64,000 nucleotides of DNA from Thecamonas trahens ATCC 50062 (Eukaryota > Protista > Apusomonadida). The stretch is from contig NW_013657625.1 in NCBI RefSeq assembly GCF_000142905.1, positions 159,690-223,689 of the forward strand, given 5' to 3'. The translations under genes and the position numbers were made by a program. This document shows, piece by piece, positions 1 to 64,000 of this stretch. The notes under the pieces are model-generated. The model made no database searches. It saw only the letters and a program-made list of their open reading frames with translations, and was not told the DNA's origin. How positions within the stretch are numbered: position 1 is the stretch's first letter; each line of letters begins with the position of its first letter.

Positions 1-193
1 CCAACCCGACGGCGACGGCCCATTCCACCAATCACAAACCCAAGCCCAAGCCCAAGCCCAAGCCGCCGCATACGTTTGCGGTAGAGCACAAGTAAGAAGC
101 GACGTCTCCGGACCGCGACAGCGTAGGAAAGTAATCAAAAGCATACTCACCAAGCTAGCGCGCTCTCGGAACAGGAGCCATGATCCACATCCG

Positions 194-916
194 CTACAGC
201 AGCCCGCACGCGCCGATGACGACGGGTGCCGTCGGGGCGCCAGTACTCGATCCTACGGCCTCGATGGCGTCAAGGACGTCTAGCCCGTCGACGACAGAGC
301 CAAAGACGACATGTTTGCCATCGCACTGTGGCGCAGGTGCAAGAGTGAGGAAAAACTGCGAGGTGTTCGAGTTGCGGCCCGAGTTGGCCATAGAGACCAC
401 GCCGCGGGCATCGTGCTTGCCCTTGAGCCCGGCCTTCTCGTCCTTGAACTTCTTTCCGTAGATCGACTCGCCACCCGAACCATCGCCGCGGACAAAGTCG
501 CCGCCCTGCGCCACAAAGCCCGGGACAATGCGGTGGATGGGAGTGCCGGCGTACGACAGCGCTTTGCCCGAGGCCTTGGACACGCCCTTCTCGCCCGAGC
601 AGAGCGCGGCAAAGTTGGCCACAGCCTTGGGCGCCACCTCGTCATGCAGCTCAATGACTAGCCGTCCTGCACACAGCGACGCCGGCGGCGTCGTCCGCAT
701 CCGCCCCTGGCTGCTGTACTTTGGGTTGCTTGTGTACAGCTCAGCTGCCAGAGCAGCCTGCTCCTCATCAAGCGCAGCCAGCTCGGCGCCGAGCCCGTAC
801 GCGCCGCCCTCGGCCGCCACAAACGCACACCCTCGCGCATACGCCGCGTTCTCCTCGCTCCATGCCGCAGCGTCGCCGATGTGGATGTCCATATACACCC
901 GCGTCCGGCTTGCCAT
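194..916 (-). CDS. Cyclophilin-type peptidyl-prolyl isomerase (C-terminal part of ORF 194-2275; may be fused to the upstream C48-like domain)
   Basis: MASRTRVYMDIHIG...AGRLVIELHDEVAPKAVANFAALCSGEKG...HRIVPGFVAQGGDFVRGDGSGGESIYG...SMANSGRNSNTSQFF...DGKHVVFG. ATG at 916. Confidence 0.9.
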   Translation of the reverse strand: MASRTRVYMDIHIGDAAAWSEENAAYARGCAFVAAEGGAYGLGAELAALDEEQAALAAELYTSNPKYSSQGRMRTTPPASLCAGRLVIELHDEVAPKAVANFAALCSGEKGVSKASGKALSYAGTPIHRIVPGFVAQGGDFVRGDGSGGESIYGKKFKDEKAGLKGKHDARGVVSMANSGRNSNTSQFFLTLAPAPQCDGKHVVFGSVVDGLDVLDAIEAVGSSTGAPTAPVVIGACGLL

Positions 917-2158
917 GGTCGACCACCGGCGGCACGAGTCGAGTGGCTCCGCTGCGCTCTCATTCATTACGCTCCGATTCATTACGCTCCGCTCGACTCG
1001 ATCTTGCGGCCCATCAATCGTCGAGGAGGGGGTGAAAGCCGGTGGCGCGGGGCGGAAGCGATGCTTGCGGCGTAGCCGCCGCGGCGAGGCCAGATAGGCG
1101 GCGTACTGGCGGCCCAGATCGGCGCGGAGCTCCAGGCGGGCACATCGGCCGGCGGCGCGGGTGATGACGTGCAACTGGCTCAGCACCATGTCGCGGACAT
1201 CAAGCGGTGGCATGTCGTCTAAGCCTTCACGCTCGATAGCGGCTAGCACCTCAAAGACAACCTGCCGTCCGAGAGCAACCATGAACCCACAGTTCTGAGA
1301 TGCGCCCGACTGCTGCACAAAGTTGGAGACGCGGCGAAGGCCAAGATCCGCCCCATCGTCGACATTGCCGAGCACGCCAGTTCGCAGTAGGCCGGCAAGC
1401 GTGTCCTCGGCGGCGGTGTCGTTGAGGAAGTGGCCGTGCCCGGTCGGCAGCGAGTCGAGCGAGACAATGTCGATGACGCCGCTTGTTGTGTCCATCGTGC
1501 ACAGCAGCTGCGAATAGTGGCCGCCGTGGAGCCCAGTGACCGGGATCGAGACCAGGATGTGGCGCCAGAGCTCGCGCTCAACGAGCTCCTTGGCAGTGTC
1601 AGGCTCGTCAAGCGAGAGGAACGGAACAACGTCGTAGACGCCGAGCCAAGCAAACGGCGCGCGCTCGTCATCACCCACGGTCCACTCCTTCGGGCCAAGC
1701 TGGTGGGCGAGTCGCTGGCTCAGATACTCCATCCAGTCGACCTCGATTTGCTCCTCCTCTTCAAGCTGCTCCAGCGAGTCGCCCATCAGCGCGAGGTTGT
1801 ACATCTCCGACAAAGCCGCCAGGAACGCCCGCCGCGGCTGCTCATCGGCATCCAGCAGCTCGGCATACAGCTCTGCACCCGACGCCGACGATGACTCGAC
1901 CGCCACCACGTACGAACCGCTAGACTCGCTCTCCGCCGACCCCGATCTCACCAGCTCCGACTCGGACGTCCGCTCCGAGAACGATGGATAGGGTGAGGAC
2001 GACCGAGCGCACGACGAGTACGAGGCCGAGGACGAGGAGGAGGACGACGAAGAGGAGGGAGGGCGGGAAGTTGAAGTTGAAGACTCTGACGAGCTCCTGT
2101 CTGACGATGATGACGACGATGAGTGCGTCGTCGAGGCCGAGTCGTTCGACGACGACAT
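917..2158 (-). CDS. Ser-rich N-terminus plus putative Ulp1/SENP8-like (C48) cysteine peptidase domain, in frame with the cyclophilin
   Basis: GGHYSQLL (His), SLDSL (Asp) and QQSGASQNCGFMV (Gln...Cys) follow the C48 motif order. ATG at 2158; no stop codon before the cyclophilin. Confidence 0.55.
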
Positions 2159-2398
2159 GCGTCGCGAGCGCCGCGAGCGCCGCGAGCGCCGCGAGGACGA
2201 CGTGCGCCGCGAGGACGGCTTGCGGGAACGCCGGGAAGGACCTTGGCCACTACGGCGGGATGAGCAGCACGGCATGGGCAGAGGTGTGGCAGAGAGCGGT
2301 GGGTTGGGGGCCGGGGCTCAGCGGGACATGTCCAGCACCGGGGATCGAGCGGGCAGCGGGCCGGGCGACCGCTTCCCGCTTCCGAGTATGGCTGCCGT

Positions 2399-3586
2399 TT
2401 ATGATGCAGCATCATCGCGGTCGTGGCTGCTAGTTGCACCGTCGGTTGCAGTGACAGAGTCAGGGTCGGCAGGCTCAGCTGGAACTGAAGCCGTAGCGCC
2501 GTCGTGCTCGGTCTCGGCATCCAAAGCAGACTGGAGAATCGAGATGACGTCGGTGATCGTCGGCCGTGCGGCGGGATCGAGAGTGTGCATGCGATGGATG
2601 AGGTCGGTCACAAGTGGGCAGGCAGAGGCCGATGCATCGAGCACCGCCTGAGCTGCTGGTGTGTAGGCGCCAGCGACAATGGCCTGCATGGTGTCCATCT
2701 CGCTCGTGTGCTCAAAGGGGAGCGGGCCAGAGGCGTTGGCCAAGATCATAGCAAAGAGCAGCGTGCCGAGCGACCAGATGTCTGATGCCCTGCCGACGGT
2801 CTTGGGCACTCGTAGTTGCTCGGGTGACATGTACGGGACGGTGCCGGCAAACGGAAGGCGTCGGACACCCGGAGTGGCCAGCAGCTTGGCCTCGTAGCCA
2901 CGAGCAGCAGCAGCGAGCGGTGAGTCGTCCAGGACTCGGACACAGCCCATGTCGATGAGTACTGCCAAAGGAAGATCGGCGTCCGGATTCGAGGCCAAAA
3001 CCACGTTCTCAAGCTTGACATCGCGGTGAACAAGGCCAAGAGCATGCAACCACTCCAGTGCACGGGCGACGTCGAGAGCAACTGCGAGTCGGGCGCGTAG
3101 CGGACGTGGCGTCGCCAGCCAGTCCGCAGCATCGCCGCCGGCATACAGTGGCAGGACAAAGTAGAACATGTCTGGTGCGGCCATGATGCCGGCTACACGC
3201 GGGAGCGATGCCGGCGGCGGCGCATCGGCCCCGGCCGGCGGCGCGAGTATGGCCTTGTACACGTCGCGCTCGATCATGATGGCAGCCTCCTGGTGCTCGC
3301 GGCGGACGGCGCGACGAGACACAGCCTTGACGGCGTACTTCCTGCCTGAAGCCAGTGCATCCCCGCCGCTTGCAGTGGCATCAGACGCATCGGAGGCTGT
3401 CGGCGCCGCATCAGAGGCGGCAAAGACCTGAGCGAAGCGGCCCTCGCCCACGGCCTTGCCCAGGACCAGCTGTCGGGTGCTGCGGATGTGCATGGCGTGA
3501 AGAGGCGGAGGGGTGGAGGCGGAGGGCGAGGAGGGCGACGACGAAGAGGAGGAGGACGAGGAGGAGGACGAGGAGGGCAGCGACAT
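2399..3586 (-). CDS. Ser/Thr protein kinase
   Basis: GEGRFAQV glycine loop, YAVK, HRDVKLEN, DMG (DFG variant), GTVPYMSPE, DIWSLG. Confidence 0.92.
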   Translation of the reverse strand: MSLPSSSSSSSSSSSSSPSSPSASTPPPLHAMHIRSTRQLVLGKAVGEGRFAQVFAASDAAPTASDASDATASGGDALASGRKYAVKAVSRRAVRREHQEAAIMIERDVYKAILAPPAGADAPPPASLPRVAGIMAAPDMFYFVLPLYAGGDAADWLATPRPLRARLAVALDVARALEWLHALGLVHRDVKLENVVLASNPDADLPLAVLIDMGCVRVLDDSPLAAAARGYEAKLLATPGVRRLPFAGTVPYMSPEQLRVPKTVGRASDIWSLGTLLFAMILANASGPLPFEHTSEMDTMQAIVAGAYTPAAQAVLDASASACPLVTDLIHRMHTLDPAARPTITDVISILQSALDAETEHDGATASVPAEPADPDSVTATDGATSSHDRDDAAS

Positions 3587-3737
3587 GGTGGGCGAGGAGT
3601 GTTTGCTTCGGCGGTAGGTGAGCGACGAGTGTGGGGCGGCAGCGGCTCAAATGCGGCCGGCTGCGAAGCGGATCGAGGCAAGAAGCAGGCAGAGTGTACG
3701 GCTGTCGGTAGTGTACGGCTATCGGCAAATCAGCGGA

Positions 3738-4673
3738 CTACGGAGGAAAGGTGGGTGCAGTCGGGTCGAGTGCGGCTTGCGTCTCGGCCATTAGGGCTTG
3801 GACGTGGTGGAACGACTCGCCGAGCGCAAAGGAGGCATCGTCGAGGTCGTCGTCGCCAAAGGTGGCGTCCAGCTCGTGATCCATGAGCGAGTCAGTGAGG
3901 TTCGCCTGAGTCTCGAGCGAAGCGCGAAGGACTGACCAGTGCAGATCTTCGCCATCAAAGGCCTGCCCCAGCGCCGACAACGCCGGGCGCACGTCGCCGC
4001 CGCTCTCGTTCAAGCTGCCGCTCTCGCTCTCGCCGCCAGCCTCAAAAACTTCAATGCGGCGGTAGGCCTCGTCAAGCAGCGCCTGCCATTGCGCACGCTC
4101 CTCGCGCCGCTTGCTCCGCTGGGCCTGGACAGCCTCCCGGAGCGAGACAACCTTGTCTTTGAGCTGATGGGTCAGGCGCGCGTACGATGCGATCTTGCCC
4201 GCCGCCCGCGCCACCGAGGCCTCGGCCTCGGCTAGCAGCGGGCGGGCGGCCTTGGCCGCGGCAGCCAGCTCGCGCAGCTGGGCATTCTCGGCCCGCAGCT
4301 CGGTAAGCTCGTCGCCAGCACTAACATCGTCCATGGATCCCGGGCCTGCGTCTGCAGCATCGCCTGGAGCGCCGTCGACAGCGGCGTCTCCAGACCAGGC
4401 GTCGGACCAGACCGACAGCTCTGGATCCTGCGAGACGCCAAACGATGGCGGGTCATCAACATCGTTGTCTGCGGTTTCATCAGCTGCCCGCAACGCTGCT
4501 GAACTCGCTGCGCCCGGCTCTGTCTCGCCCGTAGCCTCATCACGCTCGGTGCCACCGCTGCGCGAGCCTGCCTCACCGTGCCCGCCGCCGTAGTCCTCGT
4601 CGCCGTCGCCTCCGGACCAGTAGCTGCCGCCGTCGTCGACCGACGAGACCGAGGCATAGCCTGCCAGCTCCAT
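3738..4673 (-). CDS. Hypothetical acidic/coiled-coil protein
   Basis: Open frame from ATG 4673 (MELAGYASV), with heptad-rich segment ELTELRAENAQLRELA...KLVSLREAVQAQR-like. Confidence 0.6.
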   Translation of the reverse strand: MELAGYASVSSVDDGGSYWSGGDGDEDYGGGHGEAGSRSGGTERDEATGETEPGAASSAALRAADETADNDVDDPPSFGVSQDPELSVWSDAWSGDAAVDGAPGDAADAGPGSMDDVSAGDELTELRAENAQLRELAAAAKAARPLLAEAEASVARAAGKIASYARLTHQLKDKVVSLREAVQAQRSKRREERAQWQALLDEAYRRIEVFEAGGESESGSLNESGGDVRPALSALGQAFDGEDLHWSVLRASLETQANLTDSLMDHELDATFGDDDLDDASFALGESFHHVQALMAETQAALDPTAPTFPP

Positions 4674-5065
4674 GCCTCTGACGGCGGGTCTTTGCGTGAA
4701 GAGTGCTGTCCCGTGTGATTGGCGTGTGTCGGAGCCGGAGGTCAGTTGCCGGTGGCAGGCCGGCGGGCGGGCGAGGGGGCAGGCGGGCGGGCGGGCGGTC
4801 GGGCGGTCGGGCGAGCTGACGGTTGGGTGGATTGGCTCATCGGATGGCTTCGGTTTTGGGGAACATGCCTGGAGAAGGCTGGCAGGGGGCCACCGCGACC
4901 ACCGCCACCAACGCCACCACCGCCAACACACCACTCGCACACGCCCACACTATCATCAGCTGCACCTCTCTGTGGGGTGGCAAGCGAGTACCGGTTGCGG
5001 GTTTACACACACACTCTCTCTCTCTCTCTCTCCTCCCTCCTCCCTTCCCCCCTCGGTCAGGCGCC

Positions 5066-5914
5066 ATGGGTGCGTCGACGTCCAAGAAGGACAACACCCG
5101 CACGCCGCACAGCGACGAGGGTGCAGAGGGCGGGAGCAGGGGCGCAGCAGTCGAGACCCCGGTCAGACGTGGGCATGGTGTGGGCGTGGAGGGAGGCACG
5201 GAGCTGGGAGGAAGCCGACAGGAAGGAAGCGGGAGCGAGAGCGGGGCGCGGGCTCGGGCGACAGCGGCGACGACGTCGATTCAGGCGCCAACGAGCGGGA
5301 GCGGGGTGGCGCCTGTGGGCGGACGGGCAACGCTGGTGCCGACGGTGTTTCGGTGGATGGGCGGCGGAAAGTCTGTCTTTGTCTCGGGCTCGTTTGACGG
5401 GTGGGCGACGCGTATTCCGCTGGCCAAGTCGACGTCGGACTTTGCGACCATCATCGATGTGCCGCCAGGCACCCACGAGTACAAGTTCATTGTGGATGGG
5501 ACGTGGCAGCATGCGCCGGACCAACCTGCGATGGAGCACACTGATGGCAACCGCAACAACGTGGTCAACGTGTCAGTTGCCGAGGTGTTCTCGGATGAGG
5601 AGTGGATCGATGGCGACACCGGAATCGCACCCGAGGACGAGAACGAGGACGACGAGGGATGGGGCCAGGTCGAGCCCGATGCACCCGACCAGTACGCGCG
5701 CCCGCCCAAGTCGGTGCCACCGCACCTCATGAGATGTATTCTCAACACGTGGCAGTCGAAGGACAACGCGGCGGTCCTTCCTATCCCGCACCATACCCAG
5801 ATCTCGCACCTGTACCTGCAGCGCGGCTCGCAGCCGCACCTCATGTCGATTGCCACCACCGTCCGATACCGACGCAAGTTTGTGACCACGGTTTACAATG
5901 CGCCTGCGGTGTAG
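5066..5914 (+). CDS. PRKAB: 5'-AMP-activated protein kinase beta subunit
   Basis: Myristoylation-type start MGASTS; CBM48 (VPTVFRWMGGGKSVFVSGSFDGW...HEYKFIVDGTWQH...GNRNN); C-terminal PPSVPPHL...LPIPHH...HLY...RYRRKFVTTVY-type motifs. Confidence 0.95.
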   Translation: MGASTSKKDNTRTPHSDEGAEGGSRGAAVETPVRRGHGVGVEGGTELGGSRQEGSGSESGARARATAATTSIQAPTSGSGVAPVGGRATLVPTVFRWMGGGKSVFVSGSFDGWATRIPLAKSTSDFATIIDVPPGTHEYKFIVDGTWQHAPDQPAMEHTDGNRNNVVNVSVAEVFSDEEWIDGDTGIAPEDENEDDEGWGQVEPDAPDQYARPPKSVPPHLMRCILNTWQSKDNAAVLPIPHHTQISHLYLQRGSQPHLMSIATTVRYRRKFVTTVYNAPAV

Positions 5915-5917
5915 AGG

Positions 5918-8900
5918 TCAGGGACCGGCCCGCGAGCGGCGGAAGATGGACGATTTGCGCTTCTTGCTCGCGCCGGCAGCGCCGCCAATGGAGCGCGGCT
6001 CGACACGGAGCGAGGTGGTGTACAACGATTTCTCGTCCTGGACGGGCGCGTTGAAAATGAAGCGCTGAACAGAGAGGAGCGGTGCGAGTGCGTAGTACCC
6101 GGCGTAGTAGCCCTGGAGCTCCGAGACAATGCGGGTGACCATGCGCGCCTTTTCCATGTTGATCATGTCCTCGCCTACGTGGTCGGTGTTGCCATCGTCG
6201 GCAAAGGTGAGGTCGGTGAGGAAGAGACCGATGTACGGGACGCTCGGCGGCGTGGCGGCCTTGAGCTTGCTGCGGTAAGCGCCAAAGTTGGACGAGGTGG
6301 ACATGATGGCGGAAATAGACTCAAACTCTTCGACCACCTTGGGCTCGACCGCTGCCCATGTCAGCTTCAGCCGTGAGATGGCTGCCGAGTGCAGCGCTGA
6401 GAGCACCTCCATGATGCCGTTAAAGTTGTCGAGGGCGAGGAGGTGGCGGGCGACGGCGACGTAGTACTTGATGAGGAAGGCCCGCCGCTCAACCGAGGGC
6501 GAGGCGAGGACTTGCGTGGCGATCATGCCCGAGACGTGGTTGAAGAACTCGATGAGGGCGAGGAGATGCGGCGCGTTGCGCTCCTTGCCCTTCTTTGCCC
6601 ACGCCTGCTTCATAAACTCTTTGGCCTGGATCGCCCGCAAGAGTGAGTGCTCCATCAGCGTCAACTGCCGCGCGAGCTCCTTCGGCTCAACTTGAGTTAC
6701 GGCCGTCACTTGCAGTACGTCAGGCATCATAGTGGGCGGTGCCGCGATGGCCGCGCGTGCAAACTCGAATTGCGAAGCGTTGCGCTCAAACAGCAGCAGC
6801 TCCATGGTGTCGAGCAGCCATTGCGCGAGTGCAAGGTGCCAGTGCCACTTGTTTTGCACGCTCTCGTCGTTGTCCGAGTCGCTTCTGGTGTTGGGCTCGC
6901 CGTCATTGCCGTCATCATCATCGTCGTCGTCCACAGCACCGAGCGCATGGAGAAAGGCGCACACAGCCCTGCGGACGCCACGGTCTTCAAAGTCGTACGG
7001 ATGGGCATACATCCACCTGCGGAGAAGGAGAAAGACGCCGAGCTGGGTGTGGGCAGCGTGAAAGGCAGCCGGCTCGTCGCCCCACACTCCAACCAGCACC
7101 TCCATGAGTTCGGCCTCGAGCTCGCGTTCGGTGTAGCGAGCAGCCCGCTCGAGCATCGAATCCTCGAGCTTGGTTCGCTCCAGCGAGTGGGCATCGAGAA
7201 CGGCCTCGACAGCAAAGCGAACAGCATCGCCTTCGAGCGGCGCTGCGACGGATGAGAGCGCGTCTGCAGCGGCGCGTAGCTCGGCGAGCGCCGTCGGCGC
7301 GTCGGCGCCCTCGGCCTGTGGCACAACAGCATCAGGCACGGCAGAGGCCTCCCAGAACCGGGCGATAACAAGGTTGGCAAAGCGAGGAGGCGAGACATAA
7401 CAGCGGTATGTGAGGAGCGCAGCGTCGGTGAGCGTCGAGCAGGAGAGCAGGCCGTCAGTGATGGCATCCACGAGCTTTTCGACGGTGAGGCCACCGTAGA
7501 TGGTGCCCATAGAGAAGAAGCCGGGCTCGGCGGCGTCGTCGACAGCAACATTGACGCCGGGAATGTGCTCCTCTTGGAACAGGTACATGCCGCGCTCGAG
7601 CTGCGAGGTCAGCTGGGCAAAATAAACATCAAGGTCGAGTGAGTTGTCAGCGTTGCGAATCGAGTCTGCAAGGGCGAGGCGCGGCGAGTCAAGATGGACA
7701 TCAGCGAGGCCATCAAAGGCTTTGGAGAGGCCCAGGTTTGGATGGCTGCGCTCGGCGGCGGCCTCGGCCTCAATGGCCTTGAGCTCGTCGTCGGTGAGGG
7801 CAGAGCCGGAGTGAAAAGTGACCTTGCGGCGGCGCGACTCGGCGGCACGCTCGGCAGCGGCGGCGGCCCCAGCGTCGGCGATGACTTTTTTCCACAGCGC
7901 ACGAGCCTTGGACCGGCGGAAGAAGCGCTGGATAATGCACGCCGACTCGTACTCGAGCAGCTTGTGCTGGTAGTCGGCTAGCAGCTTTTGCTGGTAGTTG
8001 ACGGCGAGGGCGAGCTGGATGACCCGAATAAACCGCCGGCGGGAGAGCCATGCCCGGACAAACTTCTGGACCAAGCGGGCAGCCGGTGAGTAAAGCGAGG
8101 CTTGTAGCGAGCCAAGGTATGCGAGCGTCGACGGGACGTCCAGCTCGCCGCCCTTGCGCTTGACTTTGACACCAGTTGCGGCCTCGATGCCCTTGACAAA
8201 CGACTTGGCGAGCGGGTTGGCCGACATGTCGAGGCTCTCGAGCGCCGCCAGTGCTGCCAGCGCTGCCGGCAGCTCGGAGAGCTTGTTGTGAGCAAGGTCG
8301 AGGGTGCGGAGGGCGGTGCAGGAGCCCAGCGCCGAGGGAAGCGACTCGAGCACGTTGTGGGCGAGGCGGAGCTCGACAAGCGCGGTGCAGCTTCGGATCG
8401 AGTGTGGGATGGTGGCGAGCTTGTTCTCGCTCGCGTCGAGCACCTCCAGCGCGGCAAGGGTGCCAATACAGCCGGGGAGGGCAGTGAGCTTGTTGTGGGC
8501 GAGGCGGAGGATGCGGAGCGCAGAGTGTGGAGACGCCACGCGCGGCGAGCGCGGCACTGCCAGCGCGTTGAGGCTGTCAGTCGAGAGGGCGCGGCCACCA
8601 TCAGTGGCCAGCTCGTGCAATGAGGCTGAGGAGCCGCCGCGAACAAGCGACGCGAGCGCTTCCCCCGAGCGCGACGGAAGCCGGAGCCGCGGAGTCGACG
8701 GCCTTGCGGACTCGCGCGATGTCGTCGCGCTGGATGACGCTCTGGCCGAGTTGGCGGCGGCAGCAAGCTCGACGAGTGGTTTCTCCGAGTCGAGAAGAGC
8801 TGGGCCGATGCGATTGGCGTTGGCAGCGAGGTCTGCGAGCGCCGGGAGGGTGAGCAGCTCGCCGGGGAGCGAGACGAGGCGGTTGTTGTCGAGGTCGATG

Positions 8901-9301
8901 CGAACGAGAGTAGTGAGGCGGGCCACATCGGAGGGGATGCGCTTGATGGCGTTGTCCGAGGCAAAGAGGCCTGTGAGCGACGAGAGCGACCAGAGCGCGG
9001 CAGGCAAGAGGACAAGCTTATTGTTGGAGAGGGTGAGCTGGGTGAGTCCGGCGCAGTGGGCGAGGGCGTCGGGCAGGTCGGCCAGCTTGTTGTCCGCCAG
9101 ATTGAGGGCTGTGAGGGCAGTAAGGGCGGGGATAGCGGTATCGTCGACCGACTTGAGCCCGTTGTGCTCGAGCGAGAGCGCCGTCAGCGACGACGCTAAC
9201 GGGGTGAGGTCTGGCAGCTTGGAGAGCTTGAGGCCTGCGAGCGAGAGCGTGGGCGAGCCCGTGTCCGCGGCAGCCGCCACAGCTTTGCCCGCCTTTTTCA
9301 T
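5918..9301 (-). CDS. LRR + IQ-motif + RasGEF (REM/CDC25) protein
   Basis: Two LRR blocks (LxxLxLxxNxL), IQ-like VQKFVRAWLSRRRF and IIQRFFRRSKAR, and CDC25 motifs ELARQLTLME, NFNGIMEVLSAL, NFGAYR, VPYIGLFLTDLTF. ATG at 9301. Confidence 0.92.
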   Translation of the reverse strand: MKKAGKAVAAAADTGSPTLSLAGLKLSKLPDLTPLASSLTALSLEHNGLKSVDDTAIPALTALTALNLADNKLADLPDALAHCAGLTQLTLSNNKLVLLPAALWSLSSLTGLFASDNAIKRIPSDVARLTTLVRIDLDNNRLVSLPGELLTLPALADLAANANRIGPALLDSEKPLVELAAAANSARASSSATTSRESARPSTPRLRLPSRSGEALASLVRGGSSASLHELATDGGRALSTDSLNALAVPRSPRVASPHSALRILRLAHNKLTALPGCIGTLAALEVLDASENKLATIPHSIRSCTALVELRLAHNVLESLPSALGSCTALRTLDLAHNKLSELPAALAALAALESLDMSANPLAKSFVKGIEAATGVKVKRKGGELDVPSTLAYLGSLQASLYSPAARLVQKFVRAWLSRRRFIRVIQLALAVNYQQKLLADYQHKLLEYESACIIQRFFRRSKARALWKKVIADAGAAAAAERAAESRRRKVTFHSGSALTDDELKAIEAEAAAERSHPNLGLSKAFDGLADVHLDSPRLALADSIRNADNSLDLDVYFAQLTSQLERGMYLFQEEHIPGVNVAVDDAAEPGFFSMGTIYGGLTVEKLVDAITDGLLSCSTLTDAALLTYRCYVSPPRFANLVIARFWEASAVPDAVVPQAEGADAPTALAELRAAADALSSVAAPLEGDAVRFAVEAVLDAHSLERTKLEDSMLERAARYTERELEAELMEVLVGVWGDEPAAFHAAHTQLGVFLLLRRWMYAHPYDFEDRGVRRAVCAFLHALGAVDDDDDDDGNDGEPNTRSDSDNDESVQNKWHWHLALAQWLLDTMELLLFERNASQFEFARAAIAAPPTMMPDVLQVTAVTQVEPKELARQLTLMEHSLLRAIQAKEFMKQAWAKKGKERNAPHLLALIEFFNHVSGMIATQVLASPSVERRAFLIKYYVAVARHLLALDNFNGIMEVLSALHSAAISRLKLTWAAVEPKVVEEFESISAIMSTSSNFGAYRSKLKAATPPSVPYIGLFLTDLTFADDGNTDHVGEDMINMEKARMVTRIVSELQGYYAGYYALAPLLSVQRFIFNAPVQDEKSLYTTSLRVEPRSIGGAAGASKKRKSSIFRRSRAGP

Positions 9302-9677
9302 TTGGGGGGCGGCGTGGGGGTGGCGTGGGGGTGGGGGTAGGGTGGGGGTGGGTGGCGTGGGGGTGGCGTAGGGGTGGCGTGGGGGTGGCGTGAAGAGGCG
9401 TGGACGTGGGCGTAGGCGAGGGTGGCAAAGTGGCAGCAGTGGCAGCAGTGACCGGGGCTGTGGCAGGCAATTTGGCCTTTGGCCGTGCGAGCGGTGGCTT
9501 TTCGGCGAGTGTGGATTGACGGCTGGGGGGCAAGTTGGTGGCGGTGGCGGTGGTGGTGGGCGGTGGTCGGAAGGTCGGAAGCAAAGCGGAGCGGGAAGGG
9601 CCACCTCACGTCGGTTGCAAACGCAGCGGTCGGCAATTGCGGTCAGAAGTACTTTGAGCAGATAGAGAGTGTTTAGG

Positions 9678-10601
9678 ATGAACAAGGTGTGGATGGTGGT
9701 TGTTGTGGTCGGCCTGGTCGGCTTGGTGGTGCTCCTCTCGCCGCCGCGGCAGCAGAAGCAGTACGTCCAGGTCCAGCCGACCGACTCAGGCAAGGCGACG
9801 GGCAAGGGCATGCGGCCGGGGCTAGTGAAGAAGGTGAAGAAGGAGCCCAAGTTTGCTTTTCACGAGATTGTGGAGCACGACCGGTACTCGTCCAAGCTCT
9901 GGCCGGAGGGCGTGTCGTACCACCGGGTATGGTTCGACACTGGCGCGCCGTACCACTCCAAGTCGCCGCGCCCGACGGTTGTCCTCCTCCATGGCTCAGC
10001 CTTTAACCGTGGCGTGTGGGGCGAGGCGACTGGGACGCTCAAAGCGCTTACCGAGTCGGGCATCCGCGCCGTGGCGCTCGATCTCCCGGGTTTTGCGCAC
10101 ACCAAGACCCCGCCGCTGACCAAGGGTTCGTCCAGGACCGAGTTCCTCGAGACGCTGCTGGCGGCCGAGGATCCGACCGGCATGGCTCCCGCACTCGCTG
10201 ATGTTGAGGTCTTCAAGCACGTCCGCGTCACTCCGCCGTATGTGCTGGTGGCGCCGTCGGCAAGCGCGCCGCTGGCGGTCGACTTTGCGCTGGCCCATCC
10301 GGAGCTTGTCGACGGCCTCGTCCTCGTTGCCCCGGTCGGCCTCAAGCCGTACGCCAAGCAGCTCAAGGCCGAGTATACCGGGCGAGTCATGTTTGTGTAC
10401 GGGACCGCCGATCCGTTGTTTGAGAAGCGGGTCGAGGTGTGGGACTACTTCCCTCGCGCCAACTCGCTCGTCGAGGTCGACATCCTCGACGGCTCGCACC
10501 CGGCGTATCTCGACGAGCCGGCCAAGTTTAACGCCCATCTCGCGGCCTTTATCACCGTGCCTGCGCCTCAGCCCGACGCTCGGGACAAGTCTGATCTGTA
10601 G
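9678..10601 (+). CDS. ABHD14: ABHD14-like alpha/beta hydrolase with N-terminal membrane anchor
   Basis: VVLLHGSAF, ALDLPGF, APSASAP nucleophile elbow, VYGTAD, HPAYLD; hydrophobic N-terminus. Confidence 0.8.
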   Translation: MNKVWMVVVVVGLVGLVVLLSPPRQQKQYVQVQPTDSGKATGKGMRPGLVKKVKKEPKFAFHEIVEHDRYSSKLWPEGVSYHRVWFDTGAPYHSKSPRPTVVLLHGSAFNRGVWGEATGTLKALTESGIRAVALDLPGFAHTKTPPLTKGSSRTEFLETLLAAEDPTGMAPALADVEVFKHVRVTPPYVLVAPSASAPLAVDFALAHPELVDGLVLVAPVGLKPYAKQLKAEYTGRVMFVYGTADPLFEKRVEVWDYFPRANSLVEVDILDGSHPAYLDEPAKFNAHLAAFITVPAPQPDARDKSDL

Positions 10602-10902
10602 CGGGTGGGCTAACCAGGCTGTAAACGGCACGATTGTTGACGTCGAGGTGCGTCGACGATGCGAGGCAGTCTGCGGGCGCTGATGCCTTGTGAGTAAAGG
10701 CTAGTCATGGCACGTTGGCTGCAGGAGAGGCGGGCTTGCAGCTGCGGGCTCGCTGCGCGTTTGTTGCGTTGCCAGACGATGGCGGGCAGAGGGCGGGTCT
10801 TCACGAAGACTGGGCAAACACCGGCAGGCCGGCCACCGGAGGGGGCCGAGACGACGCGGCGGCGTACACGGGACGACTCAACTAATCAAGTACGACGAGA
10901 GC

Positions 10903-12604
10903 ATGACTGGAAGAGTAGCAGCGGCGCAGGTTTGGCAAACGGTGTGGCTGAGTTTGGTGGTAGCTGCGGTGGTGGCGTCGGCAGTGGTCGGGACCGCGCA
11001 GGCGCGGCTGCCACAGGCCCAGCGGTGCTCCGGGTGCGAGGTGGTGGCCGGAGCGCTGGCTGGCTGGCTGTTTGACGATCCGCCAGCGACGACGATCGAG
11101 GTCGGCAGCGCGCTCAACGATCCGACGTCGTACTCCAAGGTGGCGTATGCCTCGTCGGAGCTGCGGGTGATGGAGGCGGTGGAGGGGGTGTGCGGCGCGG
11201 TCCATCGCGGCTCGGTGGCTGTGGTGTGGACGTACAACCGGGCTGAGCTCACCAACCGGACGACGCTGTCGGCGGAGGCCAACTCGACGTCGGCGCTACC
11301 TGGAGTGCCAAACGTGGCCAAGGCTCTCCGCGACGAGTGCCATATCATGGTCGATGCCCACGAGGATGCGATTGTGCAGGCGTTCTACGCCCACTACGAT
11401 TCTTGGATCGAGGCCCGCGACGATGCGGTCCGCGCTGTGTGCGGCGCCGACCTTGTGGGCGCCTGCGACTACTCGGACGCAGCGGCGGCGGCTCGCGCCG
11501 AGGCTGATGCCGCCGCCGNNNNNNNNNNNNNNNNNNNNNNNNNNNNNNNNNNNNNNNNNNNNNNNNNNNNNNNNNNNNNNNNNNNNNNNNNNNNNNNNNN
11601 NNNNNNNNNNNNNNNNNNCGCGAGGCCGCAGCCGCAGCCAAGCGCGCTTCCCAGCGCGCGCGCAAGGCCGAGGTCGCCGCCGCCGCAGCCAAGGCCGACG
11701 TCGACGCGGCGAGTACAGCGGCGTCTTTGGCTGTGGAAATGGCGGCGGAAAGACAGGCGGCTGTGACGGCACTCAAGGCAGAGCTGGCGGGAGCGCTCGG
11801 GACCGAGGTGACGGATGAGCTAGCGGCCGCGCTGCGCAGCAGCGGCGCCGAACCCGAAGCTGCTGACAATGATGATGGGATCGAAGCTGGACTTGCCCCC
11901 CTGCGCCGATCCATGACCTGGTGCCGGGCCTCGACGAGTTGCCCGAGGTTGTGCGTGCCAAGGCCGAAGAGCAGGTGCAGAGCCTCACGGCGTCGAAAGA
12001 GGCGCTTGGGGAGGCGCGCAAGGCGGCGGCAGACAAGGTCGACGCTCTTGGCGACGTTCGAAGCAGCCTGGCGGAGCTCGAAAGTGCATTGGCCAAGCTG
12101 AACAAGCAAGTGGCGAGCCTCAGCGCGCGCGCAGAGCGCAAGGAGGTGCAGGCGCGCAAGATCAGGCGCGAGGCCGTCAAGCTCCGCAAGGAGGCCGACG
12201 CCAAGGCAGCCGAGCTGGCAGAAGCAAGTGCCGCAAAGGACGAAGCCGCCGGCGAGCTGGTCACGCTCGAGGCATCTGAACAAGCTGCGCAGGATGCGGT
12301 GCACCAGCTTGAGGGTGATGTGGCGGCGGCAGCAGCGCGGTTGCGGGAGCTTCGGATGTCGCCGGAGGACAAGCTCGCTCGCCAGCTTGCGGCTGCGCTA
12401 GCCGAGCTGGATGCCGCCGAGACTGCACGCGAGACTGCCAAGGAGGCCGCCGAGACTGCGAATGCCGATCGCGCTGCCGCTGAGCGCAAGCTCGAGGCAG
12501 CGACCGAGGCAGCCGCCGCCGCCGAGGCCGCCGCCGCGGCGGCCAAGGAGGCAGCCGAGGAGGCAGCCGCTGCGGTTGCAGCCGCATCGTCGTCGTGGTG
12601 GTAG
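10903..12604 (+). CDS. Secreted Canopy/saposin-like (DUF3456-type) protein with long Ala/Glu/Lys coiled-coil tail; spans an N-gap and a -1 frame break
   Basis: Signal peptide, CSGC, YASSELRVMEAVEGVC, LRDECHIMV, VC...AC. The coiled coil continues after gap 11519-11618 and switches frame near the C6 run at 11896-11901. Ends SSWW*. Confidence 0.6.
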
Positions 12605-12695
12605 GGCGCGAGGGGATCAAGTGATAAAGGGGAGGAGGGAGGCTGGAGTCCGGCAACGGTTGTCTTGGCGCGGAAGGGCGGTTGTCGCGGTGAGG

Positions 12696-14644
12696 ATGCC
12701 GGCCAAGGGGGGGAAGAAGAAGAAGACTGATGGACTCAAGGCTGCCAAGGCTCGGGCTGAGGAGGCCGAGCGGACGCTGCGCCTGCTGCGTCATGAGTAC
12801 GTGGTTTGAGTGTGTCGGGTGGGGGCGGGGAGAGGAGGAGGGGGGAGGAGGGAGGGGGGAGGGGGGGGGGGGGGGGGGGGAAGACTCACCATGGGCGTGG
12901 CTGTGGGCGTGGAAACGGTACGCGTGGTGTGGGGGGTACGGAACGTGGGCTGGGGTTATGTGGGCCGGTGTGGTCGTGGATGGGGGGTGTGGGTGGGTGC
13001 AGGCTGGCGACGGCAACGGCGGCGGTGACGGCGCATGCCGAGACCAAGGCCGACCTGGTGGCGGAGAACCAGGTGCTAAGTGATCGGATCGAGACACTGG
13101 AGCGGGAGCATGACGTGGTGGTGGCACGGTTGCAGGGCGTCAACTCTGAGCAGGAGAAGCAGATCAAGAGTTTGAACAAGCAGCTGAGGCAGATGCACGA
13201 CAAGTCATCTGCAGAAAAGCTCGAGCTGGCGGACAAGTACGAGGTGCGGATCCGGCAGCTCAACGGCGAGCTCGCCGACGCGCACAAGGAGATTGAGGAG
13301 CGGAACGAGGAGCGGGCTGCGATCGACAAGTGGCGCAAGCTGCGCGACAAGATGGCCAACGACCTCGTCCACCTCAAGGCCGATGTGGAGGACCGCGACA
13401 AGCGGCACAAGGAAGATCTGCTTGACATGCGACGCCAGCAGCAGCTGGAAAAGCGGTATTGGAACCTGGAGAAAGACAAGGAGATTGCGCAGATTCGCGA
13501 AGACGCGGCGCGCCGGGCAGAGGACGACATGGATGACAAGATCAAGCACATCATTGCTCTCAACGCTGAGCTTCAGCGCTCGCGAGCGCTGCAGGAGAAG
13601 AAAGCAGCCGAGTTGGCGCGCAAAAACGAGATCTATGTGCGGAAGAACAAGGAGCTGCTCCGCGACAAGGAGTTGCACATGCAGATGCACGAGCAGTCTG
13701 CGCGCAAGGCGCAACGGATGGCAAAACGCATCGCCGAGGCCGACGCCAAGATCCTCTCGCTCGAGCACGCGCTCACCGCTGTTGTCCATGAGTTTGATGA
13801 GGAGCGTGAGCGGTTGTTGCAGCAGACAGCCATCGAGCTGGAGGACACGCAGCTCGACGCCGAGGGCCTGCGCAAGCTGCTGGCGCTGAAGAACAAGGAA
13901 CTAGCGCACATTCGTGCGCTCGCGCGGCGGGTCCTCAACCAGCGGACCGAGCTCGAGCAGTTCCTACTCGACTCACTCGAGTATGTCAAGGGTCAAATCA
14001 CCGCTCGTGCCGCAAAGGCCGAGCTCGCTGACAAGGCTGCGTACGAGGCGCAACTCCGTGACGCCGCCGCCGGCCTTGCGCCGTACCCGCCGATCCGACC
14101 GGCCGGCGCCGCAGACCCCGCGCGCGCCGTTGTCCGCAAACTGACTAGCCTGCGGACGACAGCGCGGGCAGCACCGGTGTCGGAATCCAGTCGGGCGGCG
14201 GCCAACCCGCCGCCGTCGACTCCCGACTCGCGGTACCGCGAGCCGGGCACGTTCCTGACCCAGCTCGTCGAGTCCGAGTCCGAGTCGTCAGCCGACGAGC
14301 ACGATGTGCTTGGCGGGCGGGCAAGAGTCGTTGACTCTGCGTTTGCAGTCGACATCCGTGCGCTGAGTTGGGACGAGCGTGAGGCTGTGCTCCGCCTCCT
14401 CATTGCCAAACTCAACGGCGTCAACGTCGACGCACCGCCGGGCGTGGCATCGCAGGCGTCGCCGGTCAGCGTGGCGCCGGCCGGCCGCAGTTCGCCATCA
14501 CGGCCGACGCCCACACCGTTGGGTGGGTATCGCGCGGCCAAGACGCGGGTGCTCTCTGGCGGGGCCTCGCAGCGTGTGCGTGCCACATCACCGCTCGTGG
14601 CCACGGCTGCGTCGCCGCAGCCGTTGCGCAAACGACGGGCGTGA
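12696..14644 (+). CDS. BBOF1: Basal body orientation factor 1 (CCDC176); exons 12696-12796 and 13003-14644
   Basis: MPAKGGKKKK start; intron GTACGT...TGCAG (12797-13002) keeps frame; motifs LARRVLNQRTELEQFLLDSLEYVK and VDIRALSWDEREAVLRLLIAKLNG. Confidence 0.85.
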
Positions 14645-14929
14645 ACGAACCCTGTTTGCAGTGTTGCGCTGCGTTAGGGCAGTGCAAGACCGGTAGATAT
14701 TAGCGTGGTTGACCGTGTAGTGAAGAGCTTTTGCGTCCTTGGCTGATGCGCGTGCTGTGGATGTGCGTAAGGTGGCGATCGCGAGTGCGAGGTTGTCGAC
14801 ACCCTCAGTTTGAGGACGGCTGAGTTAATGACGAGTCTCAGAGCGCTCCTGGGTGCCTGTGTGGTCAGAGCCTCTGACCGCAGAGCTCTGAGAGCTCCTA
14901 GAGCGGCGAGTACCAGAGATTGTTGAAGT

Positions 14930-15110
14930 TCCAAAGTTGTGCTACTATTTGAATATATATTTATATAGAATTGTAATTGTAATAGTATGTTTATATTGTA
15001 TTTGTGAGGGTTTTTGATTTTGATGTAAAGTTTTGTTAGCAAATTATATAATTGTGTTATTTTTGCACTTTTGGGTCCCAATTGTAGTGATTTCTTGCCA
15101 AATGGGGACA
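14930..15110. other. AT-rich island in a GC-rich genome
   Basis: Stretch such as gaatatatatttatatagaattgtaattgtaatagtatgtttatattg in the BBOF1-cathepsin intergenic region. Confidence 0.8.
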
Positions 15111-15365
15111 ACGCCGGAAATAGTGGGGGGTTTCGCCTCTCATCCATGCTCTACGTCACTCACGTCGCTGCCTTACATAGCAATAGCTTTGCTACAACAT
15201 AAGCTACGCGTCTAGCTCCATGATGTTGATGCAGCTTGTCTAGATCTTGAGAAAGGCGCAATTTTCCCCGTAACCAGCCATAACTGCAGTCACACTGCTG
15301 CCAACCACGCGAGTCACGCGCTCGCGCTCACGTCAACCAGTCACAGTTCTCTCCCTTCGACAACC

Positions 15366-16589
15366 ATGAAGATCACCCTCCTCGCACTCGTGGCACTCGC
15401 TGCCATCGCCTCTGCCCACTCGGTCCAGCTCGTCAACGAGTTTGAGGCCTGGAAGGCCCAGCACGGCAAGATGTACGCGTCGCTTGACGAACACAACGCC
15501 CGCCTCTCCATCTTTGCCGACAACAAGCTTCGCGCCGCGGCCCTCAACGCGCGCTCCCAGACCGCCACCTTTGGCATGAACGCCTTTGCCGACCTCTCGC
15601 CTGAGGAGTTCAAGGCCTCGGTACGCCCCCCCCCCCCCCCNNNNNNNNNNNNNNNNNNNNNNNNNNNNNNNNNNNNNNNNNNNNNNNNNNNNNNNNNNNN
15701 NNNNNNNNNNNNNNNNNNNNNNNNNNNNNNNNNNNNNNNNCCCCCCCCCCCCCGCACCCTGGGTCTCTCCCTCTTTTCCGCCACTCACACCACCCCCCCC
15801 CTCATTTTGTAGTTCCTCTCGTCGTCGCCGGCCACCCTCCCGTCGGACTACACCCTCGATGCGCCCGCGGGCAACAAGGACATCCCGTCGTCGTACGACT
15901 GGCGGACGCACACGCCGCCTGTGGTCAACCCGGTCAAGAACCAGGGCCAGTGCGGTTCGTGCTGGGCATTCTCTGCGGTTTCGGCCATCGAGTCGGCCTG
16001 GGCCCTCGCCGGCAACCCGCTTGTCTCGCTCTCGGAGCAGAACATCATCGACTGCACCCTCAACAACGAGGCGTACTGCATCAAGTACCACGGCCAGAAG
16101 TCGTGCCCCGCCGGCTGCAACGGCGGCCTCCAGCCGGAGGCCTACCTCTACGTCATGGCCAACCATGGCATCGACACCGAGTCGTCGTACCCGTACCAGG
16201 CCGTTGACGGCACCTGCGAGTTCAAGTCGTCGTCGGTTGGCGCCACTGTCTCCAACTGGACCTTTGTCTCGACCTATGAGGCTCCCAACGAGGAGGCCGT
16301 CGCTGAGGCTCTCGTCGAGCACGGCCCGCTCGCCATCGCCGCTGACGCCTCCGAGTGGCAGCTGTACATGGGCGGCGTGTTTGACCTGCCGTGCGGCCAT
16401 TCGCTCGACCACGGCATTGTCATCGTTGGCTACGGCTCGAAGAAGACCATCCTCGGCAAGGAGCACCCGATCTGGATCATCCGCAACTCGTGGGGTGCCT
16501 CGTGGGGTGAGAAGGGCTACATGTACCTCCAGCGTGGTGACAACAAGTGCGGCGTCGCCGACTACGTCACCCGCCCCATCATCCACTAA
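15366..16589 (+). CDS. Papain-family (C1A) cysteine protease; exons 15366-15620 and 15813-16589
   Basis: Signal peptide, I29 prodomain (FGMNAFADLSPEEF), YDWR, QGQCGSCWAFS (Cys), LDHGIVIVGYG (His), IRNSWG (Asn). Phase-0 intron GTACG...TTGTAG with poly-C and an N-gap. Confidence 0.95.
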
Positions 16590-16712
16590 GCTCCTGCTCA
16601 TCTGCCTCTGGCTTGCTGGTAAATTTTCTTTCATGCCCTTGCCTGGGTATCTCTCTGTCACAAGTAGCCAGCGGAAGGAAAAACGGCGCGGGCCAACTGC
16701 TGGCGCGACGGA

Positions 16713-19700
16713 CTACCACTCGTCGTCGAGGCTTGCCGCAAACGTCGCCATTTGCAGCGCCGTGAGCGCCAGCGATGGGCCTGAGCAGTGATCCGACGTA
16801 GGGTCGCACCGCTCGATCGCCTGGTCCACATCATACACGTTGAGCACGCCGTTGACAATCGGAACGCCAATCTTGGCCTGCAGCGCCACCAGCCCGTCGA
16901 CCACCGCCGACGAGACGTATTCAAAGTGCGCCGTTGCGCCCTTGATGAGAATGCCGACTGCAATGACCACGTCCGGCGCGTACTTGGCTGCCGCCGCCTC
17001 CACTCCATACAGCAGCTCATACGAGCCGGGCACCACCACCTGCTTGATCTGCGCCCCCACATCCACTCCGTACTGCTCGGCCATCACCCGCGCAATCTCG
17101 TCGACAAGCGCGGAAATGACCGGCGCGTGCCACGCCGCACGCACAACGAGGATTCGCGGCCGCGCAGCCACCACAGCCTCGCGCGTCAACTTGGGCAACG
17201 CCACCGCAGAGAGGAGCGACTTGCGGTAGCCGCCGATGCCCTCTTCCGCGCTAGGCGCTCCGCCAGTCGCTTCGTCGCTCGCGCTCGCGCACCCGTTCTC
17301 GCTTCCGGTAGCGTTGTCGTTGGCCGGTCCACTCCCCTTGCCGCTGTCAGCAACTGCTCCGGAGCCGTTGCCACTCCGAACTGCTGCCACGACTTTGGCA
17401 AGCTTGGCATCGTCATGACGCACAGCCTTGGCCGCAAGGTACTCGACGTTGCGCGGCGAGACGCCCGTGACCAGCGCCCGCGACTCGGCAAGGAGCCCGG
17501 CGTCGAGCAGCACCTTTTTCTTGGCGGGATTCGACGAGAGAAGGACAACCGAGTCGACGTTGAGGGCGGCGAGCAGGTTCGGGCACTCGTCAAATGACCG
17601 CGCGTCCTCGGCGTGGCCGACGGCCACGTTGGCCGCGTACGTGTCGAGGCCTGGCGTCTCGCGCATCGCACGGTACGCCTTGACCTTGTCAAACAGCCCG
17701 ATGCCGCGCCCCTCGTGGCCAGCTGGCAGAATGATGACTCCGCGCCCGGCCGCCGACAGCACGTCAAGCGCCCGCTTCAGCTGCGCGCCGCAGTCGCAGT
17801 GCGCCGAGCCGAGCACATCGCCGGTAAAGCACTCCGAGTGGATGCGGACCAGCGTAGGTTTGCGCCCACGCGGCAGCGGCGCGCTTGGATCGTCGCCCTC
17901 CACCCCGCGGACAAGAACTCGCGTGCCGCTCTGATAGACCCGGAGGACCCACGTCCCGTGCGGCGCTGCAAGATCGAGGAAGCACGCCGAGAACTCGCTC
18001 TCGTTGCCGCCACCCTCCTCCCGCTCGGCCACCACTGGCGGCGAGTCGAGCGCAAACGGGAGCGAGTGCGCAAGCATGTACTCGCGAATGTGCGCTACTG
18101 TTGTAAAAGCGAGACCATGCTTGGCTGCCACCGCCGCACACTGCGGCCGCCGCGCCATCCCACCCTGCGGATCGGCCTTGTCCACAATCTCTGAGAGCAG
18201 CGCCACAGGCGCAAGCCCGGCCAGTTGCGCCAGCGTCACCCCGGCCTCGGTGTGTCCGAGCCGGACCCCAAGCCCGCCAGGCCGCGCAATGAGCGGAAAG
18301 ATGTGGCCCGGACGCCGGAGCTCGCTCTTGTTCCCGCAAGCCACCAGTCGCGCCGTCCGCGCCCGCTCGCTTGCCGGAGCGCCGGTTGTTGCGTCCCACG
18401 CATCGACCGTGATGGTGAACGCCGTCCCATGCGGATCCGACGCCGATGACGGCGGCACCATCAACGGCAGCTCGAGCTCGGCCGCCCGCGAAGCAGACAT
18501 CGGCGTGCACAAAATGCCAGTGGTGTGCTCCAGGAAAAGCACCACAGCCTCGGGTGTCGCTTTTTCCGCAGCCACAATGAGGTCGCCTTCGTTCTCGCGA
18601 TCGGTGTCGTCCATGACCACCACCACCTCGCCGGCACGAAACCGCTCAATGACCTCGCCCACGGGCGTGAACGGCAGCTCGTCGTCATCCTCCGCAACAG
18701 CACTTGCCTCGAGCCCGGCACTGGTCGGCGCGTTGGGCTTGAAAACGCTCTCCCTCGCCCACTTCTCAAACACGTTCGACTCATCGAGCACCGCGGTCTC
18801 GGCCAGCTGCAACCGTGGCGCGTCGGCCATCGACCCACCAGCACCGACACTACCGCTAGTGCCCGCCCATGGCTTGCCGCCAGCCAGCACCGTGTTGCCG
18901 CGGTAGACGTGGATCTCGTCAAAGATGCCCGACGCCACAAACTGCGCATGGAGCGTCGCACCACCCTCGATCATGATTTGGAGCAGGCCGGCGCGACCAA
19001 GCCATGCGAGGACTGCGCCGAGATCGACGCCGACACCGTTTCCGCTCCGCGGGACAACCACCGCACGCACACCGTCGACCGAGTCCGAGACCAGGCCAGC
19101 TGCAACCGCTGCAGCCACCTTGTCGCTGGAAGCAGTAAAGACAACCGTCGGCGCGAGGCTCGTCTCAAAGACATGCAGCTCGCTGCCGGCCATCGCCGCA
19201 TCAAGCACCCGTCCGCGGCCATCAAGCACTACACGCAACGGCTGCCGGGCGCTCGATGGATACAGCGGATTGAGGTGCCGCCCGAGAGCGGACGCCTTGG
19301 GGTAGCTCCGCACCGTCAGCCGCGGGTTGTCCGCTAGCACGGTGCTCGAGCCGACCACCACAGCCTGCGACGCGGCCCGGAGGCCGTGCGCATGGTGCCG
19401 CGCTGCCTCGGAAGTAATCCACTGCGACGAGCCGTCGGCGGCGGCAATGCATCCATCAATCGAGACGGCCGTCTTGAGCACCGCATACGGCCGCCCACTC
19501 CGCCGATGATGCAAGTACGCTGCAAGCGAAGCCTCGACTAGCTCCGCACCGACACCCGTCACCACCTCGATGCCAACGTCAAGCAGCACCTGCCGCCCTT
19601 GCCCATCCGTCTGGCCATCCGGATCAACCACCCCGATAACAACCCGCGCCACCCGCGCCGCTATCAGCAGCGCGTCGCACGGCGGCGTCCGTCCGTGGTT

Positions 19701-20884
19701 GTGGCACGGCTCAAGTGTGGTGTACACCGTGGCGCCGACAAGCTCGTTCGCTCGGCCTTCGCGCCGGGCACGCTCGATCGCATCCCGCTCAGCATGCGCA
19801 AGACCAGCAGCCTTGTGCACGCCCTCGGCAACCACCGTCACTCCATCGCTGGCAACAATGACGCATCCAACATGCGGGTTCGAAGCGGCAGTAAACTTGG
19901 CAGTCTCGCCAACGGCCACAGCTCGCGCCATAAAGAACGCGTCGCGTGCAGCAACATCGCTCGGAATCGCACCCAGTCGCGCCACGTCGGCGGCAGTCGC
20001 ACCCGTATCCTCAGGCTGCCAGTGGCGCGAGACCGCATCGGCTTCGATGTTGAGCAGCGCGCCACGGCGGCGGGTCGTCTCGCCGAGCGTCGTCGCCTCG
20101 AGCGTCGCCGGAATGAGCGAGACTCGGAAAAAGTCTCGGCAGCCGCCAGGATCTCCTCAGCGGCGGGACAGGTGCCCGGAGCGACACCAGCAGCCGACGT
20201 TGGCGGCTTGGCGGCGACTTCGGCAACCGTAAGCGAGACACCGTCCAGAGTCACCGAGCCCTTGTACACGATCGACGATGCGGTGGGCAGCATGCGCGGA
20301 ACCGCGAGCCACACATTGCGCGAGCCGTCGCCTGGCTCCTCCACAGCGGCCACAGCCACCATGCCATGAACGTGCCCCGAGACAACGTGCCCTCCAAGCT
20401 CGGCGCCATGACGCAGAGCACGCTCAATGTTGACGCCGACAACATCAGACGCCGCATCGGCCGTCGGCTTCCAGCCAGCAAGCGCACCAAAGGTGGTGAT
20501 CGCCCGCGACTCGGCCATAACAAAGAAGGTGACGACGACGGGCGCCGGCCCGCAGCTCGCCGGGAGCTTGTCGGCCACCGAGCCCGGAAGCTCACTCGCC
20601 GGAGTCGCCAGAGGCAACGACGTCGCAGTAAGACAGACCCCGTTGACCGCAACCGAGTCGCCAAGCTGAATGCCGTCCCAGAACCCGCCATCGCCGTCCC
20701 CAACTGCGGGACACGGCGACGTGGCGGAAGCAGGCGGGCGCGAGCGGGCCGACAGGCCGTCAGCCGCCACCACAGAAAGGACCCATCCACCAGTTGTTCC
20801 CTGTGCCCACGACGGACCAGTTCCCGCAGACGCTTCCGTAAACCATCCGTAGCCCTTGGATCGGATAATGCCTGTAAACACCAT
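16713..20884 (-). CDS. ribE-ribD-ribBA-ribH: Multifunctional riboflavin biosynthesis fusion: riboflavin synthase - RibD (deaminase/reductase) - RibB - RibA - lumazine synthase, ~1390 aa with one -1 frame break at ~20128-20157
   Basis: Riboflavin synthase: VFTGII, GDSVAVNGVCLT, GGHVVSGHV, KGSVTLDGVSLT, then in the -1 frame FRVSLIPATLEATTLG...LNIEAD. This runs without a stop into RibD (HAE, LEPCHNHGRTPPC, SQWITS, IEGG), RibB (DDTDRENEGD, RRPGH, GHTE), RibA (RIHSECFTGDVLGSAHCDC, EGRGIG) and RibH (VPGSYEL, IKGATAHFEY). Confidence 0.88.
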
Positions 20885-22381
20885 AGCTGTGGCTCTGGCG
20901 AGGCGTGTCGCGTCTTGCCGCTCACACCCTCGCGCAACGCTCCACCGCCCAAATAGCCCAATGTCATCCATCCAGAACCCTGTGTTGCGTCAGCCGATTT
21001 GGCGAACACAGGTGCGTCAATGCCGCGCAAGCCGCCACAGCTACATGGCGTCATCCACCAGAGAATGACCCACTATTCACAAGTGCAGCACGAAGCGTTG
21101 TGAGGGGTGGCGGATCGCATACCAGCATGCCTGCATGCGTGATTGGCCACGCAAACGTGCCGCAGTGTGCTCGCATGTCGCCGCGTCCGTGCACGGGACC
21201 AAAGCTTCCCCAACCGTCTCAATCTTTAAACTTTGCATCACTGGTGTATCACACAGCATGTGTAGCAAGCATGGGCTGCTGCTTTCTTCGTACGCCACCC
21301 CAACTCTTCCTTTCTTGGCTTACCAGCTATTGTGAGCTTAACCATAGATAACGAAAGACGGGACGAAAAGACATTGATCTTAAATGGCCGACTGTTTTCT
21401 GGACACTTCTGCGGAGTTGAGCGCTGGGACTCATCCCATATGTTGGGGATCGCGGCAGTGTTGCAATAGGCTTACATGTGCTGCGAATTGCGCTCCGGAG
21501 TTGCAGCCCGTGAGGTCCAACGCTGTCGCAGCAAATCAATCGTGATGGCAGCTGTGGTGGGTTGTGGGACCAGCGCAAAACTCAGACGCGGCGATGGAAG
21601 AGCTGTGCACTACCGCAAGCAGTTCGACGACCGATCCTCCGCTGAAGCCGGTTGCCATCGAGGCGGCGCTGGTGGCGCGATGCCGGGCCGGGCGGACTGA
21701 CGTCGCAGCCCATGCTACACGACACCATAACGTGCGTGTGTTCCATCGAGGACGTTTTACTCCATCTCCAGCGACTCGCTCTCTTCGGCGTATGTGGATA
21801 CGTGGCGCGAAGGCTGTACGCTGGCTACAGACGCGTTTGATGTCGACGGGACGGGATGACTCGAGTGGCGGCGGGCGAGTCTGTGGCCACTACATCGCAG
21901 GCCGATGGCGCAGCTCGCTGTCATCATTAGCGTTCATCGGCCGCTGCGCGAGCGCTGCCAGCGCCTACGGCGGCATCGCTACCCGGCAATCACCCTTAAG
22001 CTCGAGACACGCCGGCTGGCGCGGTCATGGCACTCTCTCGAACCGGAACCAGCTCGCCATGCCTCCTCGATAATGCCGCTGCTCTAACTGCGGCAAGTAG
22101 CGGTGATCGCACCTGGGCATCCTCCAATGCTCAAAACTCGACCTTGTTGATGACCTGGTGTCCATCCACGAGATGCCGGTCCAGCAACGAATGAATGATG
22201 GCCATGTGGGAGAGGCAGGAGGCTTTTTTTTTGACCGATTGTGGCACTGAAACGTTTTTGGCCGGCCGAGTTGGTGCCACGACCGGTTTACGCTGTGGAC
22301 ATGGAACAGATTTGTCCAACTTGCCAGCAGGGATACAGATAGCAGAGGAAGAGGCAGCACTCGGCGCAAGGAAGGGTGTCC

Positions 22382-25300
22382 ATGGTGGGGAGAGTGGCGG
22401 CTACAATAGCTGCTGTGGTAGTGGCCATGTGTGTCCTGACAGTCAGACCCGGCCTTGCCTATGACCGTCTCGTCCTCGGTGATCAACGGATGGCACAAGG
22501 TCTCACAAGCGGCAATTCACCGCTTTGCCTCACCACCACTGTCGTTGCTGGCGAGCTGCCGGTGACGGGCGGCGCCGAGCCTGGTGTGGCAGAGGTTCAT
22601 GTGGAGCTGAGGGGCAATCATACTGCTGCAGCAGACATTCGTGTCACACTCGAAGCTCCCAATGGCCACGTGGTGACGCTGCTGGACGGCACGGGCTCCA
22701 CCGCCGGTGCACGGCTCTCGCTCGCTCCCGCTCGCTTTGCGGACCACGCCTCGCTCGTCCTCGCCTCACCGCTCACAAGCACCTTGGGCGCGGATGCGGG
22801 CATTGTAGAGCTGAACGGTGTCTTTGCGCCGGCTGATGGCGACAATGCGCTCACAGCTGCCTTCTTTGGCCACTCGCCGCTCGGAGACTGGACTCTGTGC
22901 GTGATCGATGCCGGCAGCGAGGGCGGATCGGGCATCATCGATGCCTACCAGCTCGTCATCGATGTGCTCTCGTTTGCGGGGACTGATACCCAGACCGCGT
23001 TCTTCAATTGGGCAGAGGTGACTGGTGGCACAGTGGCATTATTTACCTTTACTGTCGATGGCGCCAATGTGGACCAGGTGACTGACGTCCGGATCTGGTA
23101 CAACACTGACATGCGAAAGGCGTTTGACAATGCGGCGTCCATTATCACGCCATCGCGTAATCTTGTGCTCTTTCAGTATGGGCACTATCCGTCGTCGATG
23201 GTTGTGCAAGACTTGTACTTTGACGACACGGCGGCAACGGCGCTACCAACAAGCGGGGCATCACCGGTGCAGGGGGTGTTTCGGCCAGCAAGCCAGGACT
23301 GGGCTGGCCTCCGTGGATCATGCGGGGCCGGCGACTGGTCACTGCATATCACCGACTACACCACGGGAGGGAGTGGGCGGACATATCTCAACAACTTTGG
23401 CATCTCGATCAACGGAACGGTGGCTGTTTGTGGCGACGGATACAAGGGATGCTCGGAAGAGTGTGATGACGGCAACATGGTGGGCGGCGACGGGTGCTCG
23501 GCAACATGCACACTTGAGACCGGATATGTATGCACAGGACGACCGAACACATGTCGATATGCGCCGCGGCGGCGTCGACGGCCGAGATCGTGATGTGGAA
23601 CGATGCGGTGGTTGTGGATCCGGCGTCGGTGTCGGGTCTGACGGCGACGCTGGCGCAAGTGTCGATCACGCCGGGCACGTTCAGCGGCAACGATGCTTCG
23701 GCGATGAATGCAGCACTGCTGACCCCGTCACCGCGGCCCAAGGTGTTCCTCTTCCCAGCTGTGGTGTCGCCCAACGCGGAGTTGGACGTGACGACAAGCG
23801 CAGTGCTGGATGTGATGGAGACGTACGTGCGCGAGGGCGGGGTGATGATTGCGGTGGGATCGTTTGCACCTGCGCGCAAGCATTTTCTCGAGTCGTGGTT
23901 TGGCTTGCCTGTGCACGACGAGGTGTTGCTCGCGCGGCATGTGACAGCGCACTTGCGGGCGGGCGACCCGCCGGTGTGGTTTGATGCTTCGCGTAAGAGC
24001 TCAAGTGAGGGCCTGCCCCTGAGCGGTGGCATGTCACCGTCGTGGATGGAGGTTGACACGCTGAATGCGTTTTGCTTCTCGGACGACACGGTACTCAAGA
24101 CGCGGACGTCGTACGGCAACGCATCGTCGTGGGTGCAGCTGTACGGGGCGAATCCCAGCGACACGGGCGAGTCGCACGGGCTGGTGTGGCTGCGCAAGTA
24201 CCACGAGGGTTGGGTTGTGTTCTATCACGAGGCGGCGGCGACGACGCTGCCGGCCAAGCCGACAGAGGTGCTTGCGGACTTGACGCGGCTGCATGGGTGG
24301 AGTGGGCCGCCCGGGAGCGCGTCGTGCGGCAACGGAGTTGTGGATCCGTGGGCGTGGGACGTGAGCAACTACGGCGGGTACAACGAGGAGTGTGATGATG
24401 GCAACGACGACGACGGCGACGGATGCACGTCCAACTGCGTGGCGGATCCGTGTGGCGAGTGCCCCCACACGGGCGGACGGTGCAAGTGGCCGACTGTTGT
24501 GGGTCTCGGGCTGGCGAGTGGCCCGGTGGTGAGTGTGGAGAATGCCGAAGTGAGTGTGGAGACGTACGTGGATGTCGATGTGGAGTTCCGCTGCGGAGTT
24601 GGCAGCGGCGGGTATGTTGAGGTGGAGTTTCCGGACGACGGGTTTGTGATTGCGAGTGACAGCGCGACGCCCAGCGGAATTGTGACGAGTGTGAGCATTG
24701 TTGGAGCGGGGCGGACTGTGCGGCTCGGGATCGGCGAAGGTATCGGGCCTGGGGCGCGTATTGTGTTCCGAGTGTTCAATGTGACGAATCCGTCGAGCAG
24801 CAAGACGACGAGTGGGTTTTGGGTGCGGTCGCTCCTGTCTGACGGAAGCACCGTTGTGAACAGTGGCGAGTCGAACGGAGTAGTGATCACGTCTGGAGCG
24901 GCACCAAGTCCGCCTCCGCCGCCGAGCCCACCTCCGCCGCCGAGCCCACCTCCGCCGCCGAGTCCACCTCCGCCGCCGAGTCCGCCTCCGCCGCCGAGTC
25001 CGCCTCCGCCGCCGAGCCCACCTCCGCCGCCGAGCCCACCTCCGCCGCCGAGTCCGCCTCCGCCGCCGAGCCCACCTCCGCCGCCGAGCCCACCTCCGCC
25101 GCCGAGTCCACCTCCGCCGCCGAGTCCACCTCCGCCGCCGAGTCCACCTCCGCCGCCGAGTCCACCTCCGCCGCCGAGTCCACCTCCGCCGCCGAGCCCA
25201 CCTCCGCCGCCGAGCCACCTCCGCCGCCGAGTCCACCTCCGCCGCCGAGTCCGCCTCCGCCGCCGAGTCCCCTCCGCCGCCACCACCACCTCCGCCGCCG

Positions 25301-28300
25301 AGTCCGCCTCCGCCGCCATCACCACCTCCACCGCCTCCTCCACCATCACCACCTCCGCCCAAGGCCAGCCTCCGGCCGCATGCTAACCTCCGCCGCCAAG
25401 GCCGCCTTCACCTCCGCCCCGCCGCCGANNNNNNNNNNNNNNNNNNNNNNNNNNNNNNNNNNNNNNNNNNNNNNNNNNNNNNNNNNNNNNNNNNNNNNNN
25501 NNNNNNNNNNNNNNNNNNNNNNNNNNNNGTCATCACTACCTCCAACCCCCTCGCCGCCTCCGCCTCCACCTCCGTCACCGCCACCGCCGCCATCGCCGCC
25601 GCCGCCGCCGTCACCGCCGCCGCCATCACCCCCTCCGTCACCCCCTCCGCCGTCGCCGCCGTCGCCGCCGCCTCCCACTGCCGCGGCACCGGTGTTCCCA
25701 CCAGTGGCTTGGAGTCTCAACCCGTCAGTCTCGCCGTATGCTGGCGGCATTGACATGGTTCTCCACCGCACGGCCGGCGACCCACAGGTGGCCTACTTTC
25801 CGGCCGAGTACTCGGTGACGATCGAGGTGGCGATATTCGGTGCGCCGAACGACGCCGAGGCGTCCGAGATTGTGTCTGTGCCTGCCAACGCATCACAGAA
25901 GCTGACAAACGCGGTGACGTTTACGTCGCCGGCGTCCAACTCGACGGGGTACCACCAGATGTGGGTGGTGCGGCGGCGGGCTGCCGACGGCGGGTTGATC
26001 TCGCGCCAGCTGTTGGCGTCGATGCTGACGTATGTGGAGCATCAGTGCTTCGACACAAACTTTGTGTACTACGGCGGGCGCTGCCAGCCGTGCAGAGCGT
26101 TCGAAGGAGCATACTGCCCTGGCGGAGCGCGGTTCTGGCCAAAGACCGGGTTTTGGTCGCCGTCTGAGCGGGTGCTGCCGTCGCGGTGCACTGTGGAGGC
26201 GTCGTGCCCGGGCGCCATGGGCGAGATAGCGAATTATCCGGCGCGTACGCTGGTGACCGGCGAGCGGAAGACGGACATGTGTGCCGATGGATACACGGAC
26301 GAGTTCTGTTCGGTGTGCGCGGACGGGTACTTTAGCGACTTTGGAAGGTGCCGGGCGTGCGGCTCGGAAGAGTCTGCGGCGGCAGAGCTGAGTCTGATGG
26401 CGATTGTTGCGGGCGGGCTTGTGCTGATTGTGCTTGTTGCGCTGTACTTTTTGTCTGCACGGCACCTTGTGACGGCAGTGGCAGTGGTTGTGACAGTGCA
26501 GCAGATTGTGCTCGTGTCGCGAATTGGGCTACAGCGGCTTGCCGAGGGGTCGTCGTCTGAGCGGTTCGCGGTGTTCATTCGGGTGATGTCGATTCTCAAC
26601 TTTGAGATTGAGATTGTGCGGCCGGGCTGCACCGTGCCGCGGATCTCGTTTGTGGTTGTCTACCTCGGCACGCTTGTCATTGTCGCGGTGTCTGCGATTC
26701 TGTTCCTTGTTACAGTCTGGCTGCGATCATTGCGGACCCGGCGCAGCCGCTCGGTTGCCCCGAGCACCAAGCACGTTGCGACGGAGAACTTGGGACAGGT
26801 CTCCCGGGCTGGCTCGGACCGTGGTGTGGCGCTGGCGACGATCTGGGAGTCGGCATCCTCAGCGTCGTCGTCGTCGCTCTCCTCGAGCTCGTCGCATGTG
26901 GCGTCGGATAGCACAACTTCGTCGTCATCGACTACCTCCAGCACCTCCACTGGATCCGGCTCGGTCTCTACGGATGGCATGTGTGAAGAGGAGCAACATG
27001 AGGATGTGGCACTGCGGCGGTTGTCGGAAGCATCGTCAGGAGGAGTGTCAGATGCTATGGCGTTGGCGATGGTGACGAGGCCCAACGCCTCGGGTCGCAG
27101 CGGTGGGGATGCTTTGAGCTTGTCGATGATGGTCAACCACTCGAACGGAGCAGGGCCTCTGCTCAACCGGTCGGGTGCGTCTCATACCTCCTCGCTGCTA
27201 TCGTCGCGGCGTGGCGGGGCTGACACGACGCTGCGGGAGCGGTCGATTCACGCGATGATTATCCTCGGCGCGCTGGCGTTTCTGCAGGTCTCGCTCCGGA
27301 CCATCCAGGGCCTTCACTGCGTGCGAGTCGGCGACGGGTCACTTCGTCTTGGAGTTGAGCTCCGGCAGCGGTGCTTTGAGGGTGACCACCTGGCGTTGAC
27401 GATGGTGCTCGTTCCAATGGCGCTTGGGTTCTGCCTCGGGTTTCCTGTTCTTTGCTGCCTGGTGGCGGTTAGGACGTACCAGCGGCTGGTGGGCGGCAAG
27501 CTGGACTCTGTGGACTCTGCGATGGAGGCTTATGGGTTTGTGCTCCGCGGGCTCAAACCAAAGTTTCTCTGGTTCCGGACTGTGCAGCTTGTGACGACGC
27601 TGGCGTTTGCGATGGAGACTGTGGTGGCGCCTGCGGGCGAGGTGCGTATTTTTGCGGCGGGGGTCAACTTTTCTGTCTCTGTCCTCCTTGTGGGCTTCCT
27701 CGATCCATTCCTGGAGCGGTGGCACTCGCTGCTTGCGATCTGCTCGGGAACTGCGAGTGGTGGGCAGATTCTGTACTTTTTGTTTTCCGAGGACCAGACG
27801 TTGTTTGGGATCGGGGCTGTGTTGCAGGCTGTCTGCTTTTCGCTCGCAGTGGGCGCAGTTGTGCTTCGGGTTGTGCTCTTCAACACCAAGGTGATCGCGG
27901 ACGAGGAGGGCGTCGACACTGGGCGCACCGAAAGACCCGAGGCTGGTGTGCTTGTGGCAAAATCAGAAAATGCTGGTCTTGGGACGTCGTTCTCGTCGTC
28001 GTCCTCGTCGTCATCATCCTCGTATAGATCGTCGTCGTCGACGTTATCGTCGGAGCCGCCGACGGTGGGCAGGCCCATCTCGCAGGTCTCTGTGGCCGAC
28101 TTTGGCGTCGATAGCCGAACGCAGACGAGGCAGAGCGTTGCGACACCAGAATCGCACGAGCCACGAACGGCGAGCCCGGCTCTGCGGCGGGCAGTGACAA
28201 TGGCTGATACCAACGCTGCATGTCACTCGCCTATCAACGCCCGCGGCAAGTTGGCGTCGGCTGACGAATCACTGTTTATAGCAAGTTTGCCGCGGCATCG

Positions 28301-28736
28301 TCGGCGGTCGAGGAGACAGCCGTCGATTGTCGAGGGTCGAAAGCCGGAAGGCGAGCGAGTGCGGCGGCGACACCGGTCGCGCGAGCTGTCATGCGAGCAG
28401 TCGTCATGCGACGGAGCGGGTCCGCCGAATGTGCCACGGCGTCGGAATATGTCCGTGTCCAAGTCGCTTGCGGTCGGCGTGGGCGGTATGGGTAACGAGC
28501 ACCGCCGCCGTGGCCGGCATCGCAGCCGCAACTCGCTCTCGCCAAGTGGCGGCAGCATGCCGATGGGGCCGTCTCGATCGCCGTCGTTTGCGCGCGAGGC
28601 GGTTGCCAGAAAGGTCCAGGACGCTAGGTCCCGCGGCAGTTCGCGGGCAATGTCGCGCGCCGGATCGTCGGAGAGCGACGGCGTTGGTGATTCGGTGCGA
28701 ATGTCTGCGCCGATGCTGCATGAGAAGGCAGGCTAG
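22382..28736 (+). CDS. Giant cell-surface protein: signal peptide, two P-domain-like modules, Myxococcus-type Cys-rich repeats, SPPPPP repeats, Cys-rich region and multi-pass membrane domain (frame breaks at ~23553-23590 and ~25215/25270; gap 25429-25528)
   Basis: ORFs 22376-23593, 23530-25386 and 25380-28736 are collinear. ADIRVTLEAPNG...GDWTLCVID and GDWSLHITD; CGDG...EECDDGN...GDGC twice; CPGG..FWP..GFW; several hydrophobic helices including YGFVLRGLKPKFLWF. Confidence 0.75.
24907..25680 (+). repeat. 18-bp coding tandem repeat (AGYCCRCCTCCGCCGCCG) encoding Ser-Pro5
   Basis: About 17 clean units at 24907-25212, then degenerate copies on both sides of the N-gap. Confidence 0.95.
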
Positions 28737-28737
28737 G

Positions 28738-29457
28738 CTACATCGCGCCACGCTCCTGATCGGCCCTGGCCGAAAAAGCCGAGACCGGCATGAGTGCGGC
28801 ACCGACAGCGCGGCCCTCCTCTGCCAGAAAGTTAAAGGTTGCGGCCGCGTTGATCGAGTCCATGGCCTCGACGGCAATGCCGCGTGCGCGAAGCGGGTCG
28901 AGAAGATGATCAGGGAGGCGGACAATGGACTTGCCGGTGCCGATGAGGAGCAAATCCATCCTTGGATGCAGAATGCGCGGAAGAATAAGGGCATCCAGGG
29001 TGAGCTCGTCGGCCGAGGCCACATCCCACAGCAGCGCCAGCGAGGGCAGGACCAAGACGCCTCCGGCCACCTTGGTGCCCGAGACGGTAAAGCCACGGGC
29101 CGAGTAGCCCGAGATCCTCACCACCTCGTCAGGTGCAGGCAGCTCAGGAATAGCCGCAATAGCCTCTGCCTCGCCGTCTGCAGCAGCATCGCCATCGCCC
29201 ACCGATCCCGTCCCATCCGCCGCCCCATCCGCCGCTCGTCCCATCGCCGCCGGCTGCTGGTCAAAGGCCGCCCCATCCGCCGCTCGTCCCATCGCCGCCG
29301 GCTGCTGGTCAAAGGCAAGCGGCTGCGCATACGTCCCGTCGTTGAAGGCTCGGATGCGCGCCTCGTCCTCCGGAGAGAGCTCCCGCTTGGCACAGGTACA
29401 GGCCGTGGTGTGGAGCTGTCGCAGTGTTGCAGTTGCGGTGCGGGTCGCTCGGAACAT
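28738..29457 (-). CDS. NDUFAF3: Complex I assembly factor NDUFAF3 (Mth938 domain)
   Basis: Arg/Thr-rich presequence MFRATRTATATLRQL; ISGYSARGFTV, DLLLIGTG, GIAVEAMDSINAAATFNFLAEEGRAVGAALMP. Confidence 0.9.
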   Translation of the reverse strand: MFRATRTATATLRQLHTTACTCAKRELSPEDEARIRAFNDGTYAQPLAFDQQPAAMGRAADGAAFDQQPAAMGRAADGAADGTGSVGDGDAAADGEAEAIAAIPELPAPDEVVRISGYSARGFTVSGTKVAGGVLVLPSLALLWDVASADELTLDALILPRILHPRMDLLLIGTGKSIVRLPDHLLDPLRARGIAVEAMDSINAAATFNFLAEEGRAVGAALMPVSAFSARADQERGAM

Positions 29458-29688
29458 GTCGGGCGAGCGGGTTGAGTGGTGAGGTGGACGAGGGGACCGA
29501 GGCGTGGCGGTGACCAAGCGGCGGCGGCGACTCGGCGGCGGCGACTCGGCGGCAGCGGCGGCGATTGGGTGGGTGTTGGGGGGGAGTTTGGCTGGCATGT
29601 GGGAATTGCTTCGATGTTTTACGTCAAGGGGGGGGGGGGGGGGGAGAAAGGGCGTGGATGAAGGTGTGCATCACGTTCGGATGGTACT

Positions 29689-32261
29689 TCACATCTGGGA
29701 GAGGAAGCCGGCGTCGAGGCGGTTGTCGAGCTCGACCTGGGAGAGGCGGCGGGCCTCGATCTGCTTGAGCTCGTCACGGGTGGCGACCCAGGTGGCGTGG
29801 ATGGGGGCGAGCTTGGCGCGGAGCGGGGCGAGACGGCGAGGGAGGAGGCCTGCTCGTGGATCTCGTCGAAGAGCTCCTCAAGCTCGCGGAGGTCGTCGTT
29901 CGCGCGGGCCTTGTTGGCCTCCTCGTACTCGACCTTGCCCTGCAGGTCTGCGAGGGCCTTGTTGCAGTCTGCAACCCAAGCGAACTTCTGGGCAGCGTTG
30001 GAGCGGGCCTTCTTCTTGAGGAGGGCCTCGCGCTCCTGCTCGAGCATCTCAACGGACGACTCTGCGGCGTAGACGGAGAGGGCGGTCTTGAAGTACTTGC
30101 GGATGATGAGGTTGAGGCGGGCGATGGAGAGGTCGACGACTTCGGTGACGACCTTGGACTCGCGCTGGGCGCGGACGGCGTGGAAGGTCTCCGAGGCGGA
30201 GCGGAGGACGTCGTTGATCTTGGAGGCAGCGTCGATGTGGGCCTCGGTGTCGTGGAGGAGGCGGAGGGCGACCTCCTCCTCGTGCTCGGCGAGGCTCTGG
30301 TTGAGGCGTTGCTTCTTGACGAGGAGGTTGATGGAGCGCGAGACGGCGTTCATGCGGGCGGCCGAGCGGTGGGCGCCGAGGTAGGCGTCGGAGAGGTCGT
30401 CCATGAGGCGACGGATGTGCTCCTCGAGCTTGGCGACGGTCTGGACATGGTTGTCGTGCTCCGACTTGGCAGTGGCAAGCTGAGACTCGAGGTTTGCGGA
30501 CATGGCCTCAAACTTGCGCTCCTCCTCGGCCTCCTGGGTGCGGACCGATTCGAGGCCGGCGCGGATGCGGGCGCGGTCGGCGGCGGGCTTGACCTCGTTG
30601 ATAGAGAGCGAGAGGGCGCGCATCGAGTGGAGGACACCAAGGAGCTCGGCCGACTGCTTGGCCTGGCGGGCGGTCTGGTTGATGGCGGTGTCGACCTCCG
30701 AGTAGAGCGAGCCCTCGGCCTGGGTCAGCTCCTCGGTCCAGTCGACGACACCACGGCGGTCCTCAAAGTCGCCGCACTTTGCGTCGGTGACCTGGACCTT
30801 GGCCTTGAGCTCACGGGTGTCCGGAACCTCGATGGCCTGCAGGGTGGCGAGCTCCTGGACAAGTGCGCGGAGCGCAGCCATAACCTCCTCCTCGCCGTCC
30901 TGGTTGCGGGTTCCGGCGTAGACGTTGAGAACGTCCGAGACGCGAGAGGCGATGAGGTCAAAGACCTGGGCAAAGTCCGGGTCGGCCGACTCGGCCATGG
31001 ACTGGACCTGGTTGCGCAGCTGCTCGAGCTGCTCGTACCGGCCAGGCTCGGACGCCGCACGGCGCTTGTCGTCCTCGTTGAGGGCCTCGTTGATCACGGG
31101 CGGGAGCGCTGAGTCGATCTGCTGCACAATGGGTGACTCGTCAAACTTGGGCTCGACTTTGGAGTCCGACTCGAACTGGCGGAGGAGCTCGACGACCGAG
31201 TCGCGAATGTCCACCAGCTCCTGGGCGCGGGCGTGCTCCTGACGGCGGGCGACACCGGTGGTGAGCGCAGCATGAAAGTCGACATCGAGAGCAGATGTCG
31301 ACACGACAGCCTGCCGCGACGGCGACGGCGACGCGCTCACTCGCTGATACGACGAGGTCATGGGCGCAGCCGGCGACGGCGACGAGTACACCACAGGCGA
31401 TGACGGGTAGTACGAGACCGGCGAAGCGTACCTATCCACCACCACCCACCACACGAACCATAACAACGGCATTGTCATCATCGTCGCCGCACATTGTGAG
31501 TCATGATCATGACGAGACGATGAAAATAAATAACGGGGAGGGGGGAGGGGGGGAACAACCATTGATTCATGATGGATGGTAACAAATGAGGTAACAACGA
31601 TGGTAACAATCATGGTAACAATCATGGTAACAATCATGGTGACAATCATGGTAACAATCATGGTGACAATCATGGTAACAATCATGGTAACAATCATGGT
31701 AACAATCATGGTAACAATCATGGTAACAATCATGGTAACAACCATTGATTAACGATGGATGGTAACAACCATTGATTCATGCGGTTGGCAGCGAAGAATG
31801 GGCAAATGACTCTTTGTCAACAAAGGGAGCAACAATTAATTGATGGTGGCATGTGATGGATGGATGATGCGCGGTGGCAGCGACCAACGGCTCATGATTC
31901 GGGAGACGGGGTCGGGGGGGGGGGGGGAAGGGGGGGCTGGTGGGAGTGGGGGAGAGGGAGATAGTATGACGTACGAATTGTAGGAGGTAGAGGGGGAGAC
32001 GGTGGACGGACCAGTAGCAGTAGGGGTGGAAGTGGTGTTCGTAGCCGTCACTGTAGCGGTGGTGGTGGTGGTGGTGGTCGGCAGAGCCGAGGCAGCCGTC
32101 GAGGGAGAGCCGCTGGCGACCGAGCCACCAGTAGGGACAGCAAAGCCGGCGTAGGAGTAGTTGGAGACAGGACGGGGAGCAACCGGAGAGTAGAACATGT
32201 TAAGTGCTCCGGGCTCGTACACGTAAGAGCGGCGGCGCTGCATCGGCGAGTTCCCGTACAT
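29689..32261 (-). CDS. Long coiled-coil protein; exons 32261-31975 and 31431-29689 (-1 frame break ~29835)
   Basis: Intron GTACGT...GATAG (31974-31432) joins YNS|YASPV in frame. Strong codon bias. The C-terminus continues in the -1 frame (LAPLRAKLAPIHATW...FLSQM*). Confidence 0.7.
31577..31770. repeat. 12-bp intronic minisatellite (ATGGTAACAATC)n
   Basis: About 12 near-perfect copies at 31600-31741 plus degenerate flanks. Confidence 0.95.
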
Positions 32262-33085
32262 GGCGGCAGTGGGGTGGTGCTCCCTCTCGCTCCCGTCAAA
32301 CTCGCCAACAGCTGCCGCATCGCTTTGCGACCGTCAGCCCCGTCCCGCCCCACCTCCCCTCATCCATCCGCCCCCCGATCCAGCTGGTGTTCGGCTCGTG
32401 GCCATCAGGACAGACTCAGCTTCTGCTGTTGTTGACCGAGGTAGGGAGAGGTTGCTAAACTTGGGGACGTGGAACGGTATAGGGGAGGGGGGGACTTGGG
32501 CGTGTCGATCTTGTGTATAGGGAGGGGGACGGGTGTGCCTTTTGGCCGCATGATGTCTCCCCCTCCTTGCTGATGTCGATGCCAGGCATATCACCGCACC
32601 GATCATCTTCTTTGCGCAACTAGCTGTGTATGTTGCAGGGGCTAATGTGCGGACCTCTCCAGTGGCGTTCCACATGGGTTGGCGTGGCGGCCGGCTGTCG
32701 CCACCATCGCCCCCTCCCCCAACCCCAACTAGGGTTTTTTTTCAGGGGNNNNNNNNNNNNNNNNNNNNNNNNNNNNNNNNNNNNNNNNNNNNNNNNNNNN
32801 NNNNNNNNNNNNNNNNNNNNNNNNNNNNNNNNNNNNNNNNNNNNNNNNGAGTCCGGTCCGGGCACACCGCCTCGACTACGCCCCCCCCCCCCCCCCCAGC
32901 CCACGCCGCCGAAACTCGACCCACACGGCACACGGCAGGCCGAGGCGGAGCGGCACAGCCAGGCCCCGCAGAGCACTTGACGCCAGCAACCGTCGACCTC
33001 GTGTCCAAGGGTTGTGGAAGTATGCCATGCGACTGGGATAGAGGTGTTTCTAGCGAGGACCGGCAAGTCCTTCGGGTGGTAGCCC

Positions 33086-35073
33086 ATGTCCGCGCCCTCC
33101 CTCGGAGCGTTCCTCGTCGTCTCTCGGGTGCACCTGATTCTGGTGGAAGTGGCCAGACTGGTGGCCATGGTCCTGGTCGAGCTGGTCGAGTCAGTCGAGG
33201 TGCGAGTACAGCTGGAAGGAACAGAGGCAGGGATGGTGATGGTGGTGATGGTGATGGTAGTGATGGTGATGGTGATGGTGATGATGATCGTCATCGTTGT
33301 CATGAAGATGCTGCTGCGGCTCATCGCGGCCGTCAACATCATTATGGTCATCATGATCAGGTGGCCGAGGACAAGTGGACCAAGAGAGAGCTCGTCTTGA
33401 CCTCGGATGGCGTGCTGTACATCTACATCTACGCATCGGCAAGAAAGAGGAGGAAGGCCAGAGCGGTGCTCGCAGCAGCAAGAGCAGACCTGGCTCTGCC
33501 GGAAGGGACAGCGGCGTTGGACGCAGAGAGCCCGCAGGCCACCACCCCACGCTCGCCAACATCCCCGATTAGCCAGGAACCAAATTCGGCCGAGGCAGGC
33601 CGTCAGAGGGCGCTGACCGCCGCAGGTGATGCGCCAAGTGTTGGTGTTGGCAGCGAGGCAAGCTTGCGTGGACGGTCACGGACTGCAAACGCATCCAGTG
33701 CCGGAAAAGACGCAAAGGCGGCGAGAAAGGCCGCAGCACGACGCCGCAAGATGGAAAAGGAGCGCGAGAAGAAGAAAGCCCGCTCAAAGTCAAAGGGCAA
33801 GGACACCACGGACTACGCCCGCCTCCTCGTTCCGCTTGCCGCCGTCGATCTCCAGTGGTACACCAACGTGTACGCCGACGCCTCGCTCAAGCGCAAGCAC
33901 GCGCTCTCCATCACCGGCAAGCTTGCGCCATATGCCATCGCGCTTCCGTCGCGGGTTGAGCTCGCCAAATGGCTCGGCGCCGTTGTTGGCTATCTCTCTG
34001 AGGATCTGGAGGGTGTCCACATTCCGCTCTCGCACCCGACGCTCGAGCGTCCGATGCGCGCGTCTCGCCGAGCGTCGCGCCTCTCTCTCTCTTCACTCCG
34101 CATCAAGCTGGAAGAGGAGCGGGCGCTGCTCAAGGCCCAGATGCAGACTCCACCCGGCGGCGCCGGCCAGCTCCTTCTTCCCCGTTCCGCTGCTGAAGCC
34201 ACCGCCGCCGCTGTTGCTGCCGAGGCCGCTGCCGCCCGCAAGCTCTCTGCTGCCGAGGCCGAGGCTGCCGCCCGAGCCGCCGCCATCGTTGATGCCGCCC
34301 GTAAGGAGGCTGCCGCCATCGTCGCCTCGGCAGAGACCGACGCGGAGGCCATGCTCATTTCGGCGCGCCACGAGGCCGATGGCATGATGCAGGCTAAGGT
34401 CAAGGAGGTCGCGGCCTACAAGTCTGCTGTTGTCGCCAAGCTCAAGGAGATCCGCCTCTTGCTCTCGCAGCAGCGCGAGAAGATTCTCAAGCGTGAGGGT
34501 GTCATCCGCGCCCATCATGCCAAGGAGCTTGCCGCCGTCAAGGAGGCACACGCCAAGGAGCTCGCAGCCGCTCGGGCTGCTAGTGCCGTAGCAGACCCTG
34601 CTGCCGACGATCAAGCACTGCTCTCAGACGCTGTCTTTGCCTCCCTGGCGGCTCAGATTGAGGCTGCCGCGGTCACTTCCCGCTCTGACACCATTGGCGA
34701 CGACTCGCTCCTTGTCCAAATGGAAGAGTACTTGGCTTCAGACCACGTTGTCGCCGCCACAAACCGGCTTCGCAAAACCTCGGCCCACGGCTCCGCCATC
34801 GAGCGCTCGCCCAGCAGCACGGCTTCGGCCTCGTCGTTGGACGCATCGGACGACGACGGCGATGCGCCGTCCTCTGCCACAGTTGCCGGCGTCACCGCCG
34901 ATGCCAACGAGCCGGTCTCTGACTCTGGCTCTGGCTCTGGCTCTGGCTCTGGCTCGGGTTCGAGCTCGGGTTCCGACTCGCGCTCTGACAGCAACGACAA
35001 CATCGATGACTTTGACTCGCTCCGCTCCTCACTCCGGCGCGACAAGATCCGCATCTCGGTTCAGCTGTCGTAG
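33086..35073 (+). CDS. Split PH-domain + coiled-coil protein; probable exons 33086-33127 and 33361-35073
   Basis: KWTKRELVLTSDGVLYIY ... KHALSITG...YAIALPSRVELAKWLGAV are PH motifs. The GGT/GAT-repeat region ending in CAG at 33360 looks intronic. First exon is tentative. Confidence 0.6.
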
Positions 35074-35330
35074 TCCTTGCACCACGGCTGTAGAGCTACA
35101 ATCACCCGAATCAGCTCTCGCAGTAAACCACCGTCCGGTTAGTGCCCAAGCGCCGCTCGAGAATCGTAGTAGCAGCTAGTTTGTCGGCCCGTGGCCAGGG
35201 TGAGGAAGAGTGAGGGTGCGATCGGCAAGCGGCCGCCAAATGGCCGTGCGAGTGACATTAGCCGGGATGGCATCACCTGTCGCCTTTCCGGATGGACGGA
35301 AGGCAGCAGGGGTGGAGGCCATACTTGGCA

Positions 35331-36353
35331 ATGAGATGCATTGTGTGCACAGTGGTCCTCTCTGCGGTTATGGGGATGGTACTGGGACAGTATGGCCCTG
35401 TGGAGCACGCTACGCCCGAGGTCATGGCAGAGCTCGGCGAGGTGGCGTGCTCGCTCGAGGTCGTCGACGCACAACTGATTCGTGGGCATGATTGGGGAGG
35501 CGACGAGCAAGTGGCTGACGCTGGAGCTGTGGCGAGTGAGCGAGAAAAGGCCTTTCGTCTCATCGATGCTGGGCGGCCGTTTATCGTGACCGGATTGGGC
35601 TTTGATGCTCCGTTCTGGGAGCTCCGCACCCTCGAGACCGCCTTCCCTCAGTGGTTCAACGACGAGGGCTACGTTCGCATCGCCAACGACGAAGCCATCA
35701 GTGCCGAGCTCAAGAAGCACTACGAGCAGCCAGTCTGGCTGGCGGATCTGGGAGACGGCTCGGTGGCGGACCTCGACATCGGATCAGAGTACCTCTTTAC
35801 GGGAAAGAGTGGCAAGATAACCCGCCGTCACATTGACGACGGCTGCTCTGCGGCGTTCTCGCTCCAGCTTCGCGGACACAAGATCTGGGATCTCGACTTT
35901 CCGCTCAACGCCACAGGTGAGGTCTACGCCGACGATGGTTCTGTTCTCGCGCCCGAGGAGGAGACGCTCGTCTCGTGCATCCTGTATCCGGGCGATGCCA
36001 TCGTCTTCTTTGCCGGCTGGCACCACGAGACGGTCATCCTCTCAGACGAAGACTCCGTCTCTGTCTCGTTTGACTTTACCGCGCCAACGCGCGGTGGGGC
36101 ACAGGCCTCGTTCTACGCAAAGCATGGCGAGGCGCTGCTCGGTACGCCGTACTACTGCGACTGCGTGGCCACCATGGATCCCGCCGCCATGGACGATGCT
36201 GCCAAGCTCGCCGACTATGACGCGCAGTGCGACTTTCTCAAGGCGCCGACCTTTGGCGGCAGCGCAGTTGCCGGCGACGATCGCGGCTCACTGCCGTGCA
36301 AGGAGGGCGAGTACTGCTGGCTCTGCCCGGCCGACGACGAGCTGCTTGACTGA
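35331..36353 (+). CDS. JmjC/cupin-fold Fe(II)/2OG oxygenase with signal peptide
   Basis: GRPFIVTG, HID, QLRGHKIW, LYPGDAIVFFAGWHHET, SVSVSF; hydrophobic N-terminus. Confidence 0.8.
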   Translation: MRCIVCTVVLSAVMGMVLGQYGPVEHATPEVMAELGEVACSLEVVDAQLIRGHDWGGDEQVADAGAVASEREKAFRLIDAGRPFIVTGLGFDAPFWELRTLETAFPQWFNDEGYVRIANDEAISAELKKHYEQPVWLADLGDGSVADLDIGSEYLFTGKSGKITRRHIDDGCSAAFSLQLRGHKIWDLDFPLNATGEVYADDGSVLAPEEETLVSCILYPGDAIVFFAGWHHETVILSDEDSVSVSFDFTAPTRGGAQASFYAKHGEALLGTPYYCDCVATMDPAAMDDAAKLADYDAQCDFLKAPTFGGSAVAGDDRGSLPCKEGEYCWLCPADDELLD

Positions 36354-36405
36354 CAGGTCCTGGCCGATAGCAACCTTGCTTTTACTCGCTCTTCCTTCGC
36401 AGCGA

Positions 36406-37466
36406 CTAAATGGTGTCGTAGGAGGTGGCGGTGCGGGCCGACTTGCCGCAAGAAAGACAAAGTTGAAGCCATCGAGGACGAGGCCGGGGAGCGAGCGCCA
36501 AAAGTCGACGTTGGGGATCATCTCCAGGCCGACGGCGCCGACGACGACGCGCTTGTAAACGCAGCCACCCACAAGGTAGACAAAGGCAAAGACGACCGCA
36601 ACAATGAGGAGGATGGTACCGCCGGACGGGCCCTTGTGCTTGGATGGCGAGCTCGGCGGGGCAGACGGGTTGTACGTCGTCGGGCAGTAGCCGAGCTTGT
36701 TCGACGAGAGGGTAAAGCGGTAGATGCAGTGCTCAGCCTCGCCATCAAACACGATCTTGGGCAGCTCGCCGGAGTGTTCCGGGTCGCAAAGGAGAGTGAT
36801 CTCGATGGTGCGGTTGACACCGGTGGAGCACGGGTCACCATTCTCGTAGGTCACCACCACCGACTTGTCCTCGAGCGGGCCATCAGTAATGGAGGTGTAT
36901 TGCAGCTGGCCCATGATCCGGTACTTCTCCGATCCCTCATCAACCCACGACTGGCAAGCAGCCGGTTGAGGGTTGGGTGTCAGCGAGTGACTCGACGGGC
37001 ACTTGTCCACAACGTTGCAGATCATAAAGGTCGCCGTGTACTCGGTGGCCGGCGGCGGCGGCGGACCGTTGTTGGCAGGCGGCGGCGGCGGCGATGGCTC
37101 GTTATACTTCCAGATAATCGGTGCTCTACACATATACACATCAATCTGTTTGTAAGTCTACCCTCTACCTCATCATCACTTTCATTCATCTCCATCCCTA
37201 CCCTATCTCTCCCACCACCTCGTCAAAGATGCCCTCCAGTTGGGGACAAAGATGCCGCCAAAGATGACACGCCGTGCGTCATGGCTGGGGGGGGGTATGG
37301 GAAGGACCACCACACACCACCCTCATACGGATACGTACTCGTTCTTAAGCTTGGAGAGCGGGAATGTGTACCCATTGCTGTTGACATATGTGTCACACTT
37401 GCCTCCGTACGCCACCTGGACGAGGAGCATGCCGAGAAGCGCGGCTGCCACAATGACCATGCGCAT
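36406..37466 (-). CDS. Mannose-6-phosphate receptor/ATG27-like type I membrane protein; exons 37466-37339 and 37125-36406 (-1 frame break ~36454)
   Basis: Signal peptide; MRH motifs (YENGDPC, R...ITLLCD, CIYRF); TM helix; GLEMIPNVDFWRSLPGLVLDGF; the -1 frame ends SCGKSARTATSYDTI* with a YxxPhi motif. Intron GTACGT...TGTAG. Confidence 0.85.
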
Positions 37467-37606
37467 GACGTTGATGGCGACGAGTCGTGGCTATGGGACG
37501 GCACCTTGATTATTTTGTTATGTCGTTTATCGTTGGGGGAGGGGGGTCGGTTTGAATTTAGGATTGGTCGATCCGATGGAGAGCAGATGTAGGGTGTGGG
37601 GGTACG

Positions 37607-37625
37607 TATGTGTGTGTGGGGGTAC

Positions 37626-37688
<63 letters not shown>
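37607..37688. repeat. (GT)n microsatellite
   Basis: Direct observation. Confidence 0.95.
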
Positions 37689-37689
<1 letters not shown>

Positions 37690-38040
37690 TGGTGTGATGT
37701 GTGAGGTGCGTGTGCTTGTGTGGCGTGGGAGTGGGTCCGTAGGTTGCAGTGAGGTTGATGATCAACTCCTGTTCAGTTCATCGTTGTGATCACACCAACT
37801 CCTCACATCCACGTCAACCATCACATCCAACGTCCAACCCACTCCACACCAATCCCGTTTTCAGATACCTCTCTCTGACCAGCCAATACGCTAGCGCCCT
37901 CGATATCGCGCAGTAGCCCGGCTTCCAAAGCGATCGATCGCTTGTGGCGGGTGGTGTGGTGACCAACTACGGCAAGGTCCATTAATCGTTCAACTCGTGC
38001 AGCTCGGCTGGCGCCACCCGACTCGATTCCGCTACGCGAC

Positions 38041-38510
38041 ATGGATCCGTCTGAGACTACCGAGACTGTGGACGTGGCCCCGCCTGCCCCCAAGAAGAAG
38101 CTCAAGTACGTACCCGCTATACCCAGCAAGGCCGCTCATGTGGTCATCTCGGTCTCTTATGTGCCATACGTCTTCTCCATGGCCTCGAACAGCTCGGCTG
38201 ACTATCGGTCCGAGGATGGCGGTCTATGATGGGCAGCGGCGAACAATGCCATCAATTGACACTTGTTGGAATCGCTGTGGCGATTCCCGGAGGCGCTGTT
38301 GCCTCATCGAGAGCACTCACAAGATTGATGGCGTGTGTGGTTTATGTGTGTGCGTGTGTGTGTGTGTGTGTGGTATGTAGGATCTGTTGTGCTTGCCCCG
38401 AGACCAAGAAGATCCGCGATCAGTGCCTCGTCAAGTTCAACGAGGACAAGTGCGCCGAGTACATCGAGGCCCACAAGATCTGCCTGCGTAAGGAGGGCTT
38501 CAACGTTTGA
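38041..38510 (+). CDS. COX17: Mitochondrial copper chaperone COX17; exons 38041-38105 and 38381-38510
   Basis: KKKLK|ICCACPETKKIRDQCLVKFNEDKCAEYIEAHKICLRKEGFNV twin CX9C pattern; intron GTACGT...TGTAG. Confidence 0.95.
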
Positions 38511-39111
38511 TCGGCGCTCAGGATCGACCTCGAGATGTGTAGCTCTGCCAATCTCCGCGCCGTCATGCCCTGCGCACGACGTTGACTCGGAGAGTTTGCC
38601 CGTGCTGCTCCGCGTCCCGGCTCTCGCGTCGTCACGGCGTCGGGCCGTGGGCTGCTTTGCTGGGCTGCAGCCGGATCTCCTTCTCCCCAGCCCCACACGC
38701 CAGCGTTTTGCTGCGTCCTCCAAATACACAAACGCTCTTCCCCCAGTTCGCCGACTGGGATCTTCCCCTCGCATCACCGTTGAACTCGAAACCGGCGGCT
38801 GGCTGCTCAAGATGATCCCCCGGGGTTGAAGCCGTGTGACGCCGGCGACCGTTCTAGGCTTCCAACACAAACGGGATCTTTGTTCCGCGAGAGGTACGCA
38901 TGTGGAGTTTGTGCTGCACATGATTGGGCGTGTGTGGCTTTGGATTCTCTTTTCTGTAACAAGTGCGCACTCTGTGCACTTTCTGCGCGTTTTTGCAGTA
39001 TGCAAAGTGTGACGGTCGTCAACAAAACGCAGCCGATTTCACGCATACCCACCAACCGACATCCTTAGCACACACCACACCGCAAAGCCTGAGAGCAAGT
39101 AAGAGCAAGAG

Positions 39112-40077
39112 ATGACTACCGCATCGAGCAAGATCGTTCCCCACTTCGTCGGAGAGTACAACGGAGTTCATGTCAAGACCAGCGAATGGCTTGCGGAGGA
39201 AGGCAACGGCGATGCGATTGTCGCTTGCCAGCAGTTGGCCGAAGTGACCAAGGAGTGGGACAGTGAGGGGTACAGTTCAGTGATGGTCAAGATCCCTGTT
39301 GAGCGGCTTGATGTGGCTGCTACCCTCTGCAGCGACTTTGGCTTTGCCTTCAACGGCGCCAACCGTGAGGTCTGCACTGTCTACAAGTGGCTGGACAAGT
39401 CCATGGCCGACGGTGTTCCACCCATGCCGCAGGCCTTGGCAGGCACAGTGGTCTTTGTTAGTCACGGCGATGACGTCGTTGTTATTCGCGAGGTCCGTGG
39501 CTACGGGCGGAACCACTGGTGCGTTCCTGGCGGCTCTATCGAGCTTGGCGAGGATCCGGCACAGGCTGCCGCTCGTGAGCTCGCCGAGGAGGTCGGCATC
39601 ACCGCCCATCCAGACGATCTGCAGCTCATTGCGCTCCGCACAGCACGTGGCAAGGCTGGGCCCGGCATCTTGCCTCCGGGCTACATGTCCATCTTCTTCC
39701 TTCCGCTCGATGCCAGTGCCGAGCGGCCTGTCCTCGTCCCGGGTCCCGGCGAGATCGCCGAGGCTCGCTGGGTCCCATTTGACGACTTTGTGGCCGACTA
39801 CATCGAGCCGCACCCAACCGAGTACGACAGCAACGGGCTCCCCGACATGAAGCCGACGCCGCCGACTTGGGCGGCCATCCATCACCTCGCCTCTGCTGCC
39901 AACGCGGCCTGGCGCGCCGGCGATACTCTGCTCGGCTTTGGCGCCATCCGCACGCCCATCTCGCTCGTCACCCGCGACACGCCCCGCGATGATCCGCGAT
40001 GGGCCAAGACACACACCGTCTTTGCCCCGCACTTTCTCCTCTCTCGCATCGTCGACCATCTACTCACCAAGCCGTAG
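39112..40077 (+). CDS. Nudix hydrolase (NUDT6-like)
   Basis: Nudix box GGSIELGEDPAQAAARELAEEVGI; N-terminal region resembling the NUDT6 pre-Nudix domain (VMVKIP...GFAF...YKWL). Confidence 0.85.
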   Translation: MTTASSKIVPHFVGEYNGVHVKTSEWLAEEGNGDAIVACQQLAEVTKEWDSEGYSSVMVKIPVERLDVAATLCSDFGFAFNGANREVCTVYKWLDKSMADGVPPMPQALAGTVVFVSHGDDVVVIREVRGYGRNHWCVPGGSIELGEDPAQAAARELAEEVGITAHPDDLQLIALRTARGKAGPGILPPGYMSIFFLPLDASAERPVLVPGPGEIAEARWVPFDDFVADYIEPHPTEYDSNGLPDMKPTPPTWAAIHHLASAANAAWRAGDTLLGFGAIRTPISLVTRDTPRDDPRWAKTHTVFAPHFLLSRIVDHLLTKP

Positions 40078-40660
40078 TACGCCCTGTCCCCGGACGACTC
40101 GCCCCACAATGAACCCCNNNNNNNNNNNNNNNNNNNNNNNNNNNNNNNNNNNNNNNNNNNNNNNNNNNNNNNNNNNNNNNNNNNNNNNNNNNNNNNNNNN
40201 NNNNNNNNNNNNNNNNNNNNNNNNNNNNNNNNNNNNNNNNNNNNNNNNNNNNNNNNNNNNNNNNNNNNNNNNNNNNNNNNNNNNNNNNNNNNNNNNNNNN
40301 NNNNNNNNNNNNNNNNCCAACTACCAATGCCGGCTGCCGCCAAGCGGCGACTCGACCCACACGCGCCGCCCCATCGCACGGCGGCATACCTCACTTTCGA
40401 ACTTTGTGTCGCACTCGCTTTTCGAACCTTTTGTCGAACGTCTCCATGTCGTCTTCTTTGAACGCGCCACTCTGTGGCCAGGGGATGATGAACCCGTCCT
40501 CCATGTTTATGCAGCCCGTCGAGGGCACCTTGTCCTTCCCGGAAAGCGTGACCAAATCGTGCTTTAAACCCTTCGTTTGACGAGCCTTCGCTGCTCTTCC
40601 CAGCTCTGGACAGTGGAACCTTCCATTCGAACGTTGCTCGTCCCTCTGGCACGGACTTCC

Positions 40661-40755
40661 TCTCGCTCCCACCCTCGCTCCCGCCCTCGCTCCCGCCCTC
40701 GCTCCCGCCCTCGCTCCCGCCCTCGCTCCAGCCCTTGCTCCTGCCCTCGCTCTCG
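40661..40755 (+). repeat. 12-bp repeat (CCCTCGCTCCCG)n
   Basis: About 6-7 copies; encodes PSLP in the HSF-like frame. Confidence 0.85.
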
Positions 40756-41706
40756 TCTTGCGCGACCCAGTCCCCGGTCGTGGACACGGCTCTCACTCCG
40801 CCTGCTGCACATGACTTTGCTTCGGATCTTCCTCTTGGCGACTTTGGCGTCCTCGACTTGGATGCTGCTGGCCTGGATGCGAGCCCTGTCATGGACCTGG
40901 GCATTCTGGGGCCGCTGCCGATGGAGCTGGAGACAGCGGCAGCTGCCATTCCCGCGCCGTCAGCCTTGCGCGAGGCAGAGTCCTCCCGGTCGCCGTCGCT
41001 CTCGCTCGACGAGGAGCATGGTGACGACCTCGCTGGTGAGAATGCCAACCCGTTTGCGAAGATGGCGTCGACGTCGGCGACAGTTGTGGCCCGCCATCCG
41101 ACAGATGGCCCTGCCTTTGTTGCCGCCGTCCGCAGCCTGCCGTTTCTCGTCCAGGTTTATGCTGCCGCCAGCCATCCCATGCTCTGCCCGGAGCTGCGCT
41201 TTGATGATGATGGCGTGCTCGAGCTGCACGAGCAGACGCCGCCCTCGGCGGTCTTCACCACACTCTTCACCCGGCACGACTCGTTCCGCCGCCGCTGCAA
41301 CGAGCATGGCTTTACCAAGCCCAAGGGTCGCTCGAGCCTTGTGCATGACAACTTCTCCGCCGACATCACCCCCGCCGACGAGCTTGCACTCTACCACCGC
41401 CAGCTCGCCCGCCGCGCCAAGCGCCGCAACCGCGCCCGCAATCGCGCTCGCTGCCGCGCTTCCACACCCTCGAGCCCAAACTCGGGCGAGATCCTTGCCC
41501 TGAATGACGGCTTTAACTCGCTCAAGCGCCGTTGCAGCGAGGTCGCCACCGGCATGGCCACCAAGCGTGCCCGCCTCCTTAACTTCAACGCCGCCACCGA
41601 CAAGTTGGCTGCCGACCTCGCCGCCCATCGCAAGAAGACTAACGCTCTCTTGGCGTCGGTCAATGCACTTGCAGCTGCAGTTCTCCCGCACCGTACCCTC
41701 GCCTAA
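40735..41706 (+). CDS. Divergent HSF-type DNA-binding protein with C-terminal coiled coil; start uncertain, possibly ATG 40446 via a +1 frame break
   Basis: FLVQVYAAASHP...DDDG...LFTRHDSFRRRCNEHGFTK...VHDNF resembles the HSF DBD pattern FL.KLY...P...DG...F.SFVRQLN.YGF.K...H..F. Confidence 0.55.
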   Translation: MLLPSLSSCATQSPVVDTALTPPAAHDFASDLPLGDFGVLDLDAAGLDASPVMDLGILGPLPMELETAAAAIPAPSALREAESSRSPSLSLDEEHGDDLAGENANPFAKMASTSATVVARHPTDGPAFVAAVRSLPFLVQVYAAASHPMLCPELRFDDDGVLELHEQTPPSAVFTTLFTRHDSFRRRCNEHGFTKPKGRSSLVHDNFSADITPADELALYHRQLARRAKRRNRARNRARCRASTPSSPNSGEILALNDGFNSLKRRCSEVATGMATKRARLLNFNAATDKLAADLAAHRKKTNALLASVNALAAAVLPHRTLA

Positions 41707-42290
41707 ACATCTTTTCCAGCCTCCGCTTCTTCCTCGAGCTCGGCGATGCGCGCCCGCAGCTCGTCCCGCAGCACCTGAGACGACAGCCGCTCCGAATCGA
41801 GCTCCTGCCTCAGCGCAGCAATGATCTCATCCCGGTCGATGCAGCTCTCGCACCCGCCCCTTCCTCCATCACCCCCACTAGCCTCAATCTGCTGGCGCAG
41901 CGCGTTGATGAGCTCTTCGCGCGAGGCACACTCGGCACACGGCGCCATCTTCGGTTCCGAGCCGGCATACCCTGCTCCAAACTCGACATCGGTCCACGCA
42001 ACAGACTCGATCGGCCCAACATCCCCATCTTTCATCGGCAAGCCTATAGCTGAGAAGTCCAGCTCTGTCTCTGCCCATTTCCCCGAATACGATGCATTGC
42101 TCAAGTTGGTCGTCGTCTCCAAGTACGCCCGCGGGATGGACGACGAAGCGAGGGCCGACTTGAGCGCGAGCTCGAGCGTACGAACTCGAGCGAGTAGACT
42201 CTGCCTCTCTTCGTCAGCTTGCTTCAATAGCTCGCGGCTTGCATTCCGGTATGCTCGCAACATGGCGTTCTCCTCGTCCAGCTTGCTCAT
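41703..42290 (-). CDS. Hypothetical coiled-coil protein with two CxxC motifs
   Basis: ATG at 42290; internal repeat CAECASREELINALRQQI / CESCIDRDEIIAALRQEL. Confidence 0.6.
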   Translation of the reverse strand: MSKLDEENAMLRAYRNASRELLKQADEERQSLLARVRTLELALKSALASSSIPRAYLETTTNLSNASYSGKWAETELDFSAIGLPMKDGDVGPIESVAWTDVEFGAGYAGSEPKMAPCAECASREELINALRQQIEASGGDGGRGGCESCIDRDEIIAALRQELDSERLSSQVLRDELRARIAELEEEAEAGKDV

Positions 42291-42558
42291 CTCGCCGCTC
42301 CGCCCGAACCCCCGTTGCGCCAACGGACTTTGGTCGAGTCGAGTCGAGTCGTCCTAACCAACCGACCGACCGCTCGCCCGACCCGTCGCCCGCGACCCAC
42401 TCGCCCGACCCGCCCGCGACCCGCTCGCGCCCCATCCTGATCAATCCCACCCACACTCCAGCATCTGCGCACTGGGGCGTGTTTTATCGAGTCACGACCG
42501 AGTCCCGCCCCTCGGTGGAAGGGCGCGTCCCAGGTGACAATCTGGGTGCGGTGCGATC

Positions 42559-44324
42559 TCACGATGAACCCGAGCCCGATCCTGAGCCCGAGCCGGAGCC
42601 CGAGCCCGAGCCCGAGCCGGAGCCCGAGTCCGTCGAGTAGACCTCGGCGTACGTGTACTCGTTATCAGAGACAGCGGCCGGGGCGGCAGCAGCGGCAGCG
42701 GACGAGCCGCCCTCGAGCGCCTGCTTGGCCTCGGACAGATCCCAGTGCGACCACATGCAGAGAAGCGAAGCGAACATGTTGATGGCGAGGGCGACGATCA
42801 TAAAGACATACCGCTCCTGGATGGTCTCGGAGAGGTTGCCGGTGTCCTTGGCCGCGCGCTCGCGGTAGCCGAGTGAGATGCCAATGATGGCGTTGGCCTG
42901 CGTGAACGCCGAGAGCGCAAAGGCAAAGAGAAGGAAGCCACGGTCGGCGGCAATGGTGGCGTACATGCCAACAACAAAGGCAAAGAGCAGGTAAAGCCGA
43001 TGACCCAGCCTTGGTCCTGCACGTTGCCCTCGGGCGTGTTGTTCGATGCGATGCCGGCGTGGGCAACGACGAGCGCGGCGCCGGCGGCCTGGAGCGCGAG
43101 GAACATGAACGACCGGATCTTGAGCGCCGAGAGCGGCGGGACGCGGCCAAAGATCGAGATGAACCGCTCACCCGAGCTGGGCGAGCTCTGCAGGATCTGC
43201 GACATCTGCTTGGCAGTCCACACAACAAAGAGGAGGACAACCGTGTGGATGAGGAGAAAGATCGACATGGTGAGGAGCAGCTCCTTCTGCATCTCGCAGT
43301 CGGCCACGTGCGCAGGATGCGCCGAGACAAACGAGCAAAAGTCCTGGCCTTTGGTGTTCGCCGGGCCAACGTCAAAGAGCGTAAAGACAAAGTACGTGGT
43401 CGAGAACGCGCCGCCGGCGAGAACCCCGGTCAGCGTCCCGCTCGCCAGCGAAAAGTGGACGATCGACCGCGAGCCCATGACCGTGCCCAAGATGAGGCTC
43501 AGGCCCGAGAGCATGGCCATAGCACCGGTGATGAGGTTCGACATCTCGGGCGTATAGAGCGACGCATTGGTGGTGAACGAGTCCTTCGGCTGCAGCAGGC
43601 CTGCGCAGATGATCGAGGCAAGGCCGAGCGCTGCAGCCAGTCCGCCGATGCCGAGCGCCACATGCTTGCCGCGCTCACGCGAGAGCGGCTCGGTAAAGTC
43701 GCCGCCGAGCACGCCGCCCGAGAGGATCTTAGGGTGAAGGGCGCCGTCAACAACCAGGTCGTCGATGGTCTCCTCCAGCCGGTCGAGCGCGTAGAGCGAG
43801 ATCGAGCACAGCACAATGAGCACGGCGTTGACCGTCCGGATGTCGTCGTTCGGGAAGCGGGTGTGGAGGAAGCCCGAGAGCGGAAGGAGCGCCCCGGCCG
43901 AGAGCATGAGGAGCGAGCGCGAGTCAAAGAACACTCCAGCCATACCGGTGCAGAACGCGATGGTACCAACCGCCACCGAGGCGATGGTCACGGCGTCGAC
44001 AGCCTGCGACGTCGGCTCAAACTCCTTCTCAAACGTGGGATCATTCTGAAGCAGAATAATGTCCACAGCTGCGGTGGCCACAGTGAGGAAGAGCGCGATG
44101 GCGGCCATAATCTTGAGCGTCCGCAGCGACATGTCCGGAAGGTCAAACATGATCTTCTCCTTGTCCACCAGCGCAAACCACGAATCATGAACATCGTCCG
44201 GCACAACATGCTTGTGCGTTGAGCCCGAAGAGCCACCCACTCCGCCGCCGTACTCGGATCCTTCCGCGCTGGCAAACGTGTACGAGTCGGCACTGCCACT
44301 CTTGCTCTCGCTTGAGTACGACAT
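42559..44324 (-). CDS. Multi-pass membrane protein of unknown family (-1 frame break ~42993)
   Basis: Roughly a dozen hydrophobic helices. The frame switches from VIGF to YLLFAFVVGMYATIAADRG, joining ORFs 42798-44324 and 42559-42966. Ends in a GS repeat. Confidence 0.7.
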
Positions 44325-44757
44325 TCTACGACTTGCTTAGTCTTGTCAAAGAGTGTGGTGTAGCCATCTTCATCACTGTCCGGCTCCTATCCCGCTAGCC
44401 GCAGAACAAGGTTCCCTTTTTTTCGTCAGGCGTTGGAGAACATTTTGATTCGATATTTTTTTGGGACGGCAACCTCTTTCTTCTTGTTCTTCTACAAACA
44501 GCTCTTGGCTGTGTGTTTAGGTGTCGCAAGGCAGATGACTAGTGGAGATCATGACTGTGGTTGGGTATCTAGAGGGCGTGACCCAATAATGGGTGTGGGG
44601 GGCTCCAGCAGGGGTGGGCAGTAGCCGCAACTGCAGTCTGCCACAGAGCGGCATTGTGCGGGATAGCGGCGCAGAGCGGAGAGAATGATGCTCGAAAGGG
44701 CCAGTCCAGCTGCAGGCGACATTAATCCATCGCTGCGTCTCTCACGGCAGACATGCT

Positions 44758-47511
44758 TTACTCAATGACCGCTGGCTTGAATCGTCGGAGCCAAAGCGAG
44801 GAGACAACGACCGAGACCGAGGAGAGGGCCATAGCGGCGCCGGCTACAGCCGGCGGCAAGGTGACGCGGACGAGCGGATAGAAGAGGCCGGCGGCGATGG
44901 GGATGCCGACGCAGTTGTAGACAAATGCCCAGAAGAAGTTGTGGCGGATGCGCGCGTAGGTGACGCGGGCGAGCTCGAGGGCGGTGACAACGTCGCGAAG
45001 ATCCGACTTCATCAGCACCATATCGGCCGACTCGATGGCGACGTCGGTGCCGGCGCCGATGGCGATGCCCAAATCAGCCTTGGTTAGTGCCGGTGCGTCG
45101 TTGATGCCGTCGCCCACCATGGCCACCCGCAGGCCGCGATTCTGGAGCTCACTCACCTTTGCAGACTTGTCGGCCGGAAGCACCTGCGCAAAGACGCGGT
45201 CGGGCGCAATGCCGAGATCGCGGGCGATGGCCAGCGCCGTCCGCTCGTTGTCGCCGGTCACCATCCACACCAGGATGCCCGAGGCCTCGAGGTGCTCGAT
45301 GACCGGCCGCGCAACGTTGCGCACAGTGTCGGCCACCGCCACCGCACCCGCGAGTACATGATCGACCGCCACGAACATCACCGTCTTGCCATCGCTCTCC
45401 ATATCCGCGGCAAAGACCTCGATGGGCTGAGGCATCTCAACCGAGTTTTCTCGCATCCACTTGCGGTTACCGATGGCGACATGGAAAGCTTTCTCGTCCG
45501 TCGGCGCTGTGAGCATGACCTCAAGTCCGCGGCCGGTTGCGGCCTCAAAGCCTGCCGTGGCAAAGGCACCCGGCTCCGCACCGGCGGTACTCGCTGCGTG
45601 CGCCACCATCGCCCGCGCAAGCGGATGCTCCGACAGCGCTTCTGCAGCGCCGACGATCGACCAGAAGAGCTGGTCATTGGCGTTGTCACTCGCCTGCGCA
45701 CTCTCGGGCGACCACTCGGTGTGAGGCAGGATCGATACCGCGGTGACGACCGGCTTGCCGTGGGTCAGCGTCCCAGTCTTGTCAAAGAGCACGGCATCGA
45801 TGGTGTGAGCAGCCTCAAGCGCGGTCCCACCCTTGATGAGGACGCCGTACGAGGCGCCAACGCCGGTGCCAACCATGATGGCGGTCGGTGTGGCAAGGCC
45901 AAGCGCGCACGGACAGGCAATGACGAGGACGGCGATGCCAAAGAGGAGCGCAAAGAGAAAGTTGGATCGGTTGGACGGGACCCATGAGGCTGGGATGAGA
46001 CCCGAGTAGAGGAGAACGATCCAGACGATAAAGGTGACAATGGCAATGACAATGACAACTGGCACAAAGTACGACGAGACCTTGTCAGCAAAGGCCTGGA
46101 TGGCCGGCTTGGACGTCTGGGCGTTGTGGACTAGCTGCACAATCCGGGCGAGGGTGGTGTCCGCGCCGACGCGGATGACCTCGATCCGAACGCTGCCAGT
46201 CTGGTTGATGGTCCCGCCAATGACCTCGTCGCCGGGCGCCTTGCTCACTGGTAGCGCCTCACCGGTGACCATCGACTCGTCGATGGCGGTCTCGCCGTCG
46301 ACAACAAGACCGTCGAGCGGAACGTTGGTACCTGGCAGCACCTTGAGCACATCGCCGACTTCGATGAGCGCCACATCGACTTCGGTTGCTTCGCCATCGG
46401 CACCCACAAGCAGGGCGGTGTTGGGCTGGAGCGAGAGCAGTGACTCGATGGCAGCAGAGGTCCGGCCCTTGGCCAGGGTCTCGAGGTACTTGCCGCCGAT
46501 GATAAAGGTGATGAGCAGGGCGGCGGTCTCATAGAAGAGCCCATCGGGCTTAGTTCCGGCGATCCAGCCCTCGATGACGACAAACAGCGAGTAAAAGTAT
46601 GCTGTTGTTGTGCCCATGGCAACCAGCACGTCCATGTTGGCCGACTTGTTGCGTAGAGCATGGTAGGCGCCGACGTAGAACTTGCGGCCGACCACAAACT
46701 GAACAGGAGTGGTGAGAACGGTGAGGAGAAAGCCCTCCCAGGTGACTCCCTCAACCACTTCCTTCATCAGAACACGATGCAAGCTGGGGATGAACATGAA
46801 GACCATCGAGATGAGGAAGATGGGCAGGCTGAGGACAAAGGAGATCCAGAACAGTCGCCGCCAGCGGGCCAGCTCGCGCGCGCGCGCCTCCGCCATCGAT
46901 CCGTCACGCACGTCGCCCGAAGCCAGCGACGCAGTGTAGCCAAGCTCCTCCACCGTGGCAAGTAGTGCCCGCGCTCCAACCTTGGTCTCATCAAACTCGA
47001 TCTGGGCCTGGCCCGACATGAGGTTGACGACAGCCGCCGTCACTCCGTCCACCGCCAGCAGCGCTCGCTCAACTGCGGCCACGCACGACGAGCACGTCAT
47101 GCCCTCGATGACGATGCCAATCGAGCCTGCGCTTCTTTTGCCGCGGATGACAACATCGAAGCCGAGGCCCTCGATGACCTCGGCGGCTGTCGCAGGAGCC
47201 AGGCTCGTGGCCGCCACGACGGTCGCTTCGCCGCCGAGCAAGTTGACAGACACGCTGACAACGCCTGGCAGCTTTTTGACGGCCGACTCGACCGAAAGGA
47301 CGCACGAGGCACAGGTCATACCGATCACCTCATACCGACTCTCCACCGTCTTGATCCCACTCTCCCGCTCCTCGGAGGTCATCATCTTCTCCGACGTTTC
47401 CGCGGCGAGATCGTCTGCAACTCCGTCATGGTGCTGATCATCATCGAAATCAAGGCTCTCACTTGAGCAATAGTAGTACTCTGAGGAGTAGCTTGCCACA
47501 GACAATGACAT
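44758..47511 (-). CDS. ATP7: Copper-transporting P1B-type ATPase (ATP7/CCC2/HMA5 family)
   Basis: Two HMA domains (GMTCASC, GMTCSSC), TGE, CPC, DKTGT, SEHPL, TGDN, GDGINDAP, YN, MALSS. Confidence 0.97.
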   Translation of the reverse strand: MSLSVASYSSEYYYCSSESLDFDDDQHHDGVADDLAAETSEKMMTSEERESGIKTVESRYEVIGMTCASCVLSVESAVKKLPGVVSVSVNLLGGEATVVAATSLAPATAAEVIEGLGFDVVIRGKRSAGSIGIVIEGMTCSSCVAAVERALLAVDGVTAAVVNLMSGQAQIEFDETKVGARALLATVEELGYTASLASGDVRDGSMAEARARELARWRRLFWISFVLSLPIFLISMVFMFIPSLHRVLMKEVVEGVTWEGFLLTVLTTPVQFVVGRKFYVGAYHALRNKSANMDVLVAMGTTTAYFYSLFVVIEGWIAGTKPDGLFYETAALLITFIIGGKYLETLAKGRTSAAIESLLSLQPNTALLVGADGEATEVDVALIEVGDVLKVLPGTNVPLDGLVVDGETAIDESMVTGEALPVSKAPGDEVIGGTINQTGSVRIEVIRVGADTTLARIVQLVHNAQTSKPAIQAFADKVSSYFVPVVIVIAIVTFIVWIVLLYSGLIPASWVPSNRSNFLFALLFGIAVLVIACPCALGLATPTAIMVGTGVGASYGVLIKGGTALEAAHTIDAVLFDKTGTLTHGKPVVTAVSILPHTEWSPESAQASDNANDQLFWSIVGAAEALSEHPLARAMVAHAASTAGAEPGAFATAGFEAATGRGLEVMLTAPTDEKAFHVAIGNRKWMRENSVEMPQPIEVFAADMESDGKTVMFVAVDHVLAGAVAVADTVRNVARPVIEHLEASGILVWMVTGDNERTALAIARDLGIAPDRVFAQVLPADKSAKVSELQNRGLRVAMVGDGINDAPALTKADLGIAIGAGTDVAIESADMVLMKSDLRDVVTALELARVTYARIRHNFFWAFVYNCVGIPIAAGLFYPLVRVTLPPAVAGAAMALSSVSVVVSSLWLRRFKPAVIE

Positions 47512-47822
47512 ATGTGCTCTTTGTCTGTGTGAGTGTGGCGTGTGTGTGGTGACTGTGGCGAGGAAAAAAGACGTCGGAAGTCATTCACATCACAACTGCT
47601 CCACAACTGCTCCGCTTGCTCCGCATGGTGCTCCACTTTGGGCTCCACGAACCACAATCGCAACCCCACATGAATGATCATCATTGTCCACCTCTGATCT
47701 GTGCTCTACCCTCCCTTCCTTTGCTCATACCGTTCCTTGCGCCGTGTGCCTGAAGATCGACTTGCGGCGATGCGTGCGCTGGAGAGGGGAGAGGGGAGCG
47801 GCGACAGAGAAGACGTCACGGC

Positions 47823-47931
47823 GGTCGCACCTGGTGGTCGCACCTGGTGGTCGCACATGATGGTGGTCGCACACGGTGGTTGCACACGGTGGTTGCACAC
47901 GGTGGTCGCACACGGTGGTCGCACTCGGTGG
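47823..47931. repeat. 13-bp tandem array (GGTGGTYGCACAC) between the divergent Cu-ATPase and LRR genes
   Basis: About 8 imperfect copies; two contain TGCACACGG (47881, 47894). Confidence 0.85.
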
Positions 47932-48479
47932 CCGGGTAGCCGAGATGACAACAGTCGCGATCTCCTCTCTCGACGGCACAACTGTTGCGATCGCGATCAT
48001 GTTGTCGATCACGGTCTCATGACCAGAGCCACGACAACGATCACAGCCACACGACTGACCTCACGGCTACAACCATTGCCACAATCCCATCCACAGCCCC
48101 CCCCTCCCCCCCCCCCCCCCCCCCCCGGTGACGACGACAATGTCTATCGATCACATCAGCATCATTGCCACGACCACGAGTACGATCATGATCATGATCA
48201 CGGTCACCGTTCTCACAACCTCATCCACAGCTCTGTAGCCAAGGCGCAATCCGGCTTGGCTGCGGCACGCGGTCAATCAACAAACGTTCAATTCGTCCAA
48301 TTCGCCGACATACGGGCGGCTGGACGACGAGGCTGTCGGGAAGAAGGTCAACCAGACGCTACACCTGACGCACATCCACCAAACTTGACTCTAGAGCACA
48401 TACAACAGTCTTATACACTGAACCTTATCCATAGTAGTAGACTCGTCTGCGTTCACGAGTTATAGCTCTTGGAGTAGTC

Positions 48480-48575
48480 ATGGCCACTCGGCCGGCCCGA
48501 GACGATTCAATTGTCCTCGACTCGTCGAGCTCATCGCGTTCATCGAGCCCATCGTCGTCATTGTCGTCGTCGTCG

Positions 48576-48610
<35 letters not shown>

Positions 48611-49784
48611 GTCAACGTCGGCATCATTGATATCATCACGCTCGTCTTTGTCATACAACTCGGCAGTCTCAGCTGTGGAGCGATCCGTCTCTGGTGGGCG
48701 CATCCGTGTTCAGGCAGCATCACGATCAGACTCAAACGATGATGGCGATGCTGATGATGGTGGTGGCAATGCTCACCAGGGACATTGGCATGGAGACCTG
48801 CCTCATGACACCAGCTTTCCGTCGCCGAGAGCAGTGCCCATTCGACAGGCTGAATCGGCAAGTGGCCTCCGCCCTGCACTGCGGGTTAGCTCGATGGACG
48901 CGAGTCGGCTCGCAGCCTCGCTCTCGGCCGACACACTCTCGAGCTCACCGCCGGCAACAAGAGTCATTCAGGCGCAGCGGATGGCGCGGATGGGCCGACG
49001 TCGGTCATCGGTCTCGTTTTCCGGGCCGCAGATCAAACCTGTTAAGCATGCCAGTGGCGAGCTCTCGCTCAGTCTCACTCACGCCAAGCTCAACATTGTG
49101 CCGCCGTCGGTGGTCGCCAACCCGGACCACGTCGCGGCACTGACCGAGCTGGACCTCTCCCACAACACCATCGCACAGCTGCCTGACAGCATCACTCGGC
49201 TGACGACTCTGGCCGCGCTGGATGTGTCAGCCAACAAGCTGACCACGCTGCCGGAGACCATGGCCGAGCTGAGCGCGTCGCTCACCCATCTCGACCTTTC
49301 GCAAAACCGCGGCTGTGGCAGCCTGCCAAGCGTCGTCGGCTCACTGAAGAGCCTCACGTCGCTCAGTGTGGCTGATATTGGCCTCACAGTCATCCCAGCT
49401 GCGCTTATCAGGCTCACCGGACTGACTCGCCTCGACCTCTCCCGCAACCGACTTGGCCGCCTTCCGCGGCAGATCGGCCGCCTCCGGGAGCTTGTCGAGC
49501 TCGACATCTCGCACAACATGCTTCGCTCTCTGCCGCCTGCGCTCGGCACGCTCGCCACCGACTACAACCTCCGCGAGTGTGCCATGGATGGCAATCCGTT
49601 TGATGATGTGCTGGAAGAGGTGCACGCCTCGCGCGGCTCTGCGGCGGTTCTGCTCGATTTAGCCGCGGCGGCGTCGCGCTCCATCGGCAGCGTGTCGACA
49701 GCCTCTGGTTCTGCACTCCCGCTGGTTGTTGCCGATGCCTATGCCGACGACTCGTCGTCGTCGTCGGCCGACGACGTGGTGTAG
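48480..49784 (+). CDS. Ser-rich N-terminus plus leucine-rich repeat protein
   Basis: Repeated LTELDLSHNTIAQLP-type LRRs, terminal MDGNPF cap. Confidence 0.88.
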
Positions 49785-49808
49785 CGCGACATTGGGCGAG
49801 GCCTTGGT

Positions 49809-52490
49809 TTACCCCCACCGGACCGAACCCTCGTTCATCACCGAACTCCTCTTGGACGAGTTGGTAAACGACTTGGCCTGCGACTTGTGGTGGCGCGCCG
49901 GCCGGTCAAGATCGCGGGCGTATGCCACCGGCAGGCCCGAAGCAGGCACAAGATCGTCCATTGGCGACCGTGCGTGAATCGAGTACCGGTCCGACGACTC
50001 GGAGCCGGGCTCGGTGGCCTGCCACTCGTCGTCATCATCGTCGTCGTCGTCGTCGTCGGTAGCGGTGGCACACACGCCACCAACTTCGACCGCCAGACCG
50101 TCAGCGGCATCGGCGTCAGTAGAGCTGGTGGTGGGAAAGACAGCGCCGAGAGACGAACCGCCGTCTCCGCCAGAGGCCATGCTTGAGGCCCGCGAGCGGG
50201 TGGCGAGCTCAGCAACGTCGTCCGAGTCGAGCGGCATGATGACACCGGCGACCGGCACAACTTGCGGAGTGACCGGCGACTCGCCGCCCTGTGGCGAGCT
50301 GACAGTAGTCACGTCCGGGTACGGGTCGCCGTCCGCGGCCTCAAACTCGTCGTCGTCAACAACCGTGTCGCCTTCGCCGGGCGGAGCGTGCTCGGCAATG
50401 GCAGCGGCGCGTGCCGAGAGGCGGGCGGCGCGAGTCCGCGACGGCGAGCGCGAGCGTGAGACAGCGCGAGTAAACCGGCTCGAGCCGAACTCTTCGATAT
50501 AGTATTCGTCCGCGTCACGGTAGCCGTAGCGCACACGGCCGTGGCTTTCCGACGCAGTGACGTCAGAGAGTGAGTTTCCGGTCGCGCCCGACTTGGCCAG
50601 CATCCGGGCCCGACGGGTCGGTGTCGGCTCGCCCAGCAGCGGCACACCGCCGTCAGTGGCGGCCATGCTCTCGTTGTGGACGTTCGACTCACCCGTGCGC
50701 GAGCTGTTGGCGAGGTCGTTGGACGCCAGCTCACCGGCAGAGACGCTGGCGGCGGGCACAAACGCGGCGACTCCGCCCATGGTCCGCGACGGCGGCAGAT
50801 TGTCTGACGCCGCCACACCTGACGAGTCGGAGCCCGTCGGCGACCGGTACCCATCCGAGTACGACAGCGCGTGAGCGTGCGACCGCTCCGAGCTTGTCCC
50901 GTAGCGGTAAGCGTCGATCGACGAGCCCGGCCGTTCGGGCTCGCGATCAAACTCGTCGTCCTCGACGCCATCGTCGTCGTCGCCCGAGGCGAGACTGGCG
51001 GCAGCGGCGGCGGCAGTGGAAGCAACTGTGGCTACCTCGCCGTCGTCGCCGGCAAGGCCGGCCAAGACCAGGCGGCGGCGGCGGCGCGGCGACTCGAGTG
51101 ACGAGACAACCATGGCGCCGACAACGTCTTCGGATTCGGCGTGGACCCGCAGGTCAGGCCCGTCGACAGCCAGGAACGTCGACGCCGAGGTCGGCTCCAA
51201 CGCCGCGAGGTCGGTGGCGTGGACGAGGACGTGGTGCTGCAGCTGCTCGAGGCTATCAAACTGCTGGGCGCACTCGGGAAACGAGCATACAAGCTCAACG
51301 TCGCCGCCGGGCGCAGTCGGCTGGACGGTCTCGTGGTGGAGGAGGCCGACAATCGACTGCTTGGAGATGGAGCGGACGAGCGGAGCGCCGGACCCGTCGC
51401 CGACGCCACTCTTGCCGCTCGCTAGCGGTACGCTTGTAGGCGGAAAGGCGGTTGTCTGCAAGCCGGACGACGTTGTCGACGTCTTGAGCGGCGAGGCCGG
51501 GCCTGACTCGAGCGACGAGGCGGCGCCGGACGACGCGCCGGCGCCGAGAACGGTCCGGGTGTTGTAGTCTTCGCTCTCGGAGCGGTCGACGAGCGAGTGC
51601 AGCCGCTCGGCAACCTGCTCGAGGCTTGTAGTGACGGTCGCCTCACCCGGCGACAGCGAGCGTTCCTTGACCCGCAGCTGGAGGCCCTGATGCGGGGCAC
51701 GCGGCGTCGAGGTGCCCGAGCTACGCCCGTGGGCGTCGACGTGTTCGGCGCCGGGCGTGCCCTCGGCGCCGTCGAGCATCATCAGCTCGCGGCAGGCCGA
51801 GGCAACAGCGACCAGCTCGCGGAGGTCTGTGCGGTAGAACGGCTGAACCTCCAGAATGTGCTTCTTGAACGGAAGGGCGGTGACCGCGCCGGTCGCCTTG
51901 TCGTGCTTCCGCATGGCTCGCATCACCGCTGACGCGTTGAGAGGGACAAACGAGACAAAGTGAGCCGCGGCGTCGAGTAGCCGCACCCGCACCATCCACG
52001 CCGGCGAGCCTGTTGTTGGCGGCACAGACTCGGAGTGCAGCTCAGAGTACAGATCCTGCAGCTGCGCAAAGAGCTCCTCCTTGGTGGCGACAACAAACTG
52101 GTTGAGGCTCTCCAGCGTGGCCGTGACCGCTGAGAAGAATGCCTCCTTCCGTCCGTCGTCGGCACCGTCGCCAGACTGCGGCGGCGAGGACAGGTCGGCT
52201 GTCAGCAGGTGCGAGCGCGGCGGCGAGCGCGCGGTGTCTTTGTCTTCCTGACCATTGCCATGATCAGCAGTAATCTCGCTGCCAAACATACGCGCGGAGC
52301 TTGTGCGGTGACTAGACTCGCCAACATCAGGCGTACGGGCAGTATCAGGCGTTCCCGACGTCGGCGTACCACCCGGGGTCAGCCCCGAAGCAGCCCGAAC
52401 AGTCGCCAGCGACTTGAGCTTGTCATAAGGAACGTAGTGTGCAGCCCAAGGCGGGTACTGCGCAGCCACAAAGTCTTTGCCAAAGCCCAT
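49809..52490 (-). CDS. SPX-domain protein with a central C2H2 zinc finger and disordered tail
   Basis: MGFGK...PPWAAHYVPYDKLK...FF...LNQFV...FVPLNASAVMRAMRKHDK...QPFY (SPX); CSFPECAQQFDSLEQLQHHVLVH (C2H2). Confidence 0.8.
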   Translation of the reverse strand: MGFGKDFVAAQYPPWAAHYVPYDKLKSLATVRAASGLTPGGTPTSGTPDTARTPDVGESSHRTSSARMFGSEITADHGNGQEDKDTARSPPRSHLLTADLSSPPQSGDGADDGRKEAFFSAVTATLESLNQFVVATKEELFAQLQDLYSELHSESVPPTTGSPAWMVRVRLLDAAAHFVSFVPLNASAVMRAMRKHDKATGAVTALPFKKHILEVQPFYRTDLRELVAVASACRELMMLDGAEGTPGAEHVDAHGRSSGTSTPRAPHQGLQLRVKERSLSPGEATVTTSLEQVAERLHSLVDRSESEDYNTRTVLGAGASSGAASSLESGPASPLKTSTTSSGLQTTAFPPTSVPLASGKSGVGDGSGAPLVRSISKQSIVGLLHHETVQPTAPGGDVELVCSFPECAQQFDSLEQLQHHVLVHATDLAALEPTSASTFLAVDGPDLRVHAESEDVVGAMVVSSLESPRRRRRLVLAGLAGDDGEVATVASTAAAAAASLASGDDDDGVEDDEFDREPERPGSSIDAYRYGTSSERSHAHALSYSDGYRSPTGSDSSGVAASDNLPPSRTMGGVAAFVPAASVSAGELASNDLANSSRTGESNVHNESMAATDGGVPLLGEPTPTRRARMLAKSGATGNSLSDVTASESHGRVRYGYRDADEYYIEEFGSSRFTRAVSRSRSPSRTRAARLSARAAAIAEHAPPGEGDTVVDDDEFEAADGDPYPDVTTVSSPQGGESPVTPQVVPVAGVIMPLDSDDVAELATRSRASSMASGGDGGSSLGAVFPTTSSTDADAADGLAVEVGGVCATATDDDDDDDDDDEWQATEPGSESSDRYSIHARSPMDDLVPASGLPVAYARDLDRPARHHKSQAKSFTNSSKRSSVMNEGSVRWG

Positions 52491-53358
52491 CTTCACCACC
52501 AGCAGTTAGCGAGCAGTACAGGCAATCAAGAGCAGGTGTGAGATGAATCGATCGCTCAAGCGTGAGAGATCTCAAGCGAGTTGGCTCGATGGCGATGAGA
52601 GGTCGATGACGAGTCCAAGATCCACAAGCTCTCCACCGGAAAAAAAAAGAAGAGCTTTGACAGAGATCGAACGCTTGTCCAAATAGATCGGTACTCTCAG
52701 CGATGAGCAGGTCGACGATGTTCGTCTGTGCCGGCAACGATCAGGTTGCGTGGCCGACCAGCAGCAGAACAGAGAGAGGAGAGAGAGTGGGAAAAGCGCT
52801 TCAGTCGCACCCTTCCCAACTCTGCGCGAGGAGAGGTGGACCAGGGGTAGACGACGAGAAGGCAAGGACCAATTCCTTGTGCAGGCCTTGCAGCAGCAGA
52901 GGCGTCAGAAAAAGGTCGCAAGGAAGCGTCGTCCCAGACACACCAAGTGGTTGTTGATCAAAGTGGTTGATCAAAGTGGCGACCGGGGCGGGGCGGGGCG
53001 AGGGAGGAATGGGCCGAGGGAGAAGAGCGCTGGTGAAGGGGATAGTTGGGGCAAGGGCTTGAGCTTGTGCTAGACACTGATGTCTTGTACAGGCTCTCTA
53101 CTTGCTTCACTTTCCCCTTCCAAATGCTCAGACTTTGGCCCCACTCCCTGTGCAGGCGAGTCTTGCCCCCTTTCTCGCCGCACACCTCGTCCGGCCCGCG
53201 ACACGCGTCACTGCCGCACCTCGGCTGCCACCGCCTTGTGGCCACGCCGCGGCTGACTCGGTCACCACTATTTTTTTCATTGGCCAATCGATGAAAATGC
53301 TGCTCATGGTCGACCTAGCAAGGACATAGCTAGGAGAGAAGGAGGCGAGATGGCAGAG

Positions 53359-53389
<31 letters not shown>

Positions 53390-53548
53390 GAGGGAGGGGG
53401 AGGAGATTGGGATTGGGATCAGTCTTACTGATGACTGACATGATGATGCACCGCTGATTAAGCCGCAGTTGCCGCACGCAGTGCCGCGCCGCGTTGCTGC
53501 GTTGTCGCGTTGCTACGTGGCGAGGACGGCAAGCGATGGGAAGGCTGT

Positions 53549-55459
53549 TCAAGTGTGCGACGACTTGGATCTTCTCGAGGCGGCGATGAGCTGGGATCGG
53601 AGCTGCTTAAAGGCTGCGGTTCGCTTCTGGATCTCGACGAGAAACGTTGACTTGAGGGCTGACTTGAGCTCGGCAGCGGCAGCGAGGCGGGTGTGGAGCT
53701 GGGCGACTTCTTCGCGCGAGGCTTCGAGGGCAGCGGATGCGGCGTCGCGTTCAGAGATGGCGGCGTTGTACTTGTCCAGCAGAGTTGCGGCGCCGACAGC
53801 GCCCTGGCCGGCGATATCGCGGGCCGATTCGAGGGCGGCGCCTTCGCGGGCCTCGGCGACGGCCAGGCGGCTGGCGAGGTCGTCGTTCATGGCCTCCAGC
53901 TCGGCAATCTGGGCGAGGAGGAGGTGGAGCCGCGACTGGAGCTCGGCGTTTGCGGTGCGGGAGCGTTCAAGCTGGCGAGTGAGGCCGCTCTCGCGGGCGT
54001 CGGCGACAGCGGCCGAAGTTGCGGCGCGTGCGGCAGCGGCGGTTGCGGCGCGCTCTGCGGCGTCGCGATCGTCGGCGGCGGCCTGGAGCTGTGTAGCGGC
54101 ATCGTGCGCGTGCATGTCCATCTCATCAGCGAGAAGAGCGAGCTCGAGCGAGGCCTCGACCGAGGGCGAGGCTGAGCGGCGTGCGGCGGCGGTGGCGGCA
54201 GTGAGGTGATCGACGCGGTCGAGACCCTCGACGCGGGCGACGTACTGGCGGAGCTTGGCGCGCAGCTGGCGGACGCGCTTCTTCTCGCGGGCCTCGGCGG
54301 CGGAGACGCGGGCGAGCTCCTCGCGGAGAGAGTGCAGCTCGAGTGCGGCGCGGGCGTTGGAGCTCTGGACAACAGCCGAGTCGAACGATGCTGGGTCGAG
54401 CGGCTCGCCGTCGGGCCCGGCCCGCGAGGCAGCCTCCAAGTCGGCGTTGAGCTGGGTGAGGGCGTGCATGTGCTCGGTGAGGTGGGCGATATGGGCTTCG
54501 AGGCGGATCTTATCGTCGCGGAGGCTCTCAACCTCTGCGGCGAGCGCGGTGTTGGTGGCGTCGAGCTGGGCAAAGTGCTCGCCGTACTCGCGGTCGACCT
54601 CGATGACTTCGGCGGCGGCGCGCTCCAGCTCGGCCGATCGGTTCAGGTCGCGGTTCTCCAGCGCGAGCGCTGCGGTCTCTGCGCGGGCAAGCGACTCGGC
54701 CAGCTCGGTATTGCGCTTGGACGAGTGGGCGAGCTCGAGCTCGAGCGCATCGACCTTTTCTTCAAGGGCCGACTTTTCCCGGACAAGGAGCTCGAACCGC
54801 TCGCGCGGCGGCGGGACCTCCCACGAGTGCGACCGCTGCAGGCCGAGGCCATCGGTCTCTTCCGGCGCATCCGGCTCGGGCTGTTTGCTCTCCGCCGGCT
54901 CACCGTACTGGTACGACTCGGCCCACAGCCGCAGAGCGTGGAGCTCGTCCGAGGTCCGGGCCAGCTCAGCAGCGAGCGAGTCGCGCTCTGACGTGGTCCG
55001 GGCCAGATCGGCGGTGAGCGAGTGGAGCGACGCTGGTGATGCGGCCGTGGGCGATGCCGTCGCAGCCGGCGATGTGACCGTTGGGAGCGACGCCGGCGAG
55101 CGCTGCTTGAGAGCGTCAAGCTCGGCGACTGCGTCCTTGTACGCCCGCGAGAGGTCGACCTGGAACTGGAGAGCGTCGACGAGCTGAGCCTCTAGAGCCG
55201 CGTTTTTCTCGGCTAGCTCTGCCGCTTGGCGGCGAGCCTTTGCCAGCTCTGCTTGCTGGCTGTCAAACAAGACGAGCAAGTGCGACAAGTCCGAGCTCGC
55301 CACCTGAAGCTCCGCCGCCGACGCAGCGGTCACGGCCGAGGCATGCGAGACGTGCGAGGTGACCGAGTGCGGCGAGCTAGCTCTCGAGGCTATGGACACA
55401 CTTCCAGGCGACCGAGACGGTGACAAGTAGCTTGGTGTTCCCAACCTAGACTGTGACAT
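53549..55459 (-). CDS. Long coiled-coil protein
   Basis: ATG at 55459 (MSQSRLGTPS); about 630 aa Ala/Glu/Leu heptad-rich open frame. Confidence 0.7.
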   Translation of the reverse strand: MSQSRLGTPSYLSPSRSPGSVSIASRASSPHSVTSHVSHASAVTAASAAELQVASSDLSHLLVLFDSQQAELAKARRQAAELAEKNAALEAQLVDALQFQVDLSRAYKDAVAELDALKQRSPASLPTVTSPAATASPTAASPASLHSLTADLARTTSERDSLAAELARTSDELHALRLWAESYQYGEPAESKQPEPDAPEETDGLGLQRSHSWEVPPPRERFELLVREKSALEEKVDALELELAHSSKRNTELAESLARAETAALALENRDLNRSAELERAAAEVIEVDREYGEHFAQLDATNTALAAEVESLRDDKIRLEAHIAHLTEHMHALTQLNADLEAASRAGPDGEPLDPASFDSAVVQSSNARAALELHSLREELARVSAAEAREKKRVRQLRAKLRQYVARVEGLDRVDHLTAATAAARRSASPSVEASLELALLADEMDMHAHDAATQLQAAADDRDAAERAATAAAARAATSAAVADARESGLTRQLERSRTANAELQSRLHLLLAQIAELEAMNDDLASRLAVAEAREGAALESARDIAGQGAVGAATLLDKYNAAISERDAASAALEASREEVAQLHTRLAAAAELKSALKSTFLVEIQKRTAAFKQLRSQLIAASRRSKSSHT

Positions 55460-55633
55460 GCCTTTACTGGCCACGTCACGTTGGTCAGCGAGGTGTTGCG
55501 CGGTGTGGCTACTTGGTGTGGGCGCCAAAATCAAGTTGGGGACGTGTGATAATACCATTGCAAGTTTGGCAGCCTTTTCCTGCAGCAGAAGGCGAGCGGC
55601 GGCGGCGGGGCGGCATCGGGCGGGAGGCGGCGG

Positions 55634-55666
<33 letters not shown>

Positions 55667-55693
55667 GGGGGGGGGGCGACGAGAGGCGGCGAT

Positions 55694-56458
55694 TCACTTG
55701 TTCCACCAGTACATGGCGATGACGATGATGCAAAAGGCGATGACCGAGGCAAGGATGTACATGTCGCGGCGCTTACGCGACTTGATCTTGGACATGATGT
55801 TGCCGATGAGCGGGAAGCGAGCAGACATGTCTGCGAGGCGCGAGTTGATGGAACGGAACTGGCCGGTCTCGCGGAGGAGCTCTGCGCGAGAGGCGGCAGC
55901 GGAGCCGAGGAGAGCGTCTGTCATGCGATCAGTAGCGTTGATGGCGCGTGCCTCGCGAAGGACATGCTCCTGCTCGGACTTGTAGGCGGCGATGCCCTCG
56001 TCCATCGAGTCGAGGAGTTGAATGCGTGCCAGGTAGTTGTTGACGTGATCCCTCGTCTTTCTGAACTCGACTTCAAAGTCGCGCAGCATCTCCCGATCCC
56101 GATGAAGGGTGTGAACCCTTGCCGGCGGCGGAGTCAGCTTTGATGCTGAGATGATGTTGCCCATGTTTGCCACGGTCTCCTTGAGAGCCAACAGAAGAGT
56201 ATCCAGCTCCGCCGCGAGAGCATCAAAGGTCATCTTTGCCTCTGTCAGAGACGATGACGAAGCAGGACCAAGACCAGGTACAGAACCCATTTCCACATCA
56301 GCATATCCACCCGTTGTACCACCAGCTCGATGATGATCTTCTCCTTCCATACTCGAAAGACTTGCTCCGAGCTGAGACAAAGCAATGAGCTTGGAGTCGA
56401 TCTCTCCTTCCAACTGCTTGGCACTCCGTCGCAACTCATCCCATCCTCCGCTAGCCAT
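55694..56458 (-). CDS. GOSR1: Golgi Qb-SNARE GS28/Gos1
   Basis: WDELRRSAKQLEGEIDSKL, HTLHRDREMLRDF, RFPLIGNIMSKIKSRKRRD followed by a C-terminal TM. Confidence 0.93.
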   Translation of the reverse strand: MASGGWDELRRSAKQLEGEIDSKLIALSQLGASLSSMEGEDHHRAGGTTGGYADVEMGSVPGLGPASSSSLTEAKMTFDALAAELDTLLLALKETVANMGNIISASKLTPPPARVHTLHRDREMLRDFEVEFRKTRDHVNNYLARIQLLDSMDEGIAAYKSEQEHVLREARAINATDRMTDALLGSAAASRAELLRETGQFRSINSRLADMSARFPLIGNIMSKIKSRKRRDMYILASVIAFCIIVIAMYWWNK

Positions 56459-57074
56459 ACTCTTTCGTCCTCTTTTCACAAAACTTTCACCACAGACTAT
56501 ATGTAACCTGTTCTAGATGCTAGTCTGCTTGAAAGCCAGATTTTCCCCTTTGTACCTAGCCCTGCAGTGAGTCGAGTCTTGGCACCCTTGTCAGCCAGAC
56601 AGCACCGTCCCTCGCCACTCGTCGTCCGTCGGTCGGTGACCTGGCAGTCGTCGACAAACGGACTTTGACGCGGTTTGGCCGCAAGTGTATTGGAGGGCGT
56701 TGGGACGTGGATCAAAATGAAGGGAGAGTGTGGGGGAGGGGAGAGGAATCATGATCTTTATCTCGGTAGCGATGTATGTCTTGGCGGCGATCTCCATCTA
56801 GAGGCCGAAGCAGAGGCGATCCTCAGTCTGGACGATCATGTCGTCCTTGCGAGGGTGGGACAAGGGGAGCGATCCATGGACGTGGGCACGTTGGTTGGCG
56901 GGAAAGCAAGTGATTTTGGCCTGCTAGGGTCTGGGCTGAGAGACTGGGCGCGTCTTGTTGGTAAGGATGGCTGCAGAACCTGGGTTCGGAGTTCCTTCTC
57001 GACCAGCGACTGGCAGCCGAGCCCATTCCTTCTCATCGATGCACCCGCTATCTGCATCGCCACTCATCTCAAAC

Positions 57075-57365
57075 ATGTCCGCACGTGGATCACCTCCCAC
57101 ATCAGGTAGTAGAGCTCGCGCCCCGCTCGATGAGCGACTTGCGGCGGCGGCGGCTCGGAGGAAGGCTGCTGCGCGTACCGCTCGTTCCGTGCGAGCAAAG
57201 GAGGCGGCGGAACGTGCGCGGCGGACCGCGTCATCAAAGACTAAAGGATGCACCAACTGCTACGAATGCGTGACCAATCCTGGATATGCAGCCGCCTTTA
57301 TCTGCTTTGCGCCCTGCCATTGCACCTGCCACACATCGGCGCACTACTATCCCGATGGGAGGTGA
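57075..57365 (+). CDS. Small basic protein with Cys/His-rich C-terminus
   Basis: 96-aa ORF from ATG 57075 ending CTNCYECV...ICFAPCHCTCH. Confidence 0.4.
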   Translation: MSARGSPPTSGSRARAPLDERLAAAAARRKAAARTARSVRAKEAAERARRTASSKTKGCTNCYECVTNPGYAAAFICFAPCHCTCHTSAHYYPDGR

Positions 57366-57498
57366 TGCACCTGAACCGACCGATCACCGACCGATCAACC
57401 CGTTCCACTCCTCCCCGACTCGAGTCGCGCCCTCCTCTCACCCTTGCTCCGGCCATGACATCAATACACGCCGTATCCAGTCTCTCCCCTTCTCTGCC

Positions 57499-57675
57499 CA
57501 CGACCACGACCACGATCACAAGCAAGATCACGACCACGAGCACGACCACGCGATCACGACCATGATCACGATCACGACCACGACCACGCGATCACGACCA
57601 TGATCACGATCACGACTGCGATCAAGATCATGATCACGCCCACAATCGCGCACGTTCACGATCACCAGCACGATT
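57499..57675. repeat. Degenerate 6-bp (CACGAY)n repeat
   Basis: Direct observation. Confidence 0.8.
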
Positions 57676-57955
57676 CCCATCTCTTCATCCGCTAGGCGGT
57701 GAGGGAGAAGGACAAAGCGACAGGCTGCCATGTCTGCCATTCCGATCATTTCTTCCATTGAGCGAGACAAACTGGCATCGGAGACTGGCATTCCCCCCCC
57801 CTCCCACCAACAGGCGATAGTCAAGCCACTTCACCCCCCCCCCCCCCCCCCCCCCCTCCCCCCCGCGCTGACCCGTCATCCCAGAAGGACGACTAGGAAC
57901 AAGAGACAGACAAGAGACACCAACCGTAGTCTGTAATACTCCTACCGAGCCCATA

Positions 57956-58115
57956 ATGGAAGCAGTTGCCACCTCTCCACAGGCTGTACCACCTCCACCC
58001 GACCACCAGGCTGCTACTATGGAGCCATATCTCACCCAGCGATTGACGGCAGAGACACCTTGGTGTCTCATCGCTCGCACCGTACGCCTTTTTTTTTTTT
58101 TCTGAGGTCAAGACA

Positions 58116-58209
<94 letters not shown>

Positions 58210-61200
58210 ACCATCTTCCCGTTCCCGTCCCCCCCTCCCCGTCACAGCTTTCTCTTTCTCTCTGAGCCTCTCTGTACCGACACCATCATCGTACATACAT
58301 ACATATATATGTTTTGGGGGGTCTGGCGTGTTTTATTTCGGCTGAAAAAATCTTTGGGAAATGACGCCTGCGTTTGTTAGATTTGCATGCAAGTTCTCCC
58401 TCCTTCCCTTCTTCTCTACAGCTGGGCTTGGCCTTGGTTGATCTCTGTCTCCCTCTTTCCTCTCCTCTGTTCTCACTCTTTGTCGGCTTGCTCTCGTCCG
58501 TAGTGGTTTGATGAATGGAAGGCGTACGCAGGTCTGTTTGATGGACACTCGTCGTCTACCCTCCCTGGTGCTATTGATAACGGTCCGCTGGTGGTCGACA
58601 TCGACGCAGAGACACCCGAGCTGAAGGAGAGGCTGCTGGACGGGACCGATTACGAGCTTATTCCCGCACCGGGCTACGATCAGCTGGTGGCGTGGTACGG
58701 CGGCGGCCCGCGGATTACCCGCCACGTCATTGCTCTCGGTGTCTCGTCGCAGCTCGTCTGCGAGGTCTATCCACTCAAGCTTCGCCTTGTCCTCGCACCG
58801 GACCTCGCGACCGACGCTGTTGTTCTCCACCTCTCCAAGCTCGCCACCATTGCCGACCTCCGTGCCGCCATCATTGACGCTCTCGATCTCGACGTCGATA
58901 ACGACCATGTCCTTCACTGCCATAACTTTTTTGGCGACGTGGCAGCCGAGGATTTGCTCGATCCGGCGTCATCGGATCTCGCCGAGAGTCACACCCTCGA
59001 TCGTGCATGCCTTGTTCACGGGCAGAAACTGCTGATCTCGCTTGTGCCGGTCGACGGCGGCGTGGCCTCTGCGTCAGACTCGGACTCGATCGTGGCGCTC
59101 GTCTCCGACTCGGACTCAGACAGCGGCGCCGACGGGTGGAACATGTTCCCGCCGACCACCTCGCAGTGGTCGTACAGCCCCGGCGGTGTCGCTCGCCGGG
59201 CGCGACCGCTCGGTACTGCCGGCGTCGAGCGCATCGGCGCCGTCCCGGGCGTCTGCGGGCTCTCCAACCTTGGCAACACGTGCTTCATGAACTCGGGCCT
59301 GCAGTGCATCACCCACGCACCGCAGCTCGTTGAGTACCTCCTTGCCGACAAGCACGTGCCAGAGATCAACCGTGACAATCCGCTCGGCATGTCCGGCGAG
59401 GTCGCCGACGAGTTTGTCGCCCTCCTCAAGCTCATGTGGTCGGGCAATTACGCCTCGGTCGCCCCGCGCTCGTTCAAGTACACTATTGGTCGCTTTGCGC
59501 CGCGCTTTGTCGGCTTTGGCCAGCAGGACTCGCAAGAGCTCATCGCCTTTCTCCTTGATGGCCTCCACGAGGATCTCAACCGCATCCTCGACAAACCGCT
59601 CGTCCCGGTTGTCGAGGCTGCCGGCCGCCCCGACGATGTTGTCGCCAGCGAGGCCTGGACCGGCCATCTCCGCCGCAACGACTCGGTCATTGTCGACCTC
59701 TTCCAGGGCCAGCTCAAGTCGCGCGTTGTCTGCCCCATGCCCGACTGCGGCAAGGTCTCGGTCACCTTTGACCCGTTCATGTACCTCTCCGTCCCGGTTC
59801 CCGACGGCGGCCCGCGCCAGCTCACCGTCCGAGTCGTGCTTGCCGACCCGACCGCCAAGCACGTCATCGCCAAGATCTTCGCCGCCCCGGGCGACACTGT
59901 CGCCACACTCAAGTCCAAGGTCGCCTCGCTCGTGAGCTCGGACCCGCATCGCCTCATCCTCGTCGAGATCTATGACCACAAGCTTTACAAGACCTTTGAT
60001 TCGGACTACGAGGCCCTCGCAGACATCCTTGACGAGGACGTCCTCGTTGCTTACGAGATCCCAAAGGCTCTTGCGACTCTCCCGCCGTACAACCCGGCCC
60101 TCGCCCAGCCTACTTTTCCTGCACCCACCGACGCCACGGCCCCGCCCGATGAGGCGCCAGCTGCTTCGGACTCGGACTCCGACTCTTCCAACACCGCCGC
60201 ACTCAAGGCCAACGCCGATGCTGCCAACTTGCCGCCGACCACCGGCTCGGCGCTGCCGCTCTCCGATCCCCGCTGCCCGTACATGGCGTTTCCCATTTCG
60301 CACACCAAGCTGGAGTTCCGGGCCCCGCGTTCGGCCTTCTACCGTGCCTCGCGCAAGCCCGTGCTCACCCAGGTCGCCTTTGGCGTCCCCTCGCTCGTCT
60401 TTCTCGCCAAGCCTGTAGCCAACCAGGCCGCTGTGGAGGAAGCACTTCTCGACAGCCTCGCCCGCTACGTCTCGCGCCCGACTGACGACGACCTGGCCGC
60501 CGCAGGCCTCGTCGGCGATTCCGAAGAGCGAGCTGCCCGCAAGGCCGAGCGCAAGGCCGCCCGTCGCGCCGCCGCCAAGGCCGCCCGCACCAAGCGCCGC
60601 GCCGCGCACAGGGTCAAGAAGATCCAGGTTGCCGAGCGAACCAAGAAGAAGAACGCGGCCAAGGCCGCTGTCCGCGAGGTGGTCGCGGCTGCCAGGGCCG
60701 CTGCGCGCGGAGCAGGCGTCGACGCCCTCGATTCGTCCGATACCGACGACTCAGACCTTGACACGCCCAGCATCTCCGGCTCGACGCTCTCGTCCCTCTC
60801 GGACACGCTCTCGACCTCGGGCTCGACCGAGATCGACTCGTCCGACTCGTCCGACTCGGACGTCGATTGGGCCACGCTTGGGGTGCCTGAGGAGACGCCG
60901 ACCAAGCTTGTCCATCTCGGCCCGGATGGCCGCGGCCCGTCGGTTGACTCGTACATCCGCGGTCGAGTTTCGGCCGCCGCCGAGACCACCTTTGTCGCCA
61001 CGTGGAATGCCAAGCTCCTTGACGCATGCTACGACACGGCTGGCGCCGATGCCTGCCGCGCCGTCACCGAGCTCCCACCCAAGGCCGACGACGAAGCTCC
61101 CAACGTACTCTCGTGCCTCCGCAAGTTTACCAAGGAAGAGCAGCTGGGCGAGGAAGACCTGTGGTACTGCCCAGACTGTGAGACCTTCCGGCAGGCGACG

Positions 61201-61743
61201 AAGAAGTTTGACCTCTATTCGCTCCCGGACGTTCTGGTCATTCATCTCAAGCGGTTCCGTCAGTCGCGCTACTCGCGCGAGAAGATCGACGTCCTCATTG
61301 ACTTTCCGCTCGAGGGCCTCGACCTCGGCGAGTTCCTCCCCGAGTCGGCCGCCGAGCAGGTAGCCGGGGCCACCGTCTACGATCTCTTTGCTGTCTCGGA
61401 CCACTTTGGCGGCCTCGGCGGAGGCCACTACACGGCCCACGCCAAGAACCACCAGACCGGCCGCTGGCACTACTTTAACGACTCGTCCACCTCGGTTGTT
61501 GTCGGCGATGACGACGTCGTCTCTGCTGCTGCCTACCTGCTCTTCTACCAGCGCCGCGGCGCAGAACTTCACGTCCCCAACAAGCCGCCGGTCCGCCCGC
61601 CGCCGGCCTCTGACGACGGCGCATCGTCCGCATCCTCGGATCGCACCCGCGGCGAGCCCGAGGCATTGGACGATGACCCAACCGCGTCGGGTGCCGAGCC
61701 GTTTGATCTTGACGGCTCAGACGCAGCGTTCTACCGAGTGTAG
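57956..61743 (+). CDS. USP15: Ubiquitin-specific protease USP4/11/15 family (DUSP-UBL-USP); exons 57956-58081 and 58504-61743
   Basis: DUSP (PWCLIART|WFDEWK...PGAIDN...WYGGG), Cys box [19 protein letters not shown], His box [17 protein letters not shown]. Phase-0 intron GTACG...CGTAG containing (CT)n at about 58118-58207. Confidence 0.93.
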
Positions 61744-61822
61744 TGCCCGTCGCAGACCGCTGGCGGACTTGTTGCCGTGGGCGTCTCGGCTCCGTCCGCA
61801 CGCCGCGGCAGAGCACACGAGT

Positions 61823-64000
61823 TTACACACCGATGGGGATCCACTTCTTTGGATCGGTGGCGTACGTGATGTCCTTGGGCGAGACAAACACCCCATGACC
61901 AGACTTGCACTTGAAGTACCGGTAGCCATAGACCGAACCGTCGTGCTTGCCCACAGGCTTCATAAGCTCAACCCCGACCCAGATGCCCTGGCCAAAGAAG
62001 GTCGGCCCAAGGTAGCGGATGATGCCATCGGCGTAGCCTGAGACAGACACCGTTTTGCCGAGCGCGAGCTGCGACGGCGCCACGGCCTTGCCGGTCCGCC
62101 CTCGCTTCCCGTTGCGGCCCTTGCTCTTGCCCTTGCTGCTCTTGGCCTGCTCGCTCCTACCGATCTTCTTCCTCCGCCGGATCCGAACCCGTTCGCCGCC
62201 TGTTCCGCCGTTGGCCTCGGCCAGCGACTCGGCAAACGTCGGGGCTCGCCCATCCGCCGACATCCGCAGCGTCGATCGGCCACCAGCAAACGCCCGGGGC
62301 GAGTGGCCCACTTGGTCTTGCGCCGCTGCCGCCGCCGCCGCCGCCGCAGCCGCAGCGGCAGACGCCTCTGCCGCTGCGGCAGCGGCTGCCGCGTCAGCCG
62401 CCGCCGCCATCGCGCGATCGCGCCGCTGCCGCGCCTCAGACTCACCTAAAACCGATTGCATAACCGCATCCGCGCGCGCATCCAGCTGCTCGTGACCACT
62501 GACAGCATGCTGCTGTTGCTGCTGGCGGTAAGCGGGCACGCCAGGTGGAGTCCGCAGTTGTGACGGCGAGACCGGCGCCGGCCATGCCGGCAGCGGGTCC
62601 GCCATGGCAGCTGCAGCCCGGATCCGCGCGCTGTGAGTGTGGCTGCCAGCGGCGACAGCTGCGGATGACGACGCGTCACTAACTTGACCATTGCTGGCGT
62701 CCGACTGGAAGAATCGCCGAGTCCACGGGCCGTCTGGCGTCGCTGTCGCCTGTTGCGACGGCGAGTCGTACATCTCGGCCTGTTGCGCCATGGCGCCGAC
62801 CGAACGATGGACTGCATGCTGCGGCTGGGCTGCTTCGCCGCGGGTCATCTGCGCATGCTGCGGAGCCACCGCAGGCATCTGGGCTGGCACCGGCGTCTCG
62901 CCGAGCTGGGTCGGCCGCGGAGGCCGTGCAGGCCGCGGCTCTGGCTGGGCCTGAGCTTCGGCCTGGGCTTCGACATGCGCATGGGCTTGAGCTTGGGCCT
63001 GAGCTTCGATGCTCATGCCTGACATCGACGACGCCGCCGAGTTTGCCCGGCTTCTGCTCTGACCAGACGTGGTCGAGTTGGCGGTCGAGTTTGCGCGGCT
63101 TCGCGGGATGAGCTCCTCGCCTGGATTGGGAGTAGTCATGCCGCTGCGCGGCGTGGCTGTAGTCGATCTTGTTCGCCGGGCGTCGAGGGCAGCCTGGACG
63201 ACCGACGAGCCGACGCTTGCCTGCTGCGGACCACCTGCTGCAGCAAGCGCGGCGCCAGCGAGGGTCGCCCGGCGCGGGGCAGGAGTGGTCATCGACCCGT
63301 GGCTCGCCTGGCTCGTACCCGCACTCATCGACGACGACGTCGGGTAAGTCCCGCGTCCCGCCTCCTGCTGGGCGTAGTAGCGCTCTGTCCAAGAGGCTGG
63401 TGTCTGCGAGCCCGCTGCCGAGGAAGCCGGAGCCGTCGAGCCGTAGCGGGCAGCAAAGCCCGGCGATGGCCCCGCCGGGGCATCGTGGGTCGCACCCATG
63501 CTGGTCTGGGCCCGCGCGTCGCGCTTGTATGGGTTGGGCGAGAGCGAGAGTGGAGGCGTGGCGGCACGCTTCTTGGCGTGCCACTCCTCCTCGGCCTGCA
63601 GCAGGATCCGGGCCATGTCGTGACAGCCATGAGTGGCGGCGTACTGGGCCGGCGTGCCGATGCGCGGCAAGTTGAAAGCGGCAGCGAGTGAGGCGGCACC
63701 GCGAGCGTCGACGGTGGCGCCATGCGGATCGCCGACCTGAGTCGGATCAGCGCCCAGGTCAAGGAGCGTGAGCAGCATGTCCATCCGCTCGGGCGCCTCG
63801 GCTGGGTTGTCGGTCACGCAAAAGTGAAGCGCCGAGCAGCCCTCGATGGTGACCTGGTTGACGTCTGCGCCCATTTCGAGCAGATACTCTGCCGCCGGAC
63901 CGTTGCCGTTGGCGATGGCAAACATGAGGAGGGTGACGCCGCCATGGGCATCCGGATACCTCTCGTTGACGTCGACACCTGTGTTCTCGACGGCGTACTT
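61823..64000 (-). CDS. Ankyrin-repeat + CAP-Gly protein (5' end outside the window)
   Basis: Ankyrin repeats (GVTLLMFAIANGN...LLEMGADVN, TPAQYAATHGC); CAP-Gly GIIRYLGPTFFGQGIWVGVEL..PVGKHDGSV.G.RYF.C...HGVFV. Frame is open to 64000. Confidence 0.9.
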   Translation of the reverse strand, partial: KYAVENTGVDVNERYPDAHGGVTLLMFAIANGNGPAAEYLLEMGADVNQVTIEGCSALHFCVTDNPAEAPERMDMLLTLLDLGADPTQVGDPHGATVDARGAASLAAAFNLPRIGTPAQYAATHGCHDMARILLQAEEEWHAKKRAATPPLSLSPNPYKRDARAQTSMGATHDAPAGPSPGFAARYGSTAPASSAAGSQTPASWTERYYAQQEAGRGTYPTSSSMSAGTSQASHGSMTTPAPRRATLAGAALAAAGGPQQASVGSSVVQAALDARRTRSTTATPRSGMTTPNPGEELIPRSRANSTANSTTSGQSRSRANSAASSMSGMSIEAQAQAQAHAHVEAQAEAQAQPEPRPARPPRPTQLGETPVPAQMPAVAPQHAQMTRGEAAQPQHAVHRSVGAMAQQAEMYDSPSQQATATPDGPWTRRFFQSDASNGQVSDASSSAAVAAGSHTHSARIRAAAAMADPLPAWPAPVSPSQLRTPPGVPAYRQQQQQHAVSGHEQLDARADAVMQSVLGESEARQRRDRAMAAAADAAAAAAAAEASAAAAAAAAAAAAAQDQVGHSPRAFAGGRSTLRMSADGRAPTFAESLAEANGGTGGERVRIRRRKKIGRSEQAKSSKGKSKGRNGKRGRTGKAVAPSQLALGKTVSVSGYADGIIRYLGPTFFGQGIWVGVELMKPVGKHDGSVYGYRYFKCKSGHGVFVSPKDITYATDPKKWIPIGV

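What the first reader, a model, noticed from the sequence alone, without database searches (positions are those of the whole stretch)
16713..20884. Single-polypeptide riboflavin megasynthase: RibE-RibD-RibB-RibA-RibH in one eukaryotic gene
Seen in sequence: the 1090-aa ORF already fuses RibD (~19930-18760), RibB (~18680-18080), RibA (~17960-17430) and lumazine synthase (~17160-16740). The upstream riboflavin synthase ORF loses homology after KGSVTLDGVSLTV. Its missing C-terminal motifs (FRVSLIPATLEATTLG...LNIEAD) lie in the -1 frame and run with no stop into RibD. So the locus is one ~1390-aa protein with six catalytic activities. Catalytic motifs look intact (HAE/PCxxxxxxxxC deaminase Zn site, C-x10-C-x-C in RibA, DRENEGD and GHTE in RibB, HFEY in RibH). 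Established knowledge: these are all committed steps from GTP and ribulose-5-phosphate to riboflavin, except the generic phosphatase; RibD and RibBA bifunctional fusions are common and fungi use separate RIB genes. I am not aware of a characterised whole-pathway fusion. Inference: an operon-like cluster collapsed into one eukaryotic cistron, possibly allowing substrate channelling; a potential single-gene riboflavin cassette.
Basis: partly seen in the sequence, partly recalled or inferred. Interest (0 to 1): 0.92.

Follow-up and report, generated by a model that had tools for sequence, protein, structure and literature searches.

The report
One-gene riboflavin pathway fusion protein
A marine protist carries all five known enzymes (six activities) of vitamin B2 synthesis in one 1,390-residue protein, and the same undescribed fusion also occurs in other protists and in giant viruses, so it is real but not unique.

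Summary
On the minus strand, 20884-16713, lie two riboflavin-synthase barrels (RibE), RibD deaminase and reductase, RibB, RibA and lumazine synthase (RibH), with no stop codon between them. The only break is a one-base frame change inside the second RibE barrel.

The break is almost certainly an assembly error. A read-derived contig of the same organism has T6, not T5, at 20128-20132, which closes the frame to give one 1,390-aa, 143-kDa ORF. No splice joint was seen. A relative at 61% identity has one unbroken 1,375-aa ORF with the same domain order.

This gene is the genome's only copy of RibE, RibB, RibA and RibH, and its codon composition matches its neighbours. The catalytic motifs are invariant across 26 homologues. 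The fold model shows compact domains joined by three disordered linkers.

The architecture is not unique. At least 27 protein clusters share the same six-domain order. Some lie on giant-virus contigs, one beside an NCLDV capsid gene, and others on eukaryotic contigs. The 80 best bacterial loci keep the genes separate, in the order ribD-ribE-ribBA-ribH.

I found only partial fusions in the literature (Orpheovirus). Enzyme activity, assembly and channelling are untested.

The parts
16713..20884 (-). Whole coding sequence of the fusion. ATG is at 20884-20882 and the stop at 16715-16713. It gives 1390 aa (143 kDa) once one base is added in the T run at 20128-20132.
   Evidence: A read-derived contig set of run X1 covers 16605-20907 colinearly, leaving four gaps of 0-56 bases between contigs.
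20414..20884 (-). RibE N-terminal lumazine-binding barrel. It starts with MVFTGII and has NGVCLT at residues 81-86. Low-complexity loop inserts are present.
   Evidence: Pfam Lum_binding. Alignments to E. coli and Brucella riboflavin synthase. Family alignment. Metatranscriptome contig X6 covers 20459-20751 colinearly.
20037..20413 (-). RibE C-terminal lumazine-binding barrel (VNIERAL...DGVSLTV / FFRVSLIP...LNIEAD). It includes a loop insert of about 27 aa at 20212-20135.
   Evidence: L003 carries an in-frame loop of similar length at the same place.
20128..20132 (-). T5 homopolymer (A5 on the + strand) where the assembly is one base short. This is the site of the apparent frameshift.
   Evidence: read-laying table 4: in X1 an 'A' is put in behind 20127, contig 19297-20463, depth 15.9. 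With it the frame reads ...AAAETFFRVSLIP.
19632..19943 (-). RibD deaminase domain, with the HAE and PCx8C zinc site.
   Evidence: Pfam PF00383, E 3e-17. E. coli RibD 2G6V, E 9e-60. H64, A65, E66, C94 and C103 are invariant.
18777..19490 (-). RibD reductase domain (RibD_C).
   Evidence: Pfam PF01872, E 4e-41. Alignment to 2G6V and 2B3Z.
18681..18746 (-). Disordered linker between RibD and RibB (ORF residues 414-435).
   Evidence: AlphaFold2 model, pLDDT below 50.
18078..18656 (-). [quoted passage not shown]
   Evidence: Pfam PF00926, E 3e-65. M. tuberculosis RibBA 4I14, E 3e-75. RENEGD and GHTE are invariant.
18003..18041 (-). Disordered linker between RibB and RibA (ORF residues 649-661).
   Evidence: AlphaFold2 model, pLDDT below 50.
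17493..17972 (-). RibA domain, GTP cyclohydrolase II, with three zinc cysteines (ORF C719, C730, C732).
   Evidence: Pfam PF00925, E 2.5e-36. Matches to 4I14 and 2BZ0. Invariant columns.
17202..17366 (-). Disordered low-complexity linker of 55 residues between RibA and RibH (ORF residues 874-928).
   Evidence: AlphaFold2 model, pLDDT 30-41. The linker is absent or shorter in L003 and in viral homologues.
16740..17156 (-). RibH domain, 6,7-dimethyl-8-ribityllumazine synthase.
   Evidence: Pfam PF00885, E 3e-29. The best solved relatives are S. pombe lumazine synthase chains (best 3.5e-25; 1KYV 1.8e-24). W952 and H1020 are invariant.

Best explanation
The locus is a single intron-less nuclear gene of a GC-rich marine protist. 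It encodes a 1390-aa 'beads-on-a-string' enzyme with domains in the order riboflavin synthase (RibE), pyrimidine deaminase and reductase (RibD), DHBP synthase (RibB), GTP cyclohydrolase II (RibA) and lumazine synthase (RibH).

Shown here:
- The domains, their order and the open frame between them.
- The apparent frameshift is a one-base shortfall in a T5 run of the assembly.
- This gene is the genome's only copy of four of the five enzymes.
- The catalytic motifs are conserved across the family.
- The same architecture occurs in other eukaryotes and in giant viruses, but not in the 80 best bacterial loci.
- The model gives four well-folded modules joined by three disordered linkers.

Inferred pathway:
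- RibA opens GTP.
- RibD deaminates and reduces the product.
- A separate, unidentified phosphatase removes the phosphate.
- RibB makes the four-carbon unit from ribulose 5-phosphate.
- RibH condenses the two to give dimethylribityllumazine.
- RibE dismutates two lumazines to riboflavin plus one pyrimidine, which returns to RibH.

Inferred consequences of fusion:
- It fixes a 1:1 stoichiometry of the enzymes and keeps RibH next to RibE.
- It makes the whole pathway transferable as one gene.
- RibE probably sits first because riboflavin synthase needs its free MFTG N-terminus. This last point rests on my recollection of E. coli mutagenesis, not on a test here.

The family probably arose by stepwise fusion, RibBA to RibBA-RibH and RibE-RibD, then joined, and has moved between giant viruses and protists.
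For: Domains and order.

Frames.

Reads: the X1 contig 19297-20463 has one extra A behind 20127, there are no joints in any of 4 runs, and contigs run colinearly over 16605-20907. X1 depth falls from 62 to 4 from the 3' to the 5' end of the gene, as in cDNA. Metatranscriptome contigs X6 and X11 at 99% identity or more cover parts of all domains.

Corrected ORF: 1390 aa with a single terminal stop.

L003: one 1375-aa ORF, 61% identical, with the first Met after an upstream stop at MVFTGII.

Sole copy. RibD_C has only one other, weak, paralogue.

Family: 27 representative proteins have the full order and 20 of them start M(V)F(T/G)G.

Viral context: NCLDV capsid gene on L005; TopoII, ankyrin, DHFR-TS and GMC genes on L004; IMG/VR contigs L007 and L012.

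Eukaryotic context: L039 and EukProt P0029.

Bacteria: genes are separate and none of the 80 loci has RibE first.

Trees: 99 of the 101 rows in one well-supported RibBA clade are non-bacterial, and 40 of 42 rows beginning RibE-RibD (full or near-full fusions) fall in one subclade.

Catalytic residues.

Fold: pLDDT 82, pTM 0.46, linkers at ORF residues 414-435, 649-661 and 874-928.

Native composition: GC3 0.76 against 0.75-0.82 in neighbouring ORFs.
Against: - Only one run (X1) covers the frameshift site. The tool labels it 'DNA?', so it may be the data the assembly came from rather than independent support.
- The independent metagenome (X3) and the metatranscriptomes have no contig over 20099-20437.
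- Contigs cannot prove a single transcript or show its ends.
- No protein-level evidence exists.
- The long disordered linkers could be cleaved after translation.
- The family lacks the C-terminal trimerisation helix of canonical riboflavin synthase, so how the RibE active site forms between subunits is unknown.
- The direction of virus-host transfer is unresolved, because the deep branches form a polytomy.
Confidence: 0.85

Rival explanations
1. The fusion gene is translated as one chain, but the disordered linkers are cut. The cell then holds separate or partly separate enzymes, a polyprotein rather than a megasynthase.
For: There are three linkers with pLDDT below 50. One is a 55-residue Gly/Ser/Ala-rich stretch that is not conserved in L003.
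Against: In most homologues the RibE-to-RibD spacer leaves only about 4-15 residues beyond the RibD N-terminal helix, little room for a processing site. The fixed domain order across 27 clusters suggests selection on the linked state. No protease site is known.
Confidence: 0.12
2. The frameshift is real in the genome. RibE is truncated (a pseudogene or a separate short product), and only RibD-RibB-RibA-RibH (1072-1090 aa) is made, as the public gene model implies.
For: The assembly itself reads T5. The ESM Atlas record of this protein starts at residue 19 of the 1090-aa ORF.
Against: The X1 contig has T6. The shifted-frame segment still encodes conserved barrel residues and aligns to E. coli RibE residues 157-187. 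It has no stop for 57 codons before the ORF's first start codon (GTG at 19985). This is the only Lum_binding gene in the genome. L003 has no break.
Confidence: 0.04
3. The frame change is bridged by recoding, either programmed ribosomal frameshifting or transcriptional slippage on the T run.
For: The break sits exactly in a homopolymer. If X1 is cDNA, an extra base in RNA but not in DNA would look the same.
Against: A run of five T is short for slippage. The relative L003 and all 27 homologues are in frame with no such site. A homopolymer miscount is a more ordinary explanation for a draft scaffold with N gaps.
Confidence: 0.03
4. A micro-intron of 17-53 nt between 20187 and 20135 restores the frame.
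For: Eight GT/GC...AG pairs of suitable length exist in the interval.
Against: No joint was seen in any run. The X1 contig is colinear through the interval. L003 keeps an in-frame coding loop of similar length at the same position.
Confidence: 0.01
5. The gene is part of recently integrated giant-virus DNA rather than a resident host gene.
For: Homologues with the same architecture lie on giant-virus contigs.
Against: The whole genome has no NCLDV capsid match, although that search had no positive control. GC and GC3 equal those of neighbouring ORFs. The neighbours are a cathepsin-L gene and a large secreted or adhesion-type protein. It is the only copy of the pathway. It sits on its own long branch with L003.
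Confidence: 0.04

Closest known systems
Bacillus subtilis-type rib operon (ribDG-ribE-ribAB-ribH) and its 'heavy riboflavin synthase' complex
   Same: It has the same five enzyme families. The bifunctional units RibD (deaminase then reductase) and RibBA (DHBP synthase then GTP cyclohydrolase II) are in the same internal order. Physical association of RibH with RibE is already the rule in Bacillus (PMC8414670 and PMC9048828, abstracts).
   Different: In bacteria the genes are separate cistrons in the order D-E-BA-H and the complex is non-covalent. Here all are one chain with RibE first. No FMN riboswitch precedes the gene. RibE lacks the C-terminal trimerisation helix.
Orpheovirus ORPV_666 (RibB+RibA+RibH) and ORPV_596 (DHFR/deaminase/RibD), with homologues in Indivirus ILV1 and Acanthamoeba (PMC5786535)
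   Same: These are multi-domain riboflavin proteins outside bacteria. RibB-RibA-RibH forms fall in the same RibBA clade as the full fusions, next to them. The 1.47-Mb viral genome L008 carries a 572-aa RibB-RibA-RibH gene.
   Different: These are two separate proteins, and no riboflavin synthase domain is reported in them. The window protein joins everything, including RibE, in one chain.
Uncharacterised six-domain proteins on giant-virus and protist contigs (e.g. L007 1105 aa, P0004 1122 aa, P0025 1098 aa, P0029 1125 aa)
   Same: They have the identical domain order, an MFTG start, conserved catalytic columns and 33-42% identity to the window protein.
   Different: They are shorter (median 1098 aa) because linkers and loops are short, and many are AT-rich. 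The window protein and L003 form their own long branch, with low-complexity inserts in RibE and a 55-residue RibA-RibH linker.
Other eukaryotic rib fusions: plant RIBA (RibB-RibA); Stenamoeba RibE-RibD; Diaphanoeca and Helgoeca RibB-RibD; Craspedida UC1 RibD-RibB-RibA
   Same: They show that rib enzymes fuse readily in eukaryotes. The RibD domains are 42-50% identical to the window's (plant RIBA from PMC3509567).
   Different: Each joins only two or three activities, in varied orders. None carries the whole pathway.
Classical pathway megasynthases (fungal pentafunctional AROM, animal CAD)
   Same: The concept is the same: consecutive enzymes of one pathway on one polypeptide. This is established knowledge and was not tested here.
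   Different: The enzyme families are unrelated. Here the chain includes the terminal enzyme and a by-product recycling pair (RibH and RibE), and the gene is also carried by viruses.

Membership tests
Riboflavin synthase (RibE/RibC, trimeric bacterial-eukaryotic type) | Two tandem lumazine-binding barrels | tested here: met
   Pfam Lum_binding matches in two stretches. The two frame pieces align to E. coli 1I8D residues 81-153 and 157-187.
Riboflavin synthase (RibE/RibC, trimeric bacterial-eukaryotic type) | MFTG motif at the very N-terminus, and the conserved Cys of NGxCLT | tested here: met
   The protein starts MVFTGII, and NGVCLT lies at residues 81-86. 20 of 27 homologues start M(V)F(T/G)G.
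Riboflavin synthase (RibE/RibC, trimeric bacterial-eukaryotic type) | C-terminal helix that holds the trimer together (E. coli residues ~187-213; from recollection of the structure papers) | tested here: not met
   Homology ends at E. coli residue 187. In most family members only 26-40 residues separate the NxE motif from the deaminase NPWVG motif, about 24 of them belonging to the RibD N-terminal helix, which leaves no room for the trimerisation helix.
Bifunctional RibD | Zinc deaminase motifs HAE and PCx8C, followed by a RibD_C reductase domain | tested here: met
   PF00383 and PF01872. Alignment to 2G6V, E 9e-60. H64, A65, E66, C94 and C103 are invariant.
Bifunctional RibBA | DHBP synthase (RENEGD, GHTE) followed by GTP cyclohydrolase II (three zinc Cys, EGRGIG) | tested here: met
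   PF00926 and PF00925. 4I14, E 3e-75, aligned across both halves. Invariant columns.
Lumazine synthase (RibH) | DMRL_synthase fold with the conserved His of the HFEY motif | tested here: met
   PF00885, E 3e-29. H1020 and W952 are invariant. 44 solved relatives.
Lumazine synthase (RibH) | Capsid-forming (60-mer) versus pentameric subtype | tested here: inconclusive
   The six best solved matches are S. pombe lumazine synthase chains, five per entry (best 3.5e-25; 1KYV 1.8e-24). An icosahedral Salmonella enzyme scores 2.4e-19. The loop after AIER reads CDPTSDHCSG, not the GTKAGN-type motif I recall for capsid formers. No assembly test was run.
Whole-pathway fusion family RibE-RibD-RibB-RibA-RibH | All six domains in this order on one uninterrupted ORF | tested here: met
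   The order is met. The ORF is uninterrupted only after adding the base seen in the X1 contig. Relatives L003, L007 and P0002-P0008 are uninterrupted.
Bacterial rib operon | Separate cistrons in the order ribD-ribE-ribBA-ribH, often behind an FMN riboswitch | tested here: not met
   There are no stops between the domains and RibE is first. No Rfam match lies upstream. The flanks are eukaryotic.
Giant endogenous viral element | Viral hallmark genes nearby, or composition unlike the host | tested here: not met
   No Capsid_NCLDV match in the 28.7-Mb genome, though that search had no positive control. GC3 is 0.76 against 0.75-0.82 in neighbouring ORFs.

The most novel reading that the evidence does not exclude
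The fusion is a self-assembling riboflavin 'factory'. RibH forms pentamers, RibD and RibBA form dimers, and RibE pairs barrels between chains. Together these could tie many chains into a closed high-symmetry particle; a 60-mer would satisfy 5-, 3- and 2-fold contacts at once. Such a particle would channel the labile intermediates and recycle the pyrimidine by-product. Because the whole pathway is one gene, it would also act as a mobile vitamin B2 cassette. It has passed repeatedly between giant viruses and protists, and viruses would use it to raise host flavin supply, for example for the FAD-dependent GMC oxidoreductases encoded next to it on three virus-like contigs.
Probability: 0.12. Interest if true: 0.88.

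Novelty: new variant of a known kind. Interest (0 to 1): 0.62.

Why it matters
All the enzymes are textbook. Linking every known committed enzyme of vitamin B2 synthesis in one polypeptide has not been described in any paper I could find. The nearest report is two trifunctional proteins in Orpheovirus.

The finding matters in four ways:
- It corrects a split public gene model.
- It gives a natural single-gene riboflavin cassette, which could be tested by complementing five E. coli rib mutants.
- It raises a structural question: how domains that normally form trimers, dimers and pentamers coexist on one chain, especially as RibE has lost its trimerisation helix.
- It shows that giant viruses carry a complete cofactor pathway in one gene and share it with protists. 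That makes virus-driven flavin metabolism and virus-host gene exchange directly testable.

Tried and rejected
- Micro-intron: I enumerated GT/GC...AG pairs that would restore the frame. I rejected this because contigs are colinear and L003 keeps the loop in frame.
- ESM Atlas search gave no usable neighbours.
- Six literature searches for a described whole-pathway fusion and a look through a 2026 riboflavin review found only the Orpheovirus partial fusions. The search for 'MFTG' found nothing, so the N-terminus argument rests on my memory.
- FMN riboswitch or other Rfam family upstream: none.
- NCLDV capsid in the host genome: none, but the search had no positive control.
- Pfam on neighbours of the viral loci L007, L009 and L012 gave mostly no hits, so adjacency to GMC oxidoreductase is not general.
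- Direction of virus-host transfer: the full-length tree is a basal polytomy, so I make no call.
- Organism identity: names are coded or withheld and I did not pursue them.
- The independent DNA metagenome X3 and the metatranscriptomes X6 and X11 do not cover 20099-20437. The frameshift fix therefore rests on one run.
- The frame-joined protein was built only inside my own scripts. All search tools received the two frame pieces separately, by reference.


Full report
**Observation**

The 1090-aa ORF 16713-19985 matches five Pfam families, with E-values from 3e-17 to 3e-65: dCMP_cyt_deam_1, RibD_C, DHBP_synthase, GTP_cyclohydro2 and DMRL_synthase. They lie at window 19632-19943, 18777-19490, 18078-18656, 17493-17972 and 16740-17156.

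Upstream, an ORF in another frame contains Lum_binding. Its sequence from ATG 20884 starts MVFTGII, the hallmark N-terminus of riboflavin synthase. After ...DGVSLTVAEV the homology leaves this frame. The rest of the second barrel (FFRVSLIPATLEATTLG...LNIEAD) lies in the frame that opens after a TGA at 20159-20157 and runs without a stop into the 1090-aa ORF.

The two pieces align to E. coli riboflavin synthase residues 81-153 and 157-187. They are therefore the two halves of one domain, and the frame change must lie within 20157-20128.

**The frame break**

I laid contigs of four public runs on 16600-21100. No run shows a splice joint.

Run X1 is from the same organism (2011). Its contig covers 19297-20463 and differs from the window by one silent substitution (20186) and one inserted A behind 20127. 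On the coding strand that is T6 instead of T5 in ...GAGACTTTTTCCGAG.... With that base the sequence reads ...AAAETFFRVSLIP... and the locus becomes one ORF of 1390 aa, 142.9 kDa, with a single terminal stop.

X1 depth falls from 62 at the 3' end to about 4 at the 5' end of the gene, and its contigs stop at 20907 and 16605. This looks like oligo-dT cDNA of a single message, although the tool labels the run 'DNA?' and contigs cannot prove one transcript. Two metatranscriptomes (X6, X11) and an estuary metagenome (X3) hold contigs at 99% identity or more over much of the gene, but none covers 20099-20437. The fix therefore rests on one run.

Independent support comes from a metagenome contig of a related species (L003, GC 64%). 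It encodes one uninterrupted 1375-aa ORF, 61% identical, with the same order. It starts at MVFTGIIRSKG just after an upstream stop, and it has an in-frame loop of similar length at the place where the window changes frame. I rejected the micro-intron candidates I had enumerated on these grounds.

**What the protein is**

Each domain aligns to solved enzymes:
- RibD to E. coli 2G6V (9e-60).
- RibB-RibA to M. tuberculosis RibBA 4I14 (3e-75).
- RibH best to S. pombe lumazine synthase chains (best 3.5e-25; 1KYV 1.8e-24).
- RibE to Brucella and E. coli riboflavin synthases.

In an alignment of 26 family members the following columns are invariant:
- Deaminase HAE and the two zinc cysteines.
- RibB RENEGD and GHTE.
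- The three RibA zinc cysteines, plus further invariant columns at about the spacing I recall for the E. coli catalytic Tyr and Arg.
- The RibH Trp and His.

An AlphaFold2 model of the 1090-aa part has mean pLDDT 82 but pTM 0.46. The domains are compact and are joined by disordered linkers at ORF residues 414-435, 649-661 and 874-928.

The gene is the genome's only match to Lum_binding, DHBP_synthase, GTP_cyclohydro2 and DMRL_synthase. RibD_C has one other, weak, stand-alone paralogue. The organism's de novo riboflavin synthesis therefore depends on this locus.

GC3 (0.76) equals that of neighbouring ORFs (0.75-0.82). The flanking genes are a cathepsin-L-type protease and a large secreted protein. 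There is no riboswitch upstream and no NCLDV capsid match in the genome. It is a resident nuclear gene.

**Not a one-off**

A search of 1.84 billion representative proteins, together with the word-indexed search, found 27 distinct proteins of 983-1346 aa with the same six domains in the same order. Twenty of them begin M(V)F(T/G)G.

Some are viral:
- The P0025 contig carries an NCLDV major capsid gene and a capping methyltransferase.
- The P0004 contig carries topoisomerase II, ankyrin genes, DHFR-TS and a GMC oxidoreductase in dense intron-less array.
- IMG/VR giant-virus contigs L007 (151 kb) and L012 carry the full fusion.
- L009 (362 kb) carries it as two divergent genes, RibE-RibD and RibB-RibA-RibH.
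- The 1.47-Mb genome L008 carries RibB-RibA-RibH.

Others are cellular. P0029 is in EukProt and lies among tRNA-modification, LSM, kinase and DnaJ genes.

Named eukaryotes carry smaller fusions in various orders:
- Stenamoeba: RibE-RibD.
- Diaphanoeca and Helgoeca: RibB-RibD.
- Craspedida UC1: RibD-RibB-RibA.
- Florenciella: RibA-RibB.

In the 80 best bacterial loci all genes are separate. Where RibE was detected on the stretch it lies between ribD and ribBA, giving ribD-ribE-ribBA-ribH, and in most other loci the gap there fits it.

**Evolution**

On a RibBA-region tree the fused forms fall in one well-supported clade (SH-aLRT 99). It holds 101 rows, only two of them bacterial. RibB-RibA-RibH forms branch in several groups beside a subclade holding 40 of the 42 rows beginning RibE-RibD, i.e. 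full or near-full fusions. Together with the two-gene viral arrangement, this favours stepwise fusion over collapse of an operon in one step.

On a full-length tree the window and L003 form their own long branch in an unresolved base. The EukProt protein nests with a virus-like one. Viruses and eukaryotes are thus interleaved, and I cannot give the direction of transfer.

**Mechanism**

The enzymology is inferred, not shown. The chain should carry out every committed step from GTP and ribulose 5-phosphate to riboflavin, except the dephosphorylation. It keeps lumazine synthase and riboflavin synthase together, as in the non-covalent Bacillus complex (PMC8414670 and PMC9048828), so the pyrimidine released by RibE can re-enter RibH.

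Placing RibE first, unlike the operon order, fits the need for a free MFTG N-terminus. This is my recollection of E. coli mutagenesis, and no paper was retrieved for it.

A real puzzle remains. The family lacks the C-terminal helix that trimerises canonical riboflavin synthase, while its other domains normally form dimers and pentamers. The oligomeric state, any channelling and possible linker cleavage are all open.

**Known or new**

The only related report I found is Orpheovirus, with ORPV_596 (DHFR/deaminase/RibD) and ORPV_666 (RibB+RibA+RibH) and homologues in Indivirus and Acanthamoeba (PMC5786535). Six searches and a 2026 review gave no description of the full fusion. The scan's own index holds first-reader notes on this same stretch but nothing on other DNA.

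I file the finding as a new variant of a known kind. The enzymes are known and the fusion principle is known. The whole-pathway architecture exists unannotated in databases, and its presence in giant viruses is the unexpected part.

The public gene model appears to start at residue 19 of the 1090-aa ORF, so it omits RibE.

The frame-joined protein was used only in my own scripts, and all search tools received the pieces by reference.

Noticed in passing
L004:13589-17110; L006:1406-3265; L040:8189-9922 and L040:6569-6988: A GMC-type (FAD-dependent) oxidoreductase gene lies directly beside the rib fusion gene on three virus-like contigs. One of these contigs also has a flavokinase gene 3 kb away. 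This may link viral riboflavin synthesis to viral flavoproteins. The adjacency is absent from L007, L009 and L012.
   Followed up: partly
L041:3757-4269: A HAD_SAK_2 phosphatase gene follows the fusion gene on the P0020 contig (NCBI GCA_004196315.1). It is a candidate for the one pathway step the fusion lacks.
   Followed up: no
L122:605-1651 (G000:C23:297004-298050): The genome's only other RibD_C match is a stand-alone 348-aa ORF with a weak hit (29.5 bits). It is probably a divergent reductase paralogue.
   Followed up: partly
L009:9986-11746(+) and L009:11811-13502(-): A 362-kb giant-virus contig carries the pathway as two divergent neighbouring genes, RibB-RibA-RibH (587 aa) and RibE-RibD (564 aa). 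This is a plausible intermediate on the way to the full fusion.
   Followed up: partly
P0037, P0171, P0172, P0009, P0175 (EukProt proteins): Riboflavin enzymes are fused in many different combinations in eukaryotes: choanoflagellates have RibB-RibD and RibD-RibB-RibA, Stenamoeba has RibE-RibD, and Florenciella has RibA-RibB.
   Followed up: partly
L059 and L068 (Nanopelagicaceae / Actinomycetota RibBA): These are the only two bacterial rows that fall inside the clade of fused eukaryotic and viral RibBA sequences. They could be a donor lineage, a recipient, or an artefact.
   Followed up: no
window 20186: The X1 contig reads C where the assembly has A on the + strand. This is a silent Gly codon change 59 bases from the homopolymer error, so the assembly may be of low quality locally.
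   Followed up: no
window 15366-16589 (+), N run 15641-15740: A cathepsin-L-type protease gene (I29 propeptide plus Peptidase_C1) converges on the rib gene and is split by a 100-N scaffold gap. The 3' ends of the two genes lie about 16 bases apart (16589 versus the X1 contig end at 16605).
   Followed up: partly
window 19932-19985: The ESM Atlas holds this protein only from residue 19 of the 1090-aa ORF. The public gene model therefore seems to start at an internal Met and to omit the riboflavin synthase part.
   Followed up: no
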